A DNA stretch of 64,000 nt from Pseudogymnoascus verrucosus (taxonomy: Eukaryota), in the NCBI GenBank assembly GCA_001662655.1, contig KV460221.1; one strand, 5' to 3'. The notes under the pieces are model-generated. The model made no database searches. It had not been told where the DNA came from and worked only from the letters and a program-made list of their open reading frames with translations. Of the stretch, positions 1-64,000 are shown in pieces (within the stretch, counting starts at the first letter, position 1; each line of letters opens with the position of its first letter). The position numbers and the translations under genes were made by a program.

Positions 1-20
1 AACCCTAACCCTAACCCTAA
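1..20 (+). repeat. Telomere repeat (CCCTAA)n, left chromosome end
   Basis: Window begins aaccctaaccctaaccctaa, i.e. TTAGGG on the minus strand. Confidence 0.93.
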
Positions 21-3000
21 CACAACCCGACGGCATCCCTTACTCTAGATGAATTCTGTCATGGCATCCTCATCCACCTGCTCCACCGAATACTCACTTA
101 TAATCTCCCTCCGTTTCCATCCACTACTGCTCTCTACCTGCGTAATAATCACCGACTCACTTACCTCACCGTTCTGTCCTCTACGCCCGGACTGCTGTAC
201 GAAACTGGTCAATCTATATGGCCGACCAATGTGAATAATTCTCACAATTCCCTTAATGTTGATCCCTGTCCCTAATGCTCCTGTGGCCACAATCCACCCA
301 CCCTCGCCGCCAATCCATTGCTGTAAAACCTCGCCCTTATCGTCTGCCTTTGCTCTATAAAACGGGCACTTCAATTCCTTGCTGATGAACCCACCGGTGT
401 CATAACTCCGTACGTATATGACCCCTCGACTTCCTGCGCTCAATGTCGCCTGCTGCACATACTTGATGGCAATTTCCGACGGTGCCTCGTCCTTGCTGTC
501 CCTAACCTGATATCGGATTGTCTTTCGTGCTGTATTCCGCCGGAAAATCATTGTATTCTCAATGCATAACCGCTCCCTCAACACATCTTCTAACTCAATC
601 ATCAACGTGGCCGTCAATCCGGTAAATGGACAATTCAAATACCGTAACGTCCACAACTCTCGCAACCGCTCCCGGTACGATGTGTCTGTGTATGTAACAT
701 GGCACTCGTCAAAAAACACGTGGGCTAACTGCCCTTCCAATTCCAACCCTTTAGCATAATGCCTAAACCCTCCCTCTACCGCTCGATCTGCGCTGACCAC
801 AATCAACTGCTGCAATTCATGTCCGGACTGCTCATTGATCCACTCCTTACAATTCAACCCAGCTGCCTCCCCACAGCTGACAATGTCATCCACCAATGCT
901 GCAAATGGCACTACTACAATCACCGTCTGCTGACGGGTCATGGCCGCCACCGAAAAAAACAATGCTGACTTCCCACTGCTAGTGGGCAACACAATGACTA
1001 ATGGCCGTGTCAGCGATGGGTGGTGCACTAACTCTAATGCTGCCGCCTATCCTTCTGACCGTGGCTTCGCATAGCTGTCATGGTAAATCCGCTGCAATCC
1101 AATCAATGCTTGGTCCGACATATCAATCCGCTCCCTCTTAATCGGACGGCTGACCAACGCCTAGCTGGCCTCGCGACGATGACCTGCGCCCTTAAACCCC
1201 TGATCCCCTTTTTTAGCCATCTTCCACAATCCGTGCCACGCAATCGATGCCTGCTCATATGCCGTCACCAACTCGGGCCCTAATCGATGCAAAAATGCCC
1301 CATCAATGGCATAATGTGCCTAGGCTACCCGCTGCCCGTGCCCGGACTGTCTGTTCTCATGTTAACCCAATGTCACTAATTTCGGGATACCTAACCACCT
1401 ACCTAACCATAATATGTCGAAATGTATCCAATTCCAACTCCTCCTCATCATCCCCTTCTGCAAACTCCTCATCCCCATCCTCTGCATCCTCGTTCTCCTT
1501 CTCCCATGTCTTGCTGGCTCGCATTAAATGCCGTGTAGCGATGCCAATAGCGACATGCCTCTAACCTGACGCTGTCAACCGCACCCCTAACTGCTTCCTA
1601 GTGGTGGCGCCCAATGCTTGGCTGAACTCCTCCCTGGCCTATAGCCCACGTCCATCCCTAAACAAATACTCTGACTCCCTCTGGTCCAACGCCCGCGCAA
1701 ATGGTCTGACCCTGACCAAATACTAGGCTAATATCTGACCCACCTCTTCTGGTAAACACTGCACAATGTACTCGGTGTTGCCTCGTCTCTTTCGCGCCTT
1801 GTCATACATGGTTAAAAAACACATCTGTCCATTGATGACATATATGTTCCGGGCTGAATAAACGCTGTTATTGACCTTGATCGAACCCAATTCAGGCCCA
1901 CGTGCAGGCTGCCCCCTAGTGACATGCATGCACACCATCAACTTACGCAAAAACTGACGCTCTCTGGTCAAATACGCCTGGACTTGCCCATCAACCCACT
2001 CCAACTCTTCGCTGTCTGCCTTTTTCTTTAACATATTCTACTGGCCATCCCCCCTCTAGGCTCGTTCTAACAAATTCCGGTAATCTCCCTTGACCTGGTC
2101 TTGATTCTGGACATGATCGATGAAACTAAACCCTTGCCGCCGGAATGCCTGGCTCCACGCTATGCTGTCGACGATCCGCTCCAAATCTATGGTCTTAACT
2201 GGTGATTCAAATGTCAACACCATTAATAATTCCTGTAATTCACGAACCAACACCTCGCACATCGTCTCTATCTTGGCTAACTGCACGGGCTGCCCTAAAT
2301 AATATATCGTCTGTTCGTCATCTAACTAATGGACGTTGGACGGCGACTGATGGGTCTTGTTGAACTTCTTGCCCATGGCTAACTGGGTTAAAATGCTGGA
2401 CGTCGGTGAAAATGCCCCCTCGCACAAATGCTTTCGACGTAACTTATGAATCCGGTCGGGGATCGATTCGATGTCAGCCTTGCTCTGTAACCGTAACTTA
2501 GGCCATGGTTCGCACAGAACGGCCACCTCTAACATGACTAAACGGTTGACCTATAACATGCCTGCTAAAATCCCTGTATAAAAAAATGCAGAACGTAATG
2601 TCTGACTCTGGCTGTCGACACCTCACACGGCTAAATAATGCATCATAGGTGAATTATATAACCTAATGCGACTAGTGTCCTGCATCACGGTTAACATACA
2701 CAAACACATCAACGCATTTTTCAACTGGGTTTCTTCATTCTCATCACATTCTAGGTCATTCTCCTTCATCTCTTGTCGTATGCGCTGAATACACTTCCAT
2801 TGGGCTTGGGTGTACTTGACGCAGGTTTCTATGATGCGGGTTAATCTTCATACAAAAATTTCTAATAATCTGAATATATTTGAAAACAATTATTTTACCG
2901 AAACCATATTTCAACCCAAATAAATCAACTCACCCGTCTCATCTGTCCATTCACTAATGGGCGCTGTTCGCATCATATAACAAATAAAACTCTCGAAAAA

Positions 3001-3933
3001 CTCGCTGTATTTATCAATGCTCTTCGCGTTCTGTGGTAATTCAAATGGTCGTTGGCTGGCGGCCTCATTCTTAGGCGACGACCACCACTTCAATGCATCC
3101 TTGTGGTCGGTGGCTTCCAACGTATCCAAACATCGTTTGAAAATGCCTTTCTATGCCTGTAATAATCGTCCTAATTCGGGCTCGTCGGGATCGGGTTTCT
3201 AGGTGAAATTGAACGTTTTGACCATATCATGCTTTGACTGGCTTATCACTTCATTCCACTTAGTGTACTGCAACCACGAATCCATCTCTACTGCAGGCAC
3301 ATTCTTTAACAACGTCAATCGTCGCTCCTGGGCGCTGTCTTTCCATTTCTCAATGTCCTGCACTATCTTGTCAACATTACCTTGGTTGCCATGCCCCCCG
3401 TTATCTGTAACCCTAACCCCAACCCCAACTTCGTCGGTTTCTTCGCCTACGTCTCGTGTTCTCACCCGACGGGCCTGGCGCTCTTGCTCTTGACCCTTAG
3501 CCTCATCAACTATCCAATATCGCGCTCTCCGGTCATCAAACCATGACTGTAACTGGACAATTTCGTACAACTCTTCGTCTGCAACCCTCTGCTTGTTGTG
3601 CGCTTTGTTGCCGTGTTGTTTTAATGCGACCCGGCTTTGGGTCATATACCTGCAATCCTGGCATTTCAAACTGTATATGCTGGGAATGATGGGTTGCGGG
3701 GCCGATCCATCACTGGGTAATGTGACTGTGGTATGGTCGTATGTAAATGGGAACTCCTTAATATACTCTTCTACCTTCTTTCTTAATTCAATGGGTGTTT
3801 TATGCTTGTCTGCTAAATGTCGGGAAATGGCGGTCGGCTGTAATGCGTATTTGCACTGCAAACAAACCAACACATTAAATTCCACATTCAACGCAATCAA
3901 ATGGGTTAATGCTTCGGGTATGGGTTGGGCCAT
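21..3933 (-). pseudogene. Telomere-linked RecQ helicase (TLH-like): N-terminal DUF3505/OrsD-like C2H2 region, central tyrosine-recombinase-like domain, DExH helicase; RIP-inactivated and truncated by the telomere
   Basis: ORF pieces 3199-3933 (LVCLQC..HLADKH, CQDC..HGNKAH, LQSWF..RYWIV), 1723-2034 and 45-1028 (LPTSSGKS Walker A, FFDECH, LTATL, ATGALGTGINI, QQSGR). Many TAG/TAA stops where Gln/Trp codons are expected. Probable introns 2829-2933 and 1351-1402. Confidence 0.9.
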
Positions 3934-4302
3934 GATTCTGCTTTACTGCGTGTGATTTTCAAGTTCATCGGACTGCTTTGTGGGCTGCAATTGTGGGCTT
4001 GGGGTTAACTCAATCACGTCGTGTTTGGGTTGGGTCCCCGCACGGTCCGCACCTTATTTTCCCCATACAAAAAAAACCCAATCACGCTGTGATTGGGGAT
4101 TACTACAAGTTAGGATAGGTGGGTAGGTGGGTAAAGGGCAGGTAGGTGAAGTAGACAGAGAGTGGGGTAGTTGGTGTAGAAGGTGAAGCTGTAGTAGAGA
4201 GTAGATGATCAAGGGTGGTAAGAGGGGAGCCGGGGGAGGGGTACTGCGATTGATATAGGCCAAGGAGGCAAGTGTGTAAGTGAATAACCTACCGGACGAA
4301 AA

Positions 4303-4445
4303 GTGAATCACAAAGGGACATAAATGTGAATGACCTATGAGACGAGATTGAATCACAAAGGGACGTGAATGTGAATAAGCTGTAAGGCCAAGGTGAATCA
4401 CAAAGGGACGTGAATGATGATGTCAAGGCGAGCAACAAGGGACGT
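4303..4445 (+). repeat. 45-bp-period direct repeat array with conserved core TGAATCACAAAGGGAC(G/A)T(G/A)AATG and variable spacers
   Basis: GAATC of the core at 4305, 4350 and 4395; partial ACAAGGGAC at 4435 and ACAAAGGGAC at 4502. Confidence 0.85.
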
Positions 4446-4560
4446 TCAAGCGAGTAATAGAGAGCAATAAATAGAAAAGCAAAGGGAAAGGTCGACCTAT
4501 AACAAAGGGACATAGATGATAGAGAATGAAGGAGAGCTGGGGTTCCGATAGATGCCCCTA

Positions 4561-5197
4561 TTAGTATAGCTCGAATTGGATGAGCGCAGCCGCTGCAACC
4601 TTGACCCCCCAGATTGCCTTGCCGCCTCCAAAGCTTGTTGCTCTGCCGCACCATCCCAGGAACTCATCGACATCCCCAAACCTCTGCTGGAACTGCTCTA
4701 GCAGCCACTCCTCCGCACTGCTGCCACAGAAGATGCCATAGCAGAGCGGCATGACGATGTCAGCATAGAGGCAGCTCTGACAGTCGTGATACGGGCTGAT
4801 CTACAGCCCCCTGCGCCCAACAGCGTCCCTCGCACGACTGCGAGCCTCGAAGAACTCGGACCGGCGCCAGCATGTAGGGAAGGCGTGGTCCCATGCGTTG
4901 CCGAGCGCCCTGCAGAGTAGGCATGTGCCCTGGACCGCAAGGAGGTCCTCCTGGTATCGGCTGAGCTCGAGGTCGGCCAGGCGGCGCTTCTCCTAAATAG
5001 CTGCGCTGCCGGTAGGCTGGAGGGCTGGGACGGCAGGGGCAGCAGGCAGCGGAGCCCGAGCCGGACCAGCGCCGCAGATGTCACACGCAGCGTCCTCGTC
5101 GGCCTGGCATTGTCGCCGCCAGTGCAGCTCCAGGTCGAGGTGTTCGCTCAGGCAGGTCCGGCGGCACTCCTAGCCAAGCAGGTAGCGATGGCGTAGC
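4561..5197 (-). pseudogene. Orphan RecQ/TLH C-terminal zinc-binding region (helicase core missing)
   Basis: Minus-strand translation HRYLLG*ECRRTCLSEHLD..QC..AACDIC, then CLLC and further Cys pairs, ending IQFELY* at 4561. Confidence 0.75.
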
Positions 5198-5205
5198 TAG
5201 GGTGA

Positions 5206-7991
5206 TTACACAACCTCAAAGTAGCGAACGTGCCGGTTCTCCTTGAAAAAGGTTTGGAGAAAGCAGGCTGTATACTTCTTGGCTTGCCTTGCTCGCTGTG
5301 GCTGAAGCTGATGTATGTCGGATACATGCCGGTGCATTGTCTTCTCGCTGACTGTATAAAAAAGGGGTCCAGCTGCACAGGCCTCACAACGATAGCCCTT
5401 AAGTAGCTAGAGACCAGTGATTGCAGGACTGCGAGGTAGAGGTAGAGTGACATCCTTAGGCTAGGCAAGCTCGTACTAGGCGAACTGCTGGACTCGGGCC
5501 TTGCAGACTAGGCCGAGGATTCTATGAACTGTTCGTAGGTGTCGGTACCAGGCTATCTCTGTTGTCTGAAGGGCTGACTCGCATATTAGACAGAGCAGCA
5601 CTTTGTACTGACTCATATATTGGAAGTCTACAGTTGGAGAGGGAGGACTAGGACAGTGTCGCTTCGCTGGCAGATCTAGCGTCTGGTGGCTCTGCTCTTC
5701 TATGCCTAGGCCTCTCTTTGTAGAGCAGCCCTCTAGCCTAGGGCTAGGCACAGGGGCACGCAGCTGGAGTAGACGCAGCAGGCTGTCGGAGCGGCACTGG
5801 TCGCGGTAGTGCTGTTCGTTCCACTGCTGCCAGAGAGTAGAGAGGCGTAGGTAGAGCTCGAGCAGCTCGGGCTGGAGCCGGGTTGGATAGGAGCGATCGA
5901 TTGCGTAGCTAGTTAGCAGCATCCGAGTGCTGTGCCCAGCACCCATAGCAAGGATGCTTGCTGGCTCAGAGGCAGACTTAGGCTCGTAGAAGTTGATCTA
6001 CTCAACTAGCTTGCTAATGTAACGCTTAGCGATGGCAAGAGACGCCTAGCGATATAGCGCGAGGCCTATTGGTGATGGTAGGTCTTTCGTTGCACCCTAG
6101 AGTATCTCAGTGGCCTGTAGGGAGGACAGGTGCCTCCTCTTCCTCCTAGGATCTTGGAAGAGGAACTCTAGGGCTAAGCAGAGGTGGGCAAGGCTAAGCT
6201 GGCGATATAGGAAGTCTATGAACGGCCGGATGTAAACGAGGTACTAATAAACGGCCCTTCCAAGTGCATTAGGCAGATATCGTACAATGTAAAACGAATG
6301 GTTGTTTGTAGCCCTTAACTTGTTATATTCAAACACAATTGCAACACGGCCATTGATGATGAAGACGTTCCGTATAGCCTGCTCCGTATTGCAGACTCGG
6401 ACAGCAGTGATCTCTAAGCCTCGCGCTAGGAGGCCTGCTATGACATGAACTGACGTGAAGATCTCGTTCGAGAGCTGGGCCCCAAGCTCGGCATACTTAA
6501 GACACCCAGCACTTATCCAGCGACCGCCCTTTACTAGGCCGAGGGCTAGGGCAGACCAGGCACGGCGCGAGAGGGCCTTATAAGCAAACCTCACGTCGTT
6601 CTTCTCCTCGCGTAGGAACGACCAGCCAGCTCTCCTGCAGGTCAGGTCATCTCTAACTAAGCAGAGGTTAGGGGAGGGTGGTTGCCATCCAAGCATGGCC
6701 TGCTCTACCCGCTCCTCAACCTTCTTAATAGACATTGCATATAGGCAGGTGAGGTCAAGCACGCGAACTGCCTAGTGTGCAATTGAAAAGGATCGCCCGT
6801 CTGCAGCCCACGCCAGGTTGGCTCGCGCCCCCTCCTTCTTAACAATCGACTTCCCATAGGCGCGTAGCTCGATCATCTCTCCCATTAGATGAAACCCACC
6901 ACGGAGTAGGTATTTGGTCCGGACCTGCTCGAGCCGCCTCACCTAGTCGCTATATGTATCCCGCGCAGGCCAGGGCTGTTGTAGGGTGGAGTAGGCACGC
7001 AGGGGCAGTGCGTATTCGAGGAGGAGCAGCCGGCCAACCCAGATCAGGGCCGAGAGCATAGGCGTGTAGCTATAGGCTGACTTGTATGCTAGTGCCCGCC
7101 GGTGAACCCCAAGAACACCAGTGAAGTGCACGAGGACTGCTGGGGCCAGGTCGCCAGTTGTGCTGCGGAAGGTCCAGAAGGTTATCGACAGCTGCAGCAG
7201 GGCCTCTGCCAGCTGGGATCTAGGGCTGGAGCCTGCGTCTCTCGCTTGTTAGCAGGTCCGACCTCCCTAAAAGTGGCCTGGGGCCAGAACTACCCCCGTG
7301 GGCAAGACTCACCTAGCCCCTCTAGGCGATCGCCCTTGCTATCAGGCAGGGCTTCCCATACAGACTCCATCAGGGCTGCTTCCCGTTCGCAGAACTGAAC
7401 CCCGTAGATCTCCTGCCGCAGAGGCTCGCCTGTTGCCCAGACCCGGAATATGTAGCAGATGAAGCGCTTCCAGATCGCAATGTAGCGTGCGCGCCCAGCA
7501 TCAGTCTGCAAGGGCTAGAAGGGTACTGGCTGGAAGTGGCGCAGGTGGTAGGTCCGAAGCCAGCAGCGGAGCTGGTGATGGGTCTGCCTAAGGGTCTCTT
7601 CAGCCCGGGCAAACATCTAGTCGGTAGCCTGGAGTAGGAGACGCAGCTTCGCCTCGTCAGCAGCAGGGCTCACAAACTCAGTGCCAGCCCAGTCTCCAAG
7701 CACATAGTCGTCGTCTGAGGACGTTGGCTGCAGGGTGCTTGCAGAGAGGATGTCGAGGGGGTGGTTCGCAAGCCGGGCCGGCCACTTTGTATACCTAAGC
7801 CAGAGCGTAGTCTCGTCGTCGTCGACGCAAGAGCGGCCATCGACCTCGTAGTCCTCATCTGCAGCCAGGAGGCGTGCGTCCTCCTCCTCTTCCTGGATTA
7901 GAAGGAGGGCGTCCTTGCTGGGTACCAGAGGCTCTGCTGCGCCTGCTGGCACGCACGCTGCATCTATACCCGCGCCTGCATTCGGAGCCAT
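5206..7991 (-). pseudogene. TLH-related gene with tyrosine-recombinase-like domain and C-terminal DUF3505-like zinc-finger domain; RIP-mutated
   Basis: WLRYTKW (cf. WLQYTKW in the terminal TLH), HFTGVLG, ARGLEI, RNVFIING, EYNK, YIVRYLP, LYR*A, GAGHSTRMLLTSYAID, LLCLIC..HLRTVH, YRCEAC..HVSDIH, LQTFF..RYFEVV*. Many TAG stops. Confidence 0.8.
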
Positions 7992-8082
7992 ATCTTCGAA
8001 TGCAGCGCTCACAGGTGCAACGCTCACGACTGTGTACACAGTAGGAGGAGGAGGAGCAGCACGCCTCCAGGAGAAAGGGGCT

Positions 8083-8219
8083 AGCGAATCAGCGGGCAGG
8101 GATCTGGCATTACGCCGCACGGCCGGCCAGGCCTACGGCGGGACGCGTTTGGCGGGAGGGGCCAGTGCGGCGTAATGCCAGGGGCGCAGCGAATCAGCGG
8201 GCCGGGATCGGGCATTACG
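8083..8219. repeat. Nested direct and inverted repeats upstream of the second TLH-related gene
   Basis: 32-bp direct repeat 8083-8114 / 8188-8219 with 2 mismatches; perfect 17-bp inverted repeat 8104-8120 / 8165-8181. Confidence 0.85.
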
Positions 8220-8248
8220 GCGCGATGCCGCCAAAGCCTCTTAGGTGG

Positions 8249-11186
8249 TAGTGTTCAGCACGGATACTAAAATACCCGTGGTATCTAGGTATATCCTCGA
8301 GTAATTACCTACCTAGTGATATTTTAGGAGTATCTGGCGTATCCGGATACTCTCAAGTATGTATCTAGATACATGCTAAGAATAGCTAAGAATAGCCAAG
8401 ACCTCTTTTTTCTAACGTCGTAAGACCTGTAGTAATGCTGTATAAAGTGATAATTATCCTCAAAATGAGCAACTCGTCGTTATTAGATATACTAACAGAG
8501 CTTAAGGGCTATAATAGCTATAATACTCATAATGAGCCAAGTCTGCTGACGCTGCCGCCCCCTATTTATATTTAACAGGATATTAATCCTACACTGCTCT
8601 AGCTTCAGCCTCTAGGACAAATGCTGCTACTAACGTCGTTAATACTATTCACAAAGCTATTATATTTGCAATTAATACTTAATAGCCACCCACCTACAGT
8701 TAAAGTAACTTGCTTGCAACTAGACTACAGATATTCACCTACTCTATAGCCATTAAGTTAGTGTTACGGCTAGCGTTTACAGCCGCACTTTCGCCGACAC
8801 ACCGGTTATAGTAGTAACAAACATGTTAGCGAGTTGGCCGCCCTTAAGGCAGGGTCAACATCAGGTAACGGAGTTTTCCCAGGCACCTGAGAATTGCCAG
8901 GTACCGGACAGAGCAGGTACCGGACTCTTTCCAGGTACCTGACTATTACTAGGTACCGGACAGAGCAGGTACCGGACTATTCGTGGGCACCTCCTTATGA
9001 GATCCCCACGTGATGGAATAACAGGAATAGTAAGAATAGCAACGGAGTTTGCTATTCCAACTATTCCCTTTAGCACGACGCCTCTATATAAGTAGATAGT
9101 TAGTTCTTAGATAGGAGCTTCGTGCTCAACTCAATATAGTATTTTGTTATATACTGTAACGTGTTTTACGAAAGCCTTTGTGTCTGATCCCCTGCCTCCT
9201 CTGTTAAGTAAACCAACGCAACGAAACCTCTGTAAGTCTTATAGTTTAAGACCCAGCGTTACAGTTAGACATTAACTAGTAATCTTTAGAAGCACTATAC
9301 CTTAAAGCATCTAATAGTAGCATATATAATGAAAGGTCCTACGATTACACTGTTAAGCCTATTAAGTAGTGCATTGTTGTTTTTTTTAAGCTACGGCTAT
9401 AGAACCTGCAAGTCCAGCCTGCTTAAGCTTAAGCATTAAATCGTAGAGCAAAATACCAAGAGTTATTACTCTCATTTGTTATATTAAATAACCTCTCCTT
9501 ATAGCTTATTAAGAGCTATTCGTTCCATTAATTAGTACACTTCTTAAGCCTAAGTACTCTGTTGATATCGTCACGAACGCTACACTAAGAGCTATAGCGG
9601 CAATTCTCATATTACTAAGGATTGCTACAATTAGAACTCTAGTCTCATATTACCTATGGCGGCTAGATATCTATTACGACAGATGCATGGACTACATAGA
9701 ACTATACTAAGTACACTACTGTTACAGGTCATTAGATTAATGAGAAGTGGCAGCACTAGTGTGTATTACTTAATGTAATCCACCTTTAAGAGCCAATTCA
9801 TAGCAGCGAATATCTTGCTTAAGAGTTAGCTGCAGTAACAGATAGCTTTGAAATTACAGGTGCTATCTTTACTTATACGCAGGATAATGCCTTAGCGAAT
9901 ACTGTGATGCTTTTGGAATATGAGAAAATAGCTAGTGAGTAGTAGACGACTATTTAACAGCCATGGACGTTTACTATAAAGGAAGGGGACGTTTAGTGTA
10001 TTACTTATATTATTAATCTTGCAGTTTAAGCTGCTCTAAAGAGCTTGAAAGCCAGCCTAGATATAGAAACAGAAGCGTACTAGTGTAAGCAAGGGCTTGC
10101 CTAGATTCCATAGCGTATTAATAACGCTTCTACTAAAGTATCAGCTACGCTTAAGAAGCTCTAAAGGCATATTTATGTCTTTTAAAACCAAAGAGCATAG
10201 AAGGATGCTTTATAGAAGTAGATAAAAGCTGTAGGCTAGAAGCCACGCTAGTTATCACTTAATATGCCTATACGCTGGAATTCAACGTACTATATGCTTA
10301 AAACAGCTATAAAGCTTTAAATACCAATTACTACAGTATGCTTAACGTAGAAGCTTAATGAGTATTATACTCTTACGACGAATCAGTAGTGTAAGCACTT
10401 AGCTGTTGCTACAATTTGCAACCTACAAATGAATCATACAGTATTTAAGAAGGTATATCCAAATGCTATAGACGATACATGAAGATTACGAGCAAGAGCG
10501 TAGTTCGAAGACGTTTGTAGAACGTACTAAAAGCGAGAGTATCACCTTAATATAGAGCGAATTACCTACAAAACAGCTCTTACAGAAGTAATAGGTGCTA
10601 CTGCCACAATAGATCAAGAACCTAATTCCGACGAAGATCTATTTGCGTTAGAAGGCTTAGCTTTTCAAGAGCTAGAATAGAGGCGCTGGATGCTTAAACC
10701 ACGGCCTGGTGAGCATACCGATATTCTTAAATATTAGTGCGCAAAGCAATACTAATATCTAGTTATTGCCCGTATTGCTTAAGATCATCTAGCAATTCTA
10801 GCGACCTCTGCAGCTTCTAAGCGGGTGTTTAGTAATAGAAGTGATATTATCACAAAGAAGCGGAACAGGTTGTTACCACCTTCTATTAGATATTTACTGT
10901 GCTTACGGAATTAGGGTAAAATACAGGAGGCTGATAGCGATGGTGACGATGCTGACGATGAAGCACCTGAATAGGGGCTTACGGAAAAGGGGGGGGTCTT
11001 GCGGAAAGGGGTTTACTATTATCAAAAGCTTCATTTTTTTTTATATACGCTATTCTATTTTTATATACGATATTCAGCCTCATGTATCCGGATACTTACC
11101 TACCCTACCCGTCAGATCGTCGCCGGGTATATACCCTACCTGTGAGGTTCACGGATACTACCCGGATACGTATCCGCCGAACACTG
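8249..11186 (+). mobile_element. hAT-family DNA transposon, RIP-degenerate
   Basis: Imperfect TIRs tagtgttcagcacggatac / gtatccgccgaacactg with subterminal GGATAC/GTATCC repeats. Transposase motifs TTDAWT (~9676), MPIRWNSTY (~10263) and DHLAILATSAASKRVFS (~10783, hAT dimerisation domain). TpA-rich. Confidence 0.88.
8762..9263 (+). mobile_element. Solo LTR (502 bp) nested in the hAT element
   Basis: TGTTAC...GTTACA termini; 5-bp TSD GTTAG at 8757-8761 and 9264-9268; internal duplicated AGGTACCGGACAGAGCAGGTACCGGACT; TATATAA at ~9085. Confidence 0.9.
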
Positions 11187-12096
11187 CATAAAGGTCTTTA
11201 GGCATGAAGCCTTATGGAGAGGATAACATAGAGGTCACGCATGCAATGATCAGAGCAACAGCAGCCAACCGAGAAAGTGGCAATTATGTGATGAGATTGC
11301 TGGCGAAAATACCAGGTAACATAATACTTACTGCTGATTTGATAGAAGTAGCGGCAAGAAACAAAGAGAAGGGCGAGGATATTATCAAGCTACTCTTAAA
11401 TAGTGACAATGTTCAAATTGCAGATGGCTCAGTAGCAGCAATAGCAAAATGGTATGATGTTGAAGTACTAAAATTGTTAGTAGGTAGGCGAGGAGATGAT
11501 GTGAGGATTACAGAAAAGGTGGTCAAGGCAGCAGCAGGGAAGTCAAAGAGTGGCGAGGTAGTGATGATGCTACTTCTCAATCATCTAGGAGACAATTCTA
11601 GATCACAGAGAAAATGGTTAGGATTATTGCAGGATCATTTCACCACATGGTCATGGCACTACTTCTTGATCGCCGAGGAGACGATGTGATGATTACAGAA
11701 GAGGTGGTCAGGGAAGCAGCAAGGAATTCCGAGAGTGGCACGGAGGTGATGAAACTGCTTCTCGACCGCCGAGGAGACGATGTGACTATTACAGAAGAGG
11801 TAGTAAAGACAGCTGCAGGGAATGCTGGGAGTGGCAAGGAGGTGATGGAACTGCTTCTCGATCGCCGAGGAGATGAAGTGATGATTACGGAGGAGGTAAT
11901 TAAAACAGCAGCGGGGAATTCTGGATGTGGCAGTTGGGTGATAGAACTGCTTCTTGACCGCCGAGGAGACGACGTGACGATTACAAACGAGTTGTCAACG
12001 CAGCAGCACGGGATGAGGAATGCTCAATGCGACATATCCACAGGTAATGTCATCATAAACCAAAAAGATGGCAACCCTCGTGGTATGCCTTCTTAA
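11187..12096 (+). pseudogene. 3' fragment of a fungal NLR-type gene with ~37-aa LLLDRRGDDVTITEEVVKAAAGN repeats (ankyrin-like/DUF7104-like)
   Basis: Tandem repeat units across ORFs 11204-11689 and 11614-12096 with frameshifts; 5' end lost at the hAT TIR. Confidence 0.75.
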
Positions 12097-13152
12097 TAGA
12101 TCTTGACCTTGCGGTTAGAGACAAGCGAGAAGGGTCATCAGGAGCACGGGGCAAGACAGGCACAAGAGCATTCATGGCAATCAGCGTGCTGACAATGAGA
12201 AGCACCCTTTCACGCATTATTTAGAGTCCTTCCGGGTACTCATCTGGATATGCATTTCAACGGGCCAGACGAGAAGTTGGATGTTCCGCAATTTGGGGCT
12301 GGCAAAGTTGAAATTAGGACCTGTTTCAATGATCGTGCTTAACTTGTGCTTAACTGTTGGGGATGGACTTTGGTGGTTTAGGGTTGGGGGTTGGGATGGA
12401 TGAGCGTCAAGAAGGAGGCAAGATGCAGCTTCGGGGGGGGTGGTGTGGACGTAGGCACGAAGTTGCAAAGCCTTCTAAAGGTTTATCAAGATACTTCCTT
12501 GGGGATATTCAGCTGACATATGAGCGACGTCTTTTGGGTTCTAGTAGCGCAAGCCGAGGTAGTAGGGAGTTTGTGTGGTAGGTCAAGCGCGGGCCACAAC
12601 CTACTGATGCGGCTGATCTGACTTAAGTAGACTACGTATATAGAGGGGCCGCGAATCTTGATCAGCATGGGTCGGACGAAACGGATGGTGTACTGCCTCG
12701 GGCACGAGACTCTACTCAACTTTCAGAAAGCTGACCTTCCACCGTTTCCATCACAGCGCATATGCCATGCTCGTACGGACACTTTTGGCGCCGTAGTGTA
12801 CGCGCATCCACGGATCCACTCTAGGGCCGCTCCGATAATAACCCTGTGGCTGCTGCAGGGCTAAATTGTAAACCTCAAGGCAATGCATATGTGATGCTCG
12901 ATCCTGCTGAGATTAGCCAGGGTTTCCAGTGTCCGGGCTTCTATATCACGTGGTTCCGAGCGCGTGATCTAGCTACGTCTTGCGAATTAATCAGGAACAG
13001 CCGGCGGATCAGTTATTCCGGCCAAGCCAGAAATGCCGTATTAGTAAGCCCCGATTATCAAGACATACCTGTATACAGCGGTTGTGGCTCACAGAGCAAA
13101 TTCATGATTGCAGCAGCTCACACTCCGCCGCCATCGGCATGCTTCTATAGCT

Positions 13153-14753
13153 ATGCCGCCGCGGACTCGCCGTCTTCCTCGCGAGGATATCACATACTCC
13201 GTTGCGCAGGACAGAGAAGTCAACGTCCTGCATCAGCTTGAATATTGCGACAAGAAAGACAGGTTCTTCGATTGTCTCTATCGTAAACGCAACTTGATGC
13301 AGGCAGTTGTGGCTCATCATTTGAGCCTCCAGTTACCCGATGCGTGCAATATAGCGGATATGTCGGAGTGGCTCCATGGCAGCTTCAACGTGTGTGTCCC
13401 GGTCACCATTTCGGCGTGGCAGGGGAAGCGCGTCCTTCTGCGGTTCCCACTACCATATCGTGTTGGAGACTCCTTTCAGCCAGGCAATGGAGACGAGAAG
13501 ATTCGATGTGAGGCGGGCACCTATGCATGGCTCGACGAAAATTGTCCCGAGGTGCCAATTCCACGGTTATATGGCTTTGCGTTGTCCACAGGTCAGACGG
13601 TGTGTAGCGACAACTGGTAATTGAGATTTCAAATATTGATAATATCTAGTTCACACGGCTGGAAAGTTTACCGTTCGTCCGCCAATATATCCAACGCTTA
13701 CGCCGACATGTCCTGTCGTGGCTCGGGTACCCCGTCCCTTCACGATATGTCCGACACGATATCGGAAGATTAGGTTTAGCAGATGCAGGCTATCTATTGA
13801 CCGAGTATATCGAGGAAACACAAGGAGAGATGCTCTCTAACACATGGTTAGAAAACCAACACGATTCGAGGTTACGGACCAATCTTTTTCACGATCTTTC
13901 GCGAATTATCCTGAGTATCAGTCGAATTGCCTTACCAAGAATTGGCTCCTTTGTTATTGACAACGACGGGTTCTTGAGTTTAACAAACCGACCACTCTCG
14001 ATAGAGATTCAGACATTGGAAAACGAGGAGGTCCCTACAAACATTCGAAGAGATTATACCTATACTACTGTCGATTCCTACATCGTCGATATGCTTGCTT
14101 TCCACGATAATCGCCTTCGGATCCAGCCGAATGCAATCAATGACATTGACGACTCTGTATCTCAGATGTCAGCCCTAGGGGCGATGCGTACGATTATGCC
14201 CCTCTTCTTGCGGCGGGAGCTGCGGCGCGGGCCCTTTGTTTTTACTTTGACAGATTTACACCAGAGCAACATTTTTGTGGATAAAGACTGGCATATTACC
14301 TCGCTGGTAGACCTGGAATGGGGATGCTCTCGACCTATCGAGATGGTGGAACCACCTTACTGGCTTACAAACAAAGGCGTCGATCAGATACTGCCGGACG
14401 AATACAACAAGGTACGGGTTGAATTCATGACGATTTTAGAAGAAGAGGAACTGTTGGCAGCGAGCAATACTACTGAGAGGGGGGGGTTGCGACTAGCAGA
14501 TGTAATGAACCAGGCTTGGGAGATGGGGACTTTCTGGTATACGCTTGCGCTGTCAAGCCCGACCGGCCTTTTCCGTTTGTTTTATCATCACATCCAGCCC
14601 CGGCTCATTAGCATCCACGATGAAGATCCAGACAACGTCATGCCGTACTATTGGGCACAGAACGTCTTTCAGATTATATCGCGCAAGTTATCCGATAAGA
14701 AAGAATATGACTTGCAGCTTCGCAAAGCTTTCGATGACTCTACGATAGAGTAG
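13153..14753 (+). CDS. Aminoglycoside-phosphotransferase-like (APH/choline kinase family) fungal kinase, apparently intact
   Basis: ATG 13153; intron 13600-13649 (GTGTGT..TAG) restores frame; GSFNVC, LRFPLP, CEAGTY, VPIPRLYG, LTDLHQSNIFVD, LVDLEW. Confidence 0.85.
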
Positions 14754-14763
14754 TTGTCTTTCC

Positions 14764-14985
14764 TTATTTATTACCTCCACTGCTCGACGAACCGCCTTTC
14801 GCAACTTCTTTCTCAAACGCTTTACTCAAACTGGCTGCTGCCCGTTTGTTCCGATTGATATCTCTCTTCTCTTGCGCGGCTCGACCGGAGGAGCTAAGCT
14901 GCTGCAGGCTCTTGACGTTGCCCTTGACCCCAACCTTTGCCTCCTGCCCGGGTTCTGACTTCTTGGATTTGGATTCACTATCCAT
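14764..14985 (-). CDS. Small basic hypothetical protein, possibly the last exon of a longer gene
   Basis: 73-aa Lys/Ser-rich ORF convergent with the APH gene; a splice-donor-like GTGAGT upstream at ~15056. Confidence 0.3.
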   Translation of the reverse strand: MDSESKSKKSEPGQEAKVGVKGNVKSLQQLSSSGRAAQEKRDINRNKRAAASLSKAFEKEVAKGGSSSSGGNK

Positions 14986-15929
14986 TGTGGACGCAGAGCC
15001 GGGAATATTCTTTCAAAATTTAGAAGCTTAAGCATACTGAGATATCTCCTACTCACCTTACTTCCTTAGCGGAGGGTTGATCTTCCCGAGACAGCTATGC
15101 TCACTGATAAGATGCTTTCGAAATTGTAATTCCACGAGAGCGAAGGTAATTATTTTCGTTATCAGGATTATACGTATTCTCTTACCCTTATATTATACGC
15201 GTCTCTGAAGTGCATGTCTCATGTGATAGATGATGAATATGCACCACGACGTGGCTGTACGCCTTAAAGGACTGGAGCCTAAATTATGCGGGATTCTTTC
15301 GGCCACATGCTTCTACGGATGCGGCTCTGCATATAAGGGCCTTAGCGTTGTGTTGTGGCTTCACTGGCCAACGCAAGGCTGCCTGCCTCAATCGTGGCAC
15401 TTGGTTTGCTCCTGATAACCTCTGATCTGGAGAGGCTTGCCATGGCAGGAGGGCGTTGAGCCACTTGCGCTCTGGTAGCGACGAAAGCAGGGGAGCATGC
15501 GGAATTGAAGTTGACTCCATTCAGCAGGTCACAAATAAAGAAAGACAGGAAGTTTCAGATGCCACTGTCGCCTTGACATGGTTAGGGATGCGGACTGGTG
15601 GGGAATGGACCGTAAGGGCGATGCGATTTGAGGCTCCGTTGTGGAGCGTCACTCAGCCATAGAAGCCACACACCATTTATGTTGCAGGCGTGGCTGAAGG
15701 GCAGGCAGGGCTACACGAGACGTGCACCTCGCTCAGATAAAACGTGATGAGACTTCGATCTTCGCTCCTTATACGCCAAATCTTCATATTCTGCCTTCAT
15801 AATTTTCGTCAGCTATAGCATCCCTCATGACCTTAATATCTCTGCATACCCTAACAGCATTAACTCCACGCCACAAAACATATCCACTATTCGAGAGTGG
15901 GAGGAGCTTCGAATCGTCTTGCTACAAAT

Positions 15930-16900
15930 TTGATCATGTCCACAGGTGTCTCCAGTGGTTTTCCGACCTCAGCGGACTAACTCTCCATGAGTTCTAAGCA
16001 GCATAGTGGCTCTCGCGAAGCCTGGAGATGCCAAAAGGTACCATTTTCATGGGAAATTTGCATCCGGGCAGAAAAACTGTGGTCTTTTCCCAATATCGAT
16101 TCTTCATCCTGCAACATCTACATGAAATCCTTAAAATGGACCTTGTACACTTCCCTTTCCTCAACTGACCAATCCCAGGGGTCAGGATTTGGTATCAACC
16201 AAGGAGGAGGAGCATTGAGAAATTGACGTGGTGCCGCGTAACAGAATTCCCAATCTATCAGCGCCTTTACCTTGAATGTTTTAGGATCCACAAGTATGTT
16301 CCTAATTCATACAGGATGGCTTGAATTTCCAATCGCATCATACGCGCGATCCGTGAATCTTCGGGGCAGTGCCCTGCGCAAAGTTCGAGCTGCCAATGAT
16401 CTTTCACGGCCGCTGGAGCCGGCGGGGACGATGAGATGTAGAACCCCTTGGCCTTGTCATCCTCACCAATGTCAACGGGTAGCAGCTGAGAGGAAGCCGC
16501 GTTTTCAGCAGATACTAGGGTTAACGTGATTTCTAAAGAACGCTTGCTCCTCCATGTCTGAAGAAGATACAAGATCTATCCACCTCGAACCACTTCGACA
16601 ACTCCAAGATCGAATATGGCGGCAGTGCCAATCTCCTTCCAACTCAACATAAAAGGGGCTGGGCATGTGATGAATGTCTTGCATCTTCCTTCTCGTTCTT
16701 TCAGCGGCTAGGTATGGTCTGGCGCCTATGATTGAGAAGACTAGTCTTAAGGGCAGCAGCTGTGGGTAGTATACCAACAGTCAGGTTCCTTGATTCGTCA
16801 CAATTAACTGCAGAGCTCGATTATTCTAGGCAGCAGCTACGGGTGGATGAAACTCACAAGATCGCTCTGGGCAATTGCTGCCTCATGTTCTGTCATAATT
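15930..16900 (-). pseudogene. Degenerate APH-like kinase
   Basis: Minus strand reads RNILVDPKTFKVKALIDWEFCYAAP...PPPWL...NGTFW, with stops and frameshifts; ends approximate. Confidence 0.6.
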
Positions 16901-16997
16901 TACCAGCATCATTCGCTAAACATCGCCAGCCTCAAGACACCTCAGTCGTTGAAAATAATTTCGCCTTTCACACTTCACCCTGAAGTCAGCCTTCCAA

Positions 16998-18270
16998 ATG
17001 GCTTTGCCAGACCTTATTTTTCTGGACAGAATTGGAAGGGTACTGATTTCTACCCCGACGGTTCGTCCCGCCGTCGCTTATTGGATGATTGCGTGGAAGC
17101 AACCGATTGGGACGCGTTATGTCTCTAAGTTACGCCTCAACTCTCAACAATTCTATCAAATGCAGAATACTCCCCAATATCACCAATGGCCAATTTCACC
17201 TGGTTCGCCTGCTTGAATTCGAGAACCAGTCTCAATGGATCGCACGAATTCAACTGTGTAAGTCTACAGAAAGATTGGCCAAAAAGCTGCAAAGGGAGGT
17301 GGATTCAATGGCAACTGTCAGAGAACGCACAAACATTCCTGTGCCACAAGTATTTGGATACAAGACCAACGACAGTAATTCAGTTGGAGTCGCATTTATC
17401 CTGATGGAGTTTTTACCCGGGAACGTCGCTATGGACGCTGATGGTGGTTATAAAACTCATAACAGGGAGATTCCTCCTCAACACAAGACGAATTTTTACA
17501 ACGAAATGGCCCAGGTTCAGGTAAGTACTCTGATATTATCTTCAAATAACGCCATGCATCTATCTGATAAGCACTATTGCAGGCAGAGATGACATCGGTA
17601 CGCTTGCAAAGGATAGGAACCATTATCAAGGGCAAGATGGCAACTATGATATTGGCCCATTGCCGGATTTAGGTGGACCGTTTGACACTGCAACAGCCTT
17701 CTTCGAGGCATGGGCTGCTAAAGCCAAATTCCCGAAATCAAGGGATACAATTTAGAAGAGCATGAAAAATGGGCCACTGAACGAGGTGCTTTCATCGATC
17801 ACAGAATTCCCTCACAGAATAAAGGCAGTAGGCAGTCGACTTTCTTCCTGTGATAATGGACCGTTTCCCCTCTGGCATCCGGATTTTCTTCATAGCAACA
17901 TTATTGTCGACGAGAGTTACAGGGTACTTGGTGTCATCGACTGGGAAGGTGCGTGTACTGCACCTTGGGAGTTGGCGGAATTTCCACTTTTCTTGGAAAC
18001 GGTGCCGTTCCCTACGGATGCACCTTGTAATTATGATGAGAGTGGTCAACCCTTAAATAAGAACACAAGGCGAAGGTGGCAAGAGCGAAAAGAATATGTC
18101 GAGAAGGTGGCAAATGCTGAAGTTTCTAAACAGATTGATAACAAGCTGTCGACAACCCTTGATAATCATGACGTCCAGAATTTGGCATACGCTGTGAGGG
18201 TTTACCTTGCCCTGGGAAATTAGGCTTTTACCACAAAGTGCTAGAGACTTTTGGAACGAAATATGTTAGA
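16998..18270 (+). pseudogene. APH-like kinase pseudogene
   Basis: DWDAL, WIARI, IPVPQVFGY, FILMEFLPG, intron 17521-17582, HPDFLHSNIIVD, VIDWEGA; frameshift near 17125 and stop near 17752. Confidence 0.8.
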
Positions 18271-18961
18271 TAAAAGCTTGCTAACTCTATTTGCCTTGTC
18301 TACTTTCCTGAGACGCGCTAGCCTCATATAGTGCCTATTCTGTGCACCGGACAATCATGCCTTCGGATGTGGACGATAGTTCTTCAGCTATAAATGAAAC
18401 TGTTTTGATTCCTTGACGATGGCTTGAGTTGGTATATGTCTAGGGTGGAAGGGCTTAAAACGCTTTGACGATCGACCGTACTTCAAGCCGTAGACATCAC
18501 CCAAAACCCAAGGCCCGAAATTGCAGACGGGCTGGATGTGTTTCGCGACAGGCCTGGTGAAAATATGCAGAACAAACTATGCGTCTGCCGATTTTTCAGG
18601 TTTCCCCAAGCCGTAGAACACAAAACCGTAACCGACAGTTTACAATTCAGGATTATTATCGGAGCGGCCCTAGAGTGGATCCGTGGATGCGCGGCCCCTC
18701 AGCTTAATGAGGGGCTGCGCATCGATACTATCCGGTGAGGGATGATTAGGATCATCGGATGGTGACCCTCAGCTTAGTCCACCTACTGCTGAACACCAAG
18801 CTTGGGAGGTTTCTGGGAAGATTAAATCTTTGTCATCTTCAAATACTCGTCGCTTGCAATGAAATGCCAACGACAGTCTACGACTATCTTTTTTCTAGTT
18901 TTAACCCTCAAAATTACACCAGACATCATAAGTCCTTCCCCAGCCCTCCAAAGCTTCCATC

Positions 18962-19730
18962 ATGACCGTAAGTCGCCTCGAGACTCTACCAATAGAGATT
19001 TGCCGCATTATCATTGACTTTATCACGACCTGGACCGTCAAAGATTTGTCTTGTACGAGCAAATGGCTGAGAGAGGCATGCTTGCCGGCCCTCTTCCGCC
19101 ATGTCGAGTTTCCATTCTCAGAGGCCGGATTCGACGGGCTCAAGAGTCTCGTGAAGTCAGATGCTCATTATAATGTCGTCTCCTTTACTTACGTAGTCCC
19201 GGAACTACCGAAGGCTGGTAATTATCTCTCCTATTATGCTGGATAATTTTCTTGGCTGACGCTGCCCCTAACCTCGCACAGAAATACCTAGATTTCGATA
19301 GTTTCAAGTTTGATCTGTTGACTCCTGACAGCTACGTGGAAACAGCGAAAGAATTGTACGATGCGGGTGATGATGCAGATGAAAGCCCTTCATAGATGGT
19401 CATCTACGAAACCTTACACGACATTTGTGAAATGCAGCGCAATATCGTGGACAACGGCGTTGACCTTTCAGTTCTATCATCTACACTTGGAGCGCTTCCT
19501 CGATTAACGGACGTGGGCTTGTCTTTCTGCAAGCCGCTGGAGGGGGAAGACCCGCTGCTGTGGTCCTTCGTTCCAAACATGACTGTAGAAGAAGAGTCCT
19601 TCGAATACCATGTGCGAGTCGTCTCCGATGCTATCCAGTGTGCCAGAAATAGAGTCGTTGCTATTCATACCATTAGCCTGTTGGGGTTTACCGTTCTGTA
19701 TCGCAGTACCAGTGAGGCCCACGGAAAACA
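18962..19730 (+). pseudogene. F-box-like protein, 3'-truncated
   Basis: LETLPIEICRIIIDFI..LSCTSKWLREACLPALFRHV; intron ~19217-19281; in-frame TAG at ~19393. Confidence 0.65.
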
Positions 19731-20014
19731 CCTGCGAGGAAGTAATGTTAGTTTGCAATTCGATGCAATGCCAGAGCATTGGTGCAAGTGAATCGCGACG
19801 ATGAACGTACCCATGCCAACATGATGAGAACATCATCCAAACCAATTCGAGCCTGGGTAATGACCAACCTCGCACACAGACGCATGGCGACAAAGATAGT
19901 CCCCAATACAACGGGGATAAGCTGGACAATCGTGAGAGCATGGCCCCTCCGCACCGGGTCGACATAATTCGGCTTCGGCCATTGCGATGTTACTTCTGGC
20001 GGTGGAAGTCTCAT
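19720..20014 (-). pseudogene. 5' fragment of a Pth11-like (fungal rhodopsin-domain) integral membrane protein
   Basis: MRLPPPEV..WPKPNYVDP..RG, FVAMRLCAR, IGLDDVLIMLAW. Confidence 0.75.
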
Positions 20015-20229
20015 TATGGCGGTTTTGCAGTTGAGCCTGCCACGTCTTCAACAGCGTAGGGTTGGGCGGAAGTGATGAGGGGCTACCCTATCTATATGTG
20101 TACAAAGTGGAGCTTGTCTTGACGTCTCGAGGAACCAGAGTTCTCATCTCAGATCCGTGCTCTCGGGGATTAAGAAATCGCGAAAAATCTGGTGTGGACT
20201 ACATCATTCCTAAAGTGCCTGGTAAGTCA

Positions 20230-21027
20230 AAGCTGCATGCACGAGTAGTGGGGCGTGCCGGCCACCAATGCTCTCGAGCATTGTTCCTGCACAGACTTCG
20301 TAACCTATGCATCCCGCTCTGGTTGGCCAATTGTTGTGACAAGGGTAACACGCGGTATGTTCTCCAATAGCTCGCGTGGCAAGTTGCGTCCCGATGGCTT
20401 GGCTCATTCGCGGGCACCAATGGACTATCGGGAAAATATGCGGGTGGGGGAGACAGTGTTCTGCAGGACCTGGCCGGAACAGATCCGGTGGTAGACACGA
20501 CGGCGACTGTACCAGTCAAACCTCGCCAAGCTTGGCGTCCATAATCACCCCGAGGACCTTGATATGGTCCTTGGGTTGAATAGTTTGTCCCTGATTGTGA
20601 AGGGCTGAGAGGCTGTCTTGTATTCCTTGCGAGTGAAGTGGATTATCGCTGTCTTATCTGCTTCGAAAGTCGCCCCGCTTCTCTCCCATTCTAGGGCGGC
20701 GTCAATAATTGCTTCTATGCCTTGCCGGTTGCTCTCTGCTGTAGGCCCTGTGACCCAGGCGTTAAGGTCGTCGATGAAGGCTATGGCTCCTCCATGAGCA
20801 TTGATCCGCCGCTATACGAGGTCTGCGTTGAAGAAAGGGAATACGATAGGGGATAGGGGCGAGCCCTGTGGCAGGCCGGCCTGTGGCAGTCTTCGCGATT
20901 CGGAGGCCTGTCCATTGACTTGGATCGAGGCTGTGCGGTCTGAGCAGAAAGCTTCCACCCACTGGCAGAGCTCTTCTGGTATGCCTCGAGCCTTCATTCT
21001 TTGCAGTAGTCTCTCTTTGCACACTCC
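20230..21027 (-). mobile_element. Non-LTR retrotransposon (Tad1-like LINE) reverse-transcriptase fragment
   Basis: GVCKERLLQRMKARGIP, GLPQGSPLSPI, FNADLV, AFIDD, GATFEADK, KVLGVIMD. Confidence 0.85.
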
Positions 21028-21349
21028 ATCACAAGATAGAGGCGTGACCACAACACTATTGCTTGTCCAGGCACGAACACGGCCCATCCCAACACCCCTA
21101 AGTATACGGGCGCGAATTTATCTGGGTTATCGGAATAGAAATAATAGGCACTTCCAAAGGTTGATATAGCGAGGCCGCTGGTTGCCACGATCAGAGACCA
21201 AAAGTAACATCCTGAATATCGCCTGAACGTGGCAAAAAACGAGAATAGTAACTTCGATAGCATTCGGTAATGTGAGGGCGTAGAAAGGAGTGAACAAGTA
21301 AGTATTGGATAAAACGCGAGCTAGTGCTCGCCTCCCTTGTAATCCTCAT
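21028..21349 (-). pseudogene. 5' fragment of a fungal multi-pass membrane protein, cut by the LINE
   Basis: FATFRRYSGCYFWSLIVA...GW..FVPGQAIVLWSRLYLV. Confidence 0.6.
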
Positions 21350-22307
21350 GGTGGGACTCTGCTCTGATCAGTCATGATGGGTCGCTGGCTTGATATACAT
21401 CAAGGCGACATTCGTAAGCGAACCTGAAATGGTGACCGAATTGTTTTGTAGCTATGGCCCCGTCTAGAACACATCGCCGTCAATGGCAAATCATTTATTC
21501 GGGGGCGCGATTCAGCCAACACACGGGGAGTTCCGCACAACTCTTGCATCGGGCTGCAATCAAGAGTGATACAATACGTTGTCAATTTGCATACCCAGAG
21601 AAGAATCACCCTTGGTGGGCGATACCCTGACGGATCCAGCAATATAGCCGACGCTTTCAAATCACCAATGAGACGACTCCAGCACTTCCAACCCCGTCCT
21701 ACAGGGCGAGAGCAAAGCGAAGATCGAAAGCATCAAAGCATCAAAGCCTTTATGCACCCGCCAAACCGGGCAGACATGTGAGGAGTTGGATGGACGGCTT
21801 TGTGATTGCTGTGGGGGAGGGGTCGCAGATTGGACCGGTGGGCAGGTCCGGACAGCAAAGGAACTGGAGCGGTTCGAGGACAAGATGGATGACCGGCACT
21901 GTGGGTTCAGTTGGGCAAAGTATAGGCGAGAGCGGGCAGAGCATACGTACACGCGCTTTGCCCGACGCGGCGGTGGCTAAACCGAGGAGGGCTTTAGTTT
22001 TTGGGCTAGTCCTTTTTAGGTAGTATCAAGATACTTAAGACAACAATCCTGTTCTGATCATGGGCTGGCTAATTCCTCAACGAACTATTCTTGTGCGTTC
22101 TCCAATTGGTCCGGATATCTACAAACTCAAGCTAGGGGAAGACAATACACAAATAGGAATGGTACGAAAGAGGTTGCTAGTCCATGTGTGGGTAGCGGTA
22201 ACTCCCATACTTATGACTGAAATCCTTATCCTTTCACTGTTATCCAAGTCCATTGAGAACACATAACCGCTATAGCCTACTCACCTTTCTACCCCCTCCG
22301 ACCTAAA

Positions 22308-24193
22308 ATGCCCCGCCAGCGAACATCCTGCTATACCTGTGCATTAATCAAAACGGCGTGTGGCCAGGGCCAACCTTGCACACGATGCCAAAGTTAGAAT
22401 CAACTTGCCCTTGCTCTTTTGATTGGGACCGATCAAGAATCTCCATACTGACCATCTCATCTAGGGTTGTCTCTAACTTGCGACTATGGACCCACAGCCC
22501 CAAGGAACCGCAGGAGAAATGACGCTGAGGATACGGCGTCTCGAACTCGTGCTAGACATCGCAAATCGAGGAATGGTTGTCTAAATTGTGCAAAGAGGTG
22601 ATATAATGTGCTTGAACTTATTTACACCACATTGGCGTCTGACAGAAGCATAACTAGACGAAAGAAGTGCGATGAAGTAGCTCCTCGATGTGGGGAATGT
22701 AGACGGCTTGAGATCGCAGATTGTCAAGGGAAAAGCACAGCATCCTTTCGGCAGACGCCATTAACAAGCTTTCCGGCGGTTTCTGAATTCGATGGTGATA
22801 GGAATAATCTCCCGAATCAAGACCTGAACGATGTTGTTGATACTGCCCTGAGCACTAGCGAATATCTCAGCCACGTTGCTCTGATGCCTGAAAGCGACAT
22901 TGCGGAGATGGCTAGACGTGGCCATCTAAAGGACAGCAATGCATTAAGGGGGCAAGAGAAAGATCAGGATCCCCAAAACAATCCTATTCTCAAGAACTTC
23001 CCTAGGGTGTCTCATTGGGACTTTACTGACTGGGACCCCGTGGAGCAATATCTGCTCAATCATTTTCTGGAAGTTGTCTCACGGTCCTTCGTCGTTGTCT
23101 TTGATGATGAGAATCCGTTTCTTCAGGAAATCCTTCCCAAGGCATCAAATGTCAGATCCGTACGACATGCAGTGCTAGCTTTGACAGCTTGCCACCTCTG
23201 TAAGTTATATCCGAATTTTGAAGGCAGTGTGGTGAGGCACCAAAGTCTTGCATTGTTTTTGCTGAAAAAGGATCTCGAGTCCGGAAATGACATCGAAAAC
23301 ACGCTCGTGGTGTCGCTCTTATTATGTTTATTTGAAGTGAGCCGTCTCCACTCCCTTTATGTATAGAAATTCGAGTGCTAATCAGACAGATCTGCCAAGG
23401 AAATTCCAGAAAGTGGATTCTACATCTATATGGTTCCAAGGCCTTGATTGACGTATCCCTTAGCCAAGGGACCGGCAGGAAATTATCACAGTTTCTACTA
23501 GACTTGTATAAGTTCATCTGCTGCAAAGCAATGATAACCTGCGAAAAGGTCCCAGTCATGCCATGCGGCTTCGAGTCCCTCCAGAATGTGGAACCCGAAT
23601 CAATCAGTTCAATTCATCCCCTCGTCGGTCTCGCTGGCGATCTGTACAACAAGCTTTCAGAAATAAGCCACCTAGCTGTCCGACGCATGTCACGTCATGC
23701 AACGGCCACAAGTGCAGGTATCTTCACAGCTAAAGCGTCTGAACTGGAAGCATATCTTCAATCATGGCAAGCCCCAAAATATGGACATAACCGTCGACTG
23801 TTTAATGAGGCCGTTTATGCCGCGGAAGCCATTCGATGGGCTGCTCTCCTTCGACTGTACCAGGTCGTTGATGGGTGCGTTATCAACCCAGAGAAGCGCC
23901 AGAACGCACTAAGCCATGTGGAATATTTTATTTCTCAGATCCGCCCAGGATCATCGCTCGAGGCGCAGCTTTTGTTCCCGTTGTTCATGGCGGGCTTAAG
24001 TGCAACGAGAAGAGCAGAACTGCTCAGTATTGAGTATCGAATAACAGTTTTGGAGTCGACAGTGGGGACTGGAAATATCACAGGCGCGCACAAATTACTA
24101 GATCTTTTCTGGGAAAAGAGTCAATGGGGAACCGGGAATGTTGACTGGGAGTTCCTGTTGCAAGAAAAGCATGCAAATGTGGTTCTTTATTGA
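22308..24193 (+). CDS. Zn2Cys6 transcription factor with two binuclear clusters and a Fungal_trans_2-like domain
   Basis: Introns 22393-22464, 22598-22657 and 23337-23389; clusters CYTC-x6-C-x5-CTRC-x6-C and CLNC-x6-C-x6-CGEC-x7-C; ENPF, VRHAVLALTACH, WILHL, LLFPLFMAG. Confidence 0.85.
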
Positions 24194-24449
24194 ACCTTTA
24201 CAGAACGATAATTTATGATCTCAGTGTAGGTATACAGCCTATTGTAATTCCAACTTCATACACGTTTAAATAAACCATTTTTACTTGACTAATGTTGAAC
24301 TGCGCTGCTGGCGTTCGGTAGAATAGGATATGATAATTCCGGTGTCAGCACGAGTAGGGTCAAATTAATCAGAAGTGAAATGCATATTGTATTAATCTAG
24401 CTACTGTAACTACTATATATACAGTAGAGCTCTACTCCGGAGCTGATCT

Positions 24450-24515
24450 CGGAGTAGAACATCGGAGTAGAACATCGGAGCAGAACATCGGAGTAGAACT
24501 CCGGAGTAGAACACG
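24450..24515 (+). repeat. 13-bp minisatellite (CGGAGTAGAACAT) x~5
   Basis: Tandem copies read directly; inverted partial copy TCTACTCCG at 24431-24439. Confidence 0.85.
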
Positions 24516-24804
24516 GGCACGGAGTGAGAACTCCACAACTAATCGAGTGGGTACATTTTCTTGGTAGTGTTGCTTGATTAAACAAGTATTATAGAGCTTA
24601 ATAATTTACCTTAGTGAAATCGTATGAAAGTAAAGCCTTCTAGGCAATCCGAAACTGCATGAGAAACTGCAGATTATCGTCATGAACAATAACTCCCGCA
24701 ATGATCTCAGCTGGCGTTGGTTTTTATTTAGCTCTACAAGATGTCATGTGGCATATGGACCCCAGTTGAAATAATATATACCCTCTCCAACAGAACATGC
24801 TTAG

Positions 24805-26242
24805 TTAACAGCAGCCCCCTCCCTTCACTGAGACCCTTATGTCCTCATCTAGATCACGAACCTTGCTATCCTCCTCAAAGTCCTTCCACACCTGAGTAGC
24901 CACAGACTCATCAGAGAGAATCTGCCAGCCCGCAACTGCCATGCCCTTGGCAGGCTCTAGACATAACTTATGAGCGATTTCAGCTCCAGCAGCAGCAGTA
25001 AAACCCGCTGTATGGTTATATGAGCCCGGGTCTGCGGGGATACCGACGTATCCTTGGAAGGCAGGACACTCATAGGATACATTCCCTAAAATAGAAAATG
25101 AAGCTGTTAGTCTGTGAAATTATGAGGAACTTCGTTATTAACCAACCTTGGTCAGTAGATCCAGGCACCGGTGGTGAATTGACATCGCATCTCACCGGGG
25201 AGCCAATCTTATTCATAGCATCAGCATAAAGGGTCGAGATGGGCTTGTTCGGACGAACGTCGGCATAGGTATTAATGCTGGGGAATGGTCAGCGGGTGTA
25301 GAGGGGGGCAAGAGAGGCTATTACAGTTCTGTCTCGACTTTGCAGCCAGTTTGAATAGCAGCACCTTCAAAGCATGCGACTACTCGCTCCATCAAGGCAT
25401 CTGCCGATTTCAGTGAGGTGCTACGGACATAGTAGTCCAAGGAGGTGTGTGCTGTGATGATATTTGGTCGTTTACCTCCTTCAGAGATAACGCCATGTAT
25501 TCTTTGTGCGGGCAGGATTTGCTGACGCAGTGCACTAACACCATTATACCCAAGAACGACGGCATCAAGGGCGTTGACACCTTGCCAAGGCGACATGGAT
25601 GCATGTGCTGCCTTTCCAGTAAATCTGACGGTAAATTTCTTATTTGCCAGAGTCGGCATATAAGCGTCTCCAGTGTATCCAGCACACCCATCCTCTGGGC
25701 CTGGATGGATCATCATACACGCATCAACGTCGCTGTATGCCCCCGCTTCGATCAATTTCAATTTCCCACCGCCACCTTCTTCTGCAGGCGTTCCAAGAAG
25801 CCGGACCCGACCTTGGATCTTATACTTTTTCAATGTCTCTGCAAGTGCTATGAAGGCGCCGATGGACATTGTTGCTATGAGATTATGCCCGCATGCATGG
25901 CCTATATCCGGTAGAGCGTCATATTCCGCGTTGAAAGCGATAACTCGACCGCCGAAGCCAAATTCAGCCATCAAGGCGGTCTGGATGCCGTATGCATGCC
26001 TAGTAACTTTGTAGTCGAGATTCTCTAGTAGAGAGGCCACGTTGTCATGGGCTTTGAACTCTTCATATCCTAGTTCTGGATTTTCGTGGATCTGACAGAG
26101 TAGACTGTTAAATAGAGACGCCAAAGATAAAGTTAAGGCGTACCTTGCGATTTATCTCATGGAGAATCGCGTTTCTCTCTTCTATCGCCTGTTTGATAAA
26201 GTCGATGATGCTCTCGTCCTGAGTGCCGTACTTGATGTCCAT
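24805..26242 (-). CDS. M20 family amidohydrolase/peptidase (PM20D2/ACY1L2-like)
   Basis: HENPELGYEE, EYDALP, GHACGHNLIA, GTPAEEGGGGK, MIHP, GKAAHAS, GVNALDA, GSTD/GNVSYECP, NHT; several introns; ends KGGGCC*. Confidence 0.9.
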
Positions 26243-26566
26243 GTTGTTCGAAGATCTCTTGATGTTGACAGGGTATCTAAAAGAAAGTTCACGTGTTTTA
26301 TCCAAGGGGAAAAGGGAGTACAAGTGAGTGATTGATTTCAAGTATAGACTGTTGTATTTATAAGTTTAAATGTCCACAAATTTCTCGCCGCTAATCCATC
26401 GGCATCCTATGTGTAAGAGAAACCAGCAAGGAGAGTGGAACTATGTGTCCTTTTTGGGGTTAGAATTTGTAACAGCATCAACGCAGTCACAATCCGTTAT
26501 AAAATCGGCGTCGGCTTTGTTCAACTTTGTTTCGGCCATCACGTCCAAGGTATGGATTCCGGTCTA

Positions 26567-26888
26567 AATACGACGGCAATGGCTGATGGCGCCTGATAGG
26601 GAACGACGGCTATCGGTCTTATCGACGGATGACATAAATTCTCGGAGTTCGGCAACAACAGAATGCCGTCGTATTGCCCCTGAGACTGCGGGAAGATGTC
26701 AGTGAGATCAGACCCAGCCCAGTCTGAATACGACGGCGATGGCTGATGGCGCCTAGATAGGGATGCGTGAGTACGACGGCTATCGGCCTTATCGACGGAT
26801 GACGTAAACTCTTGGAGTTCGGCGCTAACGGAATGCCGTCGTATTGCCTCTTGAGACTGCGGGGAAAATGTCAGTGAGATCAGACCCA
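26567..26888 (+). repeat. Tandem duplication (~155-160 bp x2) in the divergent amidohydrolase/transporter promoter
   Basis: Copies at ~26567-26720 and ~26727-26888, both beginning AATACGACGGC and ending GTCAGTGAGATCAGACCCA. Confidence 0.85.
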
Positions 26889-27224
26889 CCCCGACCTGGA
26901 CTTACTCCGTATGGAAGGAAGCGTGGGAATTAGCCCCTGCCGTGGAAAGCCGTCGAATCGGATGCCGTCGTATAATGGTAAGCTTTGAACGAGGAGAAGC
27001 TAAACATCATTCTACCAGGAGCGACCACTTCGAAAACAAAGGAGAATGGTCTCGTGAAGTAGCGTAGAGATAACGATGCACCATCGAGAGGTCACTTGCA
27101 GCTTCGGCGTCGTAGTTACATATATCACGCCTCTTCTTCCCTCAGAGCAACCTGATTCATAGCATCCCCTAGACAGGTCGTCATCAACCATACTCCATCT
27201 TTCCACCCGACCTCTAGTTTCCTC

Positions 27225-29172
27225 ATGGCTAATATGGTCCGCTCTGTGTCCAGCACCAAAGATGCAGAAATGACTCTTCACATTGAAACCGATAAGGGTG
27301 ATGTTTCTCTTCGGATCCTCGAAGGCCAAACAATACCTCTGACAGAGGGTTTAACACCGGAGGAGGATCGTCGCATCCTTCGCAGGATTGACATATGGTG
27401 TGTCCCCCCTTTGAAAAAATGCTCTAGATTCATTAGTTAATTCGCTACAGCATTCTTCCTGCACTATTCGTTACCTTTCTCCTGCAATTCGTCGATAAGT
27501 CAGCCATGGGATACACTGCTGTCCTCGGCCTGCGGACCGACCTACACCTAGTTGGCCAAGACTACTCCTGGGCCTCCAGTTTATTCTACTTTGGCTATCT
27601 TACGGCCTCTGGCTTGGTAGCGATCTTGCTTGTTCGTCTACCTGTTGGTCACTTTATGACCATTGCAATGTACGTATCGTTAGGGTCACTATCCCCAAAC
27701 TTTCATCCTATCTTCCACCCACCGACCTGGTATAATGCATCAGTTGCTTCGAAGCCAACGTTAATCTGAGATAATGGCACTTAGTGCGATTTGGGCGGCA
27801 ATTCTTATGCTTACGTCACTGTGCACCAACGCGTCTGGACTCTGGGCTGGCCGTTTCTGCCTTGGATTTGTTGAAGCAGCCATCGCTCCTGGTATGACCA
27901 TGATTATCTCAATGTGGTACAAGCGTTCTGAGCAGGCTCTACGACAAAGTGTATGGTTTATGGGTAACGTTACAGGAGGACTTTGCGGTGGACTCCTTGG
28001 ATATGGCATTGGACACATCAATAGTATCGCACCCTGGAAGGTCAGCAGAGCCCCACAAGGCTGTAGATCAGTATGCTTGACACTGCTGACACATTATCTC
28101 ATAGGCTCTTTTCTTAATCTTTGGTGGCTTAACATTGTTTTGGTCCATCTTCTGTTGGTTTCTCATTCCGAATAGTCCTGTGGGCGCCTGGTTCCTCGAG
28201 GAACAAGATCAGTATAAAGCGATCGAACGAGTCAAGGACAACTTGACTGGCATAAAAAACAATCATGTTAAGTTTGACCAAGTGCTTGAAGCATTTAAGG
28301 ATCCCAAGGTCTGGCTGCTCGCCGCCATCCAGTTGACTCAGAACGTTCCCAACGGAGCACTGGGGTCGGTAAGTTACCTGCATCTCTTACTGTCTGTGCG
28401 ATGTAGCTACCTTGAAATATTTTGCTGCGGATTTCAATGATTCTAAACGGTTTGAATAATGACACGGGTGCTTTTGTCTAGTTCTCGTCTATCGTGATTA
28501 ACGGATTCGGGTTTTCGACTCTTGATACTCTGCTGCTTCAAATGATTGGTTTTGGGTTTCAGGGATTATTCTGCATCATCTCAGCAATTGGGTGCACATA
28601 CCTTCCCAATACCCGTACCTATTTCATGGCATTTAATACCGTCATGTCTCTCATCGGTACCATCATGATTCGCCAGATCGATCACAATCATATTTGGGGT
28701 CGATTTATGGGTTATTGTCTAACAATTGTCTTCTCGGCCAATTTTCCATTAATCTTAGCCACGATTACCTCGAATATTGCCGGTTTCTCAAAGAAAGTCA
28801 CTGCTACTGCTATTGTAAGCTATAGAGGTCACCCATTTCCCATGGAATATACTAGGATATTAACAAATCGATTTAATATAGGTGTTTATTGCATACTGCA
28901 CCGGGAACATCATCGGCCCTCAAATCATGTTCTCTCGAGAAGCACCAAGCTATCCTTCTGGATTTGCGGGGATTTTGGTCTGCTTTTCATGTTCCATCAT
29001 TCTCATTTTCGTGTTTCGCTTCTACCTCATGTGGGAAAACAAGAAGCGCGATGCCGCCGTGAGCGAGCCGTCCCAAAGCATTCAGATTGATGGGGAACGC
29101 ATATCCACCAGCGCCCTCAATCTGCTCGACAAGACAGACCGCGACCTTCCTCAGTTTCGCTACGTATATTAA
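27225..29172 (+). CDS. MFS transporter, allantoate permease (Dal5-like) family
   Basis: EEDRRILRRID, LQFVDKSAMGY, YSWASSLFYFGYL, RFCLGFVEA, MWYKRSEQALR, EAFKDPK, NIAGFSKK, YCTGNIIGPQ, DKTD..FRYVY*; multi-exon. Confidence 0.9.
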
Positions 29173-29448
29173 AGGTTCTAGGACTTTATTTTTCTTCTTT
29201 CTTGCGTTGGGGAATGGTTAGGCCATGTGGCCTGACTTCGGTGGCTCACATGTGTTGCAATATTACCCGAGCGTCGGGGATGACCACCAAAATCCCAACA
29301 TTTATGATCAGAATACACGCCTCAAAATGATTTTATGAACTTGGTCAAAGTAATGATGCCTTAATTCATCTCGTTATCTTTTTAATTTCAGATTTGATAA
29401 AACAAAAGTATCTACATGACATTGTAAAAAGCTACCGTAACCATTTCA

Positions 29449-30845
29449 TTAAGTTAATTCAAGCACTACCCAGCCCTGCAACTTCGCAGCCGTCATTTCA
29501 TCAAAGATCTACATAACTATTAGTACGGCTTACATTCTAATGTTACTGCTGCAATGTCTACAAAGAAAATAAGCTAAAACATACCTCTGTCAAATCCTCC
29601 ATCTTCTTGATTATATAATAGCATTTTACCAAACCACACGCTGCAAGTTCAAGAGCTTCTAATGCCTCGAGTCTAGTTCCAACCGCAGAACCTATACAAA
29701 TTACAAGTAAGCACATGGTCTTTCGGAAAAGCACGGGGCCTTTGTACCTATGATCCTAAATTGTTGTACTGTGATCTTCGCTGGATGCGCAGACTGAATC
29801 GGTATGGGCGTTCCCTCTAGCATCCTAATGCAGACCAGCGTGCCTTAAGGCTTCAAGAACTTCAAGCCTTGCTCATAACTCTTGTTCGCTGCACTAACAA
29901 CTAGTACCGCATTCGCTCTGCGGCCATTATTTGCAATCTTCTTGATCGTAGCCTCAAGCTCTTCGTTAGTGTGCTGCATGAAATTAAGAAATTCTTCTAC
30001 GCCGCACTCCTTGCACAAGGCTTCTTTGCTGCTTCCGTTAATGGCAATAACGCGGAAACCCATGGCACGGGACGCATATTGCACTGCCAGATGACCAAGT
30101 CCTCCGCCGGCACTACTAATGACAACCTAGTCACTAGGCTTAGCGCCGGATTTCTTTAGCCTGGAATAAACTGTGAGGCCTGCGCAGAGAATGGGAGCTG
30201 CTGTAGCAGAGTCTATTCCATCTAGGATAGGAGTTGCGTAGGTTGCTGAGGTGGTGACGTACTGTTAGAAGGTACCAGGGGTGTAGTAGCCTGAGATCTT
30301 TTGCTTTTCGCATGTATTGTCGTCGTTCTCGAGACATGACGCTGTGAGCAAGTAACGTCAGCATATATAATCAGTTTCTATGGAGTACCAGCTAATAGTG
30401 CTTTGAGGAAAAACTTACGACATATGTTGCATACGTCTGCAAGCCATTTTATGCCCACTCTAGATCCAATCGCTAGCATAGTGACGCCTAGACTATGACT
30501 AAGTACTGTTCCGACGCCTTCATGACTACTAATTTGGCCTTATCATTAATCAGCAATGCTGCGTTATTTGGGTTTGCAAACCAATAGACCTGCTTTTGTT
30601 AGAAACGGTAGAACAGCCTAGGATTAGAGGCAAACACCAAGATCAGAATGGCAGACTCTAGAATGAGTACTATGAGAAGTTAGCCATTGCTAATTCGAAA
30701 TTACCACATCTTTAGACACTTACAGCTTTACTAGTATTTGCCCATTAATGGGTACTAGGATACTTAGTTGTTCAATCTTCGTCTTTGTTGAGCCAGGCTC
30801 TGCGTACACGACGGCCTTATTCACTTTATCATCCTAAACAGCCAT
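29449..30845 (-). pseudogene. Zinc-type alcohol dehydrogenase, RIP-inactivated
   Basis: KAVVYAEPG, VCHSDL, SHEGVG, APILCAGLTVY, GGGLGHLAVQYA, GSAVGT; many TAG/TAA stops. Confidence 0.85.
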
Positions 30846-31804
30846 GCCTTCTAATTGTTCTACAAATTAGTTTTCTAATTGTCTAGTAATCGTTCAGTAG
30901 CTTTATATTACTCGTTGTATTTGCTGCAGATTGCATAAAGATGTAAGAGGAATCATTACAGACAAACGGGTGGATATATCTAACCGCTGGATTATAGGCA
31001 TGTTGTTCCTGTCCCTAGGTTGTTTCCTGAAGTGAATTTGTTAATTATAGACTGTCTCCAAGTGATCGTTCTTTTTCAAGCCTAGTGTACGGAAACGGAA
31101 CGCTTCCGTTTCCGATCTTAGCCTTGGCGTTAGAAGTCTGGGGTCCCCGCCATCGCCTTTTCCGCACCAGCGTCTCATTCTAACTCGAATGCGAGTAAGG
31201 ATCACAGAATCCGGTACCTCATCCTAGCAGCGAGATATTTCTGGGATATTTGTAAAACCTACAGCAGAAGAAATTACAGAGGTATAGGGCATAGGTTTTG
31301 TTAGGACAGGCGGAGCGCAGCTGGCAAAAACAAATCAGAAGTGAGCTAGGTACGCTGAGTCGTGTATTTCTAGACGATGCTTTAGTGAGACGTACATCAT
31401 ATTCCTTAAGCAGATACCTTGATCTTATAGACTAACACTTATTATTGAAAAGAATGGTGATTAAGTTCTAACTGATGTAGAAGGCAGTCTGTGCACGTAA
31501 TAGCGGCAGATTAATGGCAGCCTGAGCTTTGTTATCTGTCTAGAGCCTACAGTTAGCTAGCTAAGAGTCAATTAGCAATCGTATGGCATATGGGTAATTC
31601 ACTCACACCTCAGAACTAAGTCTTATAAATACACATGCTCTTTTTAACACTTACGCCCTATACATCTGTAAAATCGCGACTATGTGTGACATACCGCTTT
31701 ATCCTGCCTTACATGTAAGAACTCAAAATCAAAGGTTTCATCTTACATCGTCAAGACTGTTATATACGCATCGCGGTGTTAATATTGTCACTGTCTAGGG
31801 TACT

Positions 31805-33281
31805 AATTAATCTTTAACGGATCTGAGGGATTCTTAAACTCTAGTCTAGAGAACGCACCAAACTTAGCATTCCAAAGGTCCATAAAGTAGTTGCTCCTCC
31901 GTTTCCATAGTCCTACATCTCCCCCCTTTAGCAATTCTTTTAATCCCTCTCGAATATATGTGCTCTTCAAATTCATTATGCTTTCAGAGTGAATCTCACT
32001 CTCATCCTACACTCTCGGTGTTACACTTGCTATACCTTTAGACTTTATGTATCGCATGATTCTACACACCAGCTAAGCCGTTGCATCAGATCCTAGTGTC
32101 TAGGAAGCGTTAGAGTAGCCCATGACGAATGCTGCGTTTAGGAGATCTTAGACTAAACTCCCTTTCCATATATACTTGTCTGAAAATTTGACGGGAATTC
32201 CATTAATAGAGACCATTAATCCGCCTGCGAAAGTCATTTTTAGGCTGGTAGCAGTGATGATAATATCAGCATCTAAAGTATTTCCGCTAGTCGTGATAAT
32301 GCCAGTCTCCGTAACGGTCCTGATGGTATTAGTAACAATATCTCCCTTTCCTTTCCTTAGAGCCTCATAAAAATCACCATTAGGACAGATACAGAGACGC
32401 TGTTCCCATAGATTATATAAGGGTTTAAAATTCAGGTCTTGTGGAATAGAGCTCGGAAGTTCTTTCTTAGTGGCGTATTTAATTAGCGCCGTCGCCATTA
32501 AAGGGAAGGCGCGATAGAAATGAAACATAAGGAATAGTTCTAAGAGATTTTTTATACGAACAGTGCGGTTGGCTATGAATGCTAGGAAGAAGCTGCGAAG
32601 AAACCATTCCCAAGAATCGACAGATGGCCTTGTTATGACGTAGCTTAGACTTTGTTGCAAAATTGTGACTTTGAGCGCTTTATCTACGAGGTTTAGGAGA
32701 AGGGTCACTACTGTGGCCCCGCTACCGATGATAACAATCCTTTTGCTAGACTAATCGAGGTCTTCCGGCTAGAACTAAGGGTGAATCTTTATGCCTTTAA
32801 AGTTATTAATTCTAGGAATGTTTGCTTCTAATGGCACCTCATAATCGTAATATCCAGCCCCAAAGATCAGGAATCGCCCTCTTAAATGTCGTCTCTCACC
32901 ATCAGCATCCACTGCTAAAGACCACAACTAGTTCGTTAACGGCTAGTTAGCTCTAACAAGCTTGTGGTGAAATTGGATGTGCTTGTTAATGTTATATTCA
33001 GCGGCCGATTCAACCATATATTTCCTAATTAATGCGCCGTCGGCAATGGACTTCTTCTCTAACTAAGGTCGCTATAGGAAGGCAAAGGTGTAAAGATCGG
33101 AATCAGAGCGAATGCCTAGATATCAAAATAAATCCCAAGTGCTGCCTATAGACCCTCGGGATTCAAGAATGGTGTATGTACATCCTAGTAGCGCCGTTTA
33201 GACTCGCTTGGCAGCGTTAATTCTAGAGATACCTACGCTAATTATCACAACGTCGAAGTCTGTAGGGTTTGAATTCGCCAT
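31805..33281 (-). pseudogene. Flavin-binding (EthA/Baeyer-Villiger-type) monooxygenase, RIP-inactivated
   Basis: FDVVII, TWDLF..GIRSDSDLYTF, GYYDYE, FKGIKIHP*F*PEDLD, IVIIGSGAT, EQRLCICPNGDF, MGYSNAS*TL. Confidence 0.85.
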
Positions 33282-33790
33282 TTTCAGAAGTCGCAGAGAA
33301 CCTAGAGAGCAATAGAACGAATATTCCTAAGTGAATTAAAGGCCAATATATAATAACCTAGATTGTCTTTCAAATAGAGGTCTTTCTCATTGAATGCCTC
33401 ATCGTCGGCGTCGGAAATTCCAGGAAGGGGTGGAAATTCCGGAAAGGGCGGAAATTTGCCGCAGACCTACGAATCATGCTCGTGAGGTTGTAAGCTCCGA
33501 GTTTGGACAACGACGAAAAGCCGCCCTGATCTATCCCGCATCCCATCATTTCCCCACAAACTTCCCCACAAATAGAGGCGACGCGTGATTTGTAAGGCGG
33601 TGCAACGACGACATTCCTGCGCTCTTTGCATCTTTCTCTGCCATAGTAACTAAGGCCAGAAAAAGCTAACAGGCGTTTCAAAACTGTCCTTTGAGGTGAA
33701 AGTGACTGCAGAGATGAACAGGAGCGGATGCACGCCCTCGCCACGAGCGAGGCGGCCGCCGTCGAAGCGCTAGCGCTACACCCGTAATGC

Positions 33791-35970
33791 ATGGTATAAA
33801 TCGTTCACTTTTACCTCCCCTAAGATCCTGCTAATCATCATGATAGCAATGAATGCAAGCGACGCAAGGTTAAATGCAGCGGCGAGTCTAGCTGTCAGCA
33901 ATGTTTAAGGCAAGGTTACTAGTGTACTTACAGTTATCTCTCCTCCTTAGAAGAACTAAACACACCATATTCATTCAGGTAAGTGGCTAATGCGATATAT
34001 AAAGGGACTGAGACTAATCATAATCCCAGAAGCCTAGAAAGTAGAGTTTTGCAATTACAAGCGTCTCTAGACGAGGCCTTGAAACATGTGAAAGTATTCG
34101 GTCATCCAGTAGCCTCTGATGCAGGGCTGTAAGATCTGATCCGGCAAATTGCGCAGCAGATTAAAACGTGCAAAACCGGGTTACAATTTCATCCACAAAT
34201 CAAGGCAACAAGACTAGGTAGTCCGGCAGAAGCAGTTTCTAGAAGTAATGGGGTTAGGACAGCACAGCTCAAGCTCACTTCTTCATGCGACATCGCATCT
34301 CCCTAAGAGTCAGAGCCTATAACCAACGATATCCACTAAACAACTCGATCATAGGCTTAAATTGCGCCTCTACCGCTTTTAAAGATCCAAACATTTAAAT
34401 TGCTAGACTACTTCTAGGATGAGGTGGAAAGCATTTATTCCTTTATTCAATTAGATTGCTTAATAAGTCTTGCTGATGTTCTCCTTGATTCCTCAACCAC
34501 AACGTTAGATTCTAGCATGAATATGCAGACTAAAGAATGGGGGGATACATTTAATGGCTGGAACTTAGACCTTCTAATGTTACTACTTACTTGCGCACTA
34601 ACTTCAAAACTGAACAGAGAATGTGAGGTGAGCTATGAGATGATAAATATCGTCTGCGGAAAGCTCTCTATCAAGATGAGGGGCTCGGAGTTTGACCTGA
34701 AGGATATTACAGTTACAACCTTGTTAGTAAGTTTTTTTAGATATTCACTTGAAGCATAGAAGATTTGGCTCACTTTTAGAAGAGCATTTACCATCACTAA
34801 TGTGGTGACACCACTCTTGCGTGGCGAACGATTAGTACTGCGGCAAAAATGTATATAGAACTTAGACTGCATAAGTCCACAAGCACAACGGTTTCATAGG
34901 CTCCAAAGTTGTTTTAGTGCATATATATATTAGATCAGCGTTACAGCTTTATGATAAATTTACCTTTCACGCTTCATGATTCAGATATAGATTGTAAACT
35001 ACTAATGCCTATAAGTTATTGTTTCTGTTTTGATTTTAACAGAGCTGACGGTTTGCAAGGATTAGTCTAACCCGTATCTTTCACCCTTAATCAAGCATAT
35101 TCGTCTTGCAACGAGAATTATAACAGGTCTTCTGAAATTTAGGAGCAACTCTAGCTTTATAGATTAATCAGCTTGCAAATCTCTAGACATCAAGATTAAT
35201 CAATGGGCTCTAGATACCTCAACAGAGTTCTTGAGATAGGAGACACGACCTCTAGGGCCCTCTAGGACGTCTCAAAAGATTCGACTTCAGGAGGTATTCA
35301 TTACTATGTGTTGTAACCAGTTGAAGATTACACTCTACAAATGTAATCTCTTCTCTCCTGAGAATATAGCTCGAAACCCAAACTTTGCCTACAGTGCGGT
35401 GTTTTACGCCATTAATACTTTACAAGTTTTCAGCCGTCTTAAAAGAACAACGTTGATATACGAGTTTTAAGCAGCACACTACAATTTCTTTGTACTTTCA
35501 GCTCTGGCAGTTGTGTATCTAGCGGTCAGACACGTACTACTACAGTTCAGCAGCGCATCTCAGATGTTCTTCACGGGTATCTAGATTCTTAAGGCTCAAT
35601 CCACATCAGAACGACTTTGTAAGAGGATCTGGGCTCTTAACAATGTAATGACAAAACTAGGGTTCGAGTTTTTAGATATTAATCCTAATTGCCACTCTCA
35701 GCCAACAGACACTTATAAGTCAAATACAATAGAGCCATAGGATAGGTCATAAGAAAGAGACAGCAGAGGCTTAGATCCTAGCTCTTAGATTCCAGAATAT
35801 AGACTACTTTCATCGTTTTTACCGCACAGCCTGCACACGATACAACTAATTGAGCACTAAGTTGAAAACTCATACATTACACAAGAATCGCGGAATCCCT
35901 ACGACGGCCAAATTTAGCTGTATTCAAATCCTCAGAACATCCTGAACACTATTCCTCATTCCTTCCTGTA
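33791..35970 (+). pseudogene. Zn2Cys6 transcription factor, RIP-inactivated
   Basis: NECKRRKVKCSGESSCQQCLRQGY*C at ~33848-33925; downstream fungal TF-like region with many stops; ends approximate. Confidence 0.75.
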
Positions 35971-35999
35971 GCCACAAGGGCACTCCTCGTAAGAGTGTG

Positions 36000-37114
36000 A
36001 ATAGAGTATAGCGACCGGTTAAGATGAGCTAGGCTCCGTATCCCAACAATACTTGCTTCACAATAGCCTCTGCTACCGTCTCTAGTTTAAGGACAAACTC
36101 ATTAAAGCTTGATTTTTACATTAATGTCGAAATTAGCAGAGTTTGAACCTAGGTGGGATAGACGATTCTATACGTGTAATATATTAGCGTTCTAAGGTAG
36201 AAAGCGCAGATTACATCTCAGACTAAGGGTTGATGATTAGTGAGACTTACGTTGTGTGGACTTTTTTAGCATTATATCTGCTTTTCAGCTCTTAACTTAA
36301 TACTTCATGGAACGCAAGAGCGCTCGCTTTTAAGCAAGCGTAATTAACGTTTTGCGTGTGAACCATAAAACTAGCCATGCTAGCAACAGTGACAATATGC
36401 CCATGATTTCTCTTAATCATTACAGGGATTAGCTCTTTAACGAGAAGGAAATGAGCGATAGTGTTAACCTCGAAAACCAGGCGCATTTCAGCTTCCGTTT
36501 CATTAAGAATTGTTTTGTTGATTCTAACTCCCGCGTTGTTGATCAAAACTATAGGGTCTCCGTGATCTTTGCGAATTTTCTCGGCTACGTCGCGAATCTT
36601 TTCCGACGAAGTAATATCAACTTGATAAAAATATACATTTAATACTACAAAATAAGGATTAGCTGTTATCACGCCAAGAAGATAAAGGGCTTAAACGTTT
36701 TGTTGTTAATGTTAGAGCTAAAACATCCAAGATGATAACTTTAATATTATTCTCTGCAAACATTCGCACGATGAGGCCGCCAATGCCCCTACTACCTCCT
36801 GTTACCACTACAATCTCTTTTGTCTAATCCTATGTTTTATCTTTTGTGAAATTATTAAGCACCAGCTGAGAAAGTCTGTTGTTTACCTTTCGCAGCAAGC
36901 TAATTCCAAAAAAAATGCCTAGGCCCTTAAGTAGATAGGTTGAGCAGACGACTTTGTGAACATTTAGCAGCAGTAACTTTGTTACGAATGACGGAAAACG
37001 ATGAAGGCCGAGTAAAAGAGGTCTGATGAATAGCAGCTAAAGCAGGGTAAGTCTTATCGGAGCAAATAGTGCCTCGACAGTGAGACCTTCGTATAGCAGA
37101 AGAGATTTAGGCAT
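36000..37114 (-). pseudogene. Short-chain dehydrogenase/reductase, RIP-inactivated
   Basis: VVVTGG.RGIG, VIILD, YQVDITS, VLINNAGV, FEVNTIAHF, GHIVTVASMAS, YACLK (YxxxK). Confidence 0.85.
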
Positions 37115-37659
37115 TCTTACGACTTGTATGCACGAAATTTAACCGAATGTTAAGAAGTCCCGTTACAAACAGTTTATGTATGCTAGGAAACTCAGGGATT
37201 TCACGTCGCAATTCCATAAGTCAGAGGAAGATCCACAATCTAATAACTACCCCATAATCCGTAGAATGAAGTGAAGCTTCCCTAAAAGGTAAAGTTCAGC
37301 AGGGCATTTGTTCCGATGTTCTAATGTTCTGAGCGTCTAGGTAGTGGTCCGCCACCTTAATGTGCGCAATTTGAGTGTTCCATTATTCCGTAATCACTGC
37401 TAGCATTTTGATAGTTCCGCCATTCTTCGATCCCTGCTAAGCTGCGCTCTTCAAAGCGTCAACCTAAGTTCAACGGATGCCATTCATTCCCAAAAGCTCA
37501 AGTTTCTGTGAAGGTACTCTAACTGTTTTATGAGAAATGTGATAGTGGTTTTCACATTTGCCTCGTTATTTACTCTCCACGCCCACATCCATCATGCACA
37601 TTGCCATAACACTAAGTGTATAATGAATTCATTGTTGAATATTGTCTACAATCTAGCAT

Positions 37660-38622
37660 TTATTGCAGATTCTTTCTCAAAAAGTCAATCTGAACCTTAA
37701 TGTTCTCTTTAAAAGGTAGGCCTATGTAAACGCCAAAATGCCCGGTATTCCTTATAACATGCAGCTGCTTAGGCTCTAGAGCTTGCTGATATGCGGCTAG
37801 TTGATATGCTGTCGGAACGGTTGTATCATTCTCTGAGACAACCATAAGGAAGGGTGTTAGAGCGATCCTGTTAATGAAAGCCCTTAGTTTAAAGCTTAAG
37901 ATGTTGAACATTATCTGCAAAGTTACTTTGTTTTCCTAGTTTCCTCCACGCTTAGAAAGTCCGTTTATAAAGTTGTAAGCATCCGGTGTGTTCAAGACAG
38001 CAGGAGAATGACCGGTTTCTGCCTGCTTAAGGCTGTCTAGGATAACGGGTATCATCGCTAAAGGATTTCCAGCTTGTACATTTGTTCGATTAGCAAACAA
38101 TGCCGGCACCATTCCCGCCATAGGTGCGCTTTGAAGCTCTCCTGATACAAATGGAATTTGAGCAACAACAGCTTTAATGCGCCTGTCTATTGCTGCTGCA
38201 CAGATGACATTGCCGCCCAAGAGACTGCTACCCTAGTAGACTACCCTCTTTAGATCAACCTCTAGGTAGGAGACCGCGCTGTCGAAGGCATCAAAATAAT
38301 CTTTCACTTGCTGCGCAGGATTAATCTCGTTTCGTAGGAGTCCATCACTCTCTCCCTAATTACGATTATCATATACAAGCGTTGTCCAACCTTCTTCCTG
38401 GAAGCGTTCGGCGAAGCTATCGAGATGGTGATGTTTAATGCCAGAAAACTGCGGGTAAACTGCGTTAACTCTGCACCCATGGACGCATGCTGCTTTTAGG
38501 ACATGACTTACACCGTAAGACATGATGATATAAGGACTGCTTAGATTAGCTAGATAGAGCCACGCTCTTAGTGTCAATCCATCTAACGTCTTAAACTCAA
38601 CGTCACGGCGGTTTGGCGCCAT
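37660..38622 (-). pseudogene. Alpha/beta hydrolase (Af380/thiohydrolase-like), RIP-inactivated
   Basis: RRDVEFKTLDGLTLRAWLY, YDNRN*GESDG, *GSSLLGG nucleophile region, DRRIKAVVAQIP, ENDTTVP, GHF. Confidence 0.8.
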
Positions 38623-39464
38623 TTCGAAATAGTTTAGTCTTTAGTGATAGCTTCAATTAGATGCTTATGCTCGTTGATTCTCTTTTGTTTGTTTTCTGGC
38701 GCGTGGTTCAGGTTCAGGGAAGTTGGGAAATTAGATGTTAAATTCTCCGACTGCATTTATCCTACCCTCTAAGTTTTATGCTCGATTCAGTAACTTCAGC
38801 TCTTGCTTAAGAAGCGGAAGAAACAGCGATGGCAGCTGGCCGTAGTCAGGCATTACATTACAAGGTTCTGACATTTCCGTCGCATTGCTCGAAGGGTGAT
38901 GTCGATTCAATAGTTTGGTGCGTACACCTGTGAGTGCGATCTCTGGAAGGGAGACAACGTTCAAGTCGCGACTTGTTCAGATGGAACGGTTCCGTGAGTC
39001 ATTTGCCGCCATGCCTTGCCATGTCTTGCCTTGCCTTAACGCCAATACTGTACTATACGAAGGTTGGGGCCTAAGTAATGCGAGTGGACTCAGTCCGGGC
39101 TAGGCGCGGGGCTAGGGTTGCGCCAATCCCAAAGAAGACTGGCCCATATTTCCGCGCGAGACCTAGAACTACCGAGATGTTGGGTCGGAAATTTCCGACC
39201 TCCAATCCTACACCAATCGAAGGATCCGTAGTCGTGTGGTGCGGCCCAAAGCCCGCTGGCAACAAGCCGAGGCGTCAGTGAATCAGCTGGGTATTGCTAG
39301 TCAACTCCACAGAGCAGCTCTCTCCACAAAATTTGTAGCATGTAGGAGATAAGTTAGTGCTTGTTTTGATAACTGTACCACCCCCAGCTTTGGAGTACGG
39401 AGTATGGGGGGCGGGAAGAAATCTCATCGAAACTATGTTTGCGGGAACTAAGCGCATTCCCCAG

Positions 39465-40075
39465 ATTCATGCCTTATTGCTATGGCTGTAAACCTCACTC
39501 TTTCCGTATCGGTTCTTCCCTCGCGCTAACCTCCCTTTAGTTTCTATGGACCAGCAGTCAGTGTCCACTATATCTGTTCGGTTAGTTTTGTTTTAATCTT
39601 CGAACTGCTCACCGCTTTGGCATGAATACTTCTCAGAATAAAATCTCATCCAACCAAAACAGGTGGCGTTCCGCCGCATATCTACAGCGATATTGGTGGA
39701 TTTGATCGCCGGTTTTGGCTCGTTCTGGCAAATCGTCTGCTTTCGCCGCTGTCTGCCCCTTTTTTTTGGAGCTCTGCCTGATCTCTTTGGCCGTCGTTAC
39801 GTCGCATTGAGCGGTGCTGGATTTGTCATCATTGGCATGGTCCTTTGCGCTACAGCCCACAAAATGAATACGTTTATGTTCGCTAACACTCTTTAGCCGG
39901 GATGGCCGTCGCCGGTGTTGGTGCTGGTATCAACGAACTTACAGCGGTGGCCGTAACGTCTGAACTCGCCTCTACACCCAAGCGGGCAAATAAGTTGCTG
40001 TCCTAGTGTTCACAGTTCTGCTATTTTGCCCTGCTGTTCTCTAGGCCCAGCTCATTGCCTACCATAGTACCAGCA
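39465..40075 (+). pseudogene. TRI12-like MFS efflux pump 5' fragment, cut by a Fot1-like element
   Basis: FLWTSSQCPLYLF, GALPDLFGRRYVAL, GVGAGINELTA.AVTSELA..KR; frameshifts. Confidence 0.7.
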
Positions 40076-40079
40076 TACT

Positions 40080-41401
40080 AGGCGCGTGGTTCCAGCTAGT
40101 AGAGAATATGAGGGCAAAATATGGGGTTTTGGACTGCGACTTCTATAACTTTGACGAGACGGGCTTTATGATGGGTATAATATGCCCTGCAATGGTCGTT
40201 ACTCGTGCAGATCGCCGTGGCAGAGGCAAGGCAGTTTAGCCAGGCAATAAGGAAGCGATTGCCTGTATTAATAGCGAAGGCTGGAGTGTGCCTCCGTTTC
40301 TCGTCGTCCAAGGAAAGAATCACCTTGCAAACTGGTATACAGACGGCGGCCTCCCACCTAACTGGGTAATCAAACCGACAAGTAATGGATGGACAAATAA
40401 CGAGACGGGTCTTGAATGGTTAAAACACTTCGATAAGCATACTACTACTCGAGCAAAGGGTCCCTACCGAATGCTAGTCCTCGATGGGCTGAGAGTCACG
40501 AGTCGGCCGAATTCCAAGAGTACTGTAAGGCACATAATATTATTACTCTTGGACTACCTCCCCATTCGTCTCATCTTACCCAGCCACTTGACGTTGGGTG
40601 CTTTAGTGTGCTAAAGCGGGCATATGGTCAACAGATTGAGACATTTATTAAAGCCTATATCAACCATATCACGAAGGTTGAGTTCTTTCTAGCCTTTACA
40701 GCAGCATATAAGGAGGCAGTTACAGCCCAGAACGGTCAATCTGGGTTTCGTGGAGCTGGCTTAGTACCTTTCGACCCGCAAGCAGTGCTATCAAAGCTTG
40801 ACGTAAAGTTACGGACTCCAACTCCCTCTAGGGCCCCCTCTACCGACGTCGACCCTTGGGTCTCCCAGACCCCTTCTAACCCTACTGAAGCGCTTTCACA
40901 AACGACACTTGTTCGAAACCGGATTGCCCGTCACCAAGGGAGCTTGCCAACTCCTCTTTTTGAGACAGTTAAGGCGTTAGCAAAGGGTACGGAGCGTCTA
41001 GCCCATGAGAACACCCTTCTGTCTGCTGAGAACCGTACCCTTCGGGCAGCTAATGAAGCCCTCAGCAAGCGGCGAAGGGCTAAAAAGGCTCGCATCCGTC
41101 AAGGGGGTGCACTTACAGTCGAGGATGGACAGGATATTATAGCCCAGAAGGATGTAGATGAGCAGGTACGACGTGACGTACGTGCTGCAGGGGGTAGCCG
41201 CAGGGAGGGCCAACCGTCTGGACGGCGCTGCAGCACTTGCGGAAAGACTGGCCATAATGCACGAACTTGTCAAGACTCTATAGAGATACCTAGTTCGTCA
41301 GATTCTGAGCAGTAATATGTATTATAATATATGGTGGTTGATTTATTAGTATTCAGAGGTATATGCCAAGGAAAAGTGCGCGACTCGATGATAAACCACG
41401 T
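40080..41401 (+). mobile_element. Fot1/pogo (DDE_1) DNA transposon, 5'-truncated
   Basis: WFQLV..KYG, YNFDETGFMMG, NGWTNNETGLEWLKHF, MLVLDG, QPLDVG, C-terminal CSTCGKTGHNARTC knuckle; right end ..ACCACGT followed by TA. Confidence 0.88.
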
Positions 41402-42468
41402 TAGCTGAATTAAGCCGGCCAATACAGTGACATCATACCTTTGACATGGAGCCTCTCTACATACCAGACGCTGGGCCTATAAAACACCTAGCATAAAAGT
41501 AATCGCCACTGCGGCATCTCACGATGAAGTTTTCAACGCTAACTTATTGGACCGAGTACCTTTCACAGCCCTTTTCTCTCAAACAGGTAATGAAGCCGGG
41601 ATTCGCCCCTCTAGGCCATTCCTGCCGTTGGAATTGGATTTGATTGCGATCCTACACAACGCTTAAATTTCTTGTTCAAACTAGATAGTCTCGGCTATGC
41701 AAAACGTTAAAGACATGTGGAGGTTGAGGAGGTGGGCAAGGATTGGACTACAGCACGAAGGTGCGCGGCCCAAGTCCTGTCCGCCCTGGTACGTCACTTG
41801 GCCCGAACGGGAGCCCTAAGTACCGTGCGGAAAGGACTGGGCCACGCATCTCCGGATAGTAGCTTCATATGTTGTTCGAGCGGAGAACCCTGTGACTGTC
41901 TAGGAAGTGGTGAAGCAGGATCCTGGATCTGCATCAAGCTCCCCATGTAGTCTCCCCAGATCCCCAGATCCCCAGACCCCCAGTCCCTGTTCACTCCAAC
42001 GAATTATGTATATATACATAAGTTATAGCTTTGGAGAGTTTATTTACTACCTTATAGGCTTTAAAGTTGAAGAATTTTGCAACTTTTTTCGCAAATTGCC
42101 GCTCCTAAGTACCCTTTCATACGATTTACTATGTAATGTCACCTACTTTTTTTGCTGTGAGTGGACGCACTCGCTTCCTCCCGACGCTTCGCTCATAGTT
42201 GAATCCAACGATTATAGTGCAATTAAATATGTTACATGAGCTACAGATCTGGGTCCGGGGCTTTGTATTCAGCGTATTTAGCAGGCAACTCTTGAGACAT
42301 TGAGTGTATCTATCACACGTCTCTTTCTAACGTTTGCTGATGCTCCGAATTGAACGCGAATCGTGGTTGTCATATGCTGTATGCAGACTCCCCGCTCAAT
42401 CTTTTACTCGTCTCAACCCTTTATTTGGGTAAATCTTCCGCATCCCCATGCAGTCCCCCACTTTTCTC

Positions 42469-44207
42469 CTAGCATTCATCTCTCAGTAACCCTCCGCTTC
42501 CATGTAGCAATGCATTGCGCGTTTTCTCTTCCTGTATGCTTGCGATGAGACTGCTTCTCTTCCTGATGCGATCACCGTACTTGTAAAAGACAAAAGGGAT
42601 TGGAATAATCGCTATCTGAAGAAATCCAAGCAACGAACTGGCCCAGTTCGCGCCAAGGCTCTGGTAGAGACGTGATCCGATCAACGGCAATACACCCCCT
42701 AGCACGCTTCGGACGACCGTGTTGCTTGCCAGCGCCGAAGCGGCATACAGTTCGTACGTGTTTGCGAGGTAGGTCGTGGCATAGATGAACACTGCAATGT
42801 TCCCCGCGCCAATGGGCACTCCGGCTAGGATTGGCCAAATCCAGTGGATTCGCGTCGGCAGGCACGTCCAGGAGAACCAAAGCTGGCCAGTCGGGATCAG
42901 AACCGAGGCAATACATACGATACTCATCATGCATTCAGGTGGCGGGCTCCGCGTTCCCGGGTCTGGTTTGTGCGACCGGATCATCCGCTTGATCAGAGGC
43001 TCGGCCACAATCGTTAGAAAACCGCCCAAGCCGATGCCCAAGAAAGCCAACCCTGAAAACCCCAATGTCCAACCGCGAACCTCATGGAAGACGTAAGGAT
43101 AAGCGACAAAGCAGAGGTATAGAATACCGTAAATCAAGCCAATATAAACGTTGAAAAAAATTATGATCGGCTCCTGGAAAGTCATCTTCAAAGGACGGGA
43201 CAGGTTCACACGTAACATCTCTCTCAACGGGATATTCTGTTCATGTCGGCTCCACCAGCGCCCATCTCCAGTCTTGAGCCGAAGATCATTTGCTTGCCGG
43301 CGCAGGATCACTGGCGGATAGGTTTCCTTAATGCAACAAAGCATGGCAAAGGAGAACCCTGCGAATATCAGGATTAGCCAGTTTGTCCAGCGCCACCCCA
43401 GATATTGTGTGACAAAGCCGCCAATGACAGCCCCAAAGACAGGTCCGTTCAATGGCCCAATAGACCATATCGAATAAGCTAGCGCTCTGGATTCTTCAGG
43501 CACAACGTCCACCAGAATGCCGGGGGAGTTTGCAATGGACGCGGAGCCGGCCATAGCTACTTATCTCTCGTGGTTAGCAGTGGTTATATTTTTCTCCTCC
43601 GACAAAAACTCAAACACCACGCATTGGCACTCACCTCCGAGAAACCTTAGTACCAAGATCTGAGATATCGCTGTCGTGAAGTTACACGGAATCAGGAAAA
43701 CAATAAACATGAACATTCCCACGACAAGGACCACCTTTCGGCCGTATACCTCACCAAGAGGAGCAGACAACACTGCGCCAACAGCGAGACCGCAAAGATA
43801 TGTCGTAACCCCTAATGTCACTACAAAATTAGAGGAATGAAACTCTGACATGAGCTCCTGAATCCCAGAAGTGTACGTGGTCGAGTAGAGAACTCTGAAA
43901 ATAAGACCAAAAAAGAGGCCCGTCAGCAATTTGAAATTTGATTCGATCTCACGTATGTTGGATGACCTACACCAGCCACGTTGTCCAGGAGGCACATCCT
44001 ATCAAAAATGCTTTATACCACGTCGACCAATTCCTAGGATTTGCCGGATCATTGTGTGTCTTGAACGTCACTTCGAACTCTGGGGGGAATGAGGTAATTT
44101 CCATTCCGTATAGGAAAGAACAGGGCACAGCCTTGTCTAGTTTTGCCGCGGGCGACTTCCTCTTCTTTTCCGCTGAGTACTATCTTTGCTTTTTCGATGG
44201 ACGACAT
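42469..44207 (-). CDS. MFS multidrug transporter (DHA1 family)
   Basis: NDPANPRNWS, APLGEVYGRK, LRFLG, GPLNGPVFG, LGWRWTNW, KETYPPVIL, RPLKM..EPI, PPEC, AASALA, KYGDRIR; introns near 43555-43631 and 43890-43970. Confidence 0.85.
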
Positions 44208-45124
44208 AAAACGGTCTTTGCAACTTTGGGAAAGGAATTGTAAGAGAAGGTGGGCATTAAGGATCTATATATATAATTCCTGTAAACACCATTAAACTAG
44301 ACCCATATTGACTGTTCCGGTCTCCATAAGTAAGCATGGTCTTCATTTTGTAGATTATTTGCAAGTATTTATCAAACCACAGTAACTCCTAAGCGTGCTC
44401 CGAGCGGTCCCGCTGACTCCGCAGAACTGTTTCGCCAAACTAGAGGCACACGAACCCTGGTCAGAAGAATACGACGGCTTTCGTTGGCCGCTCGTATGTC
44501 CGTGCTTTTCCTTCAAATTCACATGACAATAGATCAGGGCGACGGGTTAGCCCCCCCCACATAACCGACATCCCTGTGAGCTGAAAACCCCATAGTAAAT
44601 CTGGCTGCTCGACTAAATTGCGAAAATCTCAACACTGAGTAAAGATAAGCCTGTTTAGACTCTTGATTTCCTTGCCTAGCGACTTCTCTTTCCAATATAT
44701 ACAGTTTCTTATTGGTAACTCATACAACGATCCATTTAATTACTACCAAGGCTATACCCCTCTGACCCTACCTGATTTGTGTGACGCATTTACGATACTT
44801 TAACAAATCCTTTTGGCCCCAAATTTGCGCAGAGATATGAATACTTCAGCATAAAATGGGCTCGGAATTTGCACAAGAGATATTGGAGCCAGAATTGCAC
44901 TCGGCTACAATTGCCGTTTTGACGGGCAATATCAGCCGATCAGCCACACTGAGGCTGAGAGATTGCTACAGATGACGTCGAATCATCCACACCGGCGGCG
45001 CTGGCACAGATTTTGTCAGCAAATTATTCAAAGACGAAGATGACATTCCCACTTCAAACAGCTAATGCACACATTTACAAGGGTTCCCGCATTATAGAAT
45101 TTTTCAAAATTAGCTTACAGATCA

Positions 45125-45684
45125 ATGTATATAACCGGATGATAGCGCTTTCCTCATCGACTGTAACTAGTCCAGCACACACTGAAACCATGTCTTCTAT
45201 TGGAGATAAATTCTCTTCGTCAAATTGTAGCTCACCAAACTCTACGGCAAGTGCTTGCTCAAGTTCAGACGTCGTCAGCGGCCTCTTCGCGCAAGTGATC
45301 CATGAGAGGACCTGCTTCGCGAGCAATACGTCGTCCAGAAGCTGGCCTTCAATTCTCTACATAGCATCCTTGTATGCATGGTCGTATGCCTCAGATTCAG
45401 TTGGGAGCTTTTTCAAAGCGTTACGGATAGCCTTTGCGGATCTTTTCCCTTTCAATGAATCAAGATGAAGCTGTGCAAGCAAGAACCTATGACTCGTAAG
45501 CATTGTTCACTCAGAGCTGGTAGTCACATACATTCCACTAACTGCTTTTACAATTTCGGCCTTTATTTCACTCTGAAATTCTGAACTGCTCTGAACGCAT
45601 GTAGGCAGCTGCAACATATGACCATCTAAGTACCTCTGTACGTCATGATCGCTTGCCCGATTCTCTAATATATAGCAGCGACAG
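45125..45684 (-). pseudogene. Fragment of a NACHT/ankyrin NLR-like gene (post-NTPase helical/winged-helix region)
   Basis: [68 protein letters not shown]. Confidence 0.8.
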
Positions 45685-46181
45685 CCTGGAGAGTACTCGA
45701 TATTTTATTGAGTCATGGAAAGCGCCAGGAGAAGATGGCCTACCAGCAATAGTGTGGAAGCAGACATGGCCAGCAGTTAAACACCACGTATTAGAGTTAT
45801 TCCGAACTTCCCTCGAGGAGGGAGCCCTGCCTAATCAATGGCGACATGCAAAAATCATTCCCCTTAAGAAAATGGGAAAGGAAGACTACAGGATTGCAAA
45901 GGCATGGAGACCAATCTCACTACTTGCCACCCTAGGCAAGATCCTAGAGTCTGTGGTTGCAGAGAGGATCTCTCATGCAGTTGAGACATACGGCCTTCTC
46001 CCAACCAACCATTTTGGTGCGCGTAAGCAACGATCAGCAGAGCAGGCACTACTGATTCTGCAAGAAGAAATATATGCAGCTTGGAGAGGTCGCAAGATTG
46101 TGAGTCTGATCAGTTTTGACGTCAAAGGAGCATACAACGGAGTGTGCAAAGAGAGACTACTGGAAAGAATGAAGGCTCGAG
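45685..46181 (+). mobile_element. Tad1-like LINE reverse-transcriptase fragment (N-terminal RT part)
   Basis: KAPGEDG, WRHAKIIPLKK, WRPISLLATLGKILE, HFGARK.RSA, SFDVKGAYNGV. Confidence 0.88.
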
Positions 46182-46874
46182 TGTTACGGCTCGGTGGAAG
46201 GATTCTCCGAGCAGGGTTCGGATGGTATTACAAGTAATATATAATTAGCGCCACCCTCGCCAACTCTCCTAATCCCTTTTCTCCCTATCCTTCTAGAATC
46301 GACGACAGCAGATTGCAAAGAGCTATAGCCTTTAATATAACAGAACTTACAATACGACCTATATGGCTCTTACATCTACTTTAACGAGGAGCAATTCGTT
46401 GTTTACACTCTTCTCGACGAGTAGAAGGTAGTGCAGGACAGACGTCTTAGAGCTCATATGTGCGTAGCACAACGAACAGAATGACTAATTTCTGCTGCAG
46501 TGAACCCAGCGACAGATGAATTGCCGTTTTAGCTGAGCTCGACTCCTTATGCGACTTTGGAGAATTAGCCCTTTTACTGTATCTACTACAGGCTACCTTT
46601 GTATGTACTAAGTCTCCTCTCGATACCCATTCGACATCTCGACACATATATTAGGCGTCACACCCGACTACATACCTAATACACACCGGATAGCTGAACT
46701 ACAAACTCCCTCCCAAGACCCTTACGGCATTACCACCATCTCCTAGCCTCCACCAAGCCAACCTTCACGATGCCTAAGTCACACTCGCTCCACTCGCACC
46801 ATGACTACCCCGAAGTCCTCTCAAACCCCTCCCATCTCACCTCCAACTCGCTACGTTACTACGACACCTTAACA
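46182..46874. mobile_element. Probable solo LTR without matching TSD
   Basis: TGTTA..TAACA termini; begins TGTTACGGCT like the LTR at 8762; the LINE frame stops and the permease frame starts at these ends. Confidence 0.6.
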
Positions 46875-47141
46875 CGCGTCTCTAGCGGTGAGCCCTGGTA
46901 CAGCGATGACAGGGAGCGGCATCAGAGTTTATGTAAGCGGTTCGCGGATAGCTTCAGGAGGGACCCAAATCGACGTACCATTAATCCAGCTATTAATTCC
47001 ACTAACCAATATAACCACGATGGTGCCTTAGATGCGCATAAGGCGGTATTAGCGACGGCGAACACGGCGCTAGCAAGAAAGTTGAAGGGGAGGCATCTGC
47101 AGATGATTGCAATTGGAGGGAGTATTGGTGAGTTGGGATGC
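46875..47141 (+). pseudogene. Amino-acid permease (Gap1-like APC family) N-terminal fragment
   Basis: DSFRRDP...LARKLKGRHLQMIAIGGSIG followed by a GTGAGT donor. Confidence 0.8.
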
Positions 47142-47364
47142 TGTGAAGCGTAAGCCTAGGGTCTCACGGGAGTCCAGGGAACCAGGTCAGGAGGCAGGAA
47201 GGGTATCGTATTCAGTAAGCACAATAGGTCTACGTAGATACAGCGACTATTGACTGGAGGCCTCAGTCCTACGCCTCCAGTCCCTTTTATGTTGGGGCTC
47301 CTGCTTTTACCGAGCCCTACCGTGTCCTGCACGTGGGGGCGTCCTCACGTGACGCCCCTTTACA
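47142..47364. mobile_element. Candidate short solo LTR
   Basis: TGTGAAG...CTTTACA imperfect inverted termini; interrupts the permease intron; no TSD. Confidence 0.4.
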
Positions 47365-47459
47365 ACAGGCCAGGCAAGCCGCCCACAGGAGCGAGCACCA
47401 CGAGCAGCACAGCATAGGAACGTAGCATGGAAAGGTTGCAGCGGAGAGGGTGGAGTTAG

Positions 47460-48200
47460 AGGGGAGCATAAGGTTAAGTGATAAAGGGGTAAGGTGAGAA
47501 TGGTTATATTATTCCCAGGTTACATATAGCGCACGCGTTCGATGGCGCATAGGGGGTAGTTACCCATGACAGTTCCAACGGTGCAATCGTTTGTAGGATT
47601 GGAGCAGAGATGAGAAAGTTGGTAGACGAGTTTTGACGGCAATGAGGGGTGGTAAGTAATGGGGGTGAGAAGAGGATAACATGCCCAAGTTATATACAGG
47701 GCGTCCGTGTAATAGCAAACGGGGGGTGGTCGTGCATAAGGATTCCAACGGAGTAATTGATGGTTGAATCGGAGTAGAGATGAGAAAGTTGTGGCCGGTT
47801 TTCCAAAACATAAGGGGTGAGGGGATAGGGGGACAACATTCCCATATCATGCACAGGGCCGGCGTTCGATAGCAGATGGGGAGTAGTTCGGCATGGAAAT
47901 TCCAAGGGTGTAATTGTTCACAGGACCGGAGTAAAGATGGGAAAGTTAGGGGTGGGTTTCGACAGCCAGAAGGGGTAGGGGGTAGGGAGAAAAGAACAAC
48001 ATTCCCAGATTGTATAGAACATGCACTTTCAAAAGCGTATGGGGGGCAGTAGTGCATGGCGTTTCCAACGGTGCAATCGTTCGCAGGATTAGAGCAGAGA
48101 TGGTAAAGTTGTGATCGATTTTCGAGGCATAATAGGGGAGTGATGGGAGGTAAGGTGAGAACAGAGATAGCATTTCCAAATTACGCGCAGAGTTAAGGTT
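47460..48200. repeat. Degenerate tandem repeat, ~157-170 bp period, ~4.5 copies
   Basis: TTCCAA(C/G)GG..AATYG..GAG(C/T)A(G/A)AGATG..AAAGTT recurs at 47573, 47743, 47900 and 48063. Confidence 0.75.
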
Positions 48201-48246
48201 CAATAGCGGAGAGGTGTAGGTGGGTATTGCCAATCAAGCGGTATAA

Positions 48247-49140
48247 TTATTCCCCATTTTGGATAAGCAATTCAGCGATATCCTGTCGATTGAATCTAAC
48301 CGTGTGACGTAACGGTGTCATATTGTCAATATCCACTAAATTCGTTGGCGCACCGAGCATCAGAAGTTTCTTCACGATGTCAAGTGCGCAATTCACATTA
48401 ACGATCGCGTGGTGTAATAGGCCCTTCTGCTGGATATCAATGGTTGTGGGGCTGGCGCCGTATCTTAGCAGGAAATGGATTGTTCCTGTTTGGGCTTCTG
48501 CGATCGCATATGACAGAGGGGTCCGGCCGTCGTTATCTTTGAAATCCAGGTTAACACGGCCGGTAGCCATCAGGAGCTCAACCACAGTCTGATGCCCCCT
48601 TTCCGTTGCGTAAGACAGTGGCGTCCGGTTCTTGTTCCAGGATCCAGCGGACTTCGAGTCCGGATCAATGCCATCTATTCCAAGCAGCATCTCTACAGCG
48701 GCCGCATTCCCTTTCTCCGCTACCCACGATAACGGCGTTCGGCCATATTTCGCGTCTTTGAATTCGGGAACGACTCTGCCAGTATTGAGCAGCAGTTTGA
48801 CCACGGCGTCGTGGCCGTACATCGCAGCCAATACCAGCGGCGTCTCAGAGTTATCATCTTCAGCATCCGGGTCGACACCGTCCTGGGCAAGAAGCAACTC
48901 GACAACCGCTGCGTGTCCGAACATTGCAGCTCTGGACAGTGGCGTCCGGCTGGAATTGTCCCTTGAGTCTGGTACAACGCCATCCATATTAAGAAGGAGC
49001 TTGACGGTGGATTCGTGTCCATTTCCTGCAGCATGCGACAACGGAGTTCGGCCTGATTTGTCCTTTGAGTTAATGCCAAAAATGTTCTGGGCAGAAAAAA
49101 GCGCGATAACGGCGTCATGCCCAGTCCTTGCCGCCCACAA
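48247..49140 (-). pseudogene. Ankyrin-repeat gene fragment (5'-truncated)
   Basis: About 8 ankyrin repeats of the GRTPLSHAAGNGHESTVKLLL type; no native start. Confidence 0.85.
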
Positions 49141-49834
49141 TGGGTTCTCGACGCACCCTCATCGTGACGCTGAGATCTTCAGCTACATCCTCAACGGAGA
49201 GCTGACGCACCGCGACAGCACGATCTAGAAGGGGAAGGAAGGCAAGGAGAGCGACGACTTCTACCGCATGAAGAGGGGAGATGTCCAATTCACCACTGGC
49301 GGAACGGGAATTGCACACTCGGAGGTCAATGAGAGCGATAAGCCGGTGCACTTTCTGCAGATTTGGGCCCTGCCCTGGGCGAGAGGTTTAACGCCACGGT
49401 ACCATACGAAGACATGTGATGAGGCCAAGAAGAGAGAGGCCTTCGTTCCTATTTTGTCCCCAATTGCTGCTGGAAAGGGTGCTGGCGCTGAAGACGAAGC
49501 GGCGGCTGTTCCAGCGATACCAGGGACAATTCCAATCCACGCCGATTTCGTCATGGCAGCAGGCATTATTGGCGCTGGGAAGAAATTAAACTGGAGTGTC
49601 CGCGGTGAAACGGATGCAAAGGCTGTTGTGAAGAGCAAGATCGACAGGAAGGTGTATATCCACCTCCCGATGACAAATGATGGGAAGTCCAAGATCAGAT
49701 TAGACGGCCGAGAAGACTCTGTTCTAGAGGAGGGAGACGGTGCGTTTGTCACTGGTGTACAGGCCGGCGATGTGCTTGGCTTTGAGAGCATTAGAGAGGT
49801 GGAGGCAGAGGTTATTGTTTTAGACAGCGATTAA
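49127..49834 (+). pseudogene. Pirin-family (cupin) protein, 5'-truncated with an in-frame stop
   Basis: GFSTHPHRDAEIFSYILNGELTHRDS, TAG at 49226-49228, GDVQFTTGGTGIAHSE, HFLQIW, EGDGAFV. Confidence 0.85.
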
Positions 49835-49974
49835 GCGGTCTAATTTGTTGCTAATGAATGTTATGATAGAATAGATGTAGCTAATGAAACTCTTACTACC
49901 GTCTTTAAGACCTGGTTTTTACTCAAGTGCTATATGTAGACAAATTCTCTTGACCCCGAACCCCCAACAAGCCT

Positions 49975-50634
49975 TTACTTGGACGCCGCCATAGCCGCTT
50001 CTCGGTCCTTAATAATCTTTGCAATTGCCGGGCGGGCCTTGATGCGCTCCAACCAGGCGTTGAGGGCGGGGAAGTCCGTCTCGAGGTTGATCCTGTCCGC
50101 GAAAAGGGGCGCGATGGCATACCACATCACGAAAGAAGCATCGGCGTAGCTGTACTTGCCGCCTACGAGGAACTCCTTGCCCTGCAGTACGCCGTTGAGG
50201 ACGCCGGAGACGCGACGGATCTCATTAACGTAGCGGTCGACAACACTAGGGAGCTTCTCGGGGTGGTAGAGGGTAAACCACACAGCCTGTCCGAAGTAGG
50301 GGCCCTGGCCAGATACCTGGTAGTATAGCCACTGCTTGGCTTCGTAGTACTCTTTCGAGCCTAGAGCAAAGTTAAAGTTGTTTTGCTTGTCGTAAGTTTC
50401 GACCAAGTATTCAATAATGGCACCCGACTCCCACAGCGTGATGCCCGTATTCGGGTCCTCAATTGAAGGCACACGGCCATTGGGGTTGATTGACTCGTAC
50501 GCTTCCTTCTTCATGTCTGGGAAATCGATCATTTTGACAGTGTAAGGGACGCTAAGCTCCTCGAGAACCATGGCCACCTTCCAGGCGTTAGAGCCGCTGT
50601 CGTGGCCCCAGAGAGTGATCGGCTTGAGAGACAT
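49975..50634 (-). CDS. Glutathione S-transferase, Ure2-like class (intronless)
   Basis: MSLKPITLWGH, WKVAMVLEEL, INPNGRVP, LWESGAII, QVSGQGPYFGQ, YSYAD; 219 aa. Confidence 0.92.
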   Translation of the reverse strand: MSLKPITLWGHDSGSNAWKVAMVLEELSVPYTVKMIDFPDMKKEAYESINPNGRVPSIEDPNTGITLWESGAIIEYLVETYDKQNNFNFALGSKEYYEAKQWLYYQVSGQGPYFGQAVWFTLYHPEKLPSVVDRYVNEIRRVSGVLNGVLQGKEFLVGGKYSYADASFVMWYAIAPLFADRINLETDFPALNAWLERIKARPAIAKIIKDREAAMAASK

Positions 50635-51788
50635 GTTGCTGAAGTGGTGTGGGCGTAGACTTGGCTTGGTATGCAGGAATATTGAATGAAGATGAGAGAC
50701 TTGACACTTCTGCGATTGAGTCTGATGCACAAGATGATAATTGTATCTCTGGGACAGACACACTGGCCTCTTAAGTATCCCGGAGGAATATCTCAGAGCT
50801 ATATGCTATTATAAATCATCAAGTTACAGAAAGCTAGGAAATCAAAATTGTTCTGTCTACGAGGCCTCCCCACTCTGGCGGAACTACAACGATGATTATG
50901 AACTTCAGTCTACTTCCGCTCCGGCGGAGCTACAACGATGATTACAAAATCAAAAGCGAGGTGGGGGACAAGCTGACAGTTGGTCAACGGTTTCCGAGTG
51001 GCGAATACTTTGTTGCTGGTATAACCACTTGTCCGGCTTACTAAGCTCTTTCGAAGGCGGGTGGAAGAAATTCCCGGACACTGCACAGTTATCCCACTTA
51101 GCGAAGTGTCCGGGCATTTCTTTCAACCGCCTTCGTTTCATTCTACGCATTATCTGATCAACACTCAAAGAATCATCTATATCCTTCGGGATGTGGTTTA
51201 CTTTCCTTCATAATCCTTATTTGAATCTCTATTTAGCAACATATAGTAGTATATAACTCTGGGTGAGACCCAGAGTTACGAGAAATCAGAGCATGTTTTA
51301 ACTGGATCTGAAGTGGTACTCCGTAGTATAACCATAGTTGCCGTAGCGATATTGGGGTAGTCATCACTCTATATCCACTTATATCCTTTACTAAGGCCGG
51401 TGGTACTTTTCGTCCTCCCCGCCTCTTTTCCGGTGGAATTGGCCGGTGGGCAGCACAAAAGCAAACTCTGTTCTGATTCCGGTGGAAGAGCGATTTCACC
51501 CCTGAACGGGATCCCTTACCAATAAATCAGTCAGTCGTAACAACGTCGGGTCAGGATCTGTGCACGGGAGAGATACCTGGTCAGCAACTTTCGATATTTT
51601 CAGGATCTCAAGAGTATCACCGATGGAGCTTGCAAGCGGACGCTGATTTGTAATGCCAGAAATCAACCACGTGAGCCGGGATGACCTCATCACCGAATGG
51701 CCCCTAGGTGATTCAAATAGCCCTATATCCCTCCTCAGTAGTGTCGCCGTGCATCTAGATATAATTTCTCTTCTCAATCAAAACCATC

Positions 51789-52846
51789 ATGACTGATCCA
51801 ACTCCTAAATCCGTACTGGTAACAGGAGCAAATGGGTATATTGGCAATGCAACTGCACGGGCTTTCGTGAGAGCAGGATGGACAACCTACGGTCTCGTGC
51901 GACAAGAATCACTGCTGCCCTCCCTCAAAGCAGAGGAAATCATCCCCATCCTCGGCTCGCCCGCCGACCAAACATTTATCGCCTCCCTCGACTTGAGCGT
52001 CGTCTTCGACGTGATTGTTTCCACAACGGAGGAAATAATGAACTATGTTCCACACTACAATGAGGTCGTCTCCTTGCTCGAGGTACTCGCTGAGCGGAAT
52101 CAAAGTCATGGGAAGAAGAAGCCTCTAGTACTGTTCACGAGCGGCTGTAAGGATTATGGCATGATGGACGAGATGTCCGATTCGCCCGGCCTGCAACCCC
52201 ACACAGAAGAGTCGCCCATAGCTCCTCCGCCCTTCGCACTCAATCGCGCCACCCACGCCATCAAGATCTTTGAGCATGCCTGCCTGTTTGATGCCGTTCT
52301 GTTGCGTCCCACAAACGTGTATGGGCTTGCCTCGTCGTATTATGGGGATTTCTTGCGGCTGGCGAAAGAAGGTAAGGAGAAAGGCGTGCTGGAATTCAGT
52401 GAGAACCCGAAGACTATCTTGCATGCCTTGCACGTAGATGATTGCGGGGAGGCGTATGTGGCGCTCGCAGAGTTTCCGCACAGGGAGAAGCTCAACGGAC
52501 AGTGCTTTAACATCTCCAGTTATAGATTTGAGACGCTAGAGGAGATTGCACAAGCGTTAGTGCATGAATATAACATTCAGAATGGGGTCAAGTGGTTGCC
52601 GGTTCCGCAGGGTCGTGCCGATGTTGATTTCGCTAGGCGTATGTTGAAGAGTTTCCTTCCTACATAATAATGAAACACGGCTAACAAGTCCCTATAGGCT
52701 TAATTGGATTCTCACAGTGGACTGGGAGCGACAGGTTGAGAGAATTGACTGGGTGGAAGGATCGCCGGGTTCTGTTTTCAAAGGGGTTGAAACAGTACAG
52801 GCTTGCGTACGAGGCTGCAATTACAAGACCAGAATCCAGAAGATGA
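51789..52846 (+). CDS. NAD-dependent epimerase/dehydratase (extended SDR)
   Basis: VLVTGANGYIG, FTSGCKDYG, LRPTNVYG, LHVDDCGEAY; intron 52639-52697 then RLIGFSQW...; TGA at 52846. Confidence 0.88.
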
Positions 52847-53117
52847 TGGAAATTAGCTATACATCAAGCTGAGATTTCTGTGAAATGGAACGGTTCCAAA
52901 GTTGGCTTTTGGAAAATCTAGACTTCTATAATTAGTCCAATTCTACTAGAATTAAAAGCTACATACTATTTGAAACTCAATACTGTAAATATGATCACAA
53001 CAGCCAATTATATCCAGAATGATGGCTATTGGCTCTGGGATTGATTGGTCCAGTGGCTAGTAACAGTTGCACTTAAGGTATTAGGTGCAGCTCGGAATTT
53101 CCCTGTTTCTACCTTAC

Positions 53118-53582
53118 TCAAACTTTCCTAAGGCACTGTCCAGTGCTTAGACAGTGTCCTGTGCCTGGGTAGTTTCCCCCTTCCAAATCTTTGAGTTGTG
53201 TGGCCCTAGTTTCAAAGTATTTCAGACTCTCATCTATGAATTTGATGCATGGAATGACGCATTGGACCTTTAAAAGAGATTTCTTCACCAGTTTCCTTTT
53301 TGATGGGTCAACGAACCTGGGGAACAGAAGCTTTTCAAGCATGGCTTAAAGTGTGAACTTCCTATCGCACTTGCTAACACCAGAGGCAATGCGCTGCAAA
53401 GCCTCGATTGTGTAGAGATTAATGAATCGTTTATCTCCGCGCTCTGAAGGGTGATAAAGCTCTACATAAATTTGACGTGCTTCAGATACCTTTTTACCTC
53501 TTAATTTATCAGCTTTGGTGGGAGAGAGTATGACGCTAAGAGATACTACCTCATCGCACCTGAGTTCTAAATCTGCGTCCAT
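53118..53582 (-). pseudogene. DUF3723-like gene remnant
   Basis: TIEALQRIASGVSKCDRKF / MLEKLLFP..RKLVKKSLL..VIPCIKFIDESLKYFE..LKDL resembles the DUF3723 core from memory; frameshift at ~53345. Confidence 0.5.
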
Positions 53583-53632
53583 TCTTAAAATCCGTTTAAG
53601 ATCTAGTCTACTCTCCTATTCCATCTATTTAC

Positions 53633-55727
53633 CTAGCGCATGGCCTTCTGCAGAAGTGTACGGGCCCAAAACTGCGTTTCCTTTTCAATGGAAGCTTTGA
53701 TTGTATTCTCTCTCTCCCATCCATGTCCTTCCCCCTTATATATCACAACTTCAACGTCCTTTCCCTGCTCCTTCATGGTCTGTTGCATCTCCTTCGTCTG
53801 ACTCTCTGGCACCACCGTGTCCTGGTCACCCTGTAAAAGCAGGAGCGGAGCTCTGATTTTATCGACATTATAGCACGCACTTCTACTCCTGTATACAGGC
53901 CCCACGTCCTCCATTGTCTGTCCATCTTTGAGGACAAGCTGCTGCACGTACTGGCTTTCGAACTTGTGCATTGTTTCTGCGAGCGCCTTAAGGTTGCTGA
54001 CGCCGTAGAGGCTTATAGCCCCAGCCCAGAGGTCGGGATACACGCACAACGCCTGGAGGACTGCATAACCACCCGCGGACTCACCGACAATGCCAACGCG
54101 TGATCCATCGATAAGGTGTTGGGATATAAGGAAGGAAACACAGCTTGCGGCGTCAGCAATGTCAATGACACCCCATTCTCCCTGTAGAAGCATTCGGTAG
54201 GCACGTCCGTAACCCGTTGAGCCGGCATAATTAACACAGGCGTAAGCATAACCCCGTGAGGTCCAGTATTGTATCGCCAGAGAAAGGCCGGGTGCCACAT
54301 GCGTCGTTGGTCCGCCATGCATCCACAGTATGACCGGTGGTCTACAGCCGCGCCGTGCCTGGAAGCCTGGGTTCTTCGGCGGTACAAATATAGCGTGGGA
54401 TGAACCCACTTGGTTCTCACCATAGCAACGAGGAAAGGTGATGTGTTGAGACTCCGAAATGAGCGAAGCTGGTATGTTAAACTGAATGGAGGGCCTGAGA
54501 AGTCTTTTCTCTCCTTGGTTTCTGGTGTTGACGTAGTATACTGCTTGTGGCTCTGTCAGAGTTGTACCTATCACAATAAACTCCGTCGCAGAAAGGGTTC
54601 GAATTGCATCCCTTTGGATGTCAACGAGGCCAAGATTTAATTCTGTATACTGCTCTGTGTCAAGGTCGATCAAGATGAGTCTTGATGTTGCGTCCTTATT
54701 GACAGTTGCCACAATCGTGCTTCTGGTGAGGACGACATAAGTACAACTAGAGTATCATGTGTAAGAAATAGCATTCAAACGTCATTGGAATGAAGTACAA
54801 ACTTGGCCAGGTAACTTTCACGACTGCCGAATTCTGCAGTTTCGAGGCCTTTCAGACTGACAATTTGCGGTCTCGTTGCACCATGGGCCAGGCGGTAAAG
54901 TTGCCAATATCCGGTTTTATCGCTCACAAAGAACAAAGTACCATCAGGGCCCCATCTTGGCTGGCAAATGCTCTCTCTGCCTGCTTCTCCAGCAATCAAG
55001 ATACCACTTGCGCGCTCTCGCGGAGCCCACGTCGCGGAGTACAGCTCGCAACCAGTCCATGGCATGTCAGGGTGATTCCACTGTGTCCAACAAATTTGCT
55101 TCCCATCGGCGCTAAACTTAGGATGTTGATAGAAATCTGCATCCTGAGCCAAGATAAACACTTCTCGTTCATTGGCATCGACTGCTACGATAGAATTTAC
55201 TACCACATTTGATGAGTGGTCTTCTTGCACCGCAAGAACCCACTGCGGCAGAGTAGGGTGGACATTGAAATCTGCGAAGCGAAGGGTTTCGGTGGGCGGT
55301 AATATGCGCGTGATGTTTCCAGACTTGGGATATAATGAGAAGACCTCGTTGGTAGGATGATTCGTGAATATCAGGCTCCCATCAGGACTAATCGCAAATG
55401 ACCCACCTCCATATTCATGAACTGTGCTCATGGCATTGAATTGCTCAGGTAGAATATCCTCGGCACCGGATTCGAGAAGCTCAACGATGCAATAACGCCC
55501 GCCCTCGGCCGGGCGTGACTCAAGCACATAGACTTGCCCTGTTGAGGCCTGCTAATTTGTTATCGCTTCGTGCATGGGATGTAAAGCGCTCTTAATCTTA
55601 TTCAGAAGCTACATTTACTTACATTGACTTGTAGTCCTTCGAAACGAATACTGCCGCTGGAAAGTAGCTCTGCCGTGATTGGGCTGGTCCATGTCCCGAA
55701 TGGGGCATTCTGGAGCTCGTCAGTCAT
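53633..55727 (-). CDS. S9 prolyl-oligopeptidase-family dipeptidyl/acylaminoacyl peptidase
   Basis: APFGTWTSPI, ESRPAEGGR, VHEYGGG, HPDMPW, HGGPT, NYAGSTGYG, GESAGG (Ser), LLQGDQD (Asp), GEGHG (His); two introns; alternative in-frame ATG at 55754. Confidence 0.9.
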
Positions 55728-56255
55728 GCCAGCTGTGCGGTTGAAATCACTCATTCCTGAAAGCAGTCATCAATCTATTGTCAGTTAACCGAGAAGAAAC
55801 CTCTGCTACGTATAAGGCGAGCTTTGGCCGGTGGAGGAAAGCCGTACCTGCAAGCAAAGACAGATTGAAAAATATGGCTTCCACAGCTTCGAGAGGGTAT
55901 GGACAGGTTCGACCCAGTCAGTATTGTGCTGATATTTGTACGACGTTATCGCCACCGGCTCAGCGAAAGGAAAATTCACGCTAGGGGGAAATCGCTCTTA
56001 TTCTGGAATCGCGCTGTGACGCAGCCAGATAGTAGTCCACCCACACAGTAAGGCAGGTAGTCTCGTCTCGGTTTAGTATGGTCGAGTTGTCTGAAATGGG
56101 CACTGCAATTTATACTAGCGCGTGATGCTGGGGCTAACAATGCAATATTCCGTCGGTCGAGGGTATATTGGGCGAGATACTACCTTCTTCAATCACGGAT
56201 GTCAGTGGATCTACTTGTTTTAGCATTCTAAATAACTCATTAGCAGCGTTGAGCC

Positions 56256-56296
56256 TCGCCACTCTCATTCGCCACTCTCATTCGCCACTCTCATTC
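56256..56296 (+). repeat. 13-bp tandem repeat (TCGCCACTCTCAT) x3
   Basis: Read directly. Confidence 0.8.
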
Positions 56297-56763
56297 CCCT
56301 CTCTTTCGTCTGAAGTGGAGTAGAATTAGCACCCACAACAGCTCCCGACATTCCTGTGTGGAGGGCCGCAATGGGCGAAAAGGTCGAGATCAGGAGCGCC
56401 AGGTTACCGTTCCATGTGTCTTGGTAATGGTTCAATATATGTTCGTGATGCAAACGTTACTAGAGGCCGCAGTATCTCTGCAGGTTGTGGCCGTCATCGG
56501 TGACGAAAGATCACTTAGGTGCTCAAGTTGAAACAGGAAAGCACCGCATAATAATGGGCTTCTGTCAGACGAAAGACAGGTATCCTACCTGCTATGAGAA
56601 CTTCGGATTGCAAAGAACAGCCCATACACTTAATACTGCAGAAAACTTCATTCTCTTAGTTTTACTAGTAAGCCCAGCTTGTTGGTAACCGAGTGCAAGA
56701 CATCACTCCATGGATGGAATCCGTCAAAGTTCTAGCGAGTCCGCATCAACCATTCTCGGCCGC

Positions 56764-57716
56764 CTAATTCTTCATGAATTCCTCATACTCAGTCATGTTA
56801 TTGATCCCTTTTGGCATTCCATTTGGCTGAAGGCCATGCTCGTCCATGAGCTTGTCTCTAGTAGTCATTACCTTCTTCCACGAGTCGCGACCCAGCATAC
56901 GGTTGTGCCATATTTGAACGTTAGGATACTGCTTCAATGTATCTTCTCCTGGGGGGGTGAGGAGCGTGGCATCAAGACGGGCGTTCCAAGGTAGAAATGC
57001 GAGGTCAGCAAAGGTGCATTTGTCACCGACTAGCCAGATCTTGCCCTGAAGAGCATTGTTGAGAACTCCGAGGATGCGATGAACCTCTTTTGTGTAGCGC
57101 TCGATAGCAGAGGGGAGCTTTTCCTGATGGAGGACGTTAAACCTAGAAGGTATCTTAGTTTTGACTGCTATGGATTCGTATGGAGGACTTACCATCCACA
57201 CTGTCCAAAGTAAGGGCCTTGGCCACTTGTTTGGAAGTGAAGCCACTGGTTAAGCAGATACTTCTCGTTGAGCGAGTCATAAGTCAGCTTCCTCTCCTTG
57301 TCGTACACCTCTTCCAGGTACTGGATTATAGCTCCAGACTCCCACAGGATTAGGCTAGTATTGGGGTCCTCGATAGCTGAAGTAATCAGTAAACAATAAT
57401 AACACGAGAGCTCGATCAGACAGTCTTGTCGCGTACCAGGCACTCGTCCGTTTGGGTTAATGTTAATGAAAGGCGGCTTCTTGACGTCGTCGAACTTGAA
57501 AGAGTTGATGATATAGGGAATGCCAAGTTCCTCGAGGATTACTACTACCTAGAGCTTTTATTCAGCTTCAATCATTCCACTTCGCTGACGATAGCAGTTA
57601 ACCTTACCTTCCATGGGTTTGGACCCGGCGCTTCCGGTCAGTTAACATCTAAAATATCAATGTACATAGGATTATTTAGACTAACGAGTCAACCAGATAG
57701 TGATCGGCTTAATCAT
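56764..57716 (-). CDS. Glutathione S-transferase, Ure2-like class (multi-intron)
   Basis: [69 protein letters not shown] introns. Confidence 0.88.
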
Positions 57717-58170
57717 TTTGAGTTATCTCTCGTCTAATGCTTCGTGACAGGGCGAAAATCAGTTTCGAGCCGAATGTTTGTCTTTTGTGAATTTTAAGGC
57801 ATGTAGGTATATATACGTTGACTCGAGAATAAAAAGCGCCGCGACATGCTTCGGAGCGATAATTAAGCCGAGCAGCCATTGAACCGGGATACCTATAGGG
57901 ATAGCGGTTTAGAGTTTGTATCCCTAATCTCCCGGCATCTTTCTAAGTCTGCTATGAGTCTCGGACGCATACATTGAGCCAGTGCCGTTGAATTGAAGGT
58001 ACAGCAGGCCAAATGGGGCTTCTTCTGGTCTAATCCTTATCGAGATGTGCCCTGGCTGAGGCTAGAACTTACTAATAACCTGACTAACAACCTGACCATT
58101 ATGAAGATCTGATGTAATGCTTATGCTCTTTCAATCACTTAAGGGAGCGAAGAGTTTTCAGTGCGTAGAC

Positions 58171-58347
58171 CGCAGTGGGACGTTCTAGACACAGATGTTA
58201 CAACATACCTGGGCAGCGGGTGAATAATTCCGTGCTGACAAATTCACCAAAGTGGGATGTACGCAGTGGGACGATTTCGACACAGATGTTACAATATACC
58301 TGGGCTGGTGAAATAATTCGCGTGCTGACGAATTAACTAAAGTGGAA
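58171..58347 (+). repeat. ~91-bp tandem duplication in the divergent GST/GST promoter
   Basis: CGCAGTGGGACG..GACACAGATGTTACAA..CGTGCTGAC..AAAGTGG at 58171 and 58262. Confidence 0.85.
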
Positions 58348-58527
58348 CTTTCGACCCAGCGACAGATCACGGGATTAAATCTGACAAATGACGTATATCA
58401 TAATTGGGTTTCAGGTAAGTTATATACAGTAGTTAATAGTTTTTTTACGGGTTATATTGCACTTTGCAATTTGGAGGTTCTAGTATAGATCATTGCTCCG
58501 AGTCGCATTTGGTCTTTTCCAGCGACA

Positions 58528-59140
58528 ATGAAGCCGATAGTTCTCTACTCACGGTAAGTGCCAAACTGAACGATGCATAGGCTAAATGAAGAAATTACAC
58601 TAATAAGTCACACAGCCTTTGGGGTTTGTAAACTCAGATATGATTGTTATCGCATGCTGACGTGCATGACAGCCCAACCCATGGAAAGTGGCCATCGTTC
58701 TCGAGGAGCTCAAGCTGCCCTATAAGACACACATTTTGAAGTCAGATGAATTGAAGCTGCCAGAATATGAGCGTATCAGTCCCAATGGTAAAGTTCCTGC
58801 TATTGAAGACCCCAATACTGGAGTTAGTCTCTGGGAAGTAAGTATTCTTTCCCTATGCACAAAAAGGCTGTGTTTCTTATGCCACTCTTAGTCCTGTGCT
58901 ATCATCGAATACCTCGTCGACACCTACGACGAAGCCAGCACGATAAGCTATTCTACACTCCCTGGAAAATACCATATCAAACAATTTCTATATTTCCAAG
59001 CTTCGGGCCAAGGGCCATATTTTGGCCAAGCTTTCTAGTTCTTCTCCTTCCATCACTCCGAATACGTGCCTTCGGCCATCGAGCGCTACGGAAAAGAAGT
59101 TCTCCGCTTCCTGGGTGTGCTAGACAGGGTGCTGGAAGGA
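58528..59140 (+). pseudogene. Glutathione S-transferase, Ure2-like, premature stop and 3' truncation
   Basis: [47 protein letters not shown] (TAG in place of Trp), SAIERY..VLDRVL then homology ends. Confidence 0.8.
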
Positions 59141-60487
59141 GAGGGTTGAGGGAAGACCTGCTGTGAGAAAGGTGGTGCAGGATAGAGCGGATGCTACTGC
59201 TGCTGCTGCTTCGCACTAGACTTCATAGTACTAAGAAATAAAGAGCTGAGACTATTAAATCCACTCAGTGCCCCGTTTTCTTAAATCCTCGGCGAATGAT
59301 AGGTACTGGCCCGGTCGGCATGCTAGCCATTTCGTCCGGTGGGGCCGGAAGACGTGGCCCAGCAAGAGTACCCCTTAGCATTGTTATCAGATTTCGAGAG
59401 CAACGCCCAGGTTGATAATGTGGGCCGACCAATGGCTGTGAAATCTCTGAGAATATCTGCGCTGGGAATGAGATAGCTAAGGAAATCGGAGAGATATATC
59501 TTTCCGCCGGATACTATGCCTCGTTCCTGCCCCTTCATATAAACCCGTTGCCTCTTAGTGCTTTTGCTGTTCCCGGCCAGCCAACCCCGAAAAGGACGCG
59601 GTTTCCCTCCGTGCCCGGCGCTAAATTACAAATCATGGAATACTCCGTAGTAACCAAAAGGCCAGATTCACCAGGGGGCAGGGGGGTTATATTCTCGCGT
59701 TCCCTATTTCACAGATTGTATAGTCACTTACACGACGGGCTTCCCCTACCCCAAACTTTTCATTTGATGCTTCGCAGGGTTTCTAGGCTATTGTCCAAAT
59801 ACGGTCAAGCGCAAATAATTCCATCAAGCCAATCAAAGGATATTGATAATCCGCGATGCGAGTTTCCATGGACACGTACGACAGGAATTACTCTTCCTCT
59901 AAATTTAGGACTTTTGGACTTATTTGGACAAGACCTACTAATAACCAACCGCCCATCGCGCCTAGATGATTGTGGCAAATGACTTCCGCGATTATGTGAT
60001 TATTCGGACTACGTTAGAGAGGTTAGACTCTTATACCGCATGACTGATCCGAGAAGAGCCCAATTAGGCGTCGCAACCTATTTACTTTTCGGGTTCTGTA
60101 AAGAATGACCTCTTAACTTATGCCAAAATCCGTAAGACTAGAATAGACACTAATTTTCTAAAGTAAAACTTAACATACTTACAGACAACGGCCAACCTTC
60201 CTCCCTGGTAGCTTACGTTGCATTGTATTTTGTGACATCAGATTCTCGAGCGATAACATGAACTTGCGGCTAGCTGGCTCTTTCAGGAAATTGACGGCCT
60301 AAGTTGGCCCAGACATATACAAATATCTCACAGCGATCTCTAAGGGATGGGTTTGTATATTGCTCTCCTCTTATTAGAAGCAGAGATTAACCATGCCGAT
60401 CTAGCGGGCGAGGGTAAGATATTTGCGTGCAACCTTGATCATTTGGCACCCGAGGTCAAGAAATGGCGGCACCACCATCACAATACC

Positions 60488-62245
60488 CTATAATCGAGCA
60501 TGAGGGATATCTACCCTCCTCTTCACCACGTCGTCAATAATCGACATGGCCTGGAGGAGCCTCCTCTCCTGCAGCCGCGGAGCAACAACTTGGATAGATA
60601 ACGGGGTGTTGAGATACACCCGTCTATCAATGCTATTCTTGTCCCCTATATGTATCGCGTTAGTAAATCAGTCTTCTTCCGTCTGCACCATCACTAGCAT
60701 AAGGCACAGGTGAGGTTACTTACATAATGTCCTGTTATACTCATCCCAGCTACCCAGTGGCTCGCTATCGTCCGTCCATTCATCGTGCAGGTCCTCCTCT
60801 TTAAACTCCCTCACCGGCAGCGTGCCAGCAGGATAGTCCAGAAGGACGAAGCTACTCGTGTAACCTACGCTATTCCAGCGATCAATCGGGGGCACCGGAT
60901 GTGGTGCCACAGGACAGATAAACGCATCGATCTGCCGACCCTTGGCATCCGTCCAGATCTTGAGCATCTCTGCCTCCAGTGCCTCCTTCTGCGCGTGGAT
61001 CGCCACGAGCCCGCCCATCTTTATTATCTTCCCCCTCTTTAACCGCGGGCCTAGCCACTCGGTCAACGGCTCGCCTGTCTTCTCTAGCAGGTCAAACATG
61101 TAGTTGGCCCCGCCCATCCTGTAGAACTTGTCCACCAGTGACGGACACTCCTTGAGCGCCGGGGCATGGAGCTCCACGACCTCTATACCCTCTGACCTTA
61201 GCATCTGCACCGTCTCATCTAGGACCTTCTTCACCGGCGGCAACGGCTGGATCACCCCGTCGCTCCAGAGAACACCGACGAGCAACTTCGTCTCCTGCCC
61301 AGCCGTGCCCTGTTCCTCCCACCCACCATACACGACCTCCGGGTCTCTCTCCCACGACCGCGCACCCGCCACCGTCGCGAGAAACAGCTCGCAGTCTCGC
61401 AGGCTCGCCGCGATCGGCCCCGCGCTCGCATTCAACGCGATGCCAGCGCCACCAGGCCTCGACCCTGTCTCCTGCCTCGCAAACGGGACCCTCCCGCGCG
61501 ACGGCTTCACGCCGTACACGCCGTTGCACATGGCGGGGATGCGGATGCTGCCGCCAACGTCAGTGCCGACGCCGAGCACGCTACCACGCAGGGCGACCAG
61601 CGCACCCTCACCGCCGGTGCTCCCGCCCGCCGTGACTCGCCGGTTGTGTGGGTTCAACACCCGCCCGAAGACGTTGTTGTCCGAGTCCAGTGCCATGAGC
61701 GTCTGCGGCACGTTGGTTTTGCAATATAGCACGGCGCCCTGCTGCAGGAGTACGTCCACGAGGAGGGAGTTCTCCTGCGCTGGGTTCTCGGCCAGGCTGG
61801 CAATGCCAATGGAGGCGTCATAGCCGCGCACCTTGAAGGTATCCTTGAGAGAGACGGGAACGCCGTGTAACGGGCCGAGCGTTTTCCCTGTGCGGGCGTA
61901 TTCCTCGTCGAGGAATTTAGCACGAGCGAGGGCGTCATCAAAGAAGATTTCCGTTAGGCAGTTGGTGAGTTGGTGTGCGATGGCGGCCCGTTTACAGAAG
62001 GCGAGTGCCACGGCGTGGGCGGTGTAGGTGCGGGAACCGATTGCGGCGGCGAGAGAGGTGGCATCGTGCTGGGAGGTGATCTCAAGCTCGAGGGGCGTGA
62101 GGATATAGGACCTGTGGGGGAAGGAGATCACAGATAGGGGTGCTGGATGCGGGACGGTTATGCGCCATTGGGGGGGGATGAGAGCGTTCTGCTTGGCCTT
62201 TTTGCGCGTGGCAATAGCTTTATAGGGAGGATCCAGAGAGGACAT
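60488..62245 (-). CDS. Amidase signature family enzyme (acetamidase/FAAH-like)
   Basis: LHGVPVSLKD, KTNVPQ, GGSTGGEG, GTDVGGSIRIPA (Ser-cisSer-Lys triad), LLDYPAG; last intron ~60647-60719; ends HARL*. Confidence 0.92.
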
Positions 62246-62819
62246 TGCAAGAGACAGCTGATAGAGAAGTCTAGTGTGGAGGTGCCTTGAAGATGGAAAT
62301 GAGGGAGGTTATAAGCTTACCACGGCACCTACACATGTCCTCTTGGCGAATTCTAGCCATGTCCAAATTGGTTCTAGGCCGTAGACGGCAATACCCCCCA
62401 CTATCTAAAATTGCTCTCCATGACCATACCTCGTCGTAATTGACCACCGCGTCGGCATTTCGGGGCCGAACAAGTTCCGAGGTCCCGGGGTTCCCATCAT
62501 TCATCTTACTAGGTCGTTTATCAAGTATCTTTCCACCTCTCTGTCTAGAAAATACTACTGCGTGCTATATACTGAAAACTCTGCATGCACTTAATTAGTC
62601 CAGGGGATATAGTATACGGGGTGGCAGATTTTGATTTGACTATATTACTATGTACGTACTGAAAGAATCGATATGGCCTCTCAGTCACCTTAGGGGAATC
62701 CTGTAGGCAGAATAGGTCTAAGCGAAATGGGCACCTGCTTTACGCCAGACGTTGGTGTTGCAGATTATAAAGTGCTTTCACTTTTGACCACAAGCTTTAG
62801 TCATAATCGCACCTAAAAC

Positions 62820-62907
62820 AATGCTAGCACTAACGCAAACTAAATCCTCTAATCAAGAGGATAGAATACTTCTAGCTATCCAAGCTACCAAACAAGGCCA
62901 TATTCAG
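62820..62907 (+). mobile_element. Tiny remnant of a pogo/Fot1 transposase N-terminus
   Basis: NQEDRILLAIQATKQGHIQ resembles the N-terminal HTH start of fungal pogo transposases. Confidence 0.45.
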
Positions 62908-63294
62908 GCCGACTTTGTCTGGCTAGCAACAGAGCAACCTACGACGTTTTTCAAACCGTTTCATGCCGTTCGACCGGACGGAAGGTAGGATAACTCATGT
63001 GCCAGTGCTATATCAAAAGTCAACTGAACGGTTACGAATACTTGTGATTGCCTTTCACTTGCTGTGGGCTGCGATTCGGCCGACATGCGGCTGTAGAACC
63101 TTATTGATCTACAAGATCGTCACCAAACTATGCAAATATGCCGTAAGCAGCTGGATCCGTAAGCAGCTGGATTACGAGGGTGATCTAAGCTGAGCGAAAC
63201 ATAGAGGTGGCCAACCACAAGTGGCCCACGCGAGCTGAAGTCTCGTCCAAAGAGTCCACTCAAAAGCCACTATCCCGTTACGTTTGATTACAGA

Positions 63295-63582
63295 TCATTG
63301 ACGGGCTGTACGTAGGGAACTGGCGTTTACTTTGAATATTCGAGCTGCAGTAGTTGGCTTTTCGGAGGGGTTTTCGGACAGGAACTGGAGGGCGTCATCT
63401 CTTGGATTGGCAGATATTTCGTTTTCAGCTTGCATTGTATTCGTTATAATAGGGGTTGTGGTATTGACATTAAAGAACAAATCATTTGCATACAAAATTG
63501 TAGAGGAACCATTTCTCGGTTATGTACCTGACACGTCTCACTTTGCTTTCGCGTCTCACTTTGCTTTCGCCGACCACCCGTA
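63295..63582 (-). mobile_element. 5' end of a Fot1/pogo-like transposon (TIR plus truncated HTH)
   Basis: TA-CGGGTGGTCGG end with internal direct repeat GCGAAAGCAAAGTGAGAC x2; ORF DALQFLSENPSEKPTTAARIFKVNASSLR. Confidence 0.7.
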
Positions 63583-64000
63583 GGTGGTCGGTGCGGACAC
63601 CGACGATTACATATCAAGATTTTCATTATGAAAGCACGGCCTATTTTCCGCAATACATCTCATCAATATTAAGTGCTGCGTTACAAAAGTACGGTCAGAT
63701 TTCCGCATCTTTCAGCGTTTTGTTATGACTGTTCAGTAATCACTAGAGTCGTTCATAGTTGTGGGATTCTCATTCCGTGCCTTGGATAGGGGTGGCGATG
63801 CCGCCAAGTGCCAACACCGGCGCCAAGCTCAGTATCGCCCGACAATGAAGGTGATACTGGGCACCACTCCTCTGATACTAGCTCAGGGGTAGAATATTAG
63901 ACTATATTGAGTAAGTAGGGGTTGCGATGGAGTACCGCTTAGCTAATCGGGGTCGTCCCGAAATTTTCGGCTGGCATCCCGAGGCCCTAATTGATTATTC

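What the first reader, a model, noticed from the sequence alone, without database searches (positions are those of the whole stretch)
5206..7991. Second, divergent recombinase-like TLH relative with permuted domain order
Seen: a GC-richer gene in the same orientation, directly upstream of the terminal TLH. It repeats the motif set: ARGLEI (Arg 6421-6423), EYNK, LYR[Q]A and GAGHSTRMLLTSYAID (GH-x8-Y, Tyr 5905-5907). It also shares WL.YTKW, RN.(F/Y).ING and YAID....RL.PEL with the terminal TLH. Its DUF3505-like double zinc finger is C-terminal (stop 5206), whereas in the terminal TLH it is N-terminal, and no helicase is fused. Inference: conservation of exactly the catalytic positions across two very divergent copies supports a functional YR. 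The family has at least two architectures (ZnF-YR-helicase fusion versus YR-ZnF with a separate helicase gene), and members stack head-to-tail at chromosome ends.
Basis: partly seen in the sequence, partly recalled or inferred. Interest (0 to 1): 0.85.

Follow-up and report, generated by a model that had tools for sequence, protein, structure and literature searches.

The report
Dead recombinase-like partner of telomere helicase
Next to the helicase gene at this fungal chromosome end lies a dead copy of a large unnamed gene family whose core is predicted to fold like a DNA-cutting tyrosine recombinase, which suggests how these chromosome-end gene blocks might move.

Summary
Window 5206-7991 (minus strand) is a paralogue of the middle of the terminal telomere-linked helicase (TLH) gene (25% identity over 378 aa, E 5e-28). 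Its OrsD/DUF3505 zinc finger is C-terminal and it has no helicase.

This copy is dead: 12 in-frame stops and at least one frameshift.

New here:
- The helicase-less proteins form one clade, separate from all TLHs (SH-aLRT 98).
- In at least six lineages, this window among them, such a gene sits directly upstream of a TLH on the same strand, as a gene pair.
- This window also holds a remnant of a second TLH tail (4567-5205).

Catalysis and mobility are inferred, not shown. My literature searches found no paper linking the "TLH domain" to recombinases. An earlier report of this scan reached the same fold assignment on another genome.

The parts
1..20 (.). Terminal telomere repeat, (CCCTAA)n on the plus strand; the window starts inside it
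   Evidence: Read directly. CCCTAACCCTAA matches exactly at 3-14 and 9-20; 4 matches at up to 1 mismatch in the window against 0.3 expected.
45..3933 (-). Terminal TLH pseudogene. Order along the gene: N-terminal OrsD zinc finger (3538-3891), N domain (2938-3144), core-binding-like 'mid' region (2059-2550), recombinase-like catalytic region (1218-2007), DEAD/Helicase_C (45-1028). It is cut by the telomere just after its 'GCRRVVL' motif.
   Evidence: Pfam hits; six-frame HMM hits; translation; 13 TAG, 3 TGA and 2 TAA in-frame stops plus a frame change near 1400.
3934..4566 (.). Spacer upstream of the terminal TLH, with a 45-bp unit repeated 3 times at 4280-4416
   Evidence: Tandem Repeats Finder: period 45, 3.0 copies, 79% matches, score 160; sequence read.
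4567..5205 (-). Remnant of the Cys-rich C-terminal tail of another TLH helicase gene. It starts within about 10 codons of the stop of the gene under study and has 4 TAG stops.
   Evidence: BLASTP against residues 1324-1390 of the intact 1397-aa TLH of L052, E 2e-5. The 'LRHRYLLG*ECRR...CDIC' stretch fits the post-helicase CRR...C..C pattern seen in TLH tails of L008, L017, L020, L033 and L052. Stop counts.
5206..7991 (-). The gene of the finding: pseudogene of the helicase-less, recombinase-like paralogue of TLH ('A-type'). Frame 0 runs from ATG 7991 to about 7347; the frame changes within 7219-7346; a second frame then runs to the stop at 5206-5208.
   Evidence: tblastn of intact relatives: P0002 residues 18-210 match 7925-7347 and residues 281-955 match 7218-5209, at 53-62% identity. 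56 homologues found. 11 TAG and 1 TAA stops.
7347..7829 (-). N-terminal helical domain with the WLRYTKW motif (7782-7802)
   Evidence: HMM 'nterm' hits at 7620-7829 (E 4e-24) and 7347-7511 (E 7e-18); motif coordinates.
6550..7218 (-). Helical 'mid' region. In the models it aligns with the core-binding domain of XerH and Cre.
   Evidence: HMM 'mid' hits. In the domain-only model, XerH aligns over 237 residues and Cre over 233, spanning model residues 4-435.
5800..6537 (-). Recombinase/topoisomerase-IB-like catalytic region, with Arg 6421-6423, Lys 6319-6321, Arg 6049-6051, His 5932-5934 and Tyr 5905-5907
   Evidence: HMM 'cat' hits; residue coordinates; fold matches; conservation of these columns.
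5239..5634 (-). C-terminal OrsD/DUF3505 double zinc finger
   Evidence: Pfam PF12013, E 1e-13; HMM 'znf' hits at 5482-5634 and 5239-5400.
8250..8251 (.). Likely upstream edge of the unit: the junction with a higher-copy repeat
   Evidence: Contigs of all four runs laid break here with loose ends. Depth in the likely source run rises from 197 to 1218 in the last bin. GC falls from about 0.52 to 0.37 beyond it.

Best explanation
Window 5206-7991 (minus strand) is a mutation-killed copy of an unnamed, very large Pezizomycotina gene family.

What the family is. It is the helicase-less sister lineage of the telomere-linked helicases (TLH). Both lineages share a module of about 700 aa:
- an N-terminal helical domain with the WL.YT.W motif;
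- an acidic linker;
- a two-domain core whose predicted fold is that of tyrosine recombinases and type IB topoisomerases (a core-binding-like domain plus a catalytic domain).

The core has a near-invariant Arg...Lys...Arg...His-x8-Tyr set. TLHs add a RecQ-like helicase after this module. The lineage found here ends instead in an OrsD double zinc finger.

How the genes are arranged. The two lineages are typically encoded as a co-oriented pair: the helicase-less gene first, the TLH next, reading toward the telomere. In this window the original TLH partner has been reduced to its C-terminal tail (4567-5205). A second TLH copy, cut by the telomere, follows.

Likely mechanism (inferred, not shown). 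In intact copies the module is a DNA breaking-and-rejoining enzyme that works through a phosphotyrosine intermediate. With the helicase, it recombines or moves the TLH-containing block between chromosome ends, so the block behaves as a selfish subtelomeric element.

Status of each step.
- Shown here: paralogy, architecture, predicted fold, residue conservation, clade structure, gene pairing, and pseudogene state.
- Inferred: catalysis, its substrate, and mobility.
For: Paralogy with the neighbouring TLH: E 5e-28, 5e-8 and 3e-7. A profile comparison of the family with an intact TLH gives probability 100, E 7.8e-48, over 654 columns.

Family members. One search found 56 homologues of 349-1065 aa. 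All that carry a source name are called hypothetical, uncharacterized or unnamed. Full-length ones are 920-1020 aa with a C-terminal PF12013.

Fold.
- Foldseek top hits are also Cre, XerH and XerA, and viral integrases and topoisomerases.

Active-site columns over 355 domain rows from 313 proteins of both lineages, counted among non-gap rows:
- Arg 298 of 301
- Lys 301 of 302
- Arg 276 of 279
- His 252 of 263
- Tyr 264 of 264

The same columns are invariant in alignments A1, A2, A4 and A5. In the TLH alignment the helicase Walker A and DExH residues are invariant as well.

Placement in the model. The secondary-structure order places Arg at a helix start, Lys in the beta hairpin, the second Arg in a helix, and His and Tyr on the last helices. 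From recall, this is the canonical layout.

Size and copy number.
- 7134 representative clusters at E<=1e-3, of which 1468 at E<=1e-30.
- Related organisms hold many diverged copies, differing almost only by transitions.

Clades. With IQ-TREE on 55 rows, all 29 helicase-bearing rows lie on one side of a branch with SH-aLRT 98. The other side holds the 24 helicase-less rows with a C-terminal zinc finger and 2 unclassified rows. FastTree on 203 rows agrees: 0 of 86 tips in the helicase-less clade carry a helicase.

Pairing. The order helicase-less gene then TLH, on one strand, is seen in L008, L013, L016, L017, L019, L033, L052 and the window. A second gene's zinc finger begins in L006, L014, L015, L028 and L051 before the contig ends or diverges.

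Selfish behaviour, from the literature.
- TLH-containing blocks occur singly or in arrays at 79-92% of Fusarium oxysporum chromosome ends (bioRxiv 10.1101/2024.02.27.582403, section 14 read).
- TLH is present in 14 copies in one Botrytis strain and absent from two others (bioRxiv 10.1101/2022.03.07.483234, passages read).
Against: - No sequence-level link to any known recombinase. Pfam gives only OrsD at E<=1. PDB profile searches return no recombinase.
- All Foldseek E-values are above 1e-3 (best 0.019 and 0.024).
- In the domain-only model the segment carrying His and Tyr has pLDDT below 50 (residues 405-449). In the full model the same segment scores 55-64.
- I could not superpose side chains, because no coordinates were available to me.
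- The recombinase His of HxxR is absent.
- Ndc10 shows that this fold can serve as a non-catalytic DNA binder.
- Pairing is not universal. L010, L023, L026, L039 and L045 have 1.9-8.7 kb downstream without a second copy. L020-L022 and L025 are TLHs with no partner in the 1.1-3.1 kb of upstream sequence available.
- No terminal repeats, target duplications or interstitial telomere repeats were found around this copy.
- The copy in the window is dead, so nothing about it can be tested directly.
Confidence: 0.6

Rival explanations
1. The module is catalytic but acts as a type IB topoisomerase or telomere-processing nickase for its helicase partner. It would relieve or create strand breaks during break-induced replication or recombination at chromosome ends. 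On this view it is not a site-specific recombinase or transposase, and the genes are host telomere-maintenance factors rather than a mobile element.
For: - The conserved set is R-K-R-H-Y without the recombinase His of HxxR. From recall, this is the pentad of poxvirus and bacterial type IB topoisomerases.
- Fusion to a RecQ-like helicase is found in 89 of the 201 proteins that hold a complete domain.
- Published discussion of TLHs proposes telomere-maintenance roles (passages of bioRxiv 10.1101/2024.02.27.582403).
Against: - Simple recombinases (Xer, XerH, XerA, Cre, phage integrases) outrank topoisomerases in both structure searches, and they also align over the core-binding domain.
- Presence/absence between strains, thousands of diverged clusters and frequent decay fit a selfish element better than a housekeeping factor.
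Confidence: 0.2
2. The recombinase-like fold is retained only as a DNA-binding scaffold, as in the kinetochore protein Ndc10. The conserved residues would bind DNA without cutting it.
For: - NDC10_II appears as a weak language-model neighbour, score 0.82.
- No sequence profile links the family to active recombinases.
Against: Tyr is kept in 264 of 264 non-gap rows. Both Arg and the Lys are kept in about 99% of rows, across two lineages only about 25% identical. That pattern is expected for chemistry, not for general DNA contact. Ndc10 also ranks below about 15 catalytic enzymes.
Confidence: 0.12
3. The gene in this window is still functional: its TAG codons are read through or edited, and the frame change is an intron.
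For: - 11 of its 12 in-frame stops are TAG.
- The public annotation of a near-identical genome calls a protein here (P0011, 98% identical over its first exon).
Against: - That gene model is stitched from window 6735-6277, 5997-5575 and 4992-4564. It skips the stops and joins the remnant of a different gene.
- Relatives have Gln, Lys or Arg, not Trp, at the stop positions. This fits CAG-to-TAG transitions.
- The neighbouring TLH and the tail remnant carry 18 and 4 stops.
- Copies in related organisms differ almost only by C>T and G>A changes.
- The TpA/ApT index is 1.41.
Confidence: 0.03

Closest known systems
Telomere-linked helicases (TLH: Magnaporthe TLH1, S. pombe Tlh1/Tlh2, Ustilago UTASa, Metarhizium and Fusarium TLHs)
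   Same: - It shares the whole module of about 700 aa that precedes the helicase, including the roughly 250-aa 'TLH domain' placed just upstream of the helicase in the literature.
- It shares the OrsD/C2H2 double zinc finger.
- It is subtelomeric and reads toward the telomere.
- It is multi-copy and often decayed.
   Different: - It has no helicase.
- Its zinc finger is C-terminal.
- It belongs to a separate clade (SH-aLRT 98).
- It sits upstream of a TLH as a distinct gene.

I did not examine S. pombe, Ustilago or Monosiga sequences. Their inclusion rests on the cited preprint.
Simple tyrosine recombinases (XerA, XerH, XerC/D, Cre, phage integrases)
   Same: - Arg, Lys, Arg, His and Tyr in the same order.
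- His-to-Tyr spacing of 9. From recall, XerD has the same spacing.
- Two paralogous proteins encoded side by side recall XerC/XerD.
   Different: - No detectable sequence homology.
- The His of HxxR is not conserved.
- The protein is much larger and carries extra N-terminal and zinc-finger domains.
- One paralogue is fused to a helicase.
- Activity is untested.
Type IB topoisomerases and protelomerases
   Same: - From recall, the R-K-R-H-Y pentad without the extra His matches topoisomerase IB.
   Different: - They rank lower than the recombinases.
- Nothing in the window indicates hairpin telomeres: it ends in ordinary CCCTAA repeats.
Eukaryotic recombinase-encoding mobile elements (Cryptons, Starship 'Captain' DUF3435 proteins, DIRS/Ngaro)
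   Same: If mobile, it would be another eukaryotic element driven by a tyrosine-recombinase-type enzyme. It also occurs in fungi.
   Different: - No Pfam match to DUF3435, DUF3504, GCR1_C or Phage_integrase.
- It has a different domain set (OrsD zinc fingers, a RecQ-like helicase partner).
- It has a telomere-end location.
- Element ends are not defined.

Membership tests
Tyrosine recombinase / type IB topoisomerase superfamily (DNA breaking-rejoining catalytic core) | Catalytic-domain fold (helices, three-stranded sheet, C-terminal helices) | tested here: met
   [not shown]
Tyrosine recombinase / type IB topoisomerase superfamily (DNA breaking-rejoining catalytic core) | Arg-I, beta-hairpin Lys, Arg-II, His/Trp-III and the nucleophile Tyr, in that order | tested here: met
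   Non-gap counts over 355 domain rows: Arg 298 of 301, Lys 301 of 302, Arg 276 of 279, His 252 of 263, Tyr 264 of 264. Positions relative to secondary structure fit. Side-chain superposition was not possible.
Tyrosine recombinases proper (Xer/Cre/integrase type) | His of the HxxR box (His-II) | tested here: not met
   The residue three positions before Arg-II is S (82 rows), A (55), Q (50), R (38) or G (33). It is His in no common class.
Tyrosine recombinases proper (Xer/Cre/integrase type) | Sequence-profile match to a curated recombinase family (Pfam Phage_integrase and relatives; PDB chains) | tested here: not met
   Pfam at E<=1 gives only OrsD for 17 family members and for the window gene. 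PDB profile searches with A1 and A2 list no recombinase at E<=10.
Tyrosine recombinase / type IB topoisomerase superfamily (DNA breaking-rejoining catalytic core) | Covalent 3'-phosphotyrosine intermediate and strand rejoining | not testable with these tools
   Needs biochemistry on an intact homologue.
Telomere-linked helicase (TLH) family | RecQ-like helicase domain in the same protein | tested here: not met
   No DEAD or Helicase_C hit in 5206-7991. In the trees, 0 of 86 tips of its clade carry a helicase.
Telomere-linked helicase (TLH) family | Homology to the TLH-specific region upstream of the helicase | tested here: met
   BLASTP E 5e-28 against the adjacent TLH. Profile against an intact TLH: probability 100, E 7.8e-48.
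Telomere-linked helicase (TLH) family | Subtelomeric position | tested here: met
   The gene ends 5.2 kb from the terminal CCCTAA repeats at window 1-20.
OrsD / DUF3505 zinc-finger family (PF12013) | Match above the Pfam gathering score | tested here: met
   52.2 bits against a cut-off of 26.6, E 1e-13, at the C-terminus. 13 of 17 relatives match as well.
Starship Captain (DUF3435) and Crypton recombinases | Match to DUF3435 / DUF3504 / GCR1_C profiles | tested here: not met
   None of these families appears in the Pfam scans at E<=1. No structure of these families is in the libraries searched, so fold-level kinship is untested.

The most novel reading that the evidence does not exclude
TLH-containing subtelomeric blocks would be a previously unrecognised class of eukaryotic mobile element. 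The element would be targeted to chromosome ends and run by two paralogous recombinase-like proteins, in the manner of XerC/XerD. One subunit is the helicase-less protein with a zinc finger, found here as a pseudogene. The other is fused to a RecQ-like helicase. Together they would excise and integrate the block through a phosphotyrosine mechanism, perhaps by recombining at or next to telomere repeats. That would explain three things: arrays of blocks separated by short telomere tracts, presence/absence between strains, and the long-unexplained 'TLH domain' shared from fungi to choanoflagellates.
Probability: 0.2. Interest if true: 0.92.

Novelty: new variant of a known kind. Interest (0 to 1): 0.78.

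Why it matters
TLH genes have been known at fungal chromosome ends for more than 20 years. Examples come from Magnaporthe, Ustilago, fission yeast, Metarhizium, Fusarium and Botrytis. Their function is unknown, and they carry a conserved 'TLH domain' of unknown role.

If that domain is a DNA breaking-and-rejoining enzyme, several things follow:
- TLHs would be recombinase-helicase fusions.
- The helicase-less family found here, thousands of 'hypothetical proteins', would be their partner.
- The spread and turnover of subtelomeric blocks would gain a concrete, testable mechanism.

The prediction can be tested directly with a Tyr-to-Phe mutant, including in fission yeast if its Tlh proteins keep the pentad. 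That was not checked here.

The family would also add a lineage to the short list of eukaryotic recombinase-type elements. It would give genome annotators a name for a large unannotated family.

Tried and rejected
- Whole-genome access: none is held for this window, so copy number in the same genome could not be counted directly.
- Sequence-profile searches of the core against Pfam and PDB chains: nothing but OrsD and chance hits.
- Foldseek against PDB and viral models: recombinases and integrases lead the lists, but no hit reaches E<=1e-3.
- Protein language-model neighbours: only weak leads at 0.82-0.83 (Phage_integrase in 17% of one cluster, NDC10_II, Integrase_2).
- Complex prediction of the helicase-less core with the TLH core of locus L052: no verdict, score 0.00 in both runs, controls not run, my alignments not used. 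This says nothing either way about binding.
- RNA evidence: no RNA holder listed for the stretch.
- A shared DNA core at the two TLH breakpoints (window 1-140 against 5101-5260): no meaningful similarity, best local score 16. I dropped the idea of an attL/attR-like duplicated core.
- Interstitial telomere repeats at unit borders, as reported for Fusarium: none near 3934-4566, 5206 or 8250. Only isolated hexamers occur, and 12-mers with one mismatch at 3411 and 12378.
- TAG read-through or editing as a way to keep the gene alive: rejected.
- First tries at translating 5206-7099, 47-1450, 4567-5122 and 5209-7250 used the wrong frame. They were repeated in frame where needed.
- Literature searches: 'telomere-linked helicase' with 'tyrosine recombinase' gave 0 papers. 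'DUF3505' with 'tyrosine recombinase' gave 1 unrelated paper. 'TLH domain' gave 3 papers: the recombinase terms were searched in the two TLH preprints and not found, and the third is an unrelated cancer paper seen only as a listing. Three broader combinations found nothing relevant. The original 2009 paper defining the TLH domain was not read; I know it only through citations. Supplements of the two preprints were not available.
Full report
**Setting.** The window begins inside a telomere: CCCTAA repeats at 1-20. On the minus strand, reading toward that end, lie two related genes.

The terminal one (3933 down to 45) is a telomere-linked helicase (TLH). It has an N-terminal OrsD zinc finger (E 2.9e-16) and DEAD/Helicase_C domains at 45-1028. 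It is riddled with stops and cut by the telomere.

Beyond about 11 kb the window holds ordinary fungal genes. The best-named hit to the studied gene is a Pseudogymnoascus verrucosus 'hypothetical protein', P0011. Its three exons map at 80-98% identity to window 6735-6277, 5997-5575 and 4992-4564. The window therefore comes from that species or a very close relative. The public gene model is an artefact stitched around stop codons.

- It aligns with the middle of the TLH at 25% identity over 378 residues, E 5e-28.
- The zinc fingers align separately at E 5e-8, and the N-terminal WL.YTKW region at E 3e-7.
- The OrsD finger is C-terminal here (E 1e-13) and N-terminal in the TLH.
- No helicase is present.

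**This copy is dead.**
- It has 11 TAG stops and 1 TAA stop in 896 codons.
- It needs a frame change inside 7219-7346.
- At nine aligned stops, ten relatives mostly show Gln, Lys or Arg. This fits CAG-to-TAG transitions.
- The TpA/ApT index is 1.41.
- Copies in three related organisms are numerous. They differ from the window almost only by transitions. In run X2, for example: C>T 172, G>A 145, A>G 58, T>C 43, and 38 transversions.
- The one identical contig comes from a run that may be the source of the assembly, so it is not independent support.

**What the family is.** A word-indexed search found 56 relatives. The full-length ones are 920-1020 aa with a C-terminal OrsD domain. Every hit that carries a source name is called hypothetical, uncharacterized or unnamed. 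They come from Leotiomycetes, Sordariomycetes and Dothideomycetes.

A profile of the core (alignment A2, 16 sequences translated from metagenome loci) was scored against 1.84 billion representatives. It found 7134 clusters at E<=1e-3 and 1468 at E<=1e-30. A search with the core of an intact TLH returned proteins that sources call 'recQ family helicase' or 'ATP-dependent DNA helicase tlh1/tlh2-like'. Names recovered for a sample of representatives were all ascomycete.

**The fold.** No Pfam or PDB sequence profile recognises the core. Two AlphaFold models were made:
- the full 968-aa relative P0002 (pLDDT 75.6);
- a 490-aa core from locus L003 (pLDDT 77.9, pTM 0.68).

In a search that aligns the model to 48,161 representative PDB chains, the first 12 rows for the full model are tyrosine recombinases or type IB topoisomerases. 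For the core model, the first 20 rows are those enzymes or their derivatives. Values for the core model:

|---|---|---|
| Archaeal Xer 4a8e (rmsd 3.1) | 11.9 | 173 |
| XerH | 10.3 | 237 |
| XerA | 10.1 | 155 |
| Brujita integrase | 9.8 | 236 |
| Cre | 9.4 | 233 |
| Bacterial topoisomerase IB | 8.2 | 189 |
| Protelomerase TelA | 6.5 | 250 |
| Ndc10 | 6.5 | 196 |

The longer alignments cover both the core-binding and the catalytic domains. Foldseek puts the same proteins on top but never below E 1e-3.

**The residues.** I tallied 355 domain rows from 313 proteins of both architectures. Among non-gap rows:

| Position | Kept |
|---|---|
| First Arg | 298 of 301 |
| Lys | 301 of 302 |
| Second Arg | 276 of 279 |
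| His | 252 of 263 |
| Tyr | 264 of 264 |

His and Tyr are nine residues apart. From recall, this is the spacing in XerD and vaccinia topoisomerase.

The residue where recombinases have the His of HxxR varies (S, A, Q, R or G). From recall, the conserved set therefore equals the topoisomerase IB pentad rather than the recombinase hexad.

In the TLH alignment the pentad is invariant alongside the helicase Walker A and DExH motifs. Conservation of this kind across lineages only 25% identical argues for chemistry rather than a mere DNA-binding scaffold. It does not prove it.

**Two lineages.** I classified the 201 proteins that hold a complete core:

| Architecture | Proteins |
|---|---|
| Finger, core, helicase | 56 |
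| Core, helicase | 33 |
| Core, C-terminal finger | 39 |
| N-terminal finger, core | 31 |
| Fingers at both ends | 4 |
| Bare core | 38 |

None combines a C-terminal finger with a helicase.

FastTree on 203 rows gives a TLH clade of 113 tips (86 with helicase, none with a C-terminal finger). It gives a helicase-less clade of 86 tips (43 with a C-terminal finger, none with a helicase) that includes the window's gene.

An IQ-TREE run on 55 rows puts all 29 helicase-bearing rows on one side of a branch with SH-aLRT 98. The window gene is thus not a recent duplicate of its neighbour. It belongs to an old sister lineage.

**A conserved gene pair.** I scanned the six-frame translations of 76 metagenome loci and the window with four domain models and a helicase query.
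- The order 'core-(finger) then (finger)-core-helicase' on one strand appears in L008, L013, L016, L017, L019 (4.9-kb spacer), L033, L052 and the window.
- In L006, L014, L015, L028 and L051 a second gene's finger begins before the contig ends or the sequence diverges.
- In L052 both genes are intact: 1159 aa with two OrsD fingers, then a 1397-aa TLH.
- Allowing for near-identical loci (L051=L052, L018=L019, L013-L017 related at 72-90%), this makes at least six separate lineages.

The pairing is not universal. L010, L023, L026, L039 and L045 show no second copy in 1.9-8.7 kb downstream. L020-L022 and L025 are TLHs without a partner in the 1.1-3.1 kb of upstream sequence available.

L014 ends in TTAGGG repeats and reads toward them, like the window. 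L013, L014 and L016 share a sharp upstream boundary with unrelated flanks. In the window, contigs of all four runs laid break at 8250/8251. These are hints of a discrete unit, not proof.

**An extra remnant.** Directly after the stop of the studied gene, 4567-5205 encodes the Cys-rich C-terminal tail of a TLH. It matches the last 70 residues of the L052 TLH at E 2e-5 and shows the CRR...C..C pattern. The gene's original partner therefore seems to have lost everything but its tail. The terminal TLH is a further copy.

Both TLH breakpoints fall within about 15 codons of the same CRR motif. The DNA shows no shared core, and I draw no conclusion from this.

**Comparison with what is known.** Published work describes TLHs as C2H2 fingers, a roughly 250-aa 'TLH domain' of unknown function just upstream of the helicase, and a RecQ helicase. 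It reports TLH-containing blocks, single or in arrays, with telomere repeats on both sides (bioRxiv 10.1101/2024.02.27.582403, passages and section 14 read). It also reports strain-specific presence (bioRxiv 10.1101/2022.03.07.483234, passages read).

In intact TLHs the catalytic-like region ends about 60-80 residues before the helicase Walker A motif. I therefore equate it with the 'TLH domain'. This is an inference, since I saw neither the figures nor the 2009 paper.

Full-text searches found no paper joining TLH with tyrosine recombinases. An earlier report of this scan on another genome (e1-7567757) independently stated that the TLH middle domain has a recombinase fold and residues. I had reached the same result before seeing it. 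It is not independent evidence.

**Verdict.** The recombinase-like nature and the two architectures hold. However, this copy is a pseudogene, the HxxR His is missing, and the 'stacking' is a conserved gene pair. The most likely working model has not been tested experimentally: a phosphotyrosine DNA breaking-rejoining enzyme that, with the helicase, moves or recombines the block at chromosome ends.

Noticed in passing
window 4567-5205 (minus strand): Remnant of the C-terminal tail of a second TLH helicase gene, wedged between the studied gene and the terminal TLH. Its start and the telomere truncation of the terminal TLH both lie within about 15 codons of the same CRR motif.
   Followed up: partly
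window 4280-4416: A 45-bp unit repeated 3 times (79% matches), about 350-480 bp upstream of the terminal TLH start codon at 3933. It could be a promoter or binding-site array.
   Followed up: no
window 8075-8230: Two imperfect direct copies of a stretch of about 45 bp (GCGAATCAGCGGGC.GGGATC.GGCATTACG...) just upstream of the studied gene. They are also visible as a repeated peptide in the translation.
   Followed up: no
window 8250-8251: Contigs of four sequencing runs from related organisms all break here, and depth jumps about six-fold. This is the junction with a higher-copy repeat and the start of an AT-rich, RIP-like stretch (GC 0.35-0.45) running to about 11 kb.
   Followed up: partly
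window 4564-6735 (P0011): The public protein VE01_04422 is a gene model spliced from three pieces of two different dead genes. It is an annotation artefact.
   Followed up: yes
window 45-7991: In-frame stops are overwhelmingly TAG: 28 of 34 across the three dead reading frames. This is as expected if CAG and TGG codons were hit by CpA-to-TpA transitions in GC-rich genes.
   Followed up: partly
L067:898-4265: Two copies of the recombinase-like core lie head to head (plus strand 898-2717, minus strand 2889-4265), forming a palindromic arrangement.
   Followed up: no
L013:1162-3411 and L014:5692-8059: The same gene pair sits next to a HET-domain gene in one locus. In another it sits next to a PNP_UDP_1 phosphorylase-family ORF followed by TTAGGG repeats. 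The flanks differ while the unit is 90% identical.
   Followed up: partly
P0243: A TLH-type protein, 50% identical to the fungal query, is labelled as coming from a Planctomycetes metagenome bin. This is probably fungal contamination of the bin.
   Followed up: no
window 11204-12096: ORFs with DUF7104 repeats (up to 4 copies, E 8e-58) and a weak ankyrin match, just inside the subtelomere.
   Followed up: no
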